From Vicugna vicugna (Eukaryota), in NCBI GenBank assembly GCA_013265495.1, contig MU058198.1:6525779-6589778 (forward strand): DNA of 64,000 nt, given 5' to 3'. Positions within the stretch are counted from its first letter, which is position 1. The number at the start of each line of letters is the position of its first letter. Position numbers and translations under genes: made by a program. The notes beneath the pieces are model-generated. The model was given only the letters and a program-made list of their open reading frames with translations, made no database searches and was not told the origin of the DNA. Positions 1-64,000 of the stretch are shown here, one piece after another.

Positions 1-317
1 AGTCCAAACTGGAAAACAAGAGGCGTGGGGGAGTGTCCACTGGGGTCTGGGTGGACAGGACAGGTGAGGCCTGGCAGTCACCATTCACATCCTAGTTCCT
101 GGTTCCCAAAGGCCACCACCTAAGGCTAGGAATCCAGCAGACAGCCCCTGCAGATGGTCCGAGTATATCCAGCCAACCAGGCATGTATCTAGGGTTCATT
201 GGGAAAGGCCTAGGTTGTCGGGGAAGGAGGCAAGTTCCTCTAAGGTCGACACATCTCAGGCCTCTTTCTTTTAGGGGGTCTCACTGGTTCTGGAAACATT
301 AAGAAATGCCAAAAACA

Positions 318-447
318 AGGAGAAGGGTATAGCTCAGTGGCAGAGTGCTTGCTTAGCATGCATGAGGTCCTGGGCTCAATCCTGGGTACCTCCATTAAAA
401 TAAATAAACAAACCTATTTACCTCCCCCACTAAAAAAAATTTAAAAA
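318..447 (+). mobile_element. tRNA-derived SINE (camelid-type)
   Basis: A-box TAGCTCAGTGG, B-box-like GGCTCAATCC, A-rich tail; 17-bp TSD AAGAAATGCCAAAAACA at 301-317 and 448-464. Confidence 0.9.
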
Positions 448-1909
448 AAGAAATGCCAAAAACAGTGTGATGAAGACCACAGTGTATCATAAATGTTTAC
501 ACTTGCCTAATTAACACTTTTAACACACATGCAAGTACAAGATAGTTGTTTCGTTCACAAGATAATGACAGGTTTCATAAGGACACTGACTCAGGGATAC
601 CCCATGGGAAGTCAGAGGAGGAGACGGGACAAGCTCTGAACGTCCCATGAATGTTCTCGGTTCTCAGTCCTGTCAGAGCAATCGTCGTGCACCACAGATT
701 TCCTCAATTTAAAAGACCAAGAAGTGGACTGGTAAACAGAGTTTACGGCAGGAAGCAGAGAGGAGGTTTGTTTCAGCTGTGATTTAGGCCTTCTTGACTG
801 CTCACTGTATTCTAGTCTCTCTTCTTCCTTTCAGTGATACCCCACCCCTGACCCAATTTTTTAAAATGTGTATGGCTGAGCAGTCAACAGCAGGTAGAAA
901 TAATATCCAAAGGTTACATTTAAGTCTCTTCAGGAATGTGAGGCCTGGACCAGAATCCACCCTCCTTCCCGCCCCGCCACGCCCGAGACAGGTCTGTGAG
1001 CCGGGCCTGAGCCCAGGAGGAGGACTGGGCCTGGCCCCAAGTGCGAGGGCTACAGGCCTAACTCCAGCCCCCAAAAGCTGGTGGGGCCGCCCCTGCTGAC
1101 ACGTCTCTGACCCACAATTCTGGTGCAGGGGCCATCTCTCTTGGAGGGGGGTTGAATGGCTGAGATGTAAGTGCTCAGACCCTCCGAGATGCTTGAAGAA
1201 GCATTTGAAACTGCCTGGTGACTCTAATCTTCCCTCCCCAGGCTGGAGTCAGAAGGCAGTGGGGCCAAGAGAGGGAAAAGTGGCGTCTCAGGCTCTTGTG
1301 AACTGGGTCTGAGCCTGCACCCCACCCCCAGCCCAAGAGCCAGGCCCAGCCACCCAAACAGGAGACAGACAGAGCTTCACAGCCACTGAGAATTAAAACC
1401 TATTGATTTTCCCCATTAGCTAGAGAAAGCCATCAGAGTGCATTAAAACCAGGCAAAGCACCAGCATCATGAATAATTAACATCCACAAATGACAGCCCC
1501 ATAGGGCCCAGGGGAGGGGGAAGGGGCGCCTGGAGGCCTGGGGCACCTGACCCTTTATGACTCCCACCCCAGGGAGCCCTAACCTGGCCTGACCTCCCCT
1601 CCCCTTCCCTCCTCCATGAATCTCTACTATTCCTCCTGTCCCCTCTCATTTCCTGTCCTCTCCTCAAATAAACATCAAGTCTCCAAGACAAGCCACCTAG
1701 GAAGACAGAGCACTGAGATGAGAAGAAAGAGCGCCTGGCTCTGCTGTGTGTCACTGTGACCTCGGGGGAGTCTGCCCCTTCTGGGCTCATTCCTCTAGCT
1801 AAGCCTACAGCTCTGTGGTTCCAGAGAGGGACAGTGACTGACCCAAAGCAAGCAGCAGGTCTGTAGCAAAGCCCACACTAAAACCTGGGGCCCCTAGGTC
1901 ATTCCCCCC

Positions 1910-2287
1910 AGACCAGCATCTAGGGCAATTTTGTGCAAATCAGAAAAAAAGTCACCCCCTTTGGGTTGACCAATTGGAAAATGGCACCTTTCTGGATGAA
2001 CCAATTAGTTGACAGCATGCCCTCTGAACATACCAATGCAAAAAAGAGACCTTTCTAGGTGGACTCATTTTTTCAAAGGTACTCTTCAGCTGACCAGTAC
2101 GAAAAAGGAACCCTTCTGAGTGGACCGATGAGAGAAAGGTGACACCCACCCCTCCATGCAGTCACAGTTCTAAAGGTGCAAGACTTGGCAGAGCAGAGGT
2201 GGGGCTGGATGTCAGCCTCCACTCACCATCCGCCAGGGCACCCTATGCAGTGTGTGCAACCTAAACAACTGTACATGGGGGCTCTGA
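1910..2287 (-). mobile_element. MER91-like hAT-Tip100 element with an internal 31-bp tandem array
   Basis: Both ends resemble the reverse complement of the MER91-like copy at 2952-3130 (GGGGCTGGATGTCAGCC, GTGCAACC..ACAACTGTACATGG). Confidence 0.6.
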
Positions 2288-2951
2288 CCCCACCCCCACC
2301 TTTTCTTGGCCAAGGCAGCCCAGGTCTGTCCTTCTAGTCAGTGGAATTCAGTTAAAAAATGAAATGATGTTTCCTTCCAAGCCTCTCCACCTCCCATGCA
2401 TCTCCTTAGCCCCGCAGCTGTCCCAGGTTCCCATTTCCATCCTCTTCCCATCCCTCCTTCCTCCTCAGAGCCCCGGGAGGGGCAGCTCTGGAATGAATAC
2501 CTCCTACATCTCTGACCATGTCCACCTGCATCTCCTTCCTGTCTTGCAGTACATCACGCATCCTTTCATGCCTCTGAGCCTTTGTAGGTTCCCTGCTCTC
2601 TCTGCTGGTGATGCCCCACTTCTAGAGCCTGGGAAAAACTCTACTCACTCTTGAAAACTCAGCTTAAAGACCTCCTCTGCTCCTCACTCTCTTCCTTAAA
2701 TAGTTCGGCTAGTTCTTGCCTCTGAACCTTTGCACCTGCTCATCCCTCTTCCTGGACCTGTCCTCCTTCCAGGTCTTCTGGCTGGCTCCTCCTCCTGCTG
2801 GTCACAGCTCCAGTGTCACCTCCTTGGGAGGTCTTCCCTGAACATCCTATCAAACCATCTCCCCAACAGCCTCTCTCACATCTCACTGTTTTATTTTTTC
2901 ATAACACTTTTCACAAGCTGAATTTATTTTTCCTTTGTGTGTTGGTGCTTC

Positions 2952-3130
2952 CAGGGCCACTGTGAATGGTTGTGCATGTTGCAGATTGCAGAGGAGGTGA
3001 TGAGGGCTGAAACCCAGCCTATGATCTATACTCTCAGCTGGTCTTAGTTGGGGGATGCCACACCTGCCTAGAGGGAATGCCTTTTACTAATTTACACATC
3101 GGCACAAGATCTACGAGCTTCAGCCCCAGA
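2952..3130 (+). mobile_element. MER91-like hAT-Tip100 element
   Basis: CAGGGCCACTGTGAATGGTTGTGCATGTTGCA...GGGCTGAAACCCAGCC...GCCTTTTACTAATTTACACA, recalled by eye as MER91A-like. Confidence 0.65.
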
Positions 3131-4273
3131 GGCCTCCCAGACAAGCCCACCAAGGTAGGAATAGTGTCCGCCCCCTTGATTGCTGTTTGCCCAGTGCTCA
3201 GGGCAGTGCCTGGCATGTAGCCGGTGCTCAATAAACAATTTTTGAAGCAAACAAATTCTACTCAGATTCCCCCTCTCCCATCCTCTTCCTATACTCAATA
3301 GAATACACCGGGGGCTGCATGTGGTCCATCTCTGGGTCCCATAGGGGCTGTATGTGGTTCTTTTCAGTGGGTGGGTAGGTGGGGGTTTCCCACAGGAAGC
3401 CAGTGATGGAACTAGACCCAGAGTCGGTGATAGTAATTGCTTCTTAAGGGAACATAGTGGGGACCAAGGAGTGGGTGGGTAAGTAAAGGGGTCCTAGGGA
3501 TGTTTCCTGGAGCTCAGAGCCCTGCCCATCACAGGGGTGCTGCCCTGAGCCCCTAGTCTCCCCCAGCTCCCTGGAGATGCGCGTGGCATGTTCCAGCGGC
3601 CAGGGCAATCTGACCAAGATCCAGATGCCTGTTGAGTGCTTCACAGACACGGGTGGCATCTGAGGGTCCAGTGGGAGGCAAGCCAGGCTCAGGCAGGGGT
3701 GGAATTCAGATACCGCCTTCCTTCTCTCTGCTCCCGTGGCCACCCGCCCACGGCCTCCCAGCTCTGGCAGGGAAGGAGTTAACCTCCCGGCTTCTCTGCG
3801 TGAATGTGGAGCTATTAATACCCACAGCCAAGCCGGTCTGCCAGAGCAGCCACTGGAGTCAGAGGAGCAGGGAGCAGAGGGAGCTCCAGTCAGAGCCGGA
3901 GCTGCAGCCAGGGCTCCAGGGACCAGAACTTTTCTCGGGGACAGCGTGGGCACTGCACCTCACCTGGTCCTCGCCCACCTTTCACCTTCAGGTCCTGACC
4001 CTCCTCCCTCCTGGAGGCCACCCGTGCCACCCACCACCCCAGCAGGGGAGAACAAACTTTCTTAGGGAAATCACCTCCACTGCAGGGACGGGGAGGAGCA
4101 GGCGGCCGGACAGACAGATGAACAGATGGACAGGGCATCTGCGAGCCTGTCCTCCCAGGCCTGCCTCTGAGAGTCAGCAGCAGAGTGAGCAGCTGAGGGG
4201 CCTCAGGCACCACGAGGGGCAGCGAGGGGCCCTGCCGGACCTTTGTCCGCCAGCCAGCCACTTCTGAGTCCCG

Positions 4274-4656
4274 GTGGCTGGCAGCTGCTTCCCCAGGCCC
4301 AGCCCCGTGGCTGGCAGCCCTGCGGGTCAGGATAGCAGTTCCCATCAGCCAGAGCCACAGGCTCTTCCACCCACCGAGGCGACGGGTAACCTGAGTGAAA
4401 AGGCACAGGTGGCAGGTGGGCAGGCGCGGGGTCCTGAGGCCAATGGGCTACTGACCCTGGAGCACGCTGGCTCGGGGACCCCTGCCCAGACAAGAGACGA
4501 TGCTGCTGAGGCCACCACCAGCCACCCCTGCCCTGTCCTGGAGCTGCCTCCAGCCTGGCCCCTGGGCTGTGGAACTGAGGATGTGCCAGCCTTCTGCTTC
4601 ATCTGTTTCCACAAGGAGGAGGAGGAGGAGCTGCTGGAAGAGGTCCCACTGCAGAG
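4274..4656 (+). other. SBK1: Candidate distal alternative SBK1 exon, in frame with the kinase ORF (5' boundary unknown)
   Basis: Stop-free frame from 4268 to the donor GAG|GTCAGT (GT at 4657), phase 2. Joining to 44578 gives ...[14 protein letters not shown] in frame. Confidence 0.55.
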
Positions 4657-7600
4657 GTCAGTGCTTGTGGTGGGCAGTGGGTGGGCAGGGTGAGGCCACA
4701 GGGCTGGGATCAGGGCCCCTCAGGTAGTCCTGCTTCCGAGTTTCTCTGTCTGTCCACTCCTGACCACCCACTACCACCACCCTGGTCAGACTCTCAGATC
4801 TTTCACCTGGGTGTCATCATAGCCTCCTCCCTGGGACCCTCCTATCCTTCCCAATTGTGGTCATGTTCCCCCCTGCTCAGAGTTCTCCATGGCTCCTGGC
4901 TCCCATAGGATGAAGTCAACACTCAGGTCGGCATTCAAGGCTTGTGTGACCAGGCCAGCCCCACCCACCTCATCTCGCTCTGCTCTCTTGTATTCACCCC
5001 CAGACTTCCCATCCCCTGGCCCCCCTCCATCCAGGCCCAGCTGCAATACCTCCTCCTCCAGGAAGCCCTCTAGGCAGCCCCTGACCCTTCCCAAGCTGAG
5101 AGCCACCTTTCCCCCCTGCCTGGCACTGACACTTAACAGTGTTCAATTTTTGTTGAATGAATGAGTGGAAATGTCTGCACATGCTTATGCATGTGTGTAT
5201 GAATGTGTGGGTATAATAGAAAGTGAGGGGAGGGGAATGGAGGTTTGTGCGGCTGTATGATCGGGTATTTGGGGGTGAGTGTATGTGATTGTGAGTATGT
5301 GCATGTGTTTATGGCAGTGGGTGTGAGTTCTGTGTACTTCTGTGAGGGAGGGGTTGTGCACTGTGCTCAGGTTGGGGGTTCATGCCCTAGAGATCATTGT
5401 CCCTTTTGCCAGATCTCCCCACCCCCACCTTCAGGGAAACCCATGCCCCAGCCAAGTGCATTTCCCAAGCTGTGACCACAGACTCCGGGAATAGATGGAA
5501 TGTCTGCAGGGGAGACAGGGGTCACCTCTGCTCCAGCCCAGCCCGCCCACGCCTCCATCATCGCCTGAGTCAGCACTGCCCTGGGTGGGGAGAAGGGCAG
5601 GCTCAGGGCCAGCCTAGATATGCCCTCCAGGCCCCTTGCTGGAGGGCGGGGATATGGGCTTCTGCAGCCTAGGACAGCTTCCTCCCTGAATCTCACTGTT
5701 GGACTTGGATCAGTCATTTCCCCTCTGTGGGCCTCTGTCTCCTCCCCTGTGAAAGGGGGGGATGCTCCCTGTATGGCTGTCAGCTCGTTCGGCAGTGACT
5801 GAACAGTCAGAGAGCACCAGGGCCCAAGATCTCATGGGGTCCAGCCTGCTGGGAGACCTGCCAGCGAACAGATCAGTTTTACAGAGTGGTGGGCGCCTTG
5901 GTGGGCGCGGGTGTACTGTGCTCAGGGAGTAAGGCCGGGGTCTGACCCAGCTCTGCCCGCAGGAGCCCTAGGAGACCCTGCAGATCTGTCTTAAAGTATG
6001 GGTCCTCTTCCAGGTGGTGAGTGGAGTTAAAGAACGGGCATTCCAGGCAGCAGGTCTGGCAAGAGCAAAGGCTTGGTGGTATGAGAAAGAAATTGTGTGG
6101 GCATGGTGGACATGGGGCTGGCAGGGCCACAGGGGCCAGATCACCAGGGGCCTTGACTGCTGAGCCAAGGACTCGATCTGTAAGCAATGGAGTGAATGAT
6201 GGGGAGGGCTCGAAGCAAAATGGGGCTGACTTACGTGATTCAGTGAGATCACAGGTGTGGAAGTGTTTCTCAAACTCCTAAGCAATGAACTCCTAAGAGC
6301 ATCACTATTTTCACAACAGGAGCTCAAAATCCTTGTTGAATGAATGAATATGATGTGGGGAGGCAGGACATTAGAATCACTGAGTTGACTATTTAAAAAT
6401 ACACACTTCTAGGCCCTGCCCTGGAGACTTTGTGGCCTCAAGTGTTAGAGGGGATGGATGTGTAATTTTAATCAGCCCCTCCCCACCCCCCGCAGCTTGA
6501 GCAAACCAGCCTTTGGGAAACCCCAGAATGAGATCAGGCAGCCAGGAGATCCTGCCCTCTTCCCTCATTCCCCCATCTCCCCCTCCAACTTTGGGGACTC
6601 CCCCTGTAGGGCATGCCCCTCTGCCTCCTGCCCCAGCGGTATGGTGGCCTGTGTTTACAGAACCCAGTCTCCTTTCCAGTTGGTGGGCGCTGGCCCTTTA
6701 AGACTTCAAGAGGGGACACTGCCAGGCTGGGCAGAGACAGTGACCACAGGTGCCAGGTGGTGAAGCTAAAAATACTGAGTGATGTGGACGCTCAGGCTGC
6801 AGGAGCCAGGCAGGGCTAGCAGGGAAGGTGGGAGGGAAGGCTCCGGAGTGTTTCTTTCCTACTGGAGGAGGGGCAGTGGGCAGTGAGGTTTGGTGGGGTC
6901 ACCTTGGGGGTTTAGAGGAGCCTGCCAGCCAACCCCTCTCCTCCCAGCCTTTCTCCAGCCCCTGGAAGGTGCCAGGATTCACTCCCAATAGCTGCCGTCT
7001 TGAGCAGCCCCAGCGTATTGCTAATTCTGCTTCTCTGGGACTCTGGGGAAGTCATGTCTTCTCTTTGAGCCTCTGTAAAATTAAAGAATTGGACTAGCTT
7101 GGGCACCTTTAGGGACAGAGAAGCCATGTGGGGTGCAGACAACCAATTCACTCATTTGTGAATGCAACAAATTTTCCCCGAGTCCACCTGGGGACTGGAT
7201 GCTGAGGCCACTGCAATGAACAGGAAACAGGCACTGCCTGGGAAGAGCCCAGTGAGGACATGCAGCACACAGGAACGATTACAATGTGCTGTCACTGAGG
7301 TGTGAACATCGTGCCCTCAGCTTCTGTTGTGAGATGATGCAAGAAACTGCCCCACTGAGAACACGCCCGCATTTGATGAACACTTGTCAGCAAAAGCATC
7401 ACCCAACAGCCACCTCCATCTGGTGCTTGAATGTGTGTGTGTAACTAAGATGAGGCTCCATGCCTTAACAAACAGGCCCGGAACCATGCGGCTTCACACC
7501 ACAGAGCCTCCTGTCCTGCTCGTGGAAAGTCTAGAGGGGGCTGGGTGTGGGGGAGACTTTGCTCCACTCAGTCCTTTGGGGACCCAGGCTCCTCCCACCT

Positions 7601-7869
7601 TACGACTCTGTCATCATCCAGGGCCTCTGAATCCACTGCCAGATTCTCTGTATACAGATGAAGAAGAAAGAGGGTGAAGCTCACATGGGAGGGTTTTCTG
7701 AGCCAAAGCTGCAAGTGGCCTACTTCACTTCTGCCCACACTCCTTGGCTAGAGCAGCTGAGTGCAAAAGAAACTGGGAAATGTAGTCCTGTTGTGAAAAT
7801 GACATAGCCGGTATACATGAAACTAGCCAGCACGACACAGGTGCCCAGCGTGTTCATGGGAGATGCATC

Positions 7870-9350
7870 CATTCATTTTCTAAATTTCACCCAGCACCCT
7901 CAGTAGACTAGCACTAGAAACTGGACGGTGAAGATAGCAGTCCTACATTCGCTGGGCTTCCATCAAATGGGGGAGTCAAACAAAACACAAGTAAACCAGT
8001 AAACAAATGCGATCATCCCTGATCAAAACCCAGTGGTAAGGAAATAACCAGAGGGATGGTGGGGGAGACATCCACTTTGCATAAAAGGGGAAGGGGAGGT
8101 AGGGACAAGTCATCTGAGACCTCAAGGATGAGAAGGAGCTGGGCAGAGTAGGGGGAAGCGCATTCCAAGCACAGAGAACAGAGAGTGCAAAGGCCCAAAG
8201 GCAGGCTGGAGTTTGGGGAGTGTGAGAAAATATCAGGTCAGCATGGCTATTGCAAAGCAAATGATGGGGAGAGTGACATGAGTGATGGGGAGAGACAGGG
8301 ATGGGCTGGATCACAGAGGTCTTGTGGGCCATGGTGAGGAGGATGGATTCTACTCTGGAAAGAATTGAGAAAGCTTTAGAGGCTTTTAAGTCGCGGAAGC
8401 AATAAAATTTGATGGACATCTTCAGTGATCCCTTGGGCTGTTCTGGGGAGAATCCACAGCAGCCAGGCCAGAGTGGACTCAGGAAACCAGCATGGGGGTC
8501 GTGGTGATGATGGAGAAGTCATGACGTTGGCCTGGACCAAGGTGGACCTTGGAAATGGTGGAAATAGATGCCGTCTAGAAATATTTAAGAGACAGGGTTT
8601 GCAGACGGGTTAAAGGAAGAAGGGAGTGGGGAGGGTAGAGCTCAAAGTGGTAGAAAACATGCTTAGCATGAATGAGGTCCTGGGTTCAATCCCCAGTGCC
8701 TCCTCTAAAAAAACTAACTAAATAAATAAACCCAATTACCTCCCCCCTACACACACACACACACACACACACACAAAACTAAAAAACTGAAAAAAAATTA
8801 TTAAAAAAAAAAGGAAGAAAAGAATCAAAGATGCATCTGAGGTTTCTGAGTTGGGTAAGTACGTGGAGGATAGGAAGTCTTGGGAGGGAAGATGCTTGGT
8901 GGGAAACTCAAGAATTCGGCCACAGATGTTTTCAACACATGAAGCACATGAGATGTCCAAGTGAAGATATCAAGTGAGGATTTGACACTGAGTCTGCAGC
9001 TCAAAGCTGGAGTCTCTTGGTTGGTGATAGGATACCACAGACACCAACCTGACTATGGCATTGAAACCCATGAGGTTGCACTGGAGGGAGTGGGGGAAAG
9101 GGGAGCTCCCAGGATGGAGCCCTGGGGAACTCCACATCTTTGAGGTCACGAGGAGGAGAAGCTGACAAGGGTGGAAGAGAAGTAAAGCAGGAGGAAAACC
9201 AGGGGTGTGGGCATTCACGGAAACCAAGAGGAGAGAGAGGTGGACAGTTGGCTTCCAAGATGCTGAACAGCCAAGGAAAACGGGATTAGGTTCAGCAGCA
9301 CAGACATTGAAAGTGACTTGGATAAGGACAGTTCATAAAGGTGTAGAGAC
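7870..9350 (-). mobile_element. L2 LINE fragment interrupted by a SINE
   Basis: Purine-rich L2 antisense motifs (GAGTGCAAAGGCCC, GAGATGTCCAAGTGAAGATATCAAGT). Confidence 0.65.
8622..8809 (+). mobile_element. tRNA-derived SINE with a (CA)n microsatellite in its tail
   Basis: GCTCAAAGTGGTAG...GGTTCAATCCCC head; (CA)n at ~8749-8775; TSD AAAGGAAGAA at 8612-8621 and 8810-8819. Confidence 0.88.
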
Positions 9351-9464
9351 ACAAGCAGATGTGAGCAGAGACATCTGGTTAAAGATGGTGGACTGAATAC
9401 ACACATTTAATTTCTCCAGGTCCTGAAACCCCATTAAAAGGAAGTGAGTGGGGTTTTAATGCAC

Positions 9465-9942
9465 ACATATGAGTGTTTTGTTGCTGCTGTAAGAAACGAC
9501 CACAAACTTAGTTGTTGAAAACCAGACTGATCATCTTACAGACTCTGTCAGAAATCCAACACAGGTCTCCTTGGGCTAAAATCAAGATGTTGACAGGGCT
9601 GCTCTGGGAAGCCTCTTTCTGGAAGAACTTTCTGGAAGCTCTAGGGGCGACTCCATTTCCTTGTCTTTTCCAAGGTGCTGTTTTCCAGAGGGCCCTCTCC
9701 CTCCAGCAAGTTGGCATCTCTCTGGTTCCGCTTCTCCCATCATGTCTTGGACACACTGGGAAAGGTTCTCTGCTTTTAATGCTGCTAGCGGTTAGACTGG
9801 GTTTACCTGAGTAATCCAGGCTCACTCCCCACCCTCCAGGTCCTTTAACCTTGATCACACCTGCCAAGTCTCTTCCTGCCACCTAAGGTAACATAATCCC
9901 AGGTTCTGAGGATTGGAAGGGGCCATTTTTCTGCCTCCCACA
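9465..9942. mobile_element. MaLR solo LTR (MLT1-type)
   Basis: GCTGCTGTAAGAAACGACCACAAACTTAG...GGCTAAAATCAAGATGTTGACAGGGCTG...TAAGGTAACATAATCCCAGGTTCTGAGGATT. Confidence 0.75.
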
Positions 9943-11039
9943 GTATGAATCAGCAAGAAATATTACATTGAAAACGGAGACAATAGCCACACAGTTTTGG
10001 AATCTAGAAAGCAGAGGAACGGGTGGTAAGCGGTGTGGTGGTCAAAGACCTCGCACCTCAAGTGAACTCTACGTTGGGCATGAGAAAAACCAAGGGGCAC
10101 CACAGTTTCCCTCTTCAAAACCCCAAAAGGCGCACATAATAATGACCTAAGTACCCATGGAAATGGGAGTAAAGCTGGGGCCAAAAACAGGAGGACTGGT
10201 CTAAGAAGGGCGTTAAATTCTCAGATTTCCTTTTCCGCTCAGCACGGCTGGGCAGCGGCCCCTCCCTGACCCTGACAAAGACCGAAGGCGTATTCTGCAG
10301 AGAGGATAAAACACAGGGTCTCTGCACTGAGGACATGGCACCGCGAGGGGGAGGGGGGAGATCTGCACCCGACTGGCGGGATTATTTGGATATTGCATCC
10401 TGAATGTGGGGAGCCCTGCCCCCGCCCCCATCACTTTGGGGCCTTCTTCCCCCACTAGGCTCCCAGAACGATGAAGTCTGGTCTCAACTCTCGAGGCAGG
10501 ACCCTGCCCAGCTCACTCCCTTCAATCTCTGAATATATTAACGATGGGTATTTTGTTCTTGCTGTTCTCTCCTTTCCTGTTTTAATTTTCTTCTCTCCTT
10601 GCATGGTTTGTTTCCTCCAAAAATTTTTTTTTCCTGTTTGTATTCGTTCTTTTATCCTAGAGTCCAACTCTCCAAGAAAATGACACCTAAATAGGTTGGC
10701 ATCAAGGATTTCCCACTGAAACAGCCCAACTCGAATTCTCTGTATTAACCCCCTGAGTCAGCCCAACTTCCCAACTTGCTTGGATAAAATTGTATTTTCA
10801 TATTCTTTAATCAAGGCATAATTATAGCAAAATGCAAAGGACTTAAGTGGTCAGTTTAATGAGTTTTGACAAATGTAGATGCCTGCGTAACCCACACCTC
10901 AATCAAGATATTGCCGTGGGAAGTAACATACTCAGAGTTTTAGCATGCCCCAGTCAATACCCACCACGCACACAGGCAACCACCATTCTATCAGCTCCTC
11001 AACTCTCTTAACTATGAGCTGATAACCAGGGACCATCAG

Positions 11040-11950
11040 CATTTGAAAAAAACCTCCAATACATGGGGCAGAACAAAAACAGAAAAAGAGAATTTGGAGG
11101 AAACAGAATATGCAGGGAAAAGAAAACTTTAAGACAAAACTATTATTACTATATTCAGAGATTTAGGAAAATATATTGCAACTATGAAACAAAAACTAGA
11201 TGATTTTGAAAGAAAAAACCTCTAAGAATGAACAAAACAATTCTTAAAAATTAAGAATATCATGGGGTTGCGGGTATAGCTAAGTTGTAGAGCCCATGCT
11301 TAACGTACACAAGGTCCTGGGTTCGATCCCCAATACCTCAACCAAAAACAAAAACAAAAGAAATAAAGTTGTAAAATTAAAAAAAAAAAAGAATATCATA
11401 GCAGAAATGGAAAATTTATTTAAAAGAGTTAGGACTGGAGTCAGCAAACGACAGCCTGTGGGCCAAATCCAGCCTGTCACCTGTTTTTTAAATAAAGTTT
11501 TATTGAAACACCGCTACACCCATTCATGTACTGCCTATGACTGCTTTCACATTGGTGAAATTTCCAATCCTGAATTTCCAAACTGAAAGGACCCACTGTG
11601 CCCAACCAAAGGATAAAAATAGACCTACAGCGTTAAATTTCAGAACACAGGGACAAGAAGATAATTCTACCAGATTCTACAAAGGATCAAGAAACAGAAT
11701 GGCATCAGACTTCTCAGTAGCAATTTTGGAAACCAGAAGTCAATGGAGCAGTTTTCAAAAGTATGAAAGAAAGTTATTTTAAGCCTAGAATTCTACACCT
11801 AGCCAAACCATTAATAAAGTAGAAAAAAAGATATTTTCAGATTTACCAGGGCTCAAAAAAGTTATCTCCCACACACCCTTTCTTAAGAAAGCTACTAGAG
11901 GATGTGTTCCACTAAAACAAGGGAGTAAACCAAGAAAGAGTAGGACTTGG
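11040..11950 (+). mobile_element. Degenerate L1 ORF1-region relic, interrupted by a SINE and a MER58-like fragment (~11435-11550)
   Basis: A-rich; peptide RMASDFSVAILETRSQW resembles L1 ORF1p; CAGCCTGTGGGCCAAATCCAGCC...AATAAAGTTTTATTG resembles MER58. Confidence 0.65.
11264..11388 (+). mobile_element. tRNA-derived SINE
   Basis: GGTATAGCTAAGTTGTAG...GGTTCGATCCCC; TSD AAGAATATCAT at 11253-11263 and 11389-11399. Confidence 0.9.
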
Positions 11951-12289
11951 GATCCAGGAAACAGGGGAGCCAAAACAAGAGAGAGGGGAAGGGCGTCTCC
12001 CAGATGTTGGTGAAGGGAGCTCCCAGGGCAGCGTCTCTGGGCAGCAGGCCTAGAAGACAGGCAGTTCACATTGGCATAAGTCAGAAGGTTCTAGAAAAGA
12101 TTTCTTCAAGGAGATGAAACTGATAGACTACCTAATGTATTTAAACGTTTGTGAGATTTACACAACTAAGACAGAGTGTGGGTTAAATTAGACATAAACA
12201 CCTAGAAAAACAGGGCCTACCCCTAAGAAAAGACTTATTAAACCCAGGAAACAAAACTTTCGGGCAGAAAAGGGAAATTAAAATTTTTT

Positions 12290-13395
12290 AACTTCTGCTC
12301 TAAGACACTATTAAGAGAATGAGAAAATAAGCCAGAGAATGGGAGAAAAATATTTGCAAGAGTCATCTGATTCTGATATAGAACCGTATAACTGATAAAG
12401 GACTGTTAAACAAAGTGTACAAAGAACTCGTAAAACTCAACAATAAGAAAATTAACAACCCAATTTAAAAAATGGGCCAAAGATCTGAACAATCACTTCA
12501 CCAAAGATGAAATACAGATGGCAAATAAGCACATAAAAGATGCTCAACATCATATGCTCTTTGGAAATAGCAAATTAAAACAACAATGAGATATCACTAC
12601 ACACTTACCAGAACGACTAAAATCCAAAACACTGACAGCGCCAAATGCTGGGGAGGATATGAAGCAACGGGTATTCATTGCTGTGGGGATGCAAAATGGT
12701 ACAGCCACTTTGGAAGACAGGCTGGCAGTTTCTTACAAAGCTAAACACAGTCTTACCTACCATCCAACAAATAGCATTCTTATTCATCATTGCCAAAAAC
12801 TTGGATGCATCTAATATGTCCTTCAATAGCCAATGGATAAACTATGATATAGTCATACAATGGAATATTATTTAGTGATAAAAAAGAAACGAGCTACCAA
12901 GTCATAAGGAGGAATAGAAGAATCTTTAGTGCATATGGCTAGGTGAAAGAAGCAAATCCGAAAAGGCTACAAACTACACGACTTCAAATATATGACATTC
13001 TGAAAAAGTCAAAACTATAGAGACAGTAGAAAGATCAGCGGTTGCCAGAGGCTTGTGGGGAGGGAGGAGGGAAGGATGAATAGACAGAGCACAGGGGATT
13101 TTTAGGGCAGTGAAACTATTTTATGTGATACCATAATGGTGCGTCTATGACAACATGCATTTGTCAAAACCCATAGATACACAACAGAATGAGTCCTCTT
13201 GTAAACTATGGACTTCAGTTAATGTTAGTGCATCAGTATTGGTTCAGCAGTTGTAACAAGTAAACCACAATAATACAAGATGCTAATATAGGGGGAAATG
13301 AGGAGGGGTGTACATGGGAACTCTCTGTACTTTCTGCTCAGTTGTTCTATAAACCTAAAACGACTCCAAAAAAGTAAAGTCTATGATAAACAAGA
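12290..13395 (+). mobile_element. Old L1 fragment (end of ORF2 plus 3'UTR, L1M-type)
   Basis: Peptide VQPLWKTGWQFL at ~12700 resembles the L1 ORF2p C-terminus; typical A-rich L1M 3'UTR motifs follow. Confidence 0.85.
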
Positions 13396-13473
13396 AAAAA
13401 AAGGGAAAGAGATCATAGTATTCCACTGAAAGTTGTAAGTAATGTTTCCACAATATGTAAACACTACCAATCT

Positions 13474-13621
13474 TCTTTTTTTAATTGAAGTGTTGTCAGT
13501 TTACAATGTTGTGTCAATTTCTGGTGTAGAGCATGTTTCAGTCATGCATAGACATGTATATATTCGTATCCATATTCTTTTTCATTAGAGGTTACTACGA
13601 GATATTGAATAGAGTTCCCTG
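13474..13621 (-). mobile_element. 5'-truncated L1 3' end
   Basis: T-tail followed by L1 3'UTR reverse complement; 14-bp TSD AACACTACCAATCT at 13460-13473 and 13622-13635. Confidence 0.88.
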
Positions 13622-14289
13622 AACACTACCAATCTAACCAATATTACAATGCAACCAATATTATGATGTTCTGGGTGGATGGGAGACAGGAAGTGGAGGG
13701 GAATTGACATCAGGGAGCTAAATCCTCATCTTCCAAAGTGGGAAATAGAGAGGCAAAGCCTAAAACTAGAAAAAGCAGAACCTAAAACACACTATGAAGG
13801 AAACATAGGGGTGAAAACTACTAATAATTGGGAATTGTTGTCCCTAAGAAATGGGAAATGGGAGTGGGGGGCTGCCCATGTTTCTGGATTCTGAAATGTG
13901 AGCATGTTTAATGTAAATAAAAAATTAAAACCATATTTACAAAAGGAAAGTGGAACTAGCCATGAGAACCAAAGAGAAAGTGGGAGGTTGTAGAGGAAGA
14001 TTTACTGTGCAGAGGGTCGAAGAAAGGGATGGAGACACGTGGTGAAGGGGAGAGGTGATCCTGGAGAAAGGAGGAGCGGGTGCAGGGGAATCCTGAAGAA
14101 ACCAGGACCCCAGAGAGGGGATGGCCTCAGGAGAAAGGCGTCCTCCTGCTGAAGCAGTTGGAAGGAGCTGGGGGAGGTTCGTGCTCTGATGGCGGGAGCC
14201 AATGGAACTGCATCTGGTCCATCTGTTTTCTCAGTGACACATGAACCACGGTTTGAGGGGAGAGGAGAAGGTGGGGAGGGTCTTCCAAG

Positions 14290-14425
14290 ACCTTGCCACT
14301 CAGAGCTGGGTGCCCAGACCAGCAGCATCAGCACCACCTGGGGGCCGGTTAGAAGTGCAGCATCTCAGGCCTCATCCAGATTCTTAGGAGTTTCACAGCA
14401 TATTCAAGCTTGAGAAGCATTGCTC
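14290..14425. mobile_element. MER5-like hAT-Charlie fragment (a second partial copy lies at ~15040-15134)
   Basis: CCAGACCAGCAGCATCAGCACCACCTGGG...TTGAGAAGCATTG; TTTGAGAACCACTG at ~15120. Confidence 0.6.
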
Positions 14426-15428
14426 AGAGACAGTGAGGGAAAGCAACTGGCAGGCATCGTGGGGTTGTGGACCAGGGTGGGTGTCCCTTTGGGACCATGA
14501 AAGGAAACTTCTGGCTTGGTGTGGGACCCTCTGGGCAGTGCTGGCTTGTGCAGCACAGGCACAGAGCAGGTGACGGTTGGCATTTTGCCAGGCAGGTACT
14601 CCACAAGAAAGCCGGGCACAGGAGTGAGGGGGTTCCAGGGAGCAGCCACGGCAATGGTGTGCAGAGCCCAAGCAGGGAAAGGTGGATAGTCATGGCAGAA
14701 GGGGCTGATGGGCAGTGAGAAAGTGATGGGAGCAGTGGATGGGTGGCCTTAATGAGAGCAAAGAGCTGTTGCTTGTGGATACCAGAGCAAGGGATGAAGA
14801 GGCTGGAAGGGGGAAAGGTAGAGGGAGATAATCAACACAGAGATCTCAGAGAGGGTGGAAGTTGCGGTAATTACAAGGCGTGGGCTGTGAGCCTAGGAGC
14901 TGGGGCAGAAGGGAGCGGAGAGGGTTAAGGTGACAGAAAAAGCCAGGGACCCAAGAGGCCTGCTGTAGGCTGTCTGAGATCTCCTCTGTCCTATCCTCTG
15001 AGGTTTGTACCCTGGAAGTGTAAAGATGGTGAGAGAAGAGACTGAATCATTTGCTCTGGGCGTGGCCTGGGCATAAGAATTTTTGAAAGCTCTCCAGTAG
15101 TTTATAATGCGCAGTAGAGTTTGAGAACCACTGGTGTATACAGAGACCAAGGCTCTGAGAGAGAGAAAGATACACAGGGAAGAAATGAGAAGGTACCTGG
15201 AGAAAGGGGCCTTGAGAGGAGCAGCTGGGTAGGGACCGCGTGTCCTGGGCTGTAGGTGAGAAGATGAAGATGCGGTGGTCTTCCCCGGGAGAACTGGATA
15301 GTAAATGTGTGCGTGCCCATGTGTGCGTGCGTGCGTGCGTGTGCGTGTGTGAGAAAGACAGGCAGAAACCGAGAGACAGCGAGGTCAGCGCCAGGCTAGC
15401 CCATCGTCTGTCCAGCACTGCGGCGGAT

Positions 15429-15447
15429 CGGCCGCTAGAGGGAGCGC
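15429..15447 (+). promoter_or_regulatory. CTCF-like site
   Basis: CGGCCGCTAGAGGGAGCGC core with CTGCGG just upstream; sits in a CpG-rich micro-island (~15370-15480). Confidence 0.6.
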
Positions 15448-16749
15448 CGCGCCCGCACATGCGGGGATGGTCCGGCAGGTTTCCTCAGTGAAGCTTCCAA
15501 CCTCTTTCTGACAATTTCTATATTCAAAGTTCAGAGTCTGCAGTCACACACCCCTGGGTTTAACTCCAGGTCCCACTACCTCTAGGCTGTGTGAACTTGG
15601 CCAGTTACCCAACCGCTCTGTAACCCAGTTTCGTCAGCGGTACAATGGGCAGAGAGATCGTTCTCACCTGAGATGGTTCAGAGGCTGAATGAGGTCAGGC
15701 GTGTGAAGCACTGCGCCACACTGGGGAATGGCTAACCCGACCTGACAGTGGAGGACGTTTTGCCACGGCTTCTGTTTCTCTCTGCTTCTCCCGCAGTCCC
15801 TCAGCCCAGACCTGCCCAGCCTAGACTCAGGATGAGAAATAGGGGTGGACCTCTGGATTGGGGGAGAGCAGAGGCTGGGATGGGCAACCTCAGTCTGTGG
15901 CTCATTCCTGGCATGGTGTCATCCTGCTGACCTTAGGCCTTCCTCACCTCCTCCAGGTGCCCAAGGGACCAGCAACTGCCCTTGCCTGGCAACCACATCT
16001 TCCCTGGAGCAATGTCAGTACCCACAGCAGTACCTGGCTGTGAGGGGATGGATGGGCTCCTTCCCAGCTCCTGCCCAGCCCAGCCAAGAGCTGACTTATG
16101 AGGCCACACCCCAGGTGGTGTCTGCGATCCCAAATTTGCCAAGACCCCAGGTTGTAGGGGTTGTAGTAAGCAGAAGGCCCACATAAGCAGTTCCTCTGTC
16201 CTGTTCATGGTCCACAGAAGGGTATAGCCTGCCTGACCTTTTTTTTTTTTTTAATGACTTGCCAATATTTTAAAAATTAGGGCATTACATCTTAGGATCC
16301 AGATTTCCAACTTCTCTTAAGAATTGGAAGCTCTGAAAACCTGAGTTCATATTCCCACATGTCAGTAACAGGTCACAGGTAACAGGTCACAGGAGAGGAC
16401 CATTCAGATGAACCAGTGCTCTCCAGCTCACCACTGTCCCACCCGGGCCATGTGTCCTATTCACAGCCCCTCCCTGGCCCCCACAAGCATCTCAGTCTGC
16501 AACCCTGTGAAGGGAGAACTGTACCAAAGAGGGTTCATGTAAACAGGTCCATGTTGCAGCCATTGGCCCAAGGCAGGCATAAATGCAGAGGTAGAGGGGT
16601 GGGGTGCCCCAGAAATGTGAGCTAACTCCCAGGGTCAAGGAATCCTGGGGGCTAGAGAGCTGCTTGCTGTCCTCAGGCGTTTGTGGAACTTCATGGTCCA
16701 GGGGCCAAGAGCAAACTGCACGCACACACACACATGCACATACCACTCC

Positions 16750-17446
16750 ATCATCCAGTCTGTCAGCAGATCTTGCCACTTCTCACCTCTATTTCTACTG
16801 TGTGGCCTGTTGTTCTCTTCTCTCACCTGGCTAGGTACAGGAGCCTCCTTATTTCTGCTCTTGCTCCTGTAGTCTGTCTTCCCCACAGCAGCCAGAGGGA
16901 CCCTCTTGACACCTACAAACTGCCTCATCCCTCCACTGCTCAAAACCCTCCAAGGACTCCCATTCCACTCAGAGTCAATGATAAAAAGCTTACAGTGGCC
17001 CTGAATGAACTGTCCCCATCACCTCTCTTCTCCTCCCATGCTCCATCAGCCTCCTCATTGTTCCTGAGCATCCCAAGCACATACCCTGACCTCAGGGCCT
17101 TTGCACTAGCTGTTCCCTCTGCCTGGCCCACTGTACTTCTCCTCTCTCCCCATATCTGCATGGCTCCCTTCCTCCATCACTTCCTTCAAGCTTCTGCTCA
17201 AATGTATCCTTCTCTGTGAGGACTTCCCTATATGCCCTGTCTCCTCCCTGCTTTATGTCTTCCCTCACACTAATCCCGTGAAGCAGAACCATTTACTCGT
17301 GAATCCTGTTTATTGCCTTCTCCCCTCACTACCATGGATGAGGGAAGGGATTTTTCTCTGTTTGATTCATTGCAAACAGCACCTAGCCTATAGAAGGCAT
17401 TCAATACTATTTGGTAATTGAATGAATGAATGAATGAATGAATGAA
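16750..17446 (+). mobile_element. L2 LINE 3' fragment with (GAAT)n tail
   Basis: CCTCAGGGCCTTTGCACTAGCTGTTCCCTCTGCCTGG; ends in GAATGAATGAAT at 17421-17446. Confidence 0.8.
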
Positions 17447-20410
17447 TATGAGAAGTGAGGGCAGTAACAGAAGTAAGCAAAGTGGCTTGAGGACTCAGAC
17501 TGCGTGTGTCATGCAGAGTGTGACCAGTGTCCCCGCGCTGGGCCCCAAACTTGGGCTTTGCTGCTCTGTGGTTGGCATCTTGCAATTTTTAATCATTTCA
17601 TCTTTGAAGTGTGACTGAGGTCTGATGGGACAATGAAGCAGGTACAGTGATCAATCCCATTCCTCACATCACCTGGATGGGGTGTTGGCCACGGACTCCT
17701 TCCTCCCGCCAGTCATCACTGCTGTCCTTTGTCTGGCAGCGGCCCGGGTGCAGGCAGGCTCCATGTTGGATGTTCATCGAGGTGGCCCCAGGCACCCTGA
17801 GGGTCTGCACCAGCCCCAAGAGCATCCCCATGCCCACAGGAGCATGACATTAAATAGCAAATGCAAAACACCATGGCAGGCTGAGAGACTGGCTTGGGTA
17901 GAAAGGGAAAGCTTTTGTTCTGCTTCCTGAATGAGAGGGCCTCTCCCCCATTGGGTAGCTGGCCCTGGTGTCAAGGATGCACTCCTCACAATGGCAAGTG
18001 CTGTAGCCATGGGCGGGCGCTGTTGTTGTTGTTGCTCAAGACCCCGTGATGAGAGGAAAACAGGGCGAAGCAAGAGAAAGCCCCCAGGCTCCTGGGCCAG
18101 CTGCTGGCCTCCCAGGGGACCAGCCCAGGCCTGGAAGAGAACATTCCTCTGCCCTCCCCACTACCTGCCTTGCATCTGTGCCGTGAGCGTGAGCAGTGGG
18201 CTGAGAAGGAGTCAGGCCGTGGCGCTTCCTCTCAGCCTCAGTTGCCACATCTGTGAGCTGGGATCCCTCTGGCAGTGACAGCGAGTGCTTTGTCAGCTTA
18301 AACCTGGGGGATGTGTGGGTGGCAGTCATGGTTCCCAACCTGTCACAGGGATTGTCGTGGCTGCTCTGTAGGGTCCCTGGGTCAGGGCTCGATTTCTGCC
18401 CCCATCCCCTAAAATGTTCAAAAGGGTAATAAATATAGCTTTAACCCCTGAGGGATGGACGACAGGGGACCAGGCCTCGGAGATGACTTCAACCCAAACA
18501 TCAATAGCATACATGGCCCTGGTGAGGACGCCAGATCCTGATGGGAACTTCAGGCCAGACCCTGGGGGTGGCTGTAGACCCTGAGGGTCACTGCAGGTCT
18601 TGGTATTGGCCTCAGTGGCCTCAGAGCCCATGAGTGACTGCTGATCTGGTGACGCTGGGGTGGTGCCAGGCACTTCATCCCCCCTCCCTCCGTCCTGCCT
18701 AAGCCCCCATCTCTCCCCAGCCGCTAGAATTTGAGCCATTCTCCAGGATCCACTTAATTAGCCAAGCTCATTAACTCCCACGGGCTTCTCCTCCCCACCT
18801 AATTAACTGACTTAATTAGGGCTTGCAGGCCTGGCTCCACCCAGCCCCCTCCTGCTCCAACCCTGCCCACCTCCTCCAGGCCCCTGGCTCAGTCAAGCCT
18901 CCAGCAGCCTGGGAAGGGATGAGGGTGGGGCCTGGCCCTTTCAACACTGCAAGCCTCCACCCTGGGTCCCTCCGTCCAGGCCCAAGCCCAGCGCTTTGTC
19001 CCTCTCAGGCAGCAGCCCACAGGCAGAGGAGTGGAAACTGAGATAGAGAGACAGGTGGGGAGAGGGATGGAAACGAGATATGGGGAGTCAGGTGAGAGGA
19101 GGAGGTGAGGGCTCTTTGGGACAGATGGGCTGGGCAGCTGGGCAGCGGGGTGGTGCGGGGCCTGGACGCTGGAGCCTGCCTGGGTTCCAGCCCCAGTTAG
19201 CATGTGAACCTTACAACTCCTCGCCTCCCTGTGTCTCGGGACCACAGTGATAGCGCGCCCACACTGTAAAGTCCTTGTGAGGTTTAAACGAGTTAATATA
19301 TGTAAAACGCTTAGATCTGTGTTTGTTAAATAAGTGGGTGGTAGAAATGGACCAAGTGTCCCTGCGAGTGAGGGGCTGCAGGAACGGAGAGGACAGCCAG
19401 AGGGTGGTGTCCCCAGGGGTCAGGGAGACCCCCAGGCAAGTTCTTGGGTGCCAGCAATAGACTGGGCCTGGAAACTCCACAGGAAGCTGCCATCTGGGAG
19501 GGAATCTTGGCTGGGGAGAGGTTAAAGGGACAGGTGGCAGGAAGGATACATGACACAGTATCTTGCTCCTACTCCAGGGTGTAAGAGGCTGGCCCTGTTA
19601 GTTCAGGACCTCTATGCTCTGTGCCTCAGTTTCCCCATGGAGGGGAAGGCCTAACCTTGTGGAAACACCTGGCACATCTTAGATGCCTAATAAATGTCCA
19701 AAGACTCATCCCTGAGAAGTGAGGTAATATGAAAAGGTGCTCAACAACCTTCACCTCCTCTGGGACCAAAGTAAAGAAAATGGGTGGTGCCAGCAGCAGG
19801 CAGGTTGTGGGTTAGATGTAAGGCGGAACTTCCAGGATTGAGAAGTACAAGATCCCGAAGGTGGGAAGGAGAGAAAGTGTGTCTGGGCTGCTGAGAGGGC
19901 TCCAGGGGAGAGATGGCCAATCAGCAATAAGCAGGAAGGAGTGAGATGGGGCCCTGAACACTAGGGTGGCCCTTTACCTACTTAGCTCAGAGTTTGACAT
20001 TTGTGGGTGTGATTAGTTTAGTGTCTCCCCTACTAGACCGGAAGCTCCCAAAAGTAAGGATTGTCTGTTTAGCCCACCCTTTTATCCTGGTGCCCTCATA
20101 CAGTAGGTGCCCAGGAATAAGTGTGAATTCATGCATTTGTGCCTTGGCCAGGAACCCAGAGGTTCCTGATCCTTAAAGAAGGGGCCCCATGTGACACCCC
20201 AGGCACCCACCCTACATGTTCGGCTCTGAACCACCCCCAGCTCCTCAAAAACAACCACCCTTTGAGGGCAGGAGCTGGACTCCAGAGATTCCAAACTCCT
20301 GCTCCTGGTGGGCTGGGCTCTGCCTGAGAATCCCCTTGTACAGCCTGGGATGCTGAGGAAATAGTGATTATGGGGGAGAGGGGAGGACTTTTCATTTACC
20401 CCTGCATTTT

Positions 20411-20529
20411 TTGTTGACTTTTTTTTTTGGTGGTGGGAGGTTTGTTTGTTTGTTTTAAGGGAGGCACTGGCGATTGAACCCAGGAACTCATGCTCACTAG
20501 GTGTGCACTCCCACTGAGCGATACCCTCT
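20411..20529 (-). mobile_element. tRNA-derived SINE
   Basis: Reverse complement of the same head (GATTGAACCCAGG...CCACTGAGCGATACCC); TSD CCCTGCATTTT at 20400-20410 and 20530-20540. Confidence 0.88.
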
Positions 20530-21134
20530 CCCTGCATTTTCAAACACTTTAGAAACCCACATTTACAGTGTAAAGAGCTTGGGGTTGGAAGTGACAGAGA
20601 CCCAAGTCTAACAGGGTCCAATCACAAAAAGGACTTTATTTGGTTACACAGCCAAAAAGTCCAGAATCTTCACGCATGGCTGGATCCAGGGGCTCAAATG
20701 ATGGCACAGGGATTCTGATGCTCTCCGTCTCTTGGCTTTGCTGTGTTGGCTTCACCCTCTGGAAGGTTCTCTCCGGTAGAAGCAACTCCAGGCTTACATC
20801 CCACCCTCTCTCAGTGCAATGGAAAGAGAGTTCTATCCTATTGGCCTGCCATGGGGCAAAGACCCATCTCAGAAACAATCCCTATGGCCAGGGGGCTGGT
20901 AGACACTGACTGGTGGGAGCTGTGTCATAAGCCTAGAGTAGAACAGGAGAGCCCCACCTTCAGAACCTCTAAAGAATAGGAAAGGGTATGTCAAGGAATG
21001 TGGGTCCCCAAAGGAAAACTGGGGTTCGGTTGCTAAAAATGGGGGACAGATGATGCTGTGTAATGGAGTTCCACTCCTCTTGGAACAGGTAGGCATCACT
21101 CCAGCCCCAGGACCCCATTCTTAGTGCTGGTTAT

Positions 21135-21495
21135 TTGTGGCAGACACTGTCCGTTCCCCACCCATATCTCCCGGGCCCCTTTCCAATTTCTACTTGCCAG
21201 CATCCTCACCTCTTTTCTCCAGGGCTTGCTCTGCTCCAGGTTGATCTGCCCACACCCGCAGCGCTGCCTGCACCCCGCACCCAGCAGCTCTCACCAATGA
21301 CCGACAGGAGCTGGGACATAATACATGTTCGGGTTATGTCAGTTCATGTCCTACACGGATAACTTGCTTGATGGCACACCCCTTTTCACTGCCCTCCTCT
21401 CTCTCTTCTCTACCCCATGGGATCACCTCCCAAAAACCAACCTGATCTCGAATCCCTGTCTCAGGGTCTGTTTCTGGGAAACCCAAACTAGGACA
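21135..21495 (+). mobile_element. ERVL-type solo LTR (LTR16-like)
   Basis: Begins TGTGGCAG; ends GGGATCACCTCCCAAA...TCTCAGGGTCTGTTTCTGGGAAACCCAAACTAGGACA. Confidence 0.6.
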
Positions 21496-21927
21496 TCCTT
21501 AAAGCCAGCCCCCTAGGGGTGTGGACAAGACAGCACTTGTTTCCTTCCAAATGTCCTCATTCCTGGGGCTGGCTTTGATGACCCATCCCCAGGGAAGGAG
21601 TGGGCACTGAACAGGCTCTGAGTAGTCTTGTCTCTGGTCTGAGGATTCCAGAGGATGCTCCCTGGTCCCCTGCAATAAGCGTGGCAGGGGAGAGCCAAGT
21701 CCTCTCAGATCCTCACTCTACAACTTCCCAGAGAAACAGACACATCCAGCCCTAAAGAGCCCAGGCATTCAGAACCACCATGAGCAGTCAGTACAGGGGG
21801 CCGGCAGCCAAGGAGCCAAATGTACTACCCATCGCCACGTTCCTAGGAGAGGAAGAGATGAGATCATTAAGATCATTTCTTAGACCTAGATTTAGAAAAC
21901 ATAGAATCACACCGTGAAAAAGTTATC

Positions 21928-22028
21928 TTCTTCTCTCTCTTTCTTTTTATTGGAGGTACTGGGGATTGAAACTGGGACCTCGTGCATGCTAAGCACATGC
22001 TATACCACTGAGCTATACCACCACCCCT
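21928..22028 (-). mobile_element. tRNA-derived SINE
   Basis: GGAGGTACTGGGGATTGAAACTGGGACCTCGTGCATGCTAAGC...CCACTGAGCTATACC. Confidence 0.85.
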
Positions 22029-23032
22029 CTTTGTTTTTTTGAGATACCATTTAGAAACCCTTCCACTGAGTACTTTTAATTATTTTGAAAAAGTGAAAGA
22101 AAATAAAGTGTAACCCTGTGCACATTCACAGCTAGAATCAATGTTAACTTTGTATCATATTTGTGTCAGGTATTTTCAATAAAAAACCATGACAGATAAA
22201 GATGAATTCCCATGATCTAGCCCCACTCCCATTTCCTGGATACCATCCCCCAGGGCAACCACTCCAGATAGTCTTCTCAAATCAGTTGGCATGCTTTCAG
22301 CTGCCAGGAAGAGAATTCCCTTCAAAGCAGTGCCAAGTACAACTGAGCAGCTCTGCGATGTCATCTAGAAGCAGGTTCCTCCCTCTCTGTACTGCCATCA
22401 CTCTGAACTTCCCATTGTTGGTGGCATCCTGCTGGCCACAGTCACAGAGTTGTATTTTGACACCGGAGGTAGGGATCCCAACAGGACTTTTGCTAGAACA
22501 CTGTGTTTCTCGCTTCAGAATATATTCTTCAAAAAAGTATTGAGAAATTCAAAGATCCATCGCTTCCAGCTGGTGTACGTCCTGGGCTGCACCACCGTCT
22601 GCTTTCTGATTCATCATGCATTCTGGTGGACTCTTGGTTTTCTTTATCAGTTATCACTTGAACTGTGTCTCCCAGCAGCCTAGCGTGCTCCCGCTCCTGG
22701 CTTTGAGCAGCTTCTGTACCTTTGCCTAAAATGTCACTGTCTTCAGCGTCCTAAGCCAGATCGGTTCCCTAAGCTGCTCAGTCACCAGTGCCACCAGGGT
22801 CCCTGATCATGCTGCATGAGCCGGTCACCAGCAGCAATGGCATAATGGTGGCCATCTGGGGGAAGAGATTATTCCTGTATAACAAGACCACTGTAATGCA
22901 GACCAGCAAGCCAGGAACGTCTCCTTCCTGTCATGACTGGGGACAGGAGCCATAAGGGTCATCACAGAACACAGCAAAATGCCATCAGTGTTCCACTGAT
23001 GGAGACTGTCAGTATGGCCAAGATAATGTCTT

Positions 23033-23299
23033 TTTTTTTTAAAAGATCTTTTTATAAATTTGATGTATAGTTGATTTACAATGTTGTGTTAGTTTCAAGT
23101 GCATAGCAAAGTGATTCAGTTATATATATACATATCTATATCAAAAATTCTTTTCCAGATTCTTCTCAATTATAGGTTATTACAAGATATTAAATATAGT
23201 TCCCTGTGCTATAGAGTAGGACCTTGTTGTTTATCTATTTTGTATATAGTAGTGTGTATCTGTTAATCCCAAACTCCTAATTTATCCCTCCCCTCCAAC
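23033..23299 (-). mobile_element. 5'-truncated L1 3' end
   Basis: TTATAGGTTATTACAAGATATTAAATATAGTTCCCTGTGCTATA motif shared with the 13.5 kb and 25.7 kb copies; TSD AATGTCTT at 23025-23032 and 23300-23307. Confidence 0.85.
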
Positions 23300-23819
23300 A
23301 ATGTCTTAACAGAGCACTTTCAGTACAGCCAGTAGAGTTACTCAAACTCATAAAATTTGTAACATTATGATATATAGATTCTAGAAAACAGGGACTCTAT
23401 TATGATTCTCTCCCTGCTCCCCGAAACTGTAACAGAAACTTCTGACCCATCAATGAATAGAAAATGCAGCCAAAGGGAAAGTACATAATAATCAAAAGTC
23501 CTGGGGTTCCTGGTTTCATGTGCTTCCCTGTGCACGGGAAGCAACACCCAGCTGCCCAGAGAGCATGAGGACATGTCAGCATTGGAGAGGGGTGTGGGCG
23601 GGCAGAGGAATCTAAATGGAGATCTCAATCTTCCAGTGTTTGTTCTGTGTCGCTCTGGAGGTCATGGTCAAGTTTTCTCTTTTGTCTTCTGCTGTCCGAA
23701 TCACACCCATCAAGACCCTCTCTTGGAAAGGCAGCATTTGCTCTGGATACAAAACTCTGAGCTGGCAAGAGTAGGTTATCTCTGGCTGTCAAGGAAAAAG
23801 GACTACAGCGTTACAAACA

Positions 23820-24880
23820 GCTGCTTTAGTCCCTCTGTTCGGACACATTGTCCTCCAAGAAGCCGGCCAAGATGGGGTCAGATATGCAAACGATTTGTTG
23901 GGAAAAGTGCTTGGGAGGGAAAATAAGAAAGGATCCAGAGGAGGCTGGGAGAACCATCAGACTGCAACAGGTCCAAGATTTGGAAAAGGGAAAGAAGGAA
24001 GGAAGATGGGATAGAAATAGTCTTAGACTGCAGTGCAATAACGTTAAGAAAGTTTCAACAAAGCCAGTGGGGAGCCCTTGGTCCCAAGTTGCCCATCAGA
24101 GAAGCCCTGTGTCTCAAAGGAACTGGGCGAGTTAGTCTCTGCTGCGCTTAATCATGGCTGGGATGGGCTAGAGGGAAACAAAGGAGCCTCCTCTGTGAAA
24201 CTTCAGTCTCCACAGCTGCTGCCCTCAACAGTCACCTTCCCTACAGACAGAGATATGGGCGGTGCATTTTCACGGCTGCCACATCCCACCCTTTGTGCAG
24301 CGCAGTTCCCCTGTGGATGCCGTGAGCCTCTCTTTTTAAGAGGAAACTTTGAAGAGGGAGGTTAGTAGAACGAACTACAGCTCCCCTCTCCCCTGCTGCA
24401 CTTGATCTCAGGGACATAACTGGTACTCATCCCTTCTCCCCTCCACTATCCATTCTCAATTATCCACAACTGGCACCTTGGCAGGTCTTGATGGGTCACT
24501 GGGCAGTGCTGAGGGGTCTAAACTCTTGGTCATCATAACCAATGGATCCCTGGGCTCCATGTGTATTTCTCTCTGTGCCAACCTTGTAAAAGCAGCCCTA
24601 CTTTCTAATAACTGATCAGGGTACTTCTAGTAACTTCTAGTAACTGATCAGGGTCAATTACTGCTGTCAGGACATTGACTCCTCTTTTTGCCTGCTGGTC
24701 CCAGAACACATGGAGTCCGCAGTATCCTGGCAGTCTCCATAGCTTAAATTTTAATGGGACCCTTGCTATGTCCCCTGGTAAGACTGTGTCCCCTTTGGGG
24801 ACCAGGACTTCCCACCCTGCAGAGCTCAGGGTGGGGGGATTTGATTACCCACAGTGCATGTTGGCAAAACTTCATTAATC
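23820..24880 (-). mobile_element. ERVL-like LTR and internal relic
   Basis: Reverse-oriented LTR16/33-like end followed by ERVL-internal-like sequence; assigned by eye. Confidence 0.4.
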
Positions 24881-25579
24881 AAAACCCCAGTTAAAGATTC
24901 AAGGAAGGCTGCTGCAGAAAGTGACCTTGAATGGCACTTGATAACCATGGCTGGGAGCATTACAAGGCCTGATTTGCCCTCTGCCCCTCTCTAGATCTCA
25001 GTTTCTTCATCTGTAGAAAGAGGACTTGCTCTCTAAATTCTAATGTTCTGGGACTCAGTTGTTAGACAAGGAAGATATTCCCTTTCCTCTTCCTCCCTCT
25101 CTAGTCTCCCTGTTACCTGCCCAATAACTCAGACCCCTCCATTAGTTTGTTTTGGGCAATAAGGCCTTACTAGGAGAGGATTAGAACAGAGTTAGGATGA
25201 AATTTGAAACTTGTGTTGGCAGGACTGGGAGGAGAGAGGAGCGGGGACAGACATAGAGGAGTTATCTTGGAGAAAAGTTGTTTGGAGTCCAAAGAAGAGG
25301 GGAAAGATCTAGGCAGAGGAAACCAAGTGTATGAAGACACAGAGGTATGAGACGCAGATGTTCTAGGAACGCTGGCTGACGTCAAGGCTGAATGGAGGAG
25401 AGGGGCCTCAGTAGGGGAAAGGTAGGAGGCCCCAAAGGCTAAGGGCTTTGAACACTCGAATAAGATTAGATTTTTATCCTGGAGGTAACAGAGAGTCATT
25501 GGCAATTTTATGCAGGGGAGCAATCCAACTCACCTTGTATTTTACAGAGCTGATGGTCACATAAGACTTGGATTCTTTT

Positions 25580-26077
25580 TTTTTTTTTTTACATTGACAT
25601 ATAGTCAGTTTACATTGTGTCAATTTCTGGTGTACAGCATAAAGTTTCAGTCATACATATGCATACATATATTCATTTTCATGTTCCTTTTCATTATAGG
25701 TTACTACAAGATATTGAATATAGTTCCCTGTGCTATACAGTAGAAACTTATTGTTTATCTACTTTATATATAGTAGTTTGTATCTGCAAATCTCAAACTC
25801 ACAATTTATCCCTTCCCACTCTCTTCCTTGATGGTAACCATAAGTTTGCTTTCTATGTCTGTGAGTCTGTTTCTGTTTTGTAAATAAGTTAATGTGTGTC
25901 ATTTTTAAGATTCCACATATAAATGATATCATATGGTATTTTTCTTTCTCTTTCTGGCTTACTTCACTTAGAATGACGATCTCCAAGTCCAGCTATGTTG
26001 CTGCAAATGGCATTATTTTATTCTTTTTCGTGTCCTAGTAGTATTCCATTACATATGTATACCACAACTTCTTTAAG
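25580..26077 (-). mobile_element. 5'-truncated L1 3' end
   Basis: PolyT then L1 3'UTR/ORF2 end (minus-strand ORF reads ILSEVSQKEKEKYHMIS); TSD GACTTGGATTCTTTT beginning at 25565 and 26078. Confidence 0.9.
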
Positions 26078-27089
26078 GACTTGGATTCTTTTTTTTAAAG
26101 TTTAGATAGAGGCTGGAGGGAGACAAAGTAGGAAATAAGGCAGTATTCTCCCTGGAAGAGGTTGTAAACTGATGGCCCATGGGCCAGATTTGACCCCCAA
26201 AAATGTTTCAGTTGGTCCACTCAGTATTTCTGAATTTGGGAAACTAGTTTCAAACATTTAGAAGTTGGAAGATTTTATGCTAGAATATGGATTTTCTGCA
26301 TGAAGTCATCTGTCCACACAGGGCCCATCATGCTCCCGGTTGTTTCATCTCCATCATTCCCTATCACCTTACACCTGATCCCAGTCGCTTATAAGTACTT
26401 GAGTTTGCAATCCCTGGCCCTAAAACTTCTAGAAACAGTCGGGGGTGGGGGCTGGGAAGAGTATGCTGGGTGGACAAATAGGGAAAGGGGCAGGGTGTGT
26501 TAGGGGCTTTCTTCTCAGAGAAATAGTGTGAGGGAGGCTGCATGGATGCGGCTGAGCATCTCCACCCTCACCCACCCAACTTCCTTCCAGGTCACCAGTT
26601 TCCAGTTAACAGACAATGGTCCTTCATACCTGGGTAGTGCTTTTGCACATGCTGCTGCCTAGAATCCCCTTTCCTCCCTTCTATGTCGTGAGCATCGTGT
26701 TTCCCAGCTGCATCCCATGACTAGACACTGCCTGTTTATAACAGGGGTCAAAAACGCAACCTGGGCGGAACCCTCAAGGCCCCAGTTTAGAACGTCTTCC
26801 CTGAGTAGTCTGTTAGTTCAGATGGGTGCATAGATGAATGGATGGAAGGGTTTCTATCTGATTGCATAGCTAGATATTTCCCTCCTTGAAAAAGAGACAG
26901 GCTCCGCCCCGACAAGAAGACTGGGACAGTCTGGGGCAGTCTAGTCCCGCAGGGGCCAAGAAGCTGGACCAGGTGACCCTCTCAGACTCCCCCGAGTCCT
27001 CTCTAACCTCGTTCTCGCCCCCTTGTGGGCTCTGACCTAGAAAAGACGGGGTTGGGAGGAGAGAGAAGCAGTCCACGGGCACTAGGACC

Positions 27090-28340
27090 CAGAGCGGGAG
27101 GAAGGCGGGGTGGGGGCGCCGCGCGGGGAGAATCTGCGCCCAGCGGCGCGCGGCAGGAGGGCGCGGCGGGAGGGCGAGCGCGCGCCGAGATTAGTGCGCG
27201 TGCGCGAGAGCGCGCGCCAAGCGGGGCGGACAAAGGGGCGGGCGGCGGCGCGCGAGCCGGAGGGCGGAGCCACGAGCCAGGCGGGCAGGTGCGCGCAGGC
27301 CGGAGGGCGGAGCCGCGATGCCGCGATGGAGCGCAGCCCCGGCGGGCGCCGGGGCCGGGGCCCGAGCACCAGGCAGAACGCGAGCCGGAGCCGCAGCCAG
27401 AGCCCGGGCCAGGCCGGGGTCCGGGACCGCAGGGCCGGGCTGCTCGTAGCGGCGGCGACGGAGGCCCCCAGCGGCTGAGGGGCTTCCTCCTAGCTCCTGC
27501 CGGTGGCCGGAACTCAGCAAGCCCCCGCAGCCGGGGAGCGCGGGGGTCCCCCCACCACATCCAGGACCCAGAGACACCCAGGAAAGCGGGGTGCCTCTCC
27601 AGATCCAACACAGAGCGACTCCCCAGCTGGGGAAAGCGGAGACTACCTCCGTATTCAGAAGACAGCAACCTCCCTGCGGTACTGAGAAGACTCCCCCTCT
27701 TCAGTCTGGGCCCCCACAAGACCTAGAAGGCAGTGACCCCCCTATCTGGGATTGTGGGGACCCCTTCTCAAGATCCTGCTCACTACAACTCCACACCTCA
27801 AGACACGAAGACCCAGCTCAGAACGTCCCTAGATCAGGGGTCTTAGACCCCCCCAAATTACGGTACACTGAAACCCCAAATCTAGGGACCCGTGGACAGC
27901 AAGAGCTATCCGTCACCAGCAAGAGGCCTCGGGGAGCACCACCCCCCCGCCCCCGCCAAAGCTGCGGGACCGGGCCGACTGAGCCCCTCGCAGCTCCCTT
28001 CTCATCCCAGCCCATGGTTGTGGCGCCCTGAGCCCTCCGGGCCGGGCTGAGGACGAAAACCGAGACGGCGCCCAGGCCCCCTGCCGCGGCGTCCCCGCGG
28101 CCCCAGCCCAGGTAAGCAGGGCCCAGGTGAGGGGCAGCAGGTGAGTGGCCGCCAAGGTCCCGCAGGTGGGGAAGGAAGTATAGGGTGCGCGCTGCCCCCT
28201 CCCCAGCGTCGCCATGGAGCCGAGGCTGAAGGACGTCTCTTTGTGTCTCGCTTGGAGGAGCCGCCCCCTCCTCCTCTCCCTTCCCCCACCCCACATTCTA
28301 GTCCTGGGGCTTGGACGCAGCTTTCTGGCCCCGCGGGGGA
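27090..28340. promoter_or_regulatory. CpG island / SBK1 proximal promoter with GC boxes
   Basis: Very high GC and CpG density compared with CpG-depleted flanks; several GGGCGG boxes around 27220-27310; no recognisable repeats. Confidence 0.9.
27300..28111 (+). other. SBK1: SBK1 non-coding first exon (5'UTR); 5' end approximate
   Basis: Lies inside the only promoter-like CpG island upstream of the coding exons and ends at a strong donor CAG|GTAAGC (GT at 28112). The first coding exon has only 7 nt of UTR, so an upstream exon is required. Confidence 0.75.
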
Positions 28341-31300
28341 GTGGTGGCACATCCCCTGGCGCCCCGGAGAAGGGAGAAGAGGGTGGAGAGTTCACCCCCC
28401 CAAAATTGTGAGCCTGTAGCTGTTAGATCCTCAGTCCTTGGAGGATATGTACCCCTCCCCCCCCAGGCCAGGCTGAGTTTTCAAGTGAAGTCCTCCCCCA
28501 CCCCACGGGAAGAGAAGATTTGGGGTGTCCACAGGTGAGGGGGCCTGCAGTGTGTAGCCCTAGGGTGATGGCTGGGGCTTTGGGTGTGTGTCTTTGTCTG
28601 CAAGAGACAGGGAAAGGGTGTGTTTGAGAGAATGGGTGGGATTCCCTTATTTTCTCTGTGATCGCTCTGCCCTGCACCCGGGCTACAGGGGAGGGTCTTC
28701 ACCCAGGCTGTACTTATTGCTCCCTGCAGGACAGGGAGGGGGCAAGCCCTTTCCAAAGTGAGGTGCTGGCTTCTAGGGAGGGGTGGTAGTCTGGATGAAG
28801 AAGCCATTTCAGGTCAGGGCACCTTTCTGTCCCCATGTGCCCCAAGGGGCAGCAAACTCTAGGCCTTCCCTCCTCCAAAACACCCAGGGCCAAACCTCAG
28901 GTGGGGTCAGTGTGTCCTGGACAACCAAGGGACCTTTCTAGGTTCTTGCTTTAGCTTTCCAGGCAGTATACAAAGCAGTACCCTAGACTGGCCCTCAGTG
29001 AGGTCCTGACCCCCAAGTCCTGCATCTCATGGGAAGATGAGAGGCCCAGGGGATGTTTTATTCTGAAATTCTGGATCAGAGATTCTGACAAGGGACTGGA
29101 CTATGCCAAGGGAACGCACTCTGGCCTGCTGTGGTTTCTGCCAGGGTATTTTCCCTGAGCCCTCTGCAGGCAAGCAGTGATGCTGAGGAGGGTAGGACTC
29201 TGGGTACAGGTGCCCCAGCAGGAGTTCCTTTGTTCACTTACTCATTCAACAAACCTTTAGCTAATGTCTGTGATGTACCTGGCGTTGGAATCAAGGTCCT
29301 TTTTCCCACTTCATCCAGGTCTCCTTTCCTGCTCTTTCCTGTTCATCAGACCTCTGGGCTGTTCTCATTTACCTAGGCCATGCTTGGTCGGACCAGTTGA
29401 AGTGGGCCTGGTCAGGCCCAACTGAGCATTTCTGACCCCACACCTGAAGCACCTGATTCTCATCCTGCTGCAGACTTGAGGGCCCCTGAGCCTGGGTGGC
29501 CAATTCTTCTCCCCACTTCCCAATACCAAGTGCCTCTACCCCTACCTGCTGTGGGCATTGACCCACGGGGAAGGATGTGACTAGCAGGAGAAGAGGTTGG
29601 GGTGCTCCAGACCAGAACCCTGACAGCCCCGCCTGCAAATTCAAAGATAATTGAGGCAGTCCCCCTTAGCACAGGCTGTGGGGGAGCCAGCAACCCTGAA
29701 GACTGGGTGACCTTGGGCAAGCATGTGGCATCTTCCGGAGATAATGACAAGTGAGCCACTCACTCTGCAGCCGGCAAGGCAGATGTGGATCGCACTTGGG
29801 CCACAGAACCATCCAGGTGGGTCCTTTTCATCTCTAACGGGGTTCATTTCCCCCAGTGGGTTCCCAGGAGCCCTGGGCCTTTTCAGACAACCCACTGGCA
29901 AGGGAGTGGAGTGAGGCTAAAGAGTGGAGATTTGAGTCACTGTGACTAGGGAAAAACATTCAAGAAGCCAGAGGGGGACAGGGAGTAAGTCTCCCCTCTT
30001 CGCTAACCTGTGAAGGCTCCCCGTCGGGTCTGGAATAAAGCAGGGTCAAAGCCCTTATTGGTCTTGCCCGAAACCAATTCCCAAGCGCCAGCTCCTGCTT
30101 CCTCACTCTCCATCCTCAACTTCTGGCTCATCTCCTCCGTGTCCCCCAACTCCTTCCCCCTGCCATGTGCTGTTCCTCACCGAACTGAAAAGCCCCGCTG
30201 TAGGATGGCTCAAGGGCAGCTCTCTGCTTCCACTTCCCCTTCTGATCTGACCTGGGCTGGCACAGAGTAGAGAGCGGAGTTGGACTGGTTGATGTGTTGG
30301 TGGCTTGGAGACAGGGACGTGTGTCTACACATGCTGTGAGAGTGTCTCCACATCCAGACCCCGAGCTCCGGGAGTCGGGACCAGGTCTGTCTCGTTCCCG
30401 CTGCATCAGTTTTGTCTAACCCAGAGCCAGCATATTGTACAGCACATATTGTAAAACACAGCTTCTAGACACATTTTGTTGATCCAAACAGTGTTTTTCT
30501 CATGTTTGTATTTGTTGCCAATGCTAAACAAACATGTAATTTAACAAACGAATGTTGTTTTTTGGATCCTCTTGAAAAATCAGACTCTGTGGCAAGCCCC
30601 GGCCAGAGCCAAAGAATGACGACCCTTAGATTGGCTGTCACCCTCCAGCTGGCCTCAGGCCCCACCTGGCCTTTTCACTCATTGGCATGGCCTCCTGGCC
30701 CCTCTTGTAGGCATCTGGTTTTGCAGGTCTAGGGTAGAGGCCAGAAAATGTTTGTGCAGAGGATGACCTTTGTCTGTGTGTTCTGCGCACATGGGTCTTC
30801 CCTGCCTCCCCCACGGCCAAGTTAGAATGTGCACAGAATATATCCCTGTGAGGTCTTTAGGGCTAAGTGGTAAAGTGAGCCCGAAGTCTTCCAGCCAGAA
30901 GCCTCTCCAGCCTGGGCCCACTTTCCACTCTGGACCCCATCGTGTGCCCCCTCCCCTGTACTGGAAGGAGTCAGCCAGCAGAAACCTGTTTTAACTGTCC
31001 CACTTGGCCAGGAGCAAAGCCCAAGATTCTCTGCCCAGGGCTTGCTGAGGACTGTTCTCTGGGCCTCAGTTTACCCATGTGTCACAGAGGAATTAGACTA
31101 GAGGTTCTCTTAGCTATAAGCTTCCTCCTTATTCTAACTTTCTGGGACTGAGTCCAAGATGCTCTAAGTTTTGATCAGGCAGGAGAGGTGGGGGCCTAGC
31201 TGCAGAAGTCAGTGAAGAATATTGACATGCCCTAAACATTAAGGAAACCAAGGGGTGATACCAAGTAGCCGAGCCAGGGATCAGGGGTCAGGAGTCAGCG

Positions 31301-31394
31301 CTGGGCTTCAGCGCTGGTCCCCAGCCCTTGGGCATGGCCGTCTTCCTGGATGAAGGTCTACAGCAGCCCGAGGTCAAAGGAGACAGCAGAGCAC

Positions 31395-31620
31395 CATAGA
31401 TGAGAGCACAGGCTCTGGACTCCATCTGGGTTTGAATCCCTTTTAGCTACTCTGTGACCTTGGGCAAGTTACTTAACCTCTCTGAGCCTCAGTTTACTTA
31501 TGTGAAAAACAAGGGTAATCCCTACCTTAGGATCAACGGGAATTAAATGAGCTAAAGCATAAGAAGGCCTAGGACAGGGTCTGGCTTGTAAAAAGTGCTC
31601 AGTAACCATTGGCTCCTATT
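31395..31620 (+). mobile_element. MIR SINE (representative; further copies at ~15525, 32260, 32870, 37155, 39275, 41205, 45500, 60940, 61520 and 61990)
   Basis: MIR core TGTGACCTTGGGCAAGTTACTTAACCTCTCTGAGCCTCAGTTT. Confidence 0.85.
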
Positions 31621-33479
31621 GAAAGGGGAGTTGGCAAGTGGGTAAGTAACCCTTGGTGGTAATGCTTTCTTGGTTTTTCTATATTCGGTCTGGGGAAGCC
31701 ATAGGGTCCCTGCTATGAGTGGGGTTCAAGCCTGAGGGGTGGGATCTATGGCAGCTGGAGTTGACACCCTCTTCCTGCCCAGAGCTGTTTTTTAGGTGAG
31801 GTGCCTGCCCCAGACAGATGGGCCTCGGGCCAGAGCCAGGACAAGCATTTCCAAAAGACTCCGTCTTCTGTCGACTACCCCCTCCCTCCACTTCTCCCTT
31901 GGTCCCCCTTCCAGGCCTCAGGAAGCTGTGGCCATTTGGCCATCAGGACTGGTGGGGCCCGTTAAAGCCCCCCTCCTCTTCTGTCTACCCTCCATCAACC
32001 CTCCCCTCTCCCCACCATGTAGATTGGCCAGTGTGGAGGGGACAGGCCCAGACTCCCAGTTCAGCCCCCATTCAGGGAGCCGTGTAGTATTTCACTTGGA
32101 GGGGAGCATTTTTCAGTGTCAAGTGCCCCATGCCAGCCACTGGACATCCTTTCTCATTTAGCACTGAGAAGAGCACCCACATTAATCCAGAGTGGGGGTT
32201 TGAGCCCAGCTCTGTGAGCCCCCAAAAGTTTGTGTGAAACTGGCATCAAACTGCCCCTTACCACGCACTAGGTGTGTGACCTTGGACAAGGCAGTGTCCT
32301 CTGTGCCTCAGTTTCTTCTGATGTAGAACAGGAATAATAATAGCTCCTTCTTCCTAGAGCTGTGGGGAAGATTAAACAATAAAGCACTTTTAGCAGTGCC
32401 TGCTACCTTAGCCTTTGCTCCTGCTACCTCTGCCACACGCTGTCGGGGTATGCAAATGAGGGGTCTAGGCCAGGGGAAGCCATCGGGACTCCCCATAGCA
32501 CCAGCTGTCCTTCCCTGTGGCTTTAGTCAGTCCTGGGAGAGGCAGAGAATGTTCCACCTGCCTCTGGGTGTTGGGATGACCCTGAGGGGCAGGGGTGGGG
32601 ACTGGACAGGACAGAGCCGCCTCTTCTTCTTCCTGATCAGGCCCTGTAGAGGCTGCACAGTTCTCCGCCCTATGGTAGCTCCTGGTCTGTTGGCCCCCCA
32701 CCATCGCAGGAAGGCTTCTGCTCTCTCGAACCGGGGCCCATGGTCCTGTGGGGAGATGGTGCCGTCCCAAGAGCTCGGGTGCCTGCCAGCCCTGATCTGA
32801 AGTACCTCCAGGAGGGGTAGCAGGGCCCATAGTTAACATGATTTAGTGGCAGAAAGCACAACCTCTAGACCCACTGTGTGACCTTGGGCGAGGTGCTTAG
32901 CCTCTGTGCCTCAGATTCATCAGCTCCAAAAAGGGAGATGATACTAGTACCTGTCCTGTAGGGTCATAGTGGGGGTGAAGTGAGTAGAGGTTTGTAAAGT
33001 GCTGTGAATGGGACCTGGGACCCTCTACAGTGTGCTGTTAATATCAGTCCTCAGAAGGGGAATATTAGCCCCACTTTTACTGGTTCAAAAAAAAAAATGG
33101 AGGCTCAGGGTCTTCACTCAAGCTTCCATATCTAGGATTCAGGGAAGATTCTGCCCACCCTTCCATCATTCACATGCAGTCCACAGGGCATGGCCAGCCA
33201 GAAGGACCTGGCGGACCCTCATCTGGGCTCTGGCCGAGTTCCTGGACTTACCATTCGGCCTCCCTGCCACACACCTCTTCTCACCTGGGGCCACGACAGG
33301 CGAGAGCTGCAGCACAGAAGAATCTTCGAAGGAAACCTCTGAGGCTCCCCGACTCCTTCCTCCCTCAGCCTCCTCCAAGGACAGTGGCGGGATGCTGCCA
33401 GGGGCTAGACTGGGGGTCTCTGAATGCAGCAGGGTAAGGTCCTTGCTGCCTCTTTGTCTCTCGGGATCTGCTTCAGGAA

Positions 33480-33965
33480 GGGTTTGCTCAGATCCGGAGT
33501 GCATCTCACTTAGTGAAAGGCAGGTCCTCTCTGTGGCTTCCAAGGCCCCTGCCCCCAACCCCTCACCTCTACCCTCCACTCTGGCCCCTTGGAACTTACC
33601 CACCACTCTGCAGTCATGCCTGCCTCCTCACTGTTCCCTGAATACACCAAGCTCAGGCCTCTTGTGCCTCTGCAGGGAAGGCTCTTCCATCACTAAATCC
33701 ACAGCCTCCACATGCTCGCAGCCTCCTCAGTGGAGCCTTTCCTGACCTCCATCTACAATTTCATTCCCAACCCCTGGCATCTCCTCGCCTCTCCCTGCTT
33801 TATTATTCCCTTTAGGACTTCTTACTGTCTGACATACATCTCTTACTTACTTTTATCATTGTCTCTAAACTAGAATATAAGCTCTTTGAGGGCAGGGCTG
33901 TTTGGTTCATGAATGTATTCCAGATCCAAGCACATAGTAGATGCTCAGCAAATATTTATTGAATG
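33480..33965 (+). mobile_element. L2 LINE 3' fragment
   Basis: CTAGAATATAAGCTCTTTGAGGGCAGG...GCACATAGTAGATGCTCAGCAAATATTTATTGAAT. Confidence 0.75.
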
Positions 33966-35704
33966 TGCTGGAGTGCTACTGGACACGTCACTTAATCGTC
34001 CCTTCTCTGAGTCTCAGCTTCCTGATCTGTGAGGGGTATAATGGGAATAGCAATAGCAGCTTCTCCTAAGGTGATTATGAGGTTTGAATGAGTCAAAATG
34101 TATAAAGTACTTATACTTTAAGTGGCTCATAAATGTCAGCTATTATTAATAACACTTTAATCGGTACCATTATTAACCCCATTTTACTGACGAGGACATA
34201 GAGGCACAGAGAGAGTAAGTGACTTAACAAAGCTTCTTGGCTAGAAATGGTGGTGACTGGTTCTACACAGGAGGGGCTGAATCTGGGCTCTAGGCTCCTA
34301 AGCTAGGCTGTATCCCCCATTCCATCCCTCTGTAAGGGCTCAGGGAAGAGGGGAGCGGGGAGGGTTGTAGCTAGGGTAGGGCTCGTCTCTTCAGGGAGCC
34401 TCTACTCACCCGGCTGTCTCTCCACTGACCGCTGCCTGTCCATTGGTAGACCCCCAGCCAAGGCCCCTGAGTGCTGGGCTGCCCGGCTCACCCGGACAAT
34501 AAGGCTTATGCCTCCTCTCACACCCACAGGGGCTACCACAGGGAGGCTGGGAGAGGGGAGACCCAAGACTCCCACCTCCCCACACGGCCTGGCTGAGGAG
34601 GCCGGAAAGAGGCTGGAGAGCCTGTTCCAGCTCTGGGCACCAGCTGCAGACCTGCAGAGTGCAGGACAGAAGCAAGGTCTCAGGCCCCTCTGTCCACCGA
34701 ATTCTTACTGAGCATCTGCTCTATGCCGAGCACTTTAGGAAGGGCCCCTTTAATTCTTACAGAAGCTCACCATGTTAAGCAGGCATTCTCACCCCATTTT
34801 ACTAACAGACAAACTGAGGCTTAGGCAGGTGTATAACCTGCCCAAAGTCATGCAGCAAGAAGGGATGGAGCCAGAATTTGTGCCAAAAGGGGAAGACGAG
34901 GAAGAGATTTGAGAAGATTCTCCTCCTCCTTTTGAGCCGGAATAGAACGCTTGGTGAACGCTGTATTTGTGCCAAAGGTCAAGGGGAGGGAGAGGACTTA
35001 CCTGGAGTCTCCTGTGAGCTCCCCAGGGCCCTGACCCCCTGATGTTGTATGTAGAGGTGTGCATGTGGTAGCTGGGGACTTTTTTTTTTAAGGGGAAAGG
35101 GTACTGAGACTTCGGGGACCCATAAAGAGATAAGAACCACTTGGATAGCTCACTTCATAGACTGGAAAACTACAGAGAAGGGCGGGGTGGTGGGCACTGG
35201 ACAGGGCTTTCTGGAGCCAGAGGGCCCAGCTCTGGATCCCCTACTCCCTGGCAGCAAATAGGAGAACCCACATGTGACCAGATTTCTGCCCTGGGGTAAA
35301 AAGTATGAGGGTCAGGGACACCCTTTGGGGAAGGTGTTAAGTGGCAGAGAACCAGACTGGGACACTGGCCTTGGGGACGTAGGAGGAAGGCCCCCCTCAG
35401 GGGTGGGTATCTCTGGGGCTCCCAGCTGCCCCCGCCTTCCTTAGCATGGGCTGGCTTGCTATGGGAATTCAGGTCAACCAAGCTGGGCCACCCTACCTCC
35501 TCAGGCTCCTCTCGGGGATACCCACCCTGGGATGCTGAGCCAGGGCGGGTGGGCACAACCTCCCCTCACACTGTCACTTGGTACCATCTGGACCCCCAAC
35601 CACACATGGCTCCTTATGCTCCCCAGACCCAACAGGATTGTATCTAGTGTAAAGTTTAATTCTCACCCTGCCTCTGTTTACTCAGTTCGCACTTCTCTCC
35701 CCAG

Positions 35705-36310
35705 GTATTCATTTGTTCATTCACTCATTCATTCATTCATTCACCAAATGTTTATTAACTGCCTACTCTGCCCCAAGCACTGTGTTAGCTGCTGGGGATA
35801 CAGCAGTGAACAAGACCAGCCCGACAAAGTCCCTGCTGTCCCGATGCTTAAGTTCTAGTGGAGAAGAGAGATGGTCACAATAGACATTACGTTAGAAAAT
35901 AATACACTCTACTGGAGAAGAAAATAAAGCAGGAAAAGGGGAGTGCAGAAGGAAAGCCCTAGTTGAGAAGGTGTCATTTGAGCAGAACTTGGAGGAAATG
36001 AGCCATGTGGATATCTGGGGGCAGAGGAAACAGCCCCCAGGCAGAGAGCTAGTGTGGTCAGGGAACAGCAGGGAGACCAGTGTGTCTGGAGCAGAGGGAG
36101 GGAGGAGACAGGTCAGAGGGGTAAATTGAGGGCCATTGTAAGGACTTTGGAATGAGATGGGAGCCAGTGGAGGGTGCTGAGCTGGAGGATAGTGTGATCT
36201 AATTGGGATAGGATGGGCTCCCTGGCTGCTGTGTCAAGAAGAGATTTTGGGGGCAGGGGAGCAGTTAGGAAGTTACTGCAGTAGCTGAATGCTGATGATG
36301 GCTCAAACCA
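35705..36310 (-). mobile_element. L2 LINE 3' fragment (smaller copies at ~45790-45960 and 46465-46740)
   Basis: (TTCA)n followed by CAAATGTTTATTAACTGCCTACTCTG... Confidence 0.75.
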
Positions 36311-39300
36311 GTGGGAGTGAGTGAGTGCTGAGGGCGGTCAAGCACCCTCATTAATGTCAGGTTGATTCCAGAGTTACTTTATGCAAACACAAGCAAATGA
36401 GGAACCTATTCTTGTTTTCTCGCACTTCAAAGTAACATACTAAACAAAGTGATACAGAGGCCCTGAGAGGGCAAGGGAGCTGGTGGCAGCTGCTGTGTTC
36501 CACCAAGAAGCAACTCCTTCATGGCTGGAGGACGCCAGTGGCACACCCTCTTGGAGACAAAAACACTCCACAGAAATCCCAAATGTATTCACCCTTTAAC
36601 CTGGCAGCCCATTTCTAGAATTGATCATAGACACACTTGCACACTGCAACTGACTTATCTGCAAGGCTACTCATTGTTTGTGGCAGCAAAGGTTGAATAC
36701 ACCCAACACCTGTAAGGTGGTTAAATAAATGGCAGTCCATATATCCATACATACCTTTCCATCCCTGGGGGTCTGGGTTTTGTTTGTCAGCAGTTCCTCC
36801 ATCCTGCTGCCCGGCCTCCTTGCGCTTCCCCTAGCCTTGCACTTAGTGCTGGGCTGGCCTGGGTGCTGTCCACTCCCATGGTGCTGAAGACAACGGAGCT
36901 GGAGGGAGGTCTGAGGTGCAAACCAGAGACCAAGAGTAGAAAAAGGGAGCCAAAGCAGGAGATGTTCAAGTTTCAGTCCCTGGCTCTGCTTCTTACCAGC
37001 TGAGAGACCTCCGGCAAATTGCTTAACCCCTATGAACCTCAGCATCCTTATATGTAAAATGGGATTGCCATGAAGATTGAGTGACAGCAGTAATGTAAAG
37101 CGTTGGCAATTGAGAAAATAAATCATAATTTTAACTTTATCATTTTAGAGCCAGTAAAGCATAGTGGTTAAGCTTTTGGATGCTGCAGAGAGAATGCCTG
37201 GATTGGAATCCTGGCTCTACCACTTGATGGATGGTCTTGATCAAGTGACATGACTGCTCTGTGCCTCAGTTTTCTTGTCTGTAAATTGGAGTAAATAATG
37301 GTCCCCATCTCATAGAATGTTGTGAGGATTAGATGAGTTAATTTATGTGAGGGACTTGGGCACATGACAGGGTTCCTTAAGTGTCAGCTATTATTATAAC
37401 TTCCCTCTCCATTATCATCATTCTTATCATAGCACTCCAGCCTCTGTGTTCACAGGGGCCAGTGTCACTCACAGCCACTCCCATCTCTGCTGTGCTTGGG
37501 GCTGGGGCTGTTAGAGGGAGACAGCACCTTGCCCCTGGCTTCTAGCCCAGCCCTGACACTGACTTTATATGTGATTTCTAGCAAATCAGTTTCTTGACCG
37601 TCAGTCTCTGCATCTGTAAAATGGGGCTAATGATATCTCACGCAGGCCCCTGGGAAAATAGCTATGTGCCTGCAGGGTCACATTCAGGAAAGCCAAGATA
37701 TAAAAAGTTACAGCTTCCCAAACACGTAAAGAATTATTCACCCAGTATTTGTCACATCCTGGTTAAGTGCTCAGAATAGCAAGAAGATTAAGGCATGGGC
37801 CTTGCTTTCAAGGAGCTCTTGGGTTTCTTGCTAGATTGTTAATCCCCTTCAAGGCCCATTCGGGTGTCACCTCCTCCAGGAAGACACCTCGATCCCCACT
37901 GCCAGTGCCTTTCTTGGAAATGTTGGAGCGTTGATCATGGCCTCCCTGGTATCATGATTATCTGAGTCCTTATTTTATTTGCCTCCTTGATTTGTAGGCT
38001 CATAACATCTATCTCATACCCTCAATCTGACTTACCCTCTGCCAGCACCCAGCATGGTGCCTGGGCTTTAGTAGATATGCTTGTCTGGAGTCTTTAGGCT
38101 GTAAGTTACATAAATTCAACTCAACCTGGCTTAAGCCAAAAAGGAAATGTATTGATTCATGAAACAAACATTCAGGAGTATAAATTGCTTTGGGCGTGTT
38201 TGGAGCCAGGTGCTCAGGGTCATCAGAAATCTCTCCCTCTTCCAGCTCTGCCTATCTCTTTGTTGCTTCATTCTCGGGCTCTCCCCACCCCACCCCCGAT
38301 GGTGGCTGAGCCAGTCCCCAGCAGCTCCAGGCTGTTCCAGTTTCCAGATAACTTCAGCAAAAAGTCCTAAGGCAAGATCTCAGTGAGTCACTTTTGGTCA
38401 TGTGTTCATCTCTGAACCAGTCATGGTGACGTGGCAGATGGGATGGATCCCCTGGTTGACTGGCCGTGGGTCAGGCCTGCCCTTAAAGCCTGGTTGGAGA
38501 CAGCCCTACTGAACCACACGGACCGAGGGAGGGAGGGACCATTCCCCAAAGAAAGGGAAACTGATGCTGGGTAGGAAGAAACACCACAAGCCGATACAAG
38601 AAACCACCGAAAACATGGGAGCAAGGCAAGGATCGGGTCAAATCTGGTCTTGAGACATTTTATCTGACCACATGGATGGGGAGGATAGGAGGGGAGAAAC
38701 CTAGAGGCAGGCAAGGCGAGCATGTGGGGGTGTGGGGAGCTGGCTCAGCCACACAGGCTGAGAGAATGAAGCTTTAGTCCTTCACATGACATAGAAGCAA
38801 AGTGAAGCGAGTGAGAGAGGCTGGAGGGATTCCCTGTCCCCACTCAGTACCTGAAATTCCACCTTGTGGCTGCTTTTACCCAGGACTTTTAATAATAGTA
38901 TAGATCCAGAGAGGTGACCCACCCACGCATAGTCACTGTTTAATGGCATCCTTCCAGGCCAGGGCTTTGTTAAGGATACCCTTGGGGTTTACCTGTGCTC
39001 GGGGCATAGCATGGGTCCAGGGACCTGAGGGAGGGGACCCAAGCATGGGGACAGAGAATCTTAGAATCCCAGAGTGAGAGTAAGAAAGGCCTGGCTGACT
39101 TGGTCCAGCCTCAGCCCCCACTGATTCCCCAACAGATGGGCTTCCAGTATCTGCGTCTCTGCTCCCAGCGACAGAGAACATACTTCCTCCCTGCTGTGAG
39201 ACTGTGAGACCGTGAGAACTGTCTCACTTTTGAGTTGCTATCTGCCTGGGTCTGCCGTCAGGAGCCTCACAGTACACAGTGCATAGAGCATGTGATCTAA

Positions 39301-39714
39301 ATCCTGATAGCCTGATTTCAGATTCCACTCTGCTGATTATTACTTGGGCAAGTTACTTAGCCCATCTGTGCCTCAGTATCCCTTTCTGTAAAATGGGGAT
39401 AATAATAGAAGCACCCACTTCCTAGACTTGTGATTGTTAAGTGATTTAATCCAGTGTTAACACACCACATGGCATATGGTAAACACTCTATAAATATTTG
39501 CCAGTGTTATTATTCTCTGGCAAGACAGGATAAGAGCAGGTTCCCTTCTCTTTACAGGCGGTCACCCTCCACCTACTCCTGCAACTGTGTTCTTATTGCT
39601 TGATTGCCAGTGTTGTCACCATCCAGGTTACCTACTCTGGCCACATTCCTGGCAGTTGGACACACTGAGGTTCAGATCTTGGCTCTTTTGCATACTTGCT
39701 ACATAAGCCTTAAA

Positions 39715-40160
39715 TTAGGGTAGTGTTAGCTGCTGTGACAGATAAGCCCCATATATCTCAGCAGCCTAACTAAACAGACGTTTACCTCTGGCTCACAAAA
39801 TGCAGAGCGGATGACCCTCATCAGCAGGAGGCGTCCCACACGCAGGGGACCCAGACTCCTTTTGTCTTGTAGCTCGCCCACCACCTTTTAGAGTCTTGAA
39901 GTCCTCTGCCTCAGGCCAGCACACGGAAGAGAGAATAGAGAAACTTCAGCCATTCTTAAAAGCCCCAGCCTAGAAGTGACACACCTCATTTCTGTTCATA
40001 CGCCACTGGGGAAAACCAGTCCCAGGTGGTCACACAGGTGACCACAGCTGGATACAAGGAAGGGGAGAAATGTACTTCCCTGCTGACAGCCACTGTCCAA
40101 AACAGCTCTGTATCGTAGAAGTGGGAACGCAAAGTTTTGAAGAGCAGTTGCCCTCTGTAA
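39715..40160. mobile_element. Old MaLR LTR (MLT1J/K-like); similar relics at ~7310-7840, 20570-21060, 38080-38600 and 54350-54720
   Basis: TTAGCTGCTGTGACAGATAAGCCCCA..ATCTCAG..., CAGGGGACCCAGACTCCTT, GCCTAGAAGTGACACAC motifs. Confidence 0.55.
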
Positions 40161-43100
40161 CCAAAGGAAGTCGTCAACCTCTTGAGCCTCTGCTCTTCAT
40201 CCATAAAGTGAAAGCATCACTTGATTGCGGCAGTGGTTGCACAGCTCTGTACATTTACTAAAATCAATGAGTTGTACACTTGCTGTGGGGGCATTTTGTG
40301 ATATGCAAGTTATATGTCACTTCAACTGTTTTTTAAAAATGGAAAGCATCTTGCCCCCTTCTCAAGGTACTTATGAAGACTCAGTGAGTGAAATTTTGCC
40401 GGGCTGGCACTGTGTGTGTGTATGTGTGTGTGGTGGGGAAGGGGGTCCCAAAGTAGGCCTGAGTTGAGTTACCAATTGGGTGTAGCTTTCATGAAAGTGA
40501 CACCCAGCTCGAGCCACCTGCGAACAGGAAGTGGTTCGGTCTTGCTTCTTGCTTGAGAAACTCTTCCCTTCCCCCCACCGTAGCCCTCCCAGCATGCGAC
40601 GGAAGACCCAGCCCACAGGGCCAGAGCCTTGTGGTCAGAGCATGACCGCTGCCATGAAGACTGTGTGACACCCTCCCGCCTTCAGCACCACAGATGGGGG
40701 CTCGAGGGCCTCTCTCAGGGACAGTGAGGACATGCACTTGAGGCAGCACAGTCAGCTCAAGTGTGCACAGATGCAGCTCCAACTATACAGGGTGAATGGA
40801 GGTCAGCCAGGGGCCTCCACTGCCTGGTGCTGGGAAGTTCACGGTCATCTAGTCCACAGCTGCTCCTCCAAGTGGAAGCAGTGACAACAATGAGAGTAAA
40901 ATACTTTTAGATCAAGTTCCCCCTGACACCAAACCTCTGTGCCTTCAAGCACTCGGTGAAGCTGACATGTTTCACTTTGCTCTGTGGGCTCAAGTCCCCG
41001 CCTGAAAAAAGGATCTGGTGCACTTGCCACGGGGACTGTTGTGACACCCCTGGACCAGTGCCTGGTACCCAGTCAGCTCCCCACAGGAGCTCCGAGAATG
41101 CGCGCAAATCCCTGGCCAAGGCGCTGCCCTCTCTGGGCCTCAGTCTCCCCACTCGGGTACTGAGGGATCTGGATGTGATGTTACCACATCGTGGCGAGGG
41201 AAAAAATAGTGGTTAAAAGCACCAACTTTGGAGCCAGTGCCAGCACTAGCTAGATGACCTTGGACAAGTTATTTAGTCTCTCTGTGCCTCATTCTCGTCA
41301 CCCCTAAGATGGGGATAATAGTAATACGTTGTGGTATTATTATCCACTGATGGAACTGTGAAAATGAGATGAGTTCGTCCTCAGAACAGGGCCTGGCACG
41401 TAGTGAACACTATTTAGCGTTGGCCTCTGCTGTTATTATTGCTGCTGTTGTTATTATTCATCTTATGGATGTGAAAGCTGAGGCCCAGAGAGGTGATGTG
41501 ACTTACTCAAGGTCACCCAGCTAAAAAGTGGCACACGATAGGATCAAGGCCAAGCCCACTGAGCCTCAAGGCCCGTACCATTTCTGTCACTCCCCACTGC
41601 GCCTCTTAAGTCACGTGCCTCGTAACTGGGTCAGAGGCAGGGTGTACCTGGGGGGATGACACAGCAGCAGGGACGGTGTGCTGGTTAGTTCCTTATCTCC
41701 TGCTGACACCTTGCAGAGAACAGACCTGATGGGAGAGGGAAGTTGAACGAGTGAGGGGGCTATACGGAGGACCCCCAGACTGGACCCTAGGAAACAAGGA
41801 AAGAGATGATAGAGAGTTGAATTGGATGTAGCACCTGCCTCCGTGGTGCTTTTGGCCCATTGATGGGGACAGACAGGGACACAGCTGAGACCACCCAAGA
41901 TATTCAACAGGGGACCTGAGAGATAGACATATAGATGCTCTCTGAATCCTGGGGCCCCTCAGAGACAGGAATTGGCACCTAGGGCAGCAGGGAAGTCTTC
42001 CTGGAGGAGTGGGACCTGAGCATAAGATACAGGAGATGGGGTGTGGGGCAGGGGGCAGTGGAAGCAGGAAGCGGGAATGGTGGAGGGCACTGGAGAAGGG
42101 CATTAGAGCTGAAGGTAGGCAGTGCTGGGCAGCAGTCAGAGCGTGGGCTGAGCCTGGGAGGAGCTGATGTGCCCCTAACCCAGCCCAGTGCCTGCCCAGG
42201 GCAACTCTGAGGCCAAAGCAGCAGAGACCAGCCAGGCACCCAGCAGTCCCTGGGGGAGTGAGGGGGACAGGGAAGAAGGGCTTCTAGCAACTTGCAGCTG
42301 CCAGTCAAGCTCCCAAGAGATGCAGCAAACAGCCCGAAGTGACCTGACAGGGCCAGAACCCAAAGTGGGAGCATTGCCACACGTGTGCGCACATGTGCCT
42401 GCACACACGTGGCCTGCCCGCCTCAGCAGCCCTTGGGGATTCCACACACATCGGGAGAAGTAGGTCAGCAGAGCAGCCCAGCGTCTTTTCCTGGTGGGCA
42501 GGGGGCAGAGTTCAAGGCAAAGAGGGTGTGTGCTCATCAGCACCCCTGGGGGTGGCCCCACATTCTCCGCAGGAATGGCCTTACCTGTCCCAGTGGCCCC
42601 AGAGCAGGTGGCCTGGGTTTTTTCATTCAGGGGTTGGAGAGCTGGCCCTTCCAGCCCTGCAGCCAGAGAAAGACTATCATGGGGAGATACCACCCCACTT
42701 CAGCCCTGTAGCAGGAGGGGCCCAGTGCTGTCCAGGCCGGAGCTGAGGTTGCACAGACTTGGGATGGTGCCAGGCAAGGTTGGCTTCAACACACTGACAG
42801 TTGCAGAGGAAACGGGACCAGGTGTTGGGGATCTGGCACCATCCCTCCGTCTAAGGGTCTGTCTGAGGGCATCATGTGGGATTTCAGCTCATTCATGAAT
42901 GGTGGGGAGCGGGGGCCGGACGGGGAACAGGATCCTGAGGAAGCAGAAGGGGGCGGGAGCCCAAGCGGAGGAGGAGAGGACGGCTCTCCGCTCCCCTAGT
43001 CAGCCAGCTGGGAGGACGTGCAGATGGAGCTCCGTTTGGGGCTGGGTGGGAGGCCAGGAAGTTCCCTCCTGATGTTCCTTCTCTCCGTGTGAAGTGGGAG

Positions 43101-44584
43101 GCTGGGTCGTGCAGAGAGGGAAGAGGAAGGCAGAGGGAGGAGAAGAGGGTTTGGGCCTGGAAGGGGAGCAGCCAGACCAGGGTGAAGATGCCAGGCTCAC
43201 CCCTGCCCATGGCCTCCAGCCGTGCTCAGCAAGAGAGGGTGAGAACACATCCACACTCAACACTTCGGGAGGGGGAGTTCACTGTACCAGGCACCAAGGC
43301 TCCATGCTGTTGACCCTTAGGGAAAGGATACTATTACATCCTTTTTATAAAATGGGGAAACTGAGGCACAAAGACATGAAGTAACTCGCACGAGGACATC
43401 TAGCTAGTGAGTCAGAACTGGGATTCAAACTTGGGCAGGGTAGGACTGGGGGCAAAGGGAGTGAGGGCAGAGGAGCTGCACCAGGAGGCAGTGCCCCAGG
43501 GTAAGCCTAGAGAGGGTTCGGCGCTGGCCTCTGCTGCTGGCGCGCACACAGACATGGACACACGGACACCTGCTCCTGGAGGCTCAGCTCCCTGGCCTAA
43601 GCCTCCCCCCATTAAACAGACAAGAAGAGCAGGCCCCAGATGGATGCTCACTGTCACCCAGCCCTGAGCTCTCCCTACAGCAGCTCTCTGCACCCCCAGC
43701 ACCAACTGGAGACAAAGTCAGTACCCCTGAGGGGGTGACCAGTGCGGGTGGACACTGAAGGGGTCAGTCAGGCCGTGAAGGTGGAGGGTGAGGGTGGTAG
43801 AGGGCTGGGTCTTTGTGGAACAGGTGTTCTGTCCTTGAGTCCAGGGGGGCTGGGCAGGACCCTGGGACCGCAGCTGCAGTTGTGTGTAGCTGAGCTGGGG
43901 TTGTGTTGTCTGTGATTGGGGGAGGGATTATAAGGCTGTGGTGGGTGTGCGGCCACACCTGCACCGCCCTGCCAGAGGCTGAGGCTCCTGTCTGAGGCTC
44001 CTGTGGCTGAGGTGTTTGATCCTGTGACCCCTGCCCTCAGACCGCACCTGCCCCACCTCTGCCTTATTTTCTCTACAGCCCACGTCACCTTTAATCACAG
44101 TATATCATTCATGCGTTCACTGTATATTGTCCATTTCCACCCTAGAACCTAAGTCCTGTTGAGGGCCGGAGTCTGATCTGTGTGTTCGGTGCTGTGTACC
44201 CAGGGCTCCAAACAGCACCTGGCAAACGGCAGGTGCTGATCAATACTTGTGAATGGGAGCACTCATGTGAACTCATGTGTGTCTGTGTGTGAAATAAATA
44301 CGTGTGCCTTCTCTGGCATTGTGTCTGGATAATAGCATGAGACAGACCAACGGTTCCCAAGTAGGGGCTGGGGAGCAGTGACTGTGTCTCCAGGGAGTGC
44401 TGGCTCAAGGCTGTCCCTGAAGCTTTTGGGTAAAGGTGATGCAGTGAAGATGCTTTTCGCCCCCTCGTGGTCATCTTAGGCCAGGCATCGGGCCCAGCCC
44501 TGGGGATCCTGGGCCCTGGGGAGGGAGGAGAGGGCCCTGGCCTGATGTCACACTCCATGCCACACCCCCCACACCAGGGAGAAG

Positions 44585-44810
44585 ATGAGCGTGGGCTGCC
44601 CAGAGCCCGAGCCACCCCACTCCCTGCCCTGCTGTGGGCCAGGGACCACCCCTGGGCTGGGTGCAGGCGTGCCCCTCCTCACTGAAGACATGCAGGCACT
44701 GACCCTCCGCACACTGGCTGCGAGTGACGTCACCAAGCACTATGAACTCGTCCGGGAGCTGGGCAAGGGCACCTATGGGAAAGTTGATCTGGTAGCCTAC
44801 AAGGGCACAG
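44585..44810 (+). CDS. SBK1: SBK1 first coding exon (exon starts at 44578, 7 nt before the ATG); N-terminus and kinase Gly-rich loop
   Basis: Translates [20 protein letters not shown]...[23 protein letters not shown] (GxGxYG loop). Acceptor cacaccAG|G at 44576-44577, donor CAG|GTGAGT at 44811. 226 coding nt, phase 1. Confidence 0.96.
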
Positions 44811-46178
44811 GTGAGTGTCTGTGGGTAGCCAGTTCTAAGACAGGAGTGGGGACTTGGCTGGGGCTTTCTACAGGGGCCAGGAGGCCATCAGGGAGGCAGA
44901 GTTAGTGGACCGGATGGAGAACATGTAGTCTGAAGTGGCCCAGGGAAGAGGGAATCAGGCAGATGGAACAGGGCGAAATCTCTGGGCAGAGGATCTAGAC
45001 TGGAGGGTGGGCTACTTTGGGGCCACATAAGTGCCTTTGGGAGAGCCAAGGGGATGCACCCAGGGACATGTGAAGCTCAGGGGAGAAGTCAGTGCTGGCC
45101 GTGGTGTCTGGGGAATCACCAGCATATCAGTGATAGCTGCCATCAGGGAGGTGGTCTGAGCTGACAGGGGGTCCTCGGGAAGAAGGCACCATACTTACAA
45201 TGGGGTGGGAGGTGACCTGTGAGGTCAGTGTGGCCACCTCCATTTCTCAGGTCATTGAGGACGCTGACACCCAAAGAGATTCAGTCACTCAGCCAAGGTC
45301 ATGCAGCTACAGAGGGTGTGAGCTAGAATGACCCCAGGGGTCAGCTCCAGAGCCTTCTCACTTAGCCACTGAACTTGATGCCTCCCTCACAGGAGTGCCA
45401 ACTCAGCCAGCCAGGGATGGGGGCAGCATGAGCGCCCATGGCTGCACACAGTGGGGGCAGGGGGCAGTGGGAGTTAACACTGGACATGGGGTCACCTGAG
45501 CTTTGCCACTTGCTAGCTGTGTGACCTTGGGCAAGTGACTTAACTTCTCTATGCCTAGGTTTCCTCCTTTGTAAAAAAGGTAGCATTAATGCCCAGCTGA
45601 TAGGGTCATTATGAGGAGTGAGTTGTGAATGTGAAGGGCAGAAGGCGGGGACCATGGTGCATAAGTGTGGTACATAAGTGCACACATGCATCACACAGCC
45701 AGGAACCCACATGGGTACAGATGCCCACTCAAGCTCAGAGTCCAGGACATGTGCCCAGCAGACCCTCACCTCTCCGAGCCTAGTTCCTTCTTATTCATTC
45801 ATCCATTTAACAAACATTTCTTGAGCACCTACTCTGTACCAGACTCTGCTGAAGGCACTGGAGATACAGCAACGAACAAGACAAAGGTTCCTGCGCTCAG
45901 GGAGCTGCCTCTAGCTGGGGGAGACAGACAAAATAAGCACACAGTATGTCAGGAAGAAAAGGGGAGGGTGGAGGGAACAACAGGCTCTCCTTACCACCCT
46001 CCTCATTCAGGACAGCGGGCTGGGTATAGAAGACCAGGTTGACCCCTCACTTGCTGCATGGCCTTTGACAAGTCCTTTTGTCTCTCTAGGCCTCAGCTGA
46101 GGACAGACAGACATGGGTATGTGAGGGGCAGGGGCGCAGGAAGGGGGGTCTTCACCACTGTCACTGTTGCCCCACCAG

Positions 46179-46381
46179 GCACGAAGATGGCACTGAAGTT
46201 TGTAAACAAGAGCAAAACCAAGCTGAAGAACTTCCTGCGGGAGGTGAGCATCACGAACAGCCTCTCCTCCAGCCCCTTCATTATCAAGGTCTTCGACGTG
46301 GTTTTTGAGACAGAGGACTGCTACGTCTTCGCCCAGGAGTACGCGCCCGCTGGGGACCTGTTCGATATCATTCCTCCTCAG
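46179..46381 (+). CDS. SBK1: SBK1 second coding exon (catalytic Lys, helix C, hinge)
   Basis: Translates (G)[67 protein letters not shown]. Acceptor ccaccAG at 46177-46178, donor CAG|GTACCT at 46382. 203 nt; cumulative 429 nt, phase 0. Confidence 0.96.
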
Positions 46382-47148
46382 GTACCTGGGTGGGGGCTGA
46401 GGGACAGGAGATGGTCGTCTGGGTCCCCAAAGTGTGAGAGCCTGGGAGGAGTCAGACCACTCGTTTAATCATTTATTGAGCACCTACTGTATGCCTGTCA
46501 CTCTTTGGAGGGTTGGGGATACACAGCAAACAAGAAAAGAGGTTCCTGCTCTGGTCCTAGTGGCAGAAACAGACACTTCACAATTAGCCGGATGACACAC
46601 TGAGATGAGGAGCAGCCTGAGTGATGGGACGAAGTTCAACAGCCCCCCTCCTCCACAGCTGCATAGGAACACGTGGGGACACAAGAGGAGAGGTGGCAGG
46701 GCCAGGAGAGGCTTCCCAGAGGAGGTGACTTGGAGTGGGCAGAATGCCGGGGGACTCCAGGCACCTGGCTTTACAGGGTCTGAATCTGCTCTGCCGACTA
46801 CTGGATAAGTGACAAGTCCTCTCAGAGCGTCAGAATAAGGGAAATGGGCAGATAGCAGCCCCAAGCAGAGCTGAGTCAGTGCGGGGCAGAGCGCTTAGCA
46901 CAGCACCTGGCCCATAACTATACCTATAGTTATTGGGGGAAAAGGGGGTGGCCACCAGCACGGGGGCGGGGAGGGAGAGATGGGGGTGCGGGGCCGCAGG
47001 AGGGAGGCGAATCCCAGATGGGGAAAGGGACCCGGGAGGGAGTCGTGGCGGTGGCGGCGGCGGCGGCGGCGACGGTGGCGGGAAGGGAAGGAGAGGGCTG
47101 GGGCAGGCCGGCGCCCCTGAGCGGCTGTCCCCGCCCCGCCGGCCGCAG

Positions 47149-47994
47149 GTGGGGCTCCCTGAGGACACGGTGAAGCGCTGCGTGCAGCAGCTGGGCCTGG
47201 CGCTGGACTTCATGCACGGGCGGCAGCTGGTGCACCGCGACATCAAGCCGGAGAACGTGCTGCTCTTCGACCGCGAGTGCCGCCGCGTGAAGCTGGCCGA
47301 CTTCGGCATGACGCGCCGCGTGGGCTGCCGCGTGAAGCGGGTCAGCGGCACCATCCCGTACACGGCGCCCGAGGTGTGCCAGGCGGGCCGTGCCGACGGC
47401 TTCGCGGTGGACACGGGCGTGGACGTGTGGGCCTTCGGCGTGCTCATCTTCTGCGTGCTCACCGGCAACTTCCCATGGGAGGCGGCGTCGGGCGCCGACG
47501 CCTTCTTCGAGGAGTTCGTGCGCTGGCAGCGGGGCCGCCTGCCGGGGCTGCCGTCGCAGTGGCGCCGCTTCACCGAGCCGGCGCTGCGCATGTTCCAGCG
47601 GCTCCTGGCGCTCGAGCCCGAGCGCCGCGGGCCCGCCAAGGAGGTCTTCCGCTTCCTCAAGCACGAGCTCACGTCCGAGCTGCGGCGCCGGCCCTCGCAC
47701 CGCGCGCGCAAGCCCGCCGGGGACCGCCCGCCGGCCGCCGGGCCGCTGCGCCTCGAGGCGCCCGGGCCGCTCAAGCGGACGGTGCTGACCGAGAGCGGCA
47801 GCGGCTCCCGGCCCGCGCCCCCCGCCGTCGGGCCGGGCCCCGTCCCCGTCCCCGTGCCAGTCCCGGTCCCCGTGCCCGTGCCCGTGCCCGAGCCCGGCCT
47901 GGCCCCCCCGGGCCCCCCCGGCAGGACCGACGGCCGCCCGGACAAGAGTAAAGGGCAGGTGGTGCTGGCCACGGCCATCGAGATCTGCGTCTGA
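47149..47994 (+). CDS. SBK1: SBK1 last coding exon (C-lobe, PV-repeat tail, stop)
   Basis: Contains [20 protein letters not shown] and DVWAFG kinase motifs, a proline-rich (PV)8 tail, and ends [11 protein letters not shown]. Acceptor ccgcAG at 47147-47148. Total CDS 226+203+846=1275 nt = 424 aa. Confidence 0.97.
47839..47886 (+). repeat. Coding hexamer repeat encoding (Pro-Val)8
   Basis: CCN-GTN units: ccc gtc ccc gtc ccc gtg cca gtc ccg gtc ccc gtg ccc gtg ccc gtg. Confidence 0.95.
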
Positions 47995-50232
47995 GCCGCC
48001 CCCGCCGCCCTCGGGCCCGGGCGCCGTGCAGCAGCCAGGCCGGGGCGCCGGGAGCCGCCCTGGGCCAAACCGGCCAGCCCCCGCGGCGGCAGGAGGGAGT
48101 AGCGGTAGATGAGGCAGGCGCCCGGTCCGCGGCGGGCTGGTGAGATCGCCACCAAAAGACCTCTTGCCCCGCCTGTGGGAGCCAAGCCCCGCAGACTGAG
48201 GATTCAGAGGCCCCCGACACCAGGAGCAAGGGAGCTTGCCGGCAGACTCCCCCACACCTCCCTAAACCCTGGAACCCTGACTAGTTGCTCCTGCCCTTTG
48301 CACCCCCTGGCACATCCTCCTGCGGTCCCACCCCTGCTCCTGCCCTCCCCCCAACCCACCCTGGGCACAGAAAGAGACTTAAGTATTTGGGCAGAGAAGG
48401 GGCTTCAGGCCCCTGGGTGCTGGCTGGGAGGAGGGCATGAGCTGAGGGCAGGGGTGTGGCTCAGCTGCGATTTGCCCCCTTCCTGGGAGGCTGGAGGCGA
48501 GGAACCAAGCCCCCTGCAAAATGTAGCAAATGTCTGGATGTTGCTGAAGCTTGTGTGTGTAGGCACAGGCCCCAAGGATCCAATGACTACCCCCTTTCTC
48601 AGTCCCCTGATGAGGACACTGAGCCCACAAAGAGGGAGGCCTGCTTCGTCCCCTTCCCCGTAGCCAGAGAGGTGGGGTTCTGGCAGCCTTCCCCCTCCCC
48701 CACAGGGATATCAAGACAACTGAAGGGCTCCCAGGGCGGGGGCCTCAACATCCCTAGGTCAGGGGAGTGAGCGCAGAGCCCAAGACCAGGCCCAACTCCA
48801 CCTGCTGCCTGTCCCTGCACCTTCCCCAGGTCCAGAGCTCCTCTCAGTCCCCGCAGCCTCAGTCCAGACTCAGTGCCCTGGGCTTCTGGCAGGCGGCAAG
48901 GTGATTTGTGCTGGGAATGTCTCCTGGGTTTCTCCTGGGGCCCAACATGTCCGCCTGGGGCTGACCCCATCCCATGTCCCCCAGGTTGCTAGTACTGGAG
49001 TGTGGGTGTGAGAATGGGGGGCCATGGAAGGAGGGGTGAATGTGCACAGGTGTGCACGTAGCCGTGTGTGTTCAGTGGCTGCATCCAGACACCTCAGTAA
49101 CTCTGCCCCAGGATTCCCACCAGGCAGCTGCCAGAGGGCATCCAGGCCTGCGTTTCAGCACACCCCTCAGGGAACCCGGCCAGGAGGCACCTGAAGGTTG
49201 GTTCAGGCCCCCAGGCAGCAAAACAGACCAGAGGAGCCCAGCCTCACCCAGTACTCCCTCGTGAGCCCCGCCCTCTCTTTGGAGGCCTGGGACCCCGCAA
49301 TAACCTCAACATGGGTGAGGCTGCTCCCTCTGCCTGCAGTGCCCCACCCACTGTCCCAGGCCACACCTTCCAGGGTCCCTCCTGGGGCTCTCGGCCATCT
49401 GAGGGGGCTCCCTAATGGGCCAGGCTGACCAGAGGGGACCCTCGGCCTGGTACCCCACCTCTCCACTCACCCTCATTCCCACCACGCAAAAGGGCTATAG
49501 GTCCCCCTGCCCTGCCCGGGTCCAGTTTACAAACAGTGTGCGGTTGCCCCAGGGCCTGGCCTCCCCCTCCTCAGTGTGCCCATCCCTCTTGAGACCCACT
49601 TCCCCGGCGGGCACTGGGGCCCTCCACATGCCAGGTAAGTAGCAAACCCCTCCTCCCACCAAGGGCCCAGTCTCAGAGAAGGCCCCCCCATCACTGCCCC
49701 TGGCCCACCTGGAGCCCATCCGGGCACCTCTCCCAGCCGCGACTTCTCCTTTTGCCTTAGGCCTCTCGACATCCTGTCTCCTGCAATAACAAGGAAGCGA
49801 GATTCCAAGTAGACGTCCCTCACGTGCGCCCTCTCTCTCTTTCTCTCTTTCTCTGTTAAGATCCTGTTTGGGAGTTTCTCCCTCGTCGTAGTATCTAGAA
49901 TATTAGAGTTGGGAAGGGACCTTAGTTCTGTAGCCCAGCCCCTGTTTTCAGAGGCACAGAGAGGGGGCAGTGACAGCCTGACGGGGAAGCAGGGCTGGAA
50001 CCAGGTCCGCACATTCGCCGTCAGGGCCTTGCTGCTGCCGCCACCCTCACCACCTGCTTCTCTGCTGGTTGGGTTGGGACCCTTTGCCCCTTAGGAGAGG
50101 TGTTGGTCACAGATGTTTACCTCAGTTTATGTCACTGTCAGAGAAAAAAATAAATAGCAAAAAAAAAAAAAAAAACACCGTAGACATGAAGACTTAGAAG
50201 ACAAAAAAAAAACCCTTACAATTCTTCTGTGA

Positions 50233-50234
<2 letters not shown>

Positions 50235-50266
<32 letters not shown>

Positions 50267-50294
50267 ACGCGCGCGCACGCGCGAGCGCGTGTGT
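50235..50294 (+). repeat. (GT)14 microsatellite followed by a CG-rich alternating purine-pyrimidine tract, in the SBK1 3'UTR
   Basis: (GT)14-GCGCACGCGCGCGCACGCGCGAGCGCGTGTGT read directly. Confidence 0.95.
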
Positions 50295-50708
50295 TTCTGT
50301 CCCACCCTGGGCTGGCCGGATCACCCCCGACCTCTGTCCCAGACCCCCCACACTGCCCCTGTCCTTCGGTGCTTCCCAGAGGCCCCTCTGAGCTGGCCTG
50401 TGGGGTGTGGGGAGCCCCAGGGCAGGAGGTAGGGCCACTAGTTAGCTAGAGGGTCTCCCACCAGGCCCCCTGAGCAGAGCCCCAAGACCACTGATGCACC
50501 CCAAGCCCATGCTGTGGCCAGTGGGACAGTCCTAGTGGCTGGTATCAGCATCCAAGCCTGGCTCAGGGCCTGGGTGGAATCCCAGTTCCAGACCCTCATG
50601 TATTGCCACTGTCCCCCGCCTTGTGTTTGTAAATACTCTGGCATCCTTTGGCCCTGAGAAGGTTTTTAAATGTGTTATTTACTTCTCTAATCATGACAAT
50701 TGCTATAA

Positions 50709-50714
50709 AATAAA
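50709..50714 (+). terminator. Polyadenylation signal AATAAA of SBK1
   Basis: Canonical hexamer with U-rich sequence and TGTA elements upstream and a GU-rich element downstream. Confidence 0.75.
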
Positions 50715-52401
50715 CACAAGTTTAGAAAAACTACCACTGGGTGGCTGTCTTGTCTCAGATACGGGGTAGAGAGGGAAACTGAAAACCTGACATGTTTTAA
50801 GTGGGGTCTGCAGAGTCCAAGGGCAGCTACCTCCGTGACCTCTCTGGCCTCAAGTAGGCCCAGGCCAGGGCTTGAGCATGAAGGGGACAAGGACCTGGGT
50901 TCTGAGGGAAGGGAAAGGGGACTGGAGTCCAGCTTCAGTGTGGAATCCTTCAGACTGGGCAGAAAATAGAGGCAGAAAGCCCAGAGGAACAGAGTAGGCG
51001 ATTCATCCAGCTGCTGCTCAGCAAATGTTTACTGAGCACATTCTGTTCACCTGGCTTCCTATCGGGGACTGGGGACACGCCAGTAAACAGGACAGATGGG
51101 GCACCTGTCCTCGGGCAGCCAGTGACCTAATGATGGAGCAGACATTACCCACATGGAAGGCTGGGTGCTGGGAAATTACATAACTGGGAAATGGATCGAG
51201 TTTGGAGGTGTCAGGAACTCCCCAAAGATGGAGACCAGAGGATTCTGAGTTGTCTGGGCATCCGGCACAGCAGGTGGGAAGAAGCTGATTGGGCCATGGC
51301 TCCAGACTCAGAGGCAACAGGCAAATGGTGGTTCTAAAGCAGGGGAACTGGGGCCGGCTGTAGGGAGTTTCGTGATTCAACATTCACCCAACAAATATTG
51401 ATTAATTACCTACTTGTGTCAACAGAACAATTCTGTTGGGTCCGTCTTCAGATACGGATCTACCCAGAGTCTGAGCACTCTCACCCCCAGCCTTGCTCCT
51501 GTCTGTTGGCCCTCACCGGTCTCCCAGCTTCCTCTCCTGAGCCTCTTCAGGCTCTTTTCAGTACAGAAGCCAGAGTGAGTCTTTTCATAAACAACACCTG
51601 TCCCTCTGTTGGAAACCCTATAACGGCGCCCCATTTCACCACAAATCAAAGCTGAAGTCATTATGGTGGCCTCCAAAGTCCCAACCCCATCCCCAGCTCC
51701 ACCCCTTGCTGCCTTCAGGCCTTGCCTTGGACTTTCCCAAATCTCCCTGGAGCCCTACCCCTAGCCACCGCCTCCTTCAGGTCCCTGCTCAAATGCCAAC
51801 AGATCAGAAACTGCTTCCTGGACAGATGCCCCCCACCCTGCTTCACTCACCACCACTCGCAACTCCAGGTACTTCTCCATCTCACGCCCTAGAAGGTAAG
51901 TTCCATTCAAGAGGAGAGTCAGTGTTTGGCAAACTGCTGCTCCTCTCCCCGCCCCCACCCCCATGCCTGGCACGTGAGAGGCACTGCATCACGGTCTGTC
52001 AAATTAACTAATGAATACCCAATTTTAGGGGCCCAGGATCCAGCAATAAAGAAGATAAACAATCCCTAGCCCTTGAAGCTTACTTTCTAAAGATGAAGAC
52101 ACACATTAAATAGGTCACATAATTATCAATGAAATTGGTGGTGGTGGGGGGTGGTAAAAGAGAAAGAGGGGGAATATAATAAGAGAAAAAAAAATCCAGA
52201 CTAGATCAGAGGGGGAAAGGCTCCTACCCAAGAATTTGATCAAAACCCTGCCATTTCAAGATGTCTGCTACTTGTCTGTAGTGATAAGGGCAGATACCTG
52301 GGGACAATAACCCCTTTACTTAACAGAACACTTCAGTGGAAATCTACCAAAGTACCAACATCCCCCTTTACAACTCGCAAGGCGTAAGAGAATACCAGGA
52401 C

Positions 52402-52420
52402 TGGCCACTAGGGGGCGTTA
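52402..52420 (+). promoter_or_regulatory. CTCF consensus site
   Basis: TGGCCACTAGGGGGCGTTA versus consensus TGGCCACCAGGGGGCGCTA; sits in a small CpG-retaining patch. Confidence 0.75.
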
Positions 52421-53211
52421 ATCTTCCGCTGTCATCGCTTCTGTCTGCCACTCAGCGTCGCAGTTGAACTCGCATCCTTTGGGGGTGATAAAACCATCAC
52501 CCCGCCAGGCCAAGGTGGTGTAACAAAGAGTTTACGTACGCACACATGTACAAGCGCGCAAACACACAATTTCACAGACCAGCCCAACCTGTAGAAGTCC
52601 CTTATGTCTGTCTATTTAGCCTGGGCCACCTCCTCTTGGTCATGGAGAATTCTTTCTGGAGAACAGTGAGTGTCTTTTTTGCCCACAGTCTTCAGTCTGG
52701 ACTAACTCAGTCCATCAGAAAGGATCCTATAACATTGAACTTCAGAAGAGAAGAGATTGTATTCTTGGTTCCTTTTCCCCCAAGATGCTTCTTGAGCATT
52801 ATGCAAAATTTCCCAGCTCCTCGCCAATAACAGCCAAGCATGCCAAGACAAGGAGTATTGGCAGGGCAACCTCACTGTTTCCATTATACTCTTCATGCAG
52901 GACAATGGATGCCTACTCACTTACATCACTGTGAAGGACTAAGAGTCCTCGGACAGCATCTCTGTCTCAAAAATGTAAAGCCCCATCCACCCACCTAGTG
53001 CCCGGTTCAGGGTGGAAATGTGGACGTAAGAAAAGTAAATCAGAGGTATTTACCAGCAATTGAGGGGAGGAGAATATTCATCACTCAGTGCTGGGTTAAT
53101 GGAGCTTTGGAGCAATGGAGGAATTCAGGGGGTTCCTTTTGGAGCCAAAGAAGAGCAGAAAGAGGATGGTGGCTTCAGAGATCAAGAGCTTATGGGGCAG
53201 CCAAGAAATAG

Positions 53212-53435
53212 GCTGTATAATTAACGTACTGTATTGTATACTTTAATTTTGCTAAGAAAGTATATCTTGTGTTCTCCCCACACAAAAGAATTCTAACTAT
53301 GTGAGATGATGGATGTATTAATTAGCTTGACGGTGGTGATCATTTCATAATATACACATATATCAAAATATCACGTTGTATGCTTTAAATATATGCAATT
53401 TTTATCTCTCAATTATACCTCAATAAAACTAAGAA
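53212..53435 (+). mobile_element. L1 3'UTR end (L1MA-like)
   Basis: AACTATGTGAGATGATGGATGTATTAATTAGCTTG...TCAATTATACCTCAATAAA. Confidence 0.8.
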
Positions 53436-53587
53436 TGAAAGAAGTAGAAGACTGGGCATGGTCTAACTCATGAGACAGTGAGCCCCAACTTGAGAATCCT
53501 CAGAGAGATCGTGGAGGGGCCTGGCTATCATTAGTATGTGGCAAGGGGCTCAAGTCAATTAATTTTGATATTAAAGGAAAATGGAGG

Positions 53588-54253
53588 CAGGGCACGACCT
53601 CTGGGAGAGCTGGAGCTGCCGGTGGGGAACAGGTCAGATTCAGAGCTCAGCAAGGAAGTGGGACCGGGCTTGGCATACGAGGTCGTGAAGATAGGTACTG
53701 GTTTTATATTAGGACTTCTTTTCTCACTTACCTTCTTTAAAAGAAGAATGTGGCCACTAGCCTTTGGTTCTGGAATGGCATTAAGAATGGCCTGCTCCAT
53801 TCTGTCAGCATGATTTCCAGGTTCTGTATCTTCTACAGATGGAAAAGATGTCAAAGAGCAGGAGCAGTGACTCACACCTGAGAACATCCCACTGGGAGGG
53901 AAGGAGAAATCCTGTTTATTCCTCAGGAATACTGAAGTGCCCTGGAGTAAGCAGACATTCTTCTGTAATGATGTTATCAGTAATGCTTTAAACTACAGCA
54001 CGCTGTTTATGTATTTGAAACCAAGTTTGTTTCTTGTTTTGTATTTTTCTCTCTGGAAATTGCAAGGAAGTGGTCTTAAAAGAAATAAACAAAACGGGGG
54101 GAGTGTACAGCCAAGTGGTAGAGCTCATGTTTAGCATGCCTGAGGTCCTGAGTTCAACCCCCAGTATTTCCACTTTTTGAAAATAAATAAACCTAATTAC
54201 CTCCCCTCAAGAAAAGAAAAAAGAAATAAACAAAAATAGGAAAAAAAAATCCC
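53588..54253 (+). pseudogene. MICOS10: Processed MICOS10 (MINOS1/MIC10) pseudogene; decayed CDS 53631-53870
   Basis: Intronless. Translates S-D-SEL...VVKIGTGFILGLLFSLTFFKRRMWPLAFGSGM..., then frameshifted CQHDFQ and GKDVKEQEQ-TGA, matching MIC10. The start ATG is mutated to AGG (53631). AATAAA at 54084, A-tail at 54241-54249, TSD AAAGGAAAATGGAGG at 53573-53587 and 54254-54268. Confidence 0.93.
54095..54218 (+). mobile_element. tRNA-derived SINE nested in the MICOS10 retrocopy
   Basis: SINE head and tail; 17-bp TSD AAAAGAAATAAACAAAA at 54078-54094 and 54219-54235. Confidence 0.9.
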
Positions 54254-55169
54254 AAAGGAAAATGGAGGGTTATTGCAGAAGGTGGAGAATTGGGGTTATA
54301 TTTAATTACAGTTGTGAACAGGACCATGGAACACTAAGAATAATTGAAGATGTAGTGGACATCTGCTATTTCCTGTTCAGCACCCCAAGTTACCCTTCCA
54401 TATTCTTTCCCCATGTGGTTCCAATGGGGCTGGCTCCATGGGGATGATCATGTGACCCAGGTCGGGTCAAGTGGCATATTCCAATCCCTGATCTAAAAAA
54501 CAGAAAACCCAATGCAGACTGCTTGATCTGAAACTGATTTGAAAAAGTAAAGTCCAGAAGTAGAACCAGCTTCAGGTGCAGCTTAACGCAGAGGCTTCAA
54601 CTTCAGCGCCAGGATGGATTTCTCTCTCCATCTGCTCTGCTTCCTCTGGGTAGACGTATTCCTGGATTTCTTCCTTTCTCCTTGTGATGTAGGATGGTTG
54701 CCAGTCGCCCCAATTTGCATCATCTCAGAGTGAAGCCGAAAAGAGGGAGAAAGAGTGAGGAAGTGAGCCTTGCCCTCTCCACCCAAAGCAGACCTGACAT
54801 CCTGCAGCCATTCTCTATCCGGGGTCCTCAGGTCCCTGAACTCCTCCCAGTCTCAGAAGATGGTCCAACTTTCTCTGTCTTCATCTGCTTGCCCTCCCGC
54901 AGCTGGAAAAAAACAATCTGAAGTGACTTCCCTTCAGTGATCTGGAAGGTGCAATGCTGGCTTATGATGAGAAAAGAGAATTTCTTTCTTAACAGTTCAT
55001 CCACGGTGTCTGTTGTGGTCTTGACCTCCGGACCCAGCCATGGAGCTCCATGAGAATCCTGGACTCAGGGGGTCTCAGAGCTCTGCTGGCTGAGGCCAGA
55101 AGTTTGTCACAGCAGCTCTTAACCTGGCTGTTCATTAGCGTCACTATCATCAGGGTCTTGTTCTTTTTT

Positions 55170-56012
55170 TTTTTTTTAAATAGTTAAGGATAGAGGAACA
55201 AGGTAAGTGACACCATGAGGAAAGAATCGGGCAAATCCAGAGTGTGGGGTATTTACAAGACAACTGGTCTCTTCAAAAAGTAAACATTGCAGGGGAGGGT
55301 GTAGCTCAGTGGTAGAGCACGTGCTTAGCATGCACACGGTCCTGGGTTCATTCCCAGTACCTCCATTAAAAAATAATTTAAAAAAATTTTTTTAAGTAAA
55401 CATTATGGGAGGAAGAAGAATTAGGCTGTTCTATCAGTGCTTCTCAAATTTGTGCATGAATAAGAGCCACCTGTCTGATTAAAACACAGATTCCAGGGCT
55501 CCATCCCTAGAGTTTTGAGACAAGAGGTCCAGAGTGGGGCCAGAGAAGCTGCATTTCTTCTAATAGGTTCCAGGTGCTCTGAAGCTGCTGGTCCCAAACC
55601 TCCCTGTGAGTAACTGTTCTTAGACTACTGGAGACTGAAAGAGGCAACAACCAACTGCAATGTACAAACCTTACTGGATCTCGACGTAGAAATTAAACCT
55701 CTAGAAAACTCATTTTGGGAATAACTGGGTTCATTTGAATGTGGACTCAAATTAGACGATATTAGAGAATAACTGTTAATTTTCTTGGGTATGATGATGG
55801 CCTGGGGCTACGGAGGAAGATATCCATATTTTTAGCAGATTCATGCTGAAGTATTTAGGGATTAAGTGTCATGATGTCTACAGCTCTCAAATGTTTTTGC
55901 AAAATACACACACATGGTCCAAGCAATACAGCAATTATTGGTAACTACTGAATTAGCTGATTGATCATTCTTTCCGCTCTTCTAATGTTGGAACATTTCA
56001 AAAATAAAAAGC
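55170..56012 (+). mobile_element. Old L1 3' region (L1MC-like) interrupted by a SINE and a MER5A-like element (55436-55616)
   Basis: L1M 3'UTR motifs; MER5-like end CAGTGCTTCTCAAA at 55436. Confidence 0.6.
55289..55393 (+). mobile_element. tRNA-derived SINE
   Basis: GGGGAGGGTGTAGCTCAGTGGTAGAGCACGTGCTTAGCATG; TSD AAGTAAACATT at 55278-55288 and 55394-55404. Confidence 0.9.
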
Positions 56013-59000
56013 TGGGGAGAAGTTGGGGGGCAGAGCAGACTGGTGTGGCTGCAGCATAACTGAATAGGGGCTGCTCTCGTCAGGCCCTTTGGGTTGTTTA
56101 AGGACCTTGGATTCTATCCTGAGTGCATGAGGAAGCCCTGGAAGATTTTAAGCAGGGTGTGACATGATCTGATTTTTTTTTTAATTCATAGCTTTAAAAA
56201 AAGATGTTTTCCTTTTAAGGCTTGGCAAAATGGATGACATAGAAAAAGGTTCATGGACAAGCACAGGAGAATTGCCAATGTCTGCACCAGGAAAGCATAA
56301 TTATCAAAGTATAAACCAGAAGCTGGCTCATGTGTTGATCACTCTGAATAAACCTAGATTCTTTGGTTCCCAAAAGCTATGTGAAAACAAAAACTCATAA
56401 TCACGTTCAGATAATAATAATAACACAGCTGCACAGCCGCTGAGGCACCAGCCAGACCAATTAAATCAGATTCCTGGCACCAGGATTTATTCAAAGAACC
56501 CCAGATGATTCTTACTTACAGTCCGACAGAGCCTGCAGTCCTGGGTGATGAGTGCTAGCCTGTGACAGCTCAGCTCCCAGAGTCCCTGAGAACAAGGCCA
56601 ACCCTTGGTGCGCATAGAAACACTAAACTGCAAGGACCCGTCGTTGCACCCTGGACCTCTCCCAAGGACAGACCAAGGAGGGCCAAGGCCAAGAAAACCT
56701 ACCCTCTGAGATTTTAAGACCTCTCACTTTTTCTTCTCATCTTCACTTAATTAACTTACCTAATTATAATGATCCATGTACATTATAAAGAATTAAAATA
56801 ATGTATAAGAGTATAAAAAAGAAAGTAAAGTCACCTAGAATTCAACTACCCCGAAACAGCTTCCATTTTGCTTGGTGACCACCTTTCAGGTATTCCTTTA
56901 AGAGGCTAGATGCACAAACACATAGAGATGTACGTTGTTGGCAGGGTCATAGCACTGTTTACCACGGGCAGTCTTCACTCCTCTCTGGGCTTACCTCCCA
57001 CCCTGTCTCTCCCCTCTCCATCCCTTCCCAGGTAACCAAAGCCAACAATGCAGTGTGTCGCTTCCTGTACCTCCTCCATCTTATATAACCACGAGGCACA
57101 TATATACATAGAAAGGAGACTGCTTTTTTTTTTTCTTTTTACAAATCCACATTCCACACTTCTCTCTGTTTTGCTTTCTGTTTTGCTTTCTTCACTTAAG
57201 AACCCTGATGGAATCCCTCAGCTGGGCAGCTGGGATGGTTCTACCAAATTCATTCTGTCTCCCAACCCCATAGTGATTCAAGGGGTGGATCCTTCATTCA
57301 ACCATCTCGCCTTGGGTGGACATTCACTTTGTTTCCAGTTTTTGCTGCCACAATCCCTGCTGCAATAGCCATCCTTTAAAAAGTTATTGGTGCAGAAAAA
57401 ATTTGAAGGATAATGGCTGAAAACTTTCTAAATTTGATGAAAAAGATGAATCTGTCCATCCAAGAATCTTAGAGAACTTCACAAAGACACATAAACCCAG
57501 AGCTGAGCCATTTAGTGAATTAAGATTACCTTTCCTTTCTGTACTTTTTGTTTTCCTGGTGTTAGTAATATTTTTCATTTGCTTAAAAAAAATCTAGGAA
57601 CATATTCATCCAACTGCAACTCTCCACCTGTTGTTTAAATTGTTTCTCAAGATGATCAGTTAGATTCAGTGGTTTACAAATTTAATCTTCTTAAAGAAAA
57701 TCTCCGCTGGAGCCCCCTGCCCTGCTCCCATGTGAACCGACTGCTCTCTAGATCTGTTGCTGTGTCTTTCTGGGGTCTGTCTGGTTTCATCATTGCCCCA
57801 AGGAGTCCCTTCCCCTCTTGTCTGTGTTGGAGCTCTTATTCCTGCAGTGAATTATGTTTCTCTTTCTTGATTTCCTCTCTTGTTTTAGTGGAGCATATTC
57901 TTCTGAAGTCACCCATAAGCATTCATAAGAAGTAAAATTTTTCAGACCTTGCAAAAAATCTTGCAAACATTTGTATGGGATATTGCCAGATTGCTTTCTA
58001 AAAGGGCTGTTAACAGTTTGCATTTCCACCAGCAATATACAAGAGTAGGTTCCCCCATCTCTCAAACCCCACCAATTCTTTTTTTTTTTTTTTTGCCTAC
58101 CTGCTGGGATAAAGTGCCTTTAACTTGCCTTTTCCTGCTTGCTACTGAGGTTGATCATCTCCAGTTGATTTATTTGTCATTTGTATTTGCTCCTCTGTGA
58201 ATTGTCTCTTTGTACCCTTTGCCATTTTTCTTTGGGGCTGTTTTGGTTGTTTTTTGGGGTTTTTTTTTTTGTTTTTTTGTTTTTCTGTTTTTTTGCCATC
58301 AGTCTGCAAGTATTGTCTTCGCAGAACAGACCTGGATCATTCATCTGCCATATTTGCAAATACAAATCCTCCTTTACCTATGCTTACAGTATCTTCCTAT
58401 AGTTTTTCCTCTAATTTTAACATAGATTCATCTAAAAGATTTTTGGTAGCCTCTTGGCTTCTTTTCTTGGTTTAATTTTTTTTCTTCCCAAACCGTAGAT
58501 CATAAGTCTAGTTTCCTATGCTTTCTTCTAAGACTTTTATTAAGCCTTTAATTCATCTGTAATTTACTTTTGCTTATGGTAGTGATCCAATTTTACTTCC
58601 TTATTTCTTCCAAATAGTCAGTTGTGCTGTCACCTATTGCTAAATAAACTACCCGCTTCTGATTGATTTGCAATTCCACTGTTGTTATGATTTAAATTCC
58701 TGTAGGTAATGGGATCTATTTTTGGGGTGTCTACTTAGTTGCCCTGGTGCAGATTTTTGACATTTTCCACGTGAATGCGTATATCAAAGTTCATTATATT
58801 AAGTTATCTAATTTTTAAAAGGCCCCATCAGTATTTCAATGGGAATTGCATGTAAGGACATTCATGTTTTCTCTGATGTTTTAAGTCATCCCATTTTCTG
58901 ATGCTAACTCTTTCTCTTTGTCCTTCAACACATGTTTTTTCTTCACTAAGGTCCTGCATTTTCTCTCTTGAATTTATCCCCTAATAATATAAATGAGAAT

Positions 59001-59220
59001 GAAATATTTTCCTTTTTATATTTCTACCAATGATTTCTTACAATATCGAGTTATCTCTTCTCCAATAATGAGCATTTTGTTTTTTAAATCCTGGTATATT
59101 TGATAGACCCTCCAAAATACTGTTTTGTTTTGATTCTAAGGGAAATGGCTTTAGTATTTAGAATGATGTTTGCTGTTAGGTTTCGGCAGAGAACTTTTAT
59201 CATACTTAAGCAATTTATTC

Positions 59221-59346
59221 CCTTTTTTTGTTTTTTGTGAGGAGAGATAATTAGGCTTATTTATTATTTTTTTTAATGGCGATACTAGGGATTGAACACA
59301 GGACCTCATGCATGCTAAGCACATACTCTACCACTGAGCTATACCC
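59221..59346 (-). mobile_element. tRNA-derived SINE
   Basis: Reverse-complement head; TSD ATTTATTC at 59213-59220 and 59347-59354. Confidence 0.85.
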
Positions 59347-59668
59347 ATTTATTCTCATTTTTTTAGTAGTTGTGTGGGAAAAGCTATTGAATTTTTTCAA
59401 CATCAATTGATATGATCACGTGGTTACTCTTTTAGTGTGGTGTAAAGAATTATGTTGATCAATTACTTGATATTCCCTGTCTTGCATTCCCAAAAGAAAG
59501 CTCTATTTGCTCAAAGTATGTTATTCTTTTTAAATACAATTGTATTTTACTTGTTAACATTTTATTTGGAATGCTTACATCCAAATCAGAGAGAGAATGG
59601 TCTGCAATTTATTGGCTTGTGGTTTTTTGTTGTTATAACTTGTTCGCTGTTTCACTCTAGCAGATTTT

Positions 59669-59807
59669 GGAGAGGGGAGGGAGGTAATTAGTTTTTTTGT
59701 TTGTTTGTTTGTTTTTTATTTTTTAGAGGAGGTACTGGGGATTGAACGCAGGACCTTGTGCATGCAAAGCATGTGTTCTACCAGTTTGAGCTATACCGCC
59801 CCCCTAT
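59669..59807 (-). mobile_element. tRNA-derived SINE
   Basis: Reverse-complement head; TSD CAGATTTT at 59661-59668 and 59808-59815. Confidence 0.85.
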
Positions 59808-62800
59808 CAGATTTTTATATTAAGGTCACGCTGCCTTCAAAACATAAATTGGAGAGTTTCTATCTTTTCAGTGACCTAGAATAGTTTAAGTTACTTTGGA
59901 ATTACCTTTATTTTTATCAGTTTAAACTATCTGAAGATTAGCTAAATTTGTCTTTGAAATTGTCACGGCCAGTGCCTTTATAAACAATTATATATACACA
60001 TATAAAAGGTGATGTAACATAAAATATAAGTTAGGAGACAGAGAACAAAGACCCAAGAGCCAAGTTATAGTACCTTTATAGATTACACATCTGTGTCACC
60101 AAGGTTCACCTGGGCAGCTTTTCAGGGTTGGTTTCTCAGCTGTAAGTAGCTTTGTGTGAGGTTTCAATAAGATAAAAGCTGTGCAGTGTCTGCAAATATT
60201 CCACAAACGTGCCTCTTCCTTGTCCCCTCCCCCTCCCCCTAACAGAAGGCTGCACTTTGTTGTGTGAGCAACGGGGAGCCACTGCAGGTCTTTGAGGTGG
60301 GGAGTTACCACAATCGGATAAAGCGCTATAGGCAGGGTTTAGTACTGGCTGGTGGGTTTAATTAGTCTGAGGTTACAGGTGAGGAAACTGAGGCACAGAG
60401 AGGGGAATTTCCTTGCCCAGGTTCACATGGCGACAAAGTAACGGTGCTAGAATCCGAACACGGGTCTCTCTAACTCCAGGCCCCACAGTCACAGGTTCTA
60501 TCCACCCAACCCCAGAATCTGGGAGAAACCCCAAACCCTCCATAGCCCACAGTGCCACCAGCTTCTCGGGAGGGACAGGCGTCACCCACCTTGTGCCCTG
60601 GCACCTTCTGTACCTGCCCCCGCATGAGTCACTCGCCCGAGCCAGAGTGAAAGAAGCCACCGCCTGGAGGAGTTCTCTGTGTGAGTGCATTTCGGGTTCT
60701 GTCTTAGTCACCACTTCTCTTGGTTCCCACCCCTCCCCCGACTGCCGGGAGCCTCTGTATCCCCAGCCAGAGCTGCCAGTGCCACCCCCCGTGGGTGGGG
60801 CTGGCGAGGCCGGGTCCTGAGATGTGGGCAGGGTGCCTGGGGGACACCTATAACCATTACTGTCCTCCCTCAACTAAGGGAAAGCAGTGACCCTGCCAGG
60901 CAAACACAGCCTCAGTCCTAATAACAGCTGACGCTTCTGGAGTGCTGACTTCAGCCAGACCCTGCTCAAAGCCCTTTGCATCGAAGAAGACATTTAATCC
61001 TCCTAAAAGCCCATGAAGTACTATTGTCCCTATTTTATGGATGAAGCAACTGAGGCTCAGAGAGGGGAAGTGACTTGCCCAAAGTCACAGAGCCAGCAAT
61101 GGACAGAGCAGGGAACCCAACCCAGGCACTCTGTGGCCCGAGTCCATGCACAGACTCACTGCATGATCCTGCCTCTCTGGCCTGCTGCTTTCCTCTGGGC
61201 CTCCCCTCCACAAGCAGCATCTAGCACCAGCACTGCCCAAGGGCCCTGGGTCCCTGCCCTGGACCTCGACCTGCCCTTGGAGCTCAGCCCAGCCAGAGCC
61301 CCTGAGAATGGGTGTATGGCTCCCCCAGGCTGCCAGGCAGGTCAGCCTCCAGGACTTTGTAGGTAGTTTCCTTTGCTTGGAACACCCTCTTCCTTCTCTC
61401 CACTGGACCAATACCCTCTCTGGTACCATTCAGTGGCAGTGCACCTTCTCTGGGAAGCCCTCTGGGATATGTTCCCATAGAACCTTAAACTTCCCCTAGT
61501 GAGTCTCAAATGTGTCGCTTGCTTGCTGTGACCTTGGCAAATTACTGACTCTCTCTAAGCCTCAGTTTATTCATCTATAAAATGGGTCCAACGATATCTC
61601 CAAGGGTTGTTGCAAAGATGAAGAGATAAGCTGGGCAACACGCTTATGACAGGACCTGGCCCACGGTGGATGCTCCTTAAATGAGCTTGTTTTATAGCAT
61701 TGCTTTGTGTACACTGGGTTATAATTGTGTGGGTCGCTCTCTCCGACTGGACTGAGTGCCCTGCAAGGGAAGAAACGGTGTCCTGTTTCCATGCCTGTCC
61801 CAGAGCCCAGCACAGGGCCTGCCCTGGAGGACATCTCAATACATGTTTGATTTATTTGAATGAACGACAGAGGGTCCAGGTCCCTGAAGGTGAATGGTGA
61901 CTCAGGGTTGGTGCCCAGCACAGCACTCACCGAATGGCAGGCCAGGCTGAGCCTGGATTGGGGGAAGGGGAGCTGCCTCTTCCTGGACGCATGATCTTGT
62001 GCAAGTCACTTCAATTAACCTTTCTGCAAGTCAGTGCCTTCGTTGGCCAAGTGGGGATAACAGTAGTCCTACCTCTAGGGGCTCTTATGAGGATTAACCA
62101 AATGGCTATTTATAAAGCACTTAAGGCAGGGCTGGCCACAGGAATGCTGCATGATAGTTGTTGAAACACAAATAAGCAGCTGCACCCCCTTCAAGTTTCC
62201 ACATTTGGCCAGCTCTCACTCCCTGCCCCGGCCACCTCAAGGTCTGGGTCACAAGGAGCTCACTTCCCCGGCCACCTCCTCCGCCATGCCATGCCCTGGT
62301 TATGCCATGACCCTTAAGGCCCTGCTCCCAGCAGAGCCTCTGGTCCCAGCTTCCGGGGCTGGGTGTCCAGCTCCACACCAGATACTCTGTGCAGGAGAAA
62401 ATCCCCAGAATCCAGGAGCAGAAGAAAATGGTAGAACCTTGCTTTCCAAACTGAATTTTGTTGACTTGACTCCCCCTCCCCACCCCCCACCGCCTCTGAC
62501 AACATCATCGAGACATGTTCAGGGAAATCCAGTCCGAACTGGTGATTTTTAGTCACATTGAAGACTCTGAGTTCCAGCCATTTTATGACAGTGGTCACGA
62601 GATTCTTCCCCCATCAGCTGCCTCTGGGCTGGGCCAGGGGCCCAAGGCCACATGGCCGGTGAGGGGCGGGTAGGAGCCCCCTGAAGCTACTGGGCATCAG
62701 GGGGAAACAACCAGTTGGACTGAGCTGAGGCCTGGCTGGTACTTCTGTCCCACCCCCTCCCACCTGCCCCAGTTGGGAGGAAGAGCAGGAGCGCTGTGGT

Positions 62801-63109
62801 TTCCCCTGCAGCTTCAAGGCTTTCTTCTTCGTGTTTGCTGTTGCTGAGGCTTTTCAACTCTCTGCCTGACACCCAGTTGGCACCAGCTCTCAGCTACGAG
62901 GTCGCACCACCCCTAAGAAGAACTTGCCTTCCTGTTGGCAGGCACGCTAGCCATTCCTCCCAGCTTCCTTCTGTGTCCCCCTCGGAGCCTGCAGAGACTT
63001 CTGGAAGGCCTCTTCATCAGGCAGGGGCCCTGCAATGCCCCTCCCTCTTCCCCAGAAATACCCTCCCATCCCTTCTCTGCCCCATCTCTTTCACGCCCAT
63101 GGGTAGGTA

Positions 63110-63227
63110 GGCTTGTTGGAGAAAATACAGGACATATAGTTACATTTGAAGTTCAGAAAACCAACAAATAATGTTTTAGTATAAATACGTCCCAAATATT
63201 GCATTTTTATTTGCCAGATCTGGTAGT
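63110..63227. mobile_element. MER53-like hAT MITE, internally deleted
   Basis: AAAATACAGGAC..AGTTACATTTGAAGTTCAG...TTTTAGTATAAATACGTCCC...TTTTATTTGCCAGATCTGG. Confidence 0.65.
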
Positions 63228-64000
63228 GCAACTCGTGGGGCTGGATGTGTCTGTAAGGACCTGGGCCAGCAAATTCAGCTAGGGAGGGAGTTGTTCGTCT
63301 CCCTCTCCCTCAAAGACCCACACTTCTTGGGGGACCCTTTTGCTGCCTTTCTTTCCCTCTGCCCTCTTCCCACCACATCCTTGCCTCTGGACTGGCCCCC
63401 AGGAGGGGGAGGGAGGAAACCCCACCCCAGCTCCTCGCCATCTCAAACTCTCCCCTCTGACCCCTTTCCAGATGGTGTACATTTTCCCTCTTCTGGCAGG
63501 AGAAGCCCTGTTCTCCCACTTGGCTCCCGTCCCTGGTCCCTTCTGTCTCACACCTGGCACCATCTTTTGAACTGGTGGTTTGGGCTCTTCAGCTCCATCC
63601 CCAGCTGCTTTTGCGGGGGGTGGTAGAAAACTACACAGTATTTCATGTCTCACGTTAAAAGGCCGCCACAAATCAACCCCTCCACGCCATCCTGCGGTAC
63701 CCACACTCTCCCCTTTGAGTCTTGCTGCCACCTGCCCATTTGACAGATGAGGACACTGAGGCTGAGAGAGGTCAGGGCCTTGCCGCAGGTCACACAGCTG
63801 GTGACTGGTGGGCTGGGGGTCTCTTTCAAGGGCCTTGGGGCTGCCCAGACCTGGGTTCCCTGCAGAGACTAGCAGGCCCTGTCGGAAGGGGCTGAGCAGC
63901 TGAGGCTCCAGGCCTCTCAGCCCACAAGGTCTGTTCACACAGGAGCTGGTGCTGCAGCCTCTGGGTGAAGCCTCATCCCACCCCCAGCAGCTGGGGCCTG

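Follow-up and report, generated by a model that had tools for sequence, protein, structure and literature searches.

A distal exon of placental SBK1 with a candidate ACG start for a predicted membrane-targeted long form of the kinase

Among kinases, Hck (p61/p59) has a long form that is initiated at a non-AUG codon and acylated. Gene models with non-AUG extensions have been made by GENCODE for USP19 (AUA), CCDC8 (CUG) and POGZ, TARBP2 and KAT7 (ACG), among others (PMC9789052; like the other sources marked as excerpts, it is cited here in part), and those of USP19 and CCDC8 come from a 2019 list that also holds SBK1. In that list, Mudge et al. 2019 (PMC6886504, excerpt) recorded a PhyloCSF cluster at chr16:28259225-28259497 as 'SBK1 potential non-ATG start' with rank 499, and upstream splicing or non-ATG use was left as an option for 12 such genes. 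In the excerpt, the SBK1 row is under investigation and names no codon and no function. SBK1 is outside the 30 genes given non-AUG models in PMC9789052 and, in the excerpts of that paper, was not found in the main text or in supplements other than files 4 and 13; nor was it found in the searched supplements of PMC11317171 (a non-AUG/5'UTR survey) or PMC10696250 (myristoyl proteomics), also excerpts. The full-text literature gave no pairing of SBK1 with PhyloCSF or non-AUG, and, judged by titles and the opening lines of abstracts, the matches for SBK1 with myristoyl look incidental; the codon may already be named in subscription papers, in supplements on bioRxiv or in current notes of databases. 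The start codon of this exon was left unsettled by the GENCODE curators in 2019, and the ACG at position 4382 described here is a specific new proposal.

We analysed a camelid window, which is the whole stretch of 64,000 nucleotides in which all positions below are numbered. The best protein match is 99% identical and named Camelus ferus, which places the genome among the camelids. The three SBK1 coding exons (Table 1) give a 424-aa protein, and its identity as the SBK1 Ser/Thr kinase is given by a Pkinase domain (Pfam, E 1e-49, run on the cattle long model P0022) together with identity to named SBK1 proteins. An earlier note on this DNA had proposed that a distal exon splices in frame onto SBK1 and yields an N-terminally extended kinase, through non-AUG initiation, a further upstream exon or an ancestral AUG form broken in this lineage. 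Its coordinates (frame, stops, donor at 4656, acceptor at 44578, and extensions of 130 and 69 aa) are all correct, and an extended kinase, most likely made by non-AUG initiation, is supported by conservation and by gene models, while the interpretation as a whole is partly supported. The donor is GAG followed by GTCAGT, with 4656 as the last exon base, and the acceptor is CAG followed by GGAGAAGATG at 44578. The spliced frame spans 39.9 kb and is continuous with the kinase, both in the join made here and in public models. On the spliced mRNA it is free of stops from the near-cognate ACG 4382 to the annotated AUG, and it adds 94 aa (518 aa in total) when read from this ACG, 130 aa from GTG 4274 and 69 aa from CTG 4457. 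The frame of ATG 4118, the sole in-frame ATG within 3500-4700, has stops at 3611, 4265 (TGA) and 4691. ACG 4382, CTG 4391 and the out-of-frame ATGs 4443, 4500 and 4581 had been missed by the earlier reader.

Sequence alone is modest evidence for the distal exon. By a crude consensus count, 99 donors in 300-44500 score at least as well as 4656, and at three of the 99 a phase-2 frame stays open for 90 codons or more, one of the three being the same frame. The exon stands above chance because of its conservation, and we regard it as very probably real. It is single-copy in the 2.03-Gb genome at the DNA and protein level (next protein match E 0.08), and the genome search with both gave no paralog or repeat origin. 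Four RNA runs from one study contain 45-57% of the sampled words of 4268-4700, counted as unaligned word matches; runs X5-X14, with a small share of words, were left out of the evidence.

Table 1. Positions of the features bearing on the long form of SBK1
Feature	Position	Strand	Remarks
Possible upstream acceptor, AG 4064-4065	4064..4066	+	candidate; apparent entry of two elephant RefSeq models
49-codon ATG-TGA frame	4118..4267	+	outside the kinase; at most a lineage-specific uORF
Distal SBK1 exon, coding part under the best model (91 codons and phase-2 AG)	4382..4656	+	open frame; conserved in 105/121 proteins; human PhyloCSF cluster of 273 nt
ACG, proposed near-cognate start (GCG-ACG-G; G at -3, G at +4)	4382..4384	+	Thr in 51/51; purine at -3; G 4384 in 2/2 antisense homologs
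G-N-L-S-E-K, predicted N-myristoylation signal (Gly2, Asn3, Lys7)	4385..4402	+	G, N and K invariant in 24/24; LRATD2-like
CTG, rival near-cognate start (A at -3)	4391..4393	+	Leu or Val in homologs
Out-of-frame uORF (ATG 4500, also ATG 4581), +1 frame	4500..4656	+	55 and 28 codons
Pro/Cys/aromatic block and poly-Glu run	4520..4654	+	Cys 4568, 4595 and 4604 are candidate palmitoylation sites
Splice donor GTCAGT	4657..4662	+	R-S-V across the site in 72/94 homologs; divergent beyond
CpG island and canonical non-coding first exon	27001..28111	+	CpG obs/exp 0.78; donor at 28111; in-frame stops in the leader
SBK1 exon 2	44578..44810	+	acceptor common to both forms; AUG at 44585
SBK1 exon 3	46179..46381	+	spliced-frame reconstruction
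SBK1 exon 4, coding portion up to TGA	47149..47994	+	spliced frame

By comparison of homologous sequences, the distal exon is conserved across placental mammals. Every placental group sampled keeps the frame, with indels in triplets and conservative swaps (I/V, F/L, D/E, K/R); since gene callers supplied the rows, orthologs with a broken frame would be under-sampled. In-frame indels are found only after K7 (P0118, P0022-24). Donor conservation had been named in the earlier note as a check that could refute the exon, and it was found: among 94 genomic read-through homologs across the donor, 72 carry R-S-V, 7 R-E-K and 2 another sequence, and 13 were unparsed.

Coding-type conservation downstream goes with frame loss upstream, in the homolog rows as well as in the published PhyloCSF regions. 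Upstream of about 4352, homologs match different camel frames by lineage: the elephant rows P0004 and P0051 match frame +2 (scores of 132 and 52 vs at most 38 in other frames), rodent-type rows (P0053, P0062, P0102 and P0005) frame +1 and goat frame 0, many short rows scoring below the assignable level. Elephant has Leu at the position of the camelid Met 4118. These differences between elephant, rodents and ungulates speak against an ancestral AUG form broken by the TGA at 4265 and against a start at GTG 4274, two of the options raised in the earlier note; a third, GTG 4409, fails since 5 of 76 rows carry A, G or D in place of its Val.

When the 68 covering rows were reduced to 24 lineage-level rows (<93% identity), none of the ten positions of 4352-4381 was invariant (mean top frequency 0.82), while four of the seven positions of 4382-4402 were (T1, G2, N3 and K7, each 24/24), and seven further invariant residues lie in 4403-4459. 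The ten residues before the ACG are thus still 82% conserved, and a sharp edge is seen for invariance only. Counting all rows that reach the codon, Thr stands at 4382 in 51/51, Gly2 is found in 51/51 and Lys7 in 62/62, and the residue before Thr is always A, E or K, by which a purine is kept at -3.

Indirect evidence for the ACG at the codon level comes from two homologs that gene callers placed on the opposite strand and from one probable duplication. The antisense-frame homologs (2 matches among 132 candidates) require a G at 4384 and at 4385, retain CTG 4391 and ACC-CTG-G at 4457 in 2/2, and show third- vs first-position changes of 10 vs 8 and 15 vs 4; one of them has synonymous changes at N3 and E6. 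Immediately ahead of A-T-G-N, the homolog P0041 (15 contigs) departs from the frame of its near-twin P0103. The two differ in length by 5 nt, which is best read as a 5-nt tandem duplication and would imply GCG-ACG. Two metagenome scans for ortholog DNA gave none among 493 candidates and one among 380, a 46% match over 26 residues that we take as chance. In the distant-homolog search, 13 of 15 matches were of the mammalian type and no non-mammalian form was recognised; the repeat proteins P0055 and P0056 were rejected as chance.

Public gene models contain the same exon and the same junction peptide as the camelid window. A search with the 129-aa frame gave 7 longer proteins among 1119 candidates, and a search with its last 101 aa gave 25 proteins among 37 candidates. 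The junction peptide is present in 10 of the 24 proteins examined, which are ten models from nine species: panda (2), donkey, horse, cattle, vaquita, blue whale, two Saccopteryx bats and colugo (UniRef F7BT29 of horse, A0AAA9TDL1 of cattle, A0A8C9BQJ0, A0A8C0D777, A0A9L0IZ87 and A0A7N5JQP7; RefSeq XP_066131652, XP_066239216, XP_062956916 and XP_034525449). All are predictions, and they may be projections of one annotation or of one common source. The isoform itself is not new, as the earlier note had suspected: the junction is in gene models and the exon was flagged in 2019. Six of the models start at Lys (AAG at 4400 of the window), six codons past the ACG. AAG is essentially unrecognised as a start codon (PMC9789052, excerpt), and by their sequence these six look 5'-incomplete. 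The other four start at lineage-specific AUGs, and an M-G-N start is found in none of the ten.

The human cluster of PMC6886504 (excerpt) is the orthologous region, since an 84-residue human peptide matches 4403-4654 with no net indel. Its 91 codons would begin at 4382 or 4379, assuming an end at the last or the second-last full codon, the register not being given. The top-ranked human region (rank 499) likely corresponds to 4520-4654, and two further regions lie upstream.

We favour ACG 4382 as the start because invariance begins exactly there and the upstream frame varies by lineage, and judged from the homologs initiation probably takes place at this codon. A conserved in-frame AUG that would explain the extension is absent, as ATG 4118 is blocked and unconserved and internal AUGs are lineage-specific. 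ACG is a weak initiator (PMC5666671 and PMC9789052, excerpts), and no RNA hairpin above shuffled sequences was found downstream of it in 5/5 windows (z -0.19 to 0.33). An mRNA that starts upstream of 4118 would place the uAUGs 4118 and 4126 before the ACG. Of the candidate codons, ACG 4382 explains most, and CTG 4391 is its main rival.

Initiation on the same exon at CTG 4391 (GTG in some rodents) would add 91 aa and give no conserved Gly2. Among near-cognate codons, CUG generally initiates most efficiently (PMC5666671, excerpt), L and V are the sole residues that alternate here, the A at -3 is invariant, the codon is kept in both antisense-frame homologs, and gene callers chose it as the start in 6 rows. 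However, this start leaves the invariant T and G upstream unexplained, its second residue would differ between homologs (S, G, R or N), and +4 is A in most species. We consider it unlikely.

A further upstream, AUG-bearing coding exon that splices into the distal exon is among the options named by Mudge 2019 (PMC6886504, excerpt). Elephant models enter near 4066, one of them coming from a CpG island some 23 kb further upstream, and an ab initio-type camel model (P0002) enters at 4379. Nevertheless, entry at 4066 crosses the lineage-specific frameshifts, the AG at 4378 reads GAG and is poor in T, the insertion of P0041 falls 3' of it, later AGs are preceded by purine-rich tracts, and a conserved alternative N-terminus appears in no homolog found. 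We consider such an exon rather improbable.

A start further in, at CTG 4457 or at lineage-specific AUGs, is a little less probable again. The earlier note had counted CTG 4457 among its candidates; the conservation of this codon stood up, with ACC-CTG-G kept in both antisense-frame homologs and L-L-T-L invariant, but it sits 25 codons inside the constrained region. RefSeq models use lineage AUGs (human and colugo have one at the position of 4562, Saccopteryx at 4583 and panda at 4631), and among the PhyloCSF regions the 3' one ranks highest. Yet the seven invariant residues of 4403-4459 and the four of 4382-4402 lie at or before 4459, two more PhyloCSF regions lie upstream, and the lineage AUGs are missing in this genome. 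Least probable is a conserved non-coding or regulatory element with an incidental open frame: Mudge 2019 (PMC6886504, excerpt) warned that promoters and enhancers yield false PhyloCSF regions and the extension peptide is without Pfam, Atlas or fold support, but the kept frame with triplet indels and conservative swaps, the third-position bias, the divergence of homologs directly past the donor and the curators' view that such clusters are highly likely genuine all argue against it.

Read from ACG 4382, the 518-aa protein would begin M-G-N-L-S-E-K. In NMT1, Gly2 is the acceptor and Lys7 lies in an acidic pocket (PMC7048800, excerpt), and the preferred NMT motif is GXXXS(K/R), with Ser at position 6 (PMC8689648, excerpt). 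Long SBK1 has Gly at position 2, conditional on the ACG start, and a basic residue at 7, but position 6 is Glu in 21/24 rows; a PROSITE-type myristoylation pattern fits only 5/66 rows. Because position 6 departs from this preference, we do not file long SBK1 as an NMT substrate, although it is predicted to work like one; myristoylation of Gly2 is a prediction to which we give somewhat less than an even chance. The Cys residues at 4568, 4595 and 4604 are invariant (82/82 rows each), and their palmitoylation is speculative. The earlier note had suggested that the Cys/acidic segment could change membrane targeting; targeting is plausible, but the likely signal is the N-terminal Gly2 and not the Cys/acidic block alone. 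Searches for a domain in the extension gave only a sub-threshold DUF5954 in Pfam and no usable match in the Atlas. AlphaFold was uninformative for the cattle long model without an alignment (pLDDT 38) and gave no secondary structure for the extension with 30 sequences (pLDDT 55, pTM 0.11), which is compatible with a mostly disordered extension and is no proof of it. A dileucine sorting motif in the poly-Glu/LL stretch was rejected, since about half of the rows have a single Leu.

The 5' end of the distal mRNA may come from a local promoter or from spliced non-coding leaders, both of which are possible. The two elephant RefSeq models, P0004 and P0009, have the same sequence beginning with the residue that aligns to 4066, and one of them starts in the upstream CpG island, beyond which lies an Xpo1-domain gene on the minus strand, which we take to be XPO6. 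In these two models, the 4656 donor is joined to nearby sequence and not to SBK1. After splicing, the stop of the out-of-frame uORF overlaps the main SBK1 AUG, ending 4 nt past the A of ATG 44585. Because the uORF (ATGs 4500 and 4581) ends on the main AUG, the distal mRNA should yield little short form and favour the long form.

Based on these observations, we suggest that a leaky ACG start would give a myristoylated, possibly palmitoylated, membrane-targeted long SBK1, a reading drawn from sequence comparison in which the ACG start has a probability of roughly 0.6 and the myristoyl anchor somewhat less than an even chance. The distal exon of placental SBK1 would splice over 39.9 kb to exon 2, and scanning ribosomes would initiate inefficiently at ACG 4382 in its strong context, producing a kinase with a 94-aa, mostly disordered extension. 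Removal of Met would bare Gly2 for acylation by N-myristoyltransferase, with Lys7 in the acidic pocket, and the three invariant Cys would perhaps be palmitoylated in addition. Ribosomes that pass the ACG would meet the out-of-frame AUGs and terminate on the main AUG, so that the choice of promoter or first exon would toggle SBK1 between a short and a lipid-anchored long form. The stricter version, in which a second placental SBK1 kinase owes its lipid anchor solely to a conserved ACG on a dedicated exon and the uORFs shut off the short form, is more tentative, and we consider it possible but doubtful.

The ACG start with Gly2 myristoylation is a new and cheaply testable reading, the start codon by one point mutation, and as a function it predicts that this little-studied kinase has a membrane-anchored form. 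Should it hold, the SBK1 annotation would grow by six codons and variants in the distal exon would become interpretable. AUG-based myristoylome predictions and the current models, which start six codons late, would then miss long SBK1. This would hint at a broader, still hidden group of myristoylated proteoforms that arise from non-AUG starts, and such starts would be worth searching.

Compared with known systems, long SBK1 differs from Hck, a tyrosine kinase in which the CUG is on the same exon. Read from the ACG, it would share M-G-N-x-x-E-K with LRATD2/FAM84B, which starts M-G-N-Q-V-E-K and was a predicted-negative NMT substrate, yet was validated by label loss in G2A and by inhibitor (PMC8689648); LRATD2 is unrelated to SBK1 and has an AUG start, so the likeness is one of seven residues only. 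With the GENCODE set, SBK1 has in common an in-frame extension, coding-type conservation and, as proposed here, a near-cognate start. Unlike that set, its extension lies on its own distal exon, and exon choice would be coupled to non-AUG use.

The CpG island lying about 19 kb 5' of the window start matches the first exon of the elephant RefSeq model P0009, and it may be the source of transcripts carrying the distal SBK1 exon. Since an Xpo1-domain gene is found on the minus strand farther upstream, the island looks like a divergent promoter. From the 4656 donor, elephant models go on into sequence which, judged by eye, has its like in the window; this points to a short alternative product that lacks the kinase. 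Three Saccopteryx models (P0012, P0014 and P0016) contain 12 extra residues ahead of exon 3, which fits an extended acceptor, and a similar sequence is present in frame in the window.

The ATG of a short uORF in the distal exon is missing from both antisense-frame homologs, so that this uORF looks lineage-specific. The canonical first exon contains three uAUGs, so translation of the short form may be damped too. At a codon for Leu in the window, the human peptide, colugo P0018 and P0042 have Met, giving these lineages an in-frame AUG with the start M-G-C; acidic residues at positions 6-7 speak against myristoylation there.

A SINE-like element was noted by eye. Two AT-rich blocks, with strand skew opposite in sign, are typical of LINE fragments.

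Features of the SBK1 region
Feature	Coordinates	Details
CpG island	L015:1050-2100
SINE-like element	320-430	tRNA-derived, A-rich tail
uORF, distal exon	4443-4454	three codons, out of frame
Leu/Met codon	4562-4564
Elephant-like continuation	~4820-4900
AT-rich blocks	11001-14000; 57001-60000
uORFs, canonical first exon	27318-27480; 28014-28031	43, 50 and 5 codons
Saccopteryx-like insert	46150-46178
Pro-Val dipeptide repeat	~47860-47910	SBK1 C-terminal tail

Finally, the Pro-Val dipeptide repeat is longer here than in the cattle or horse models.
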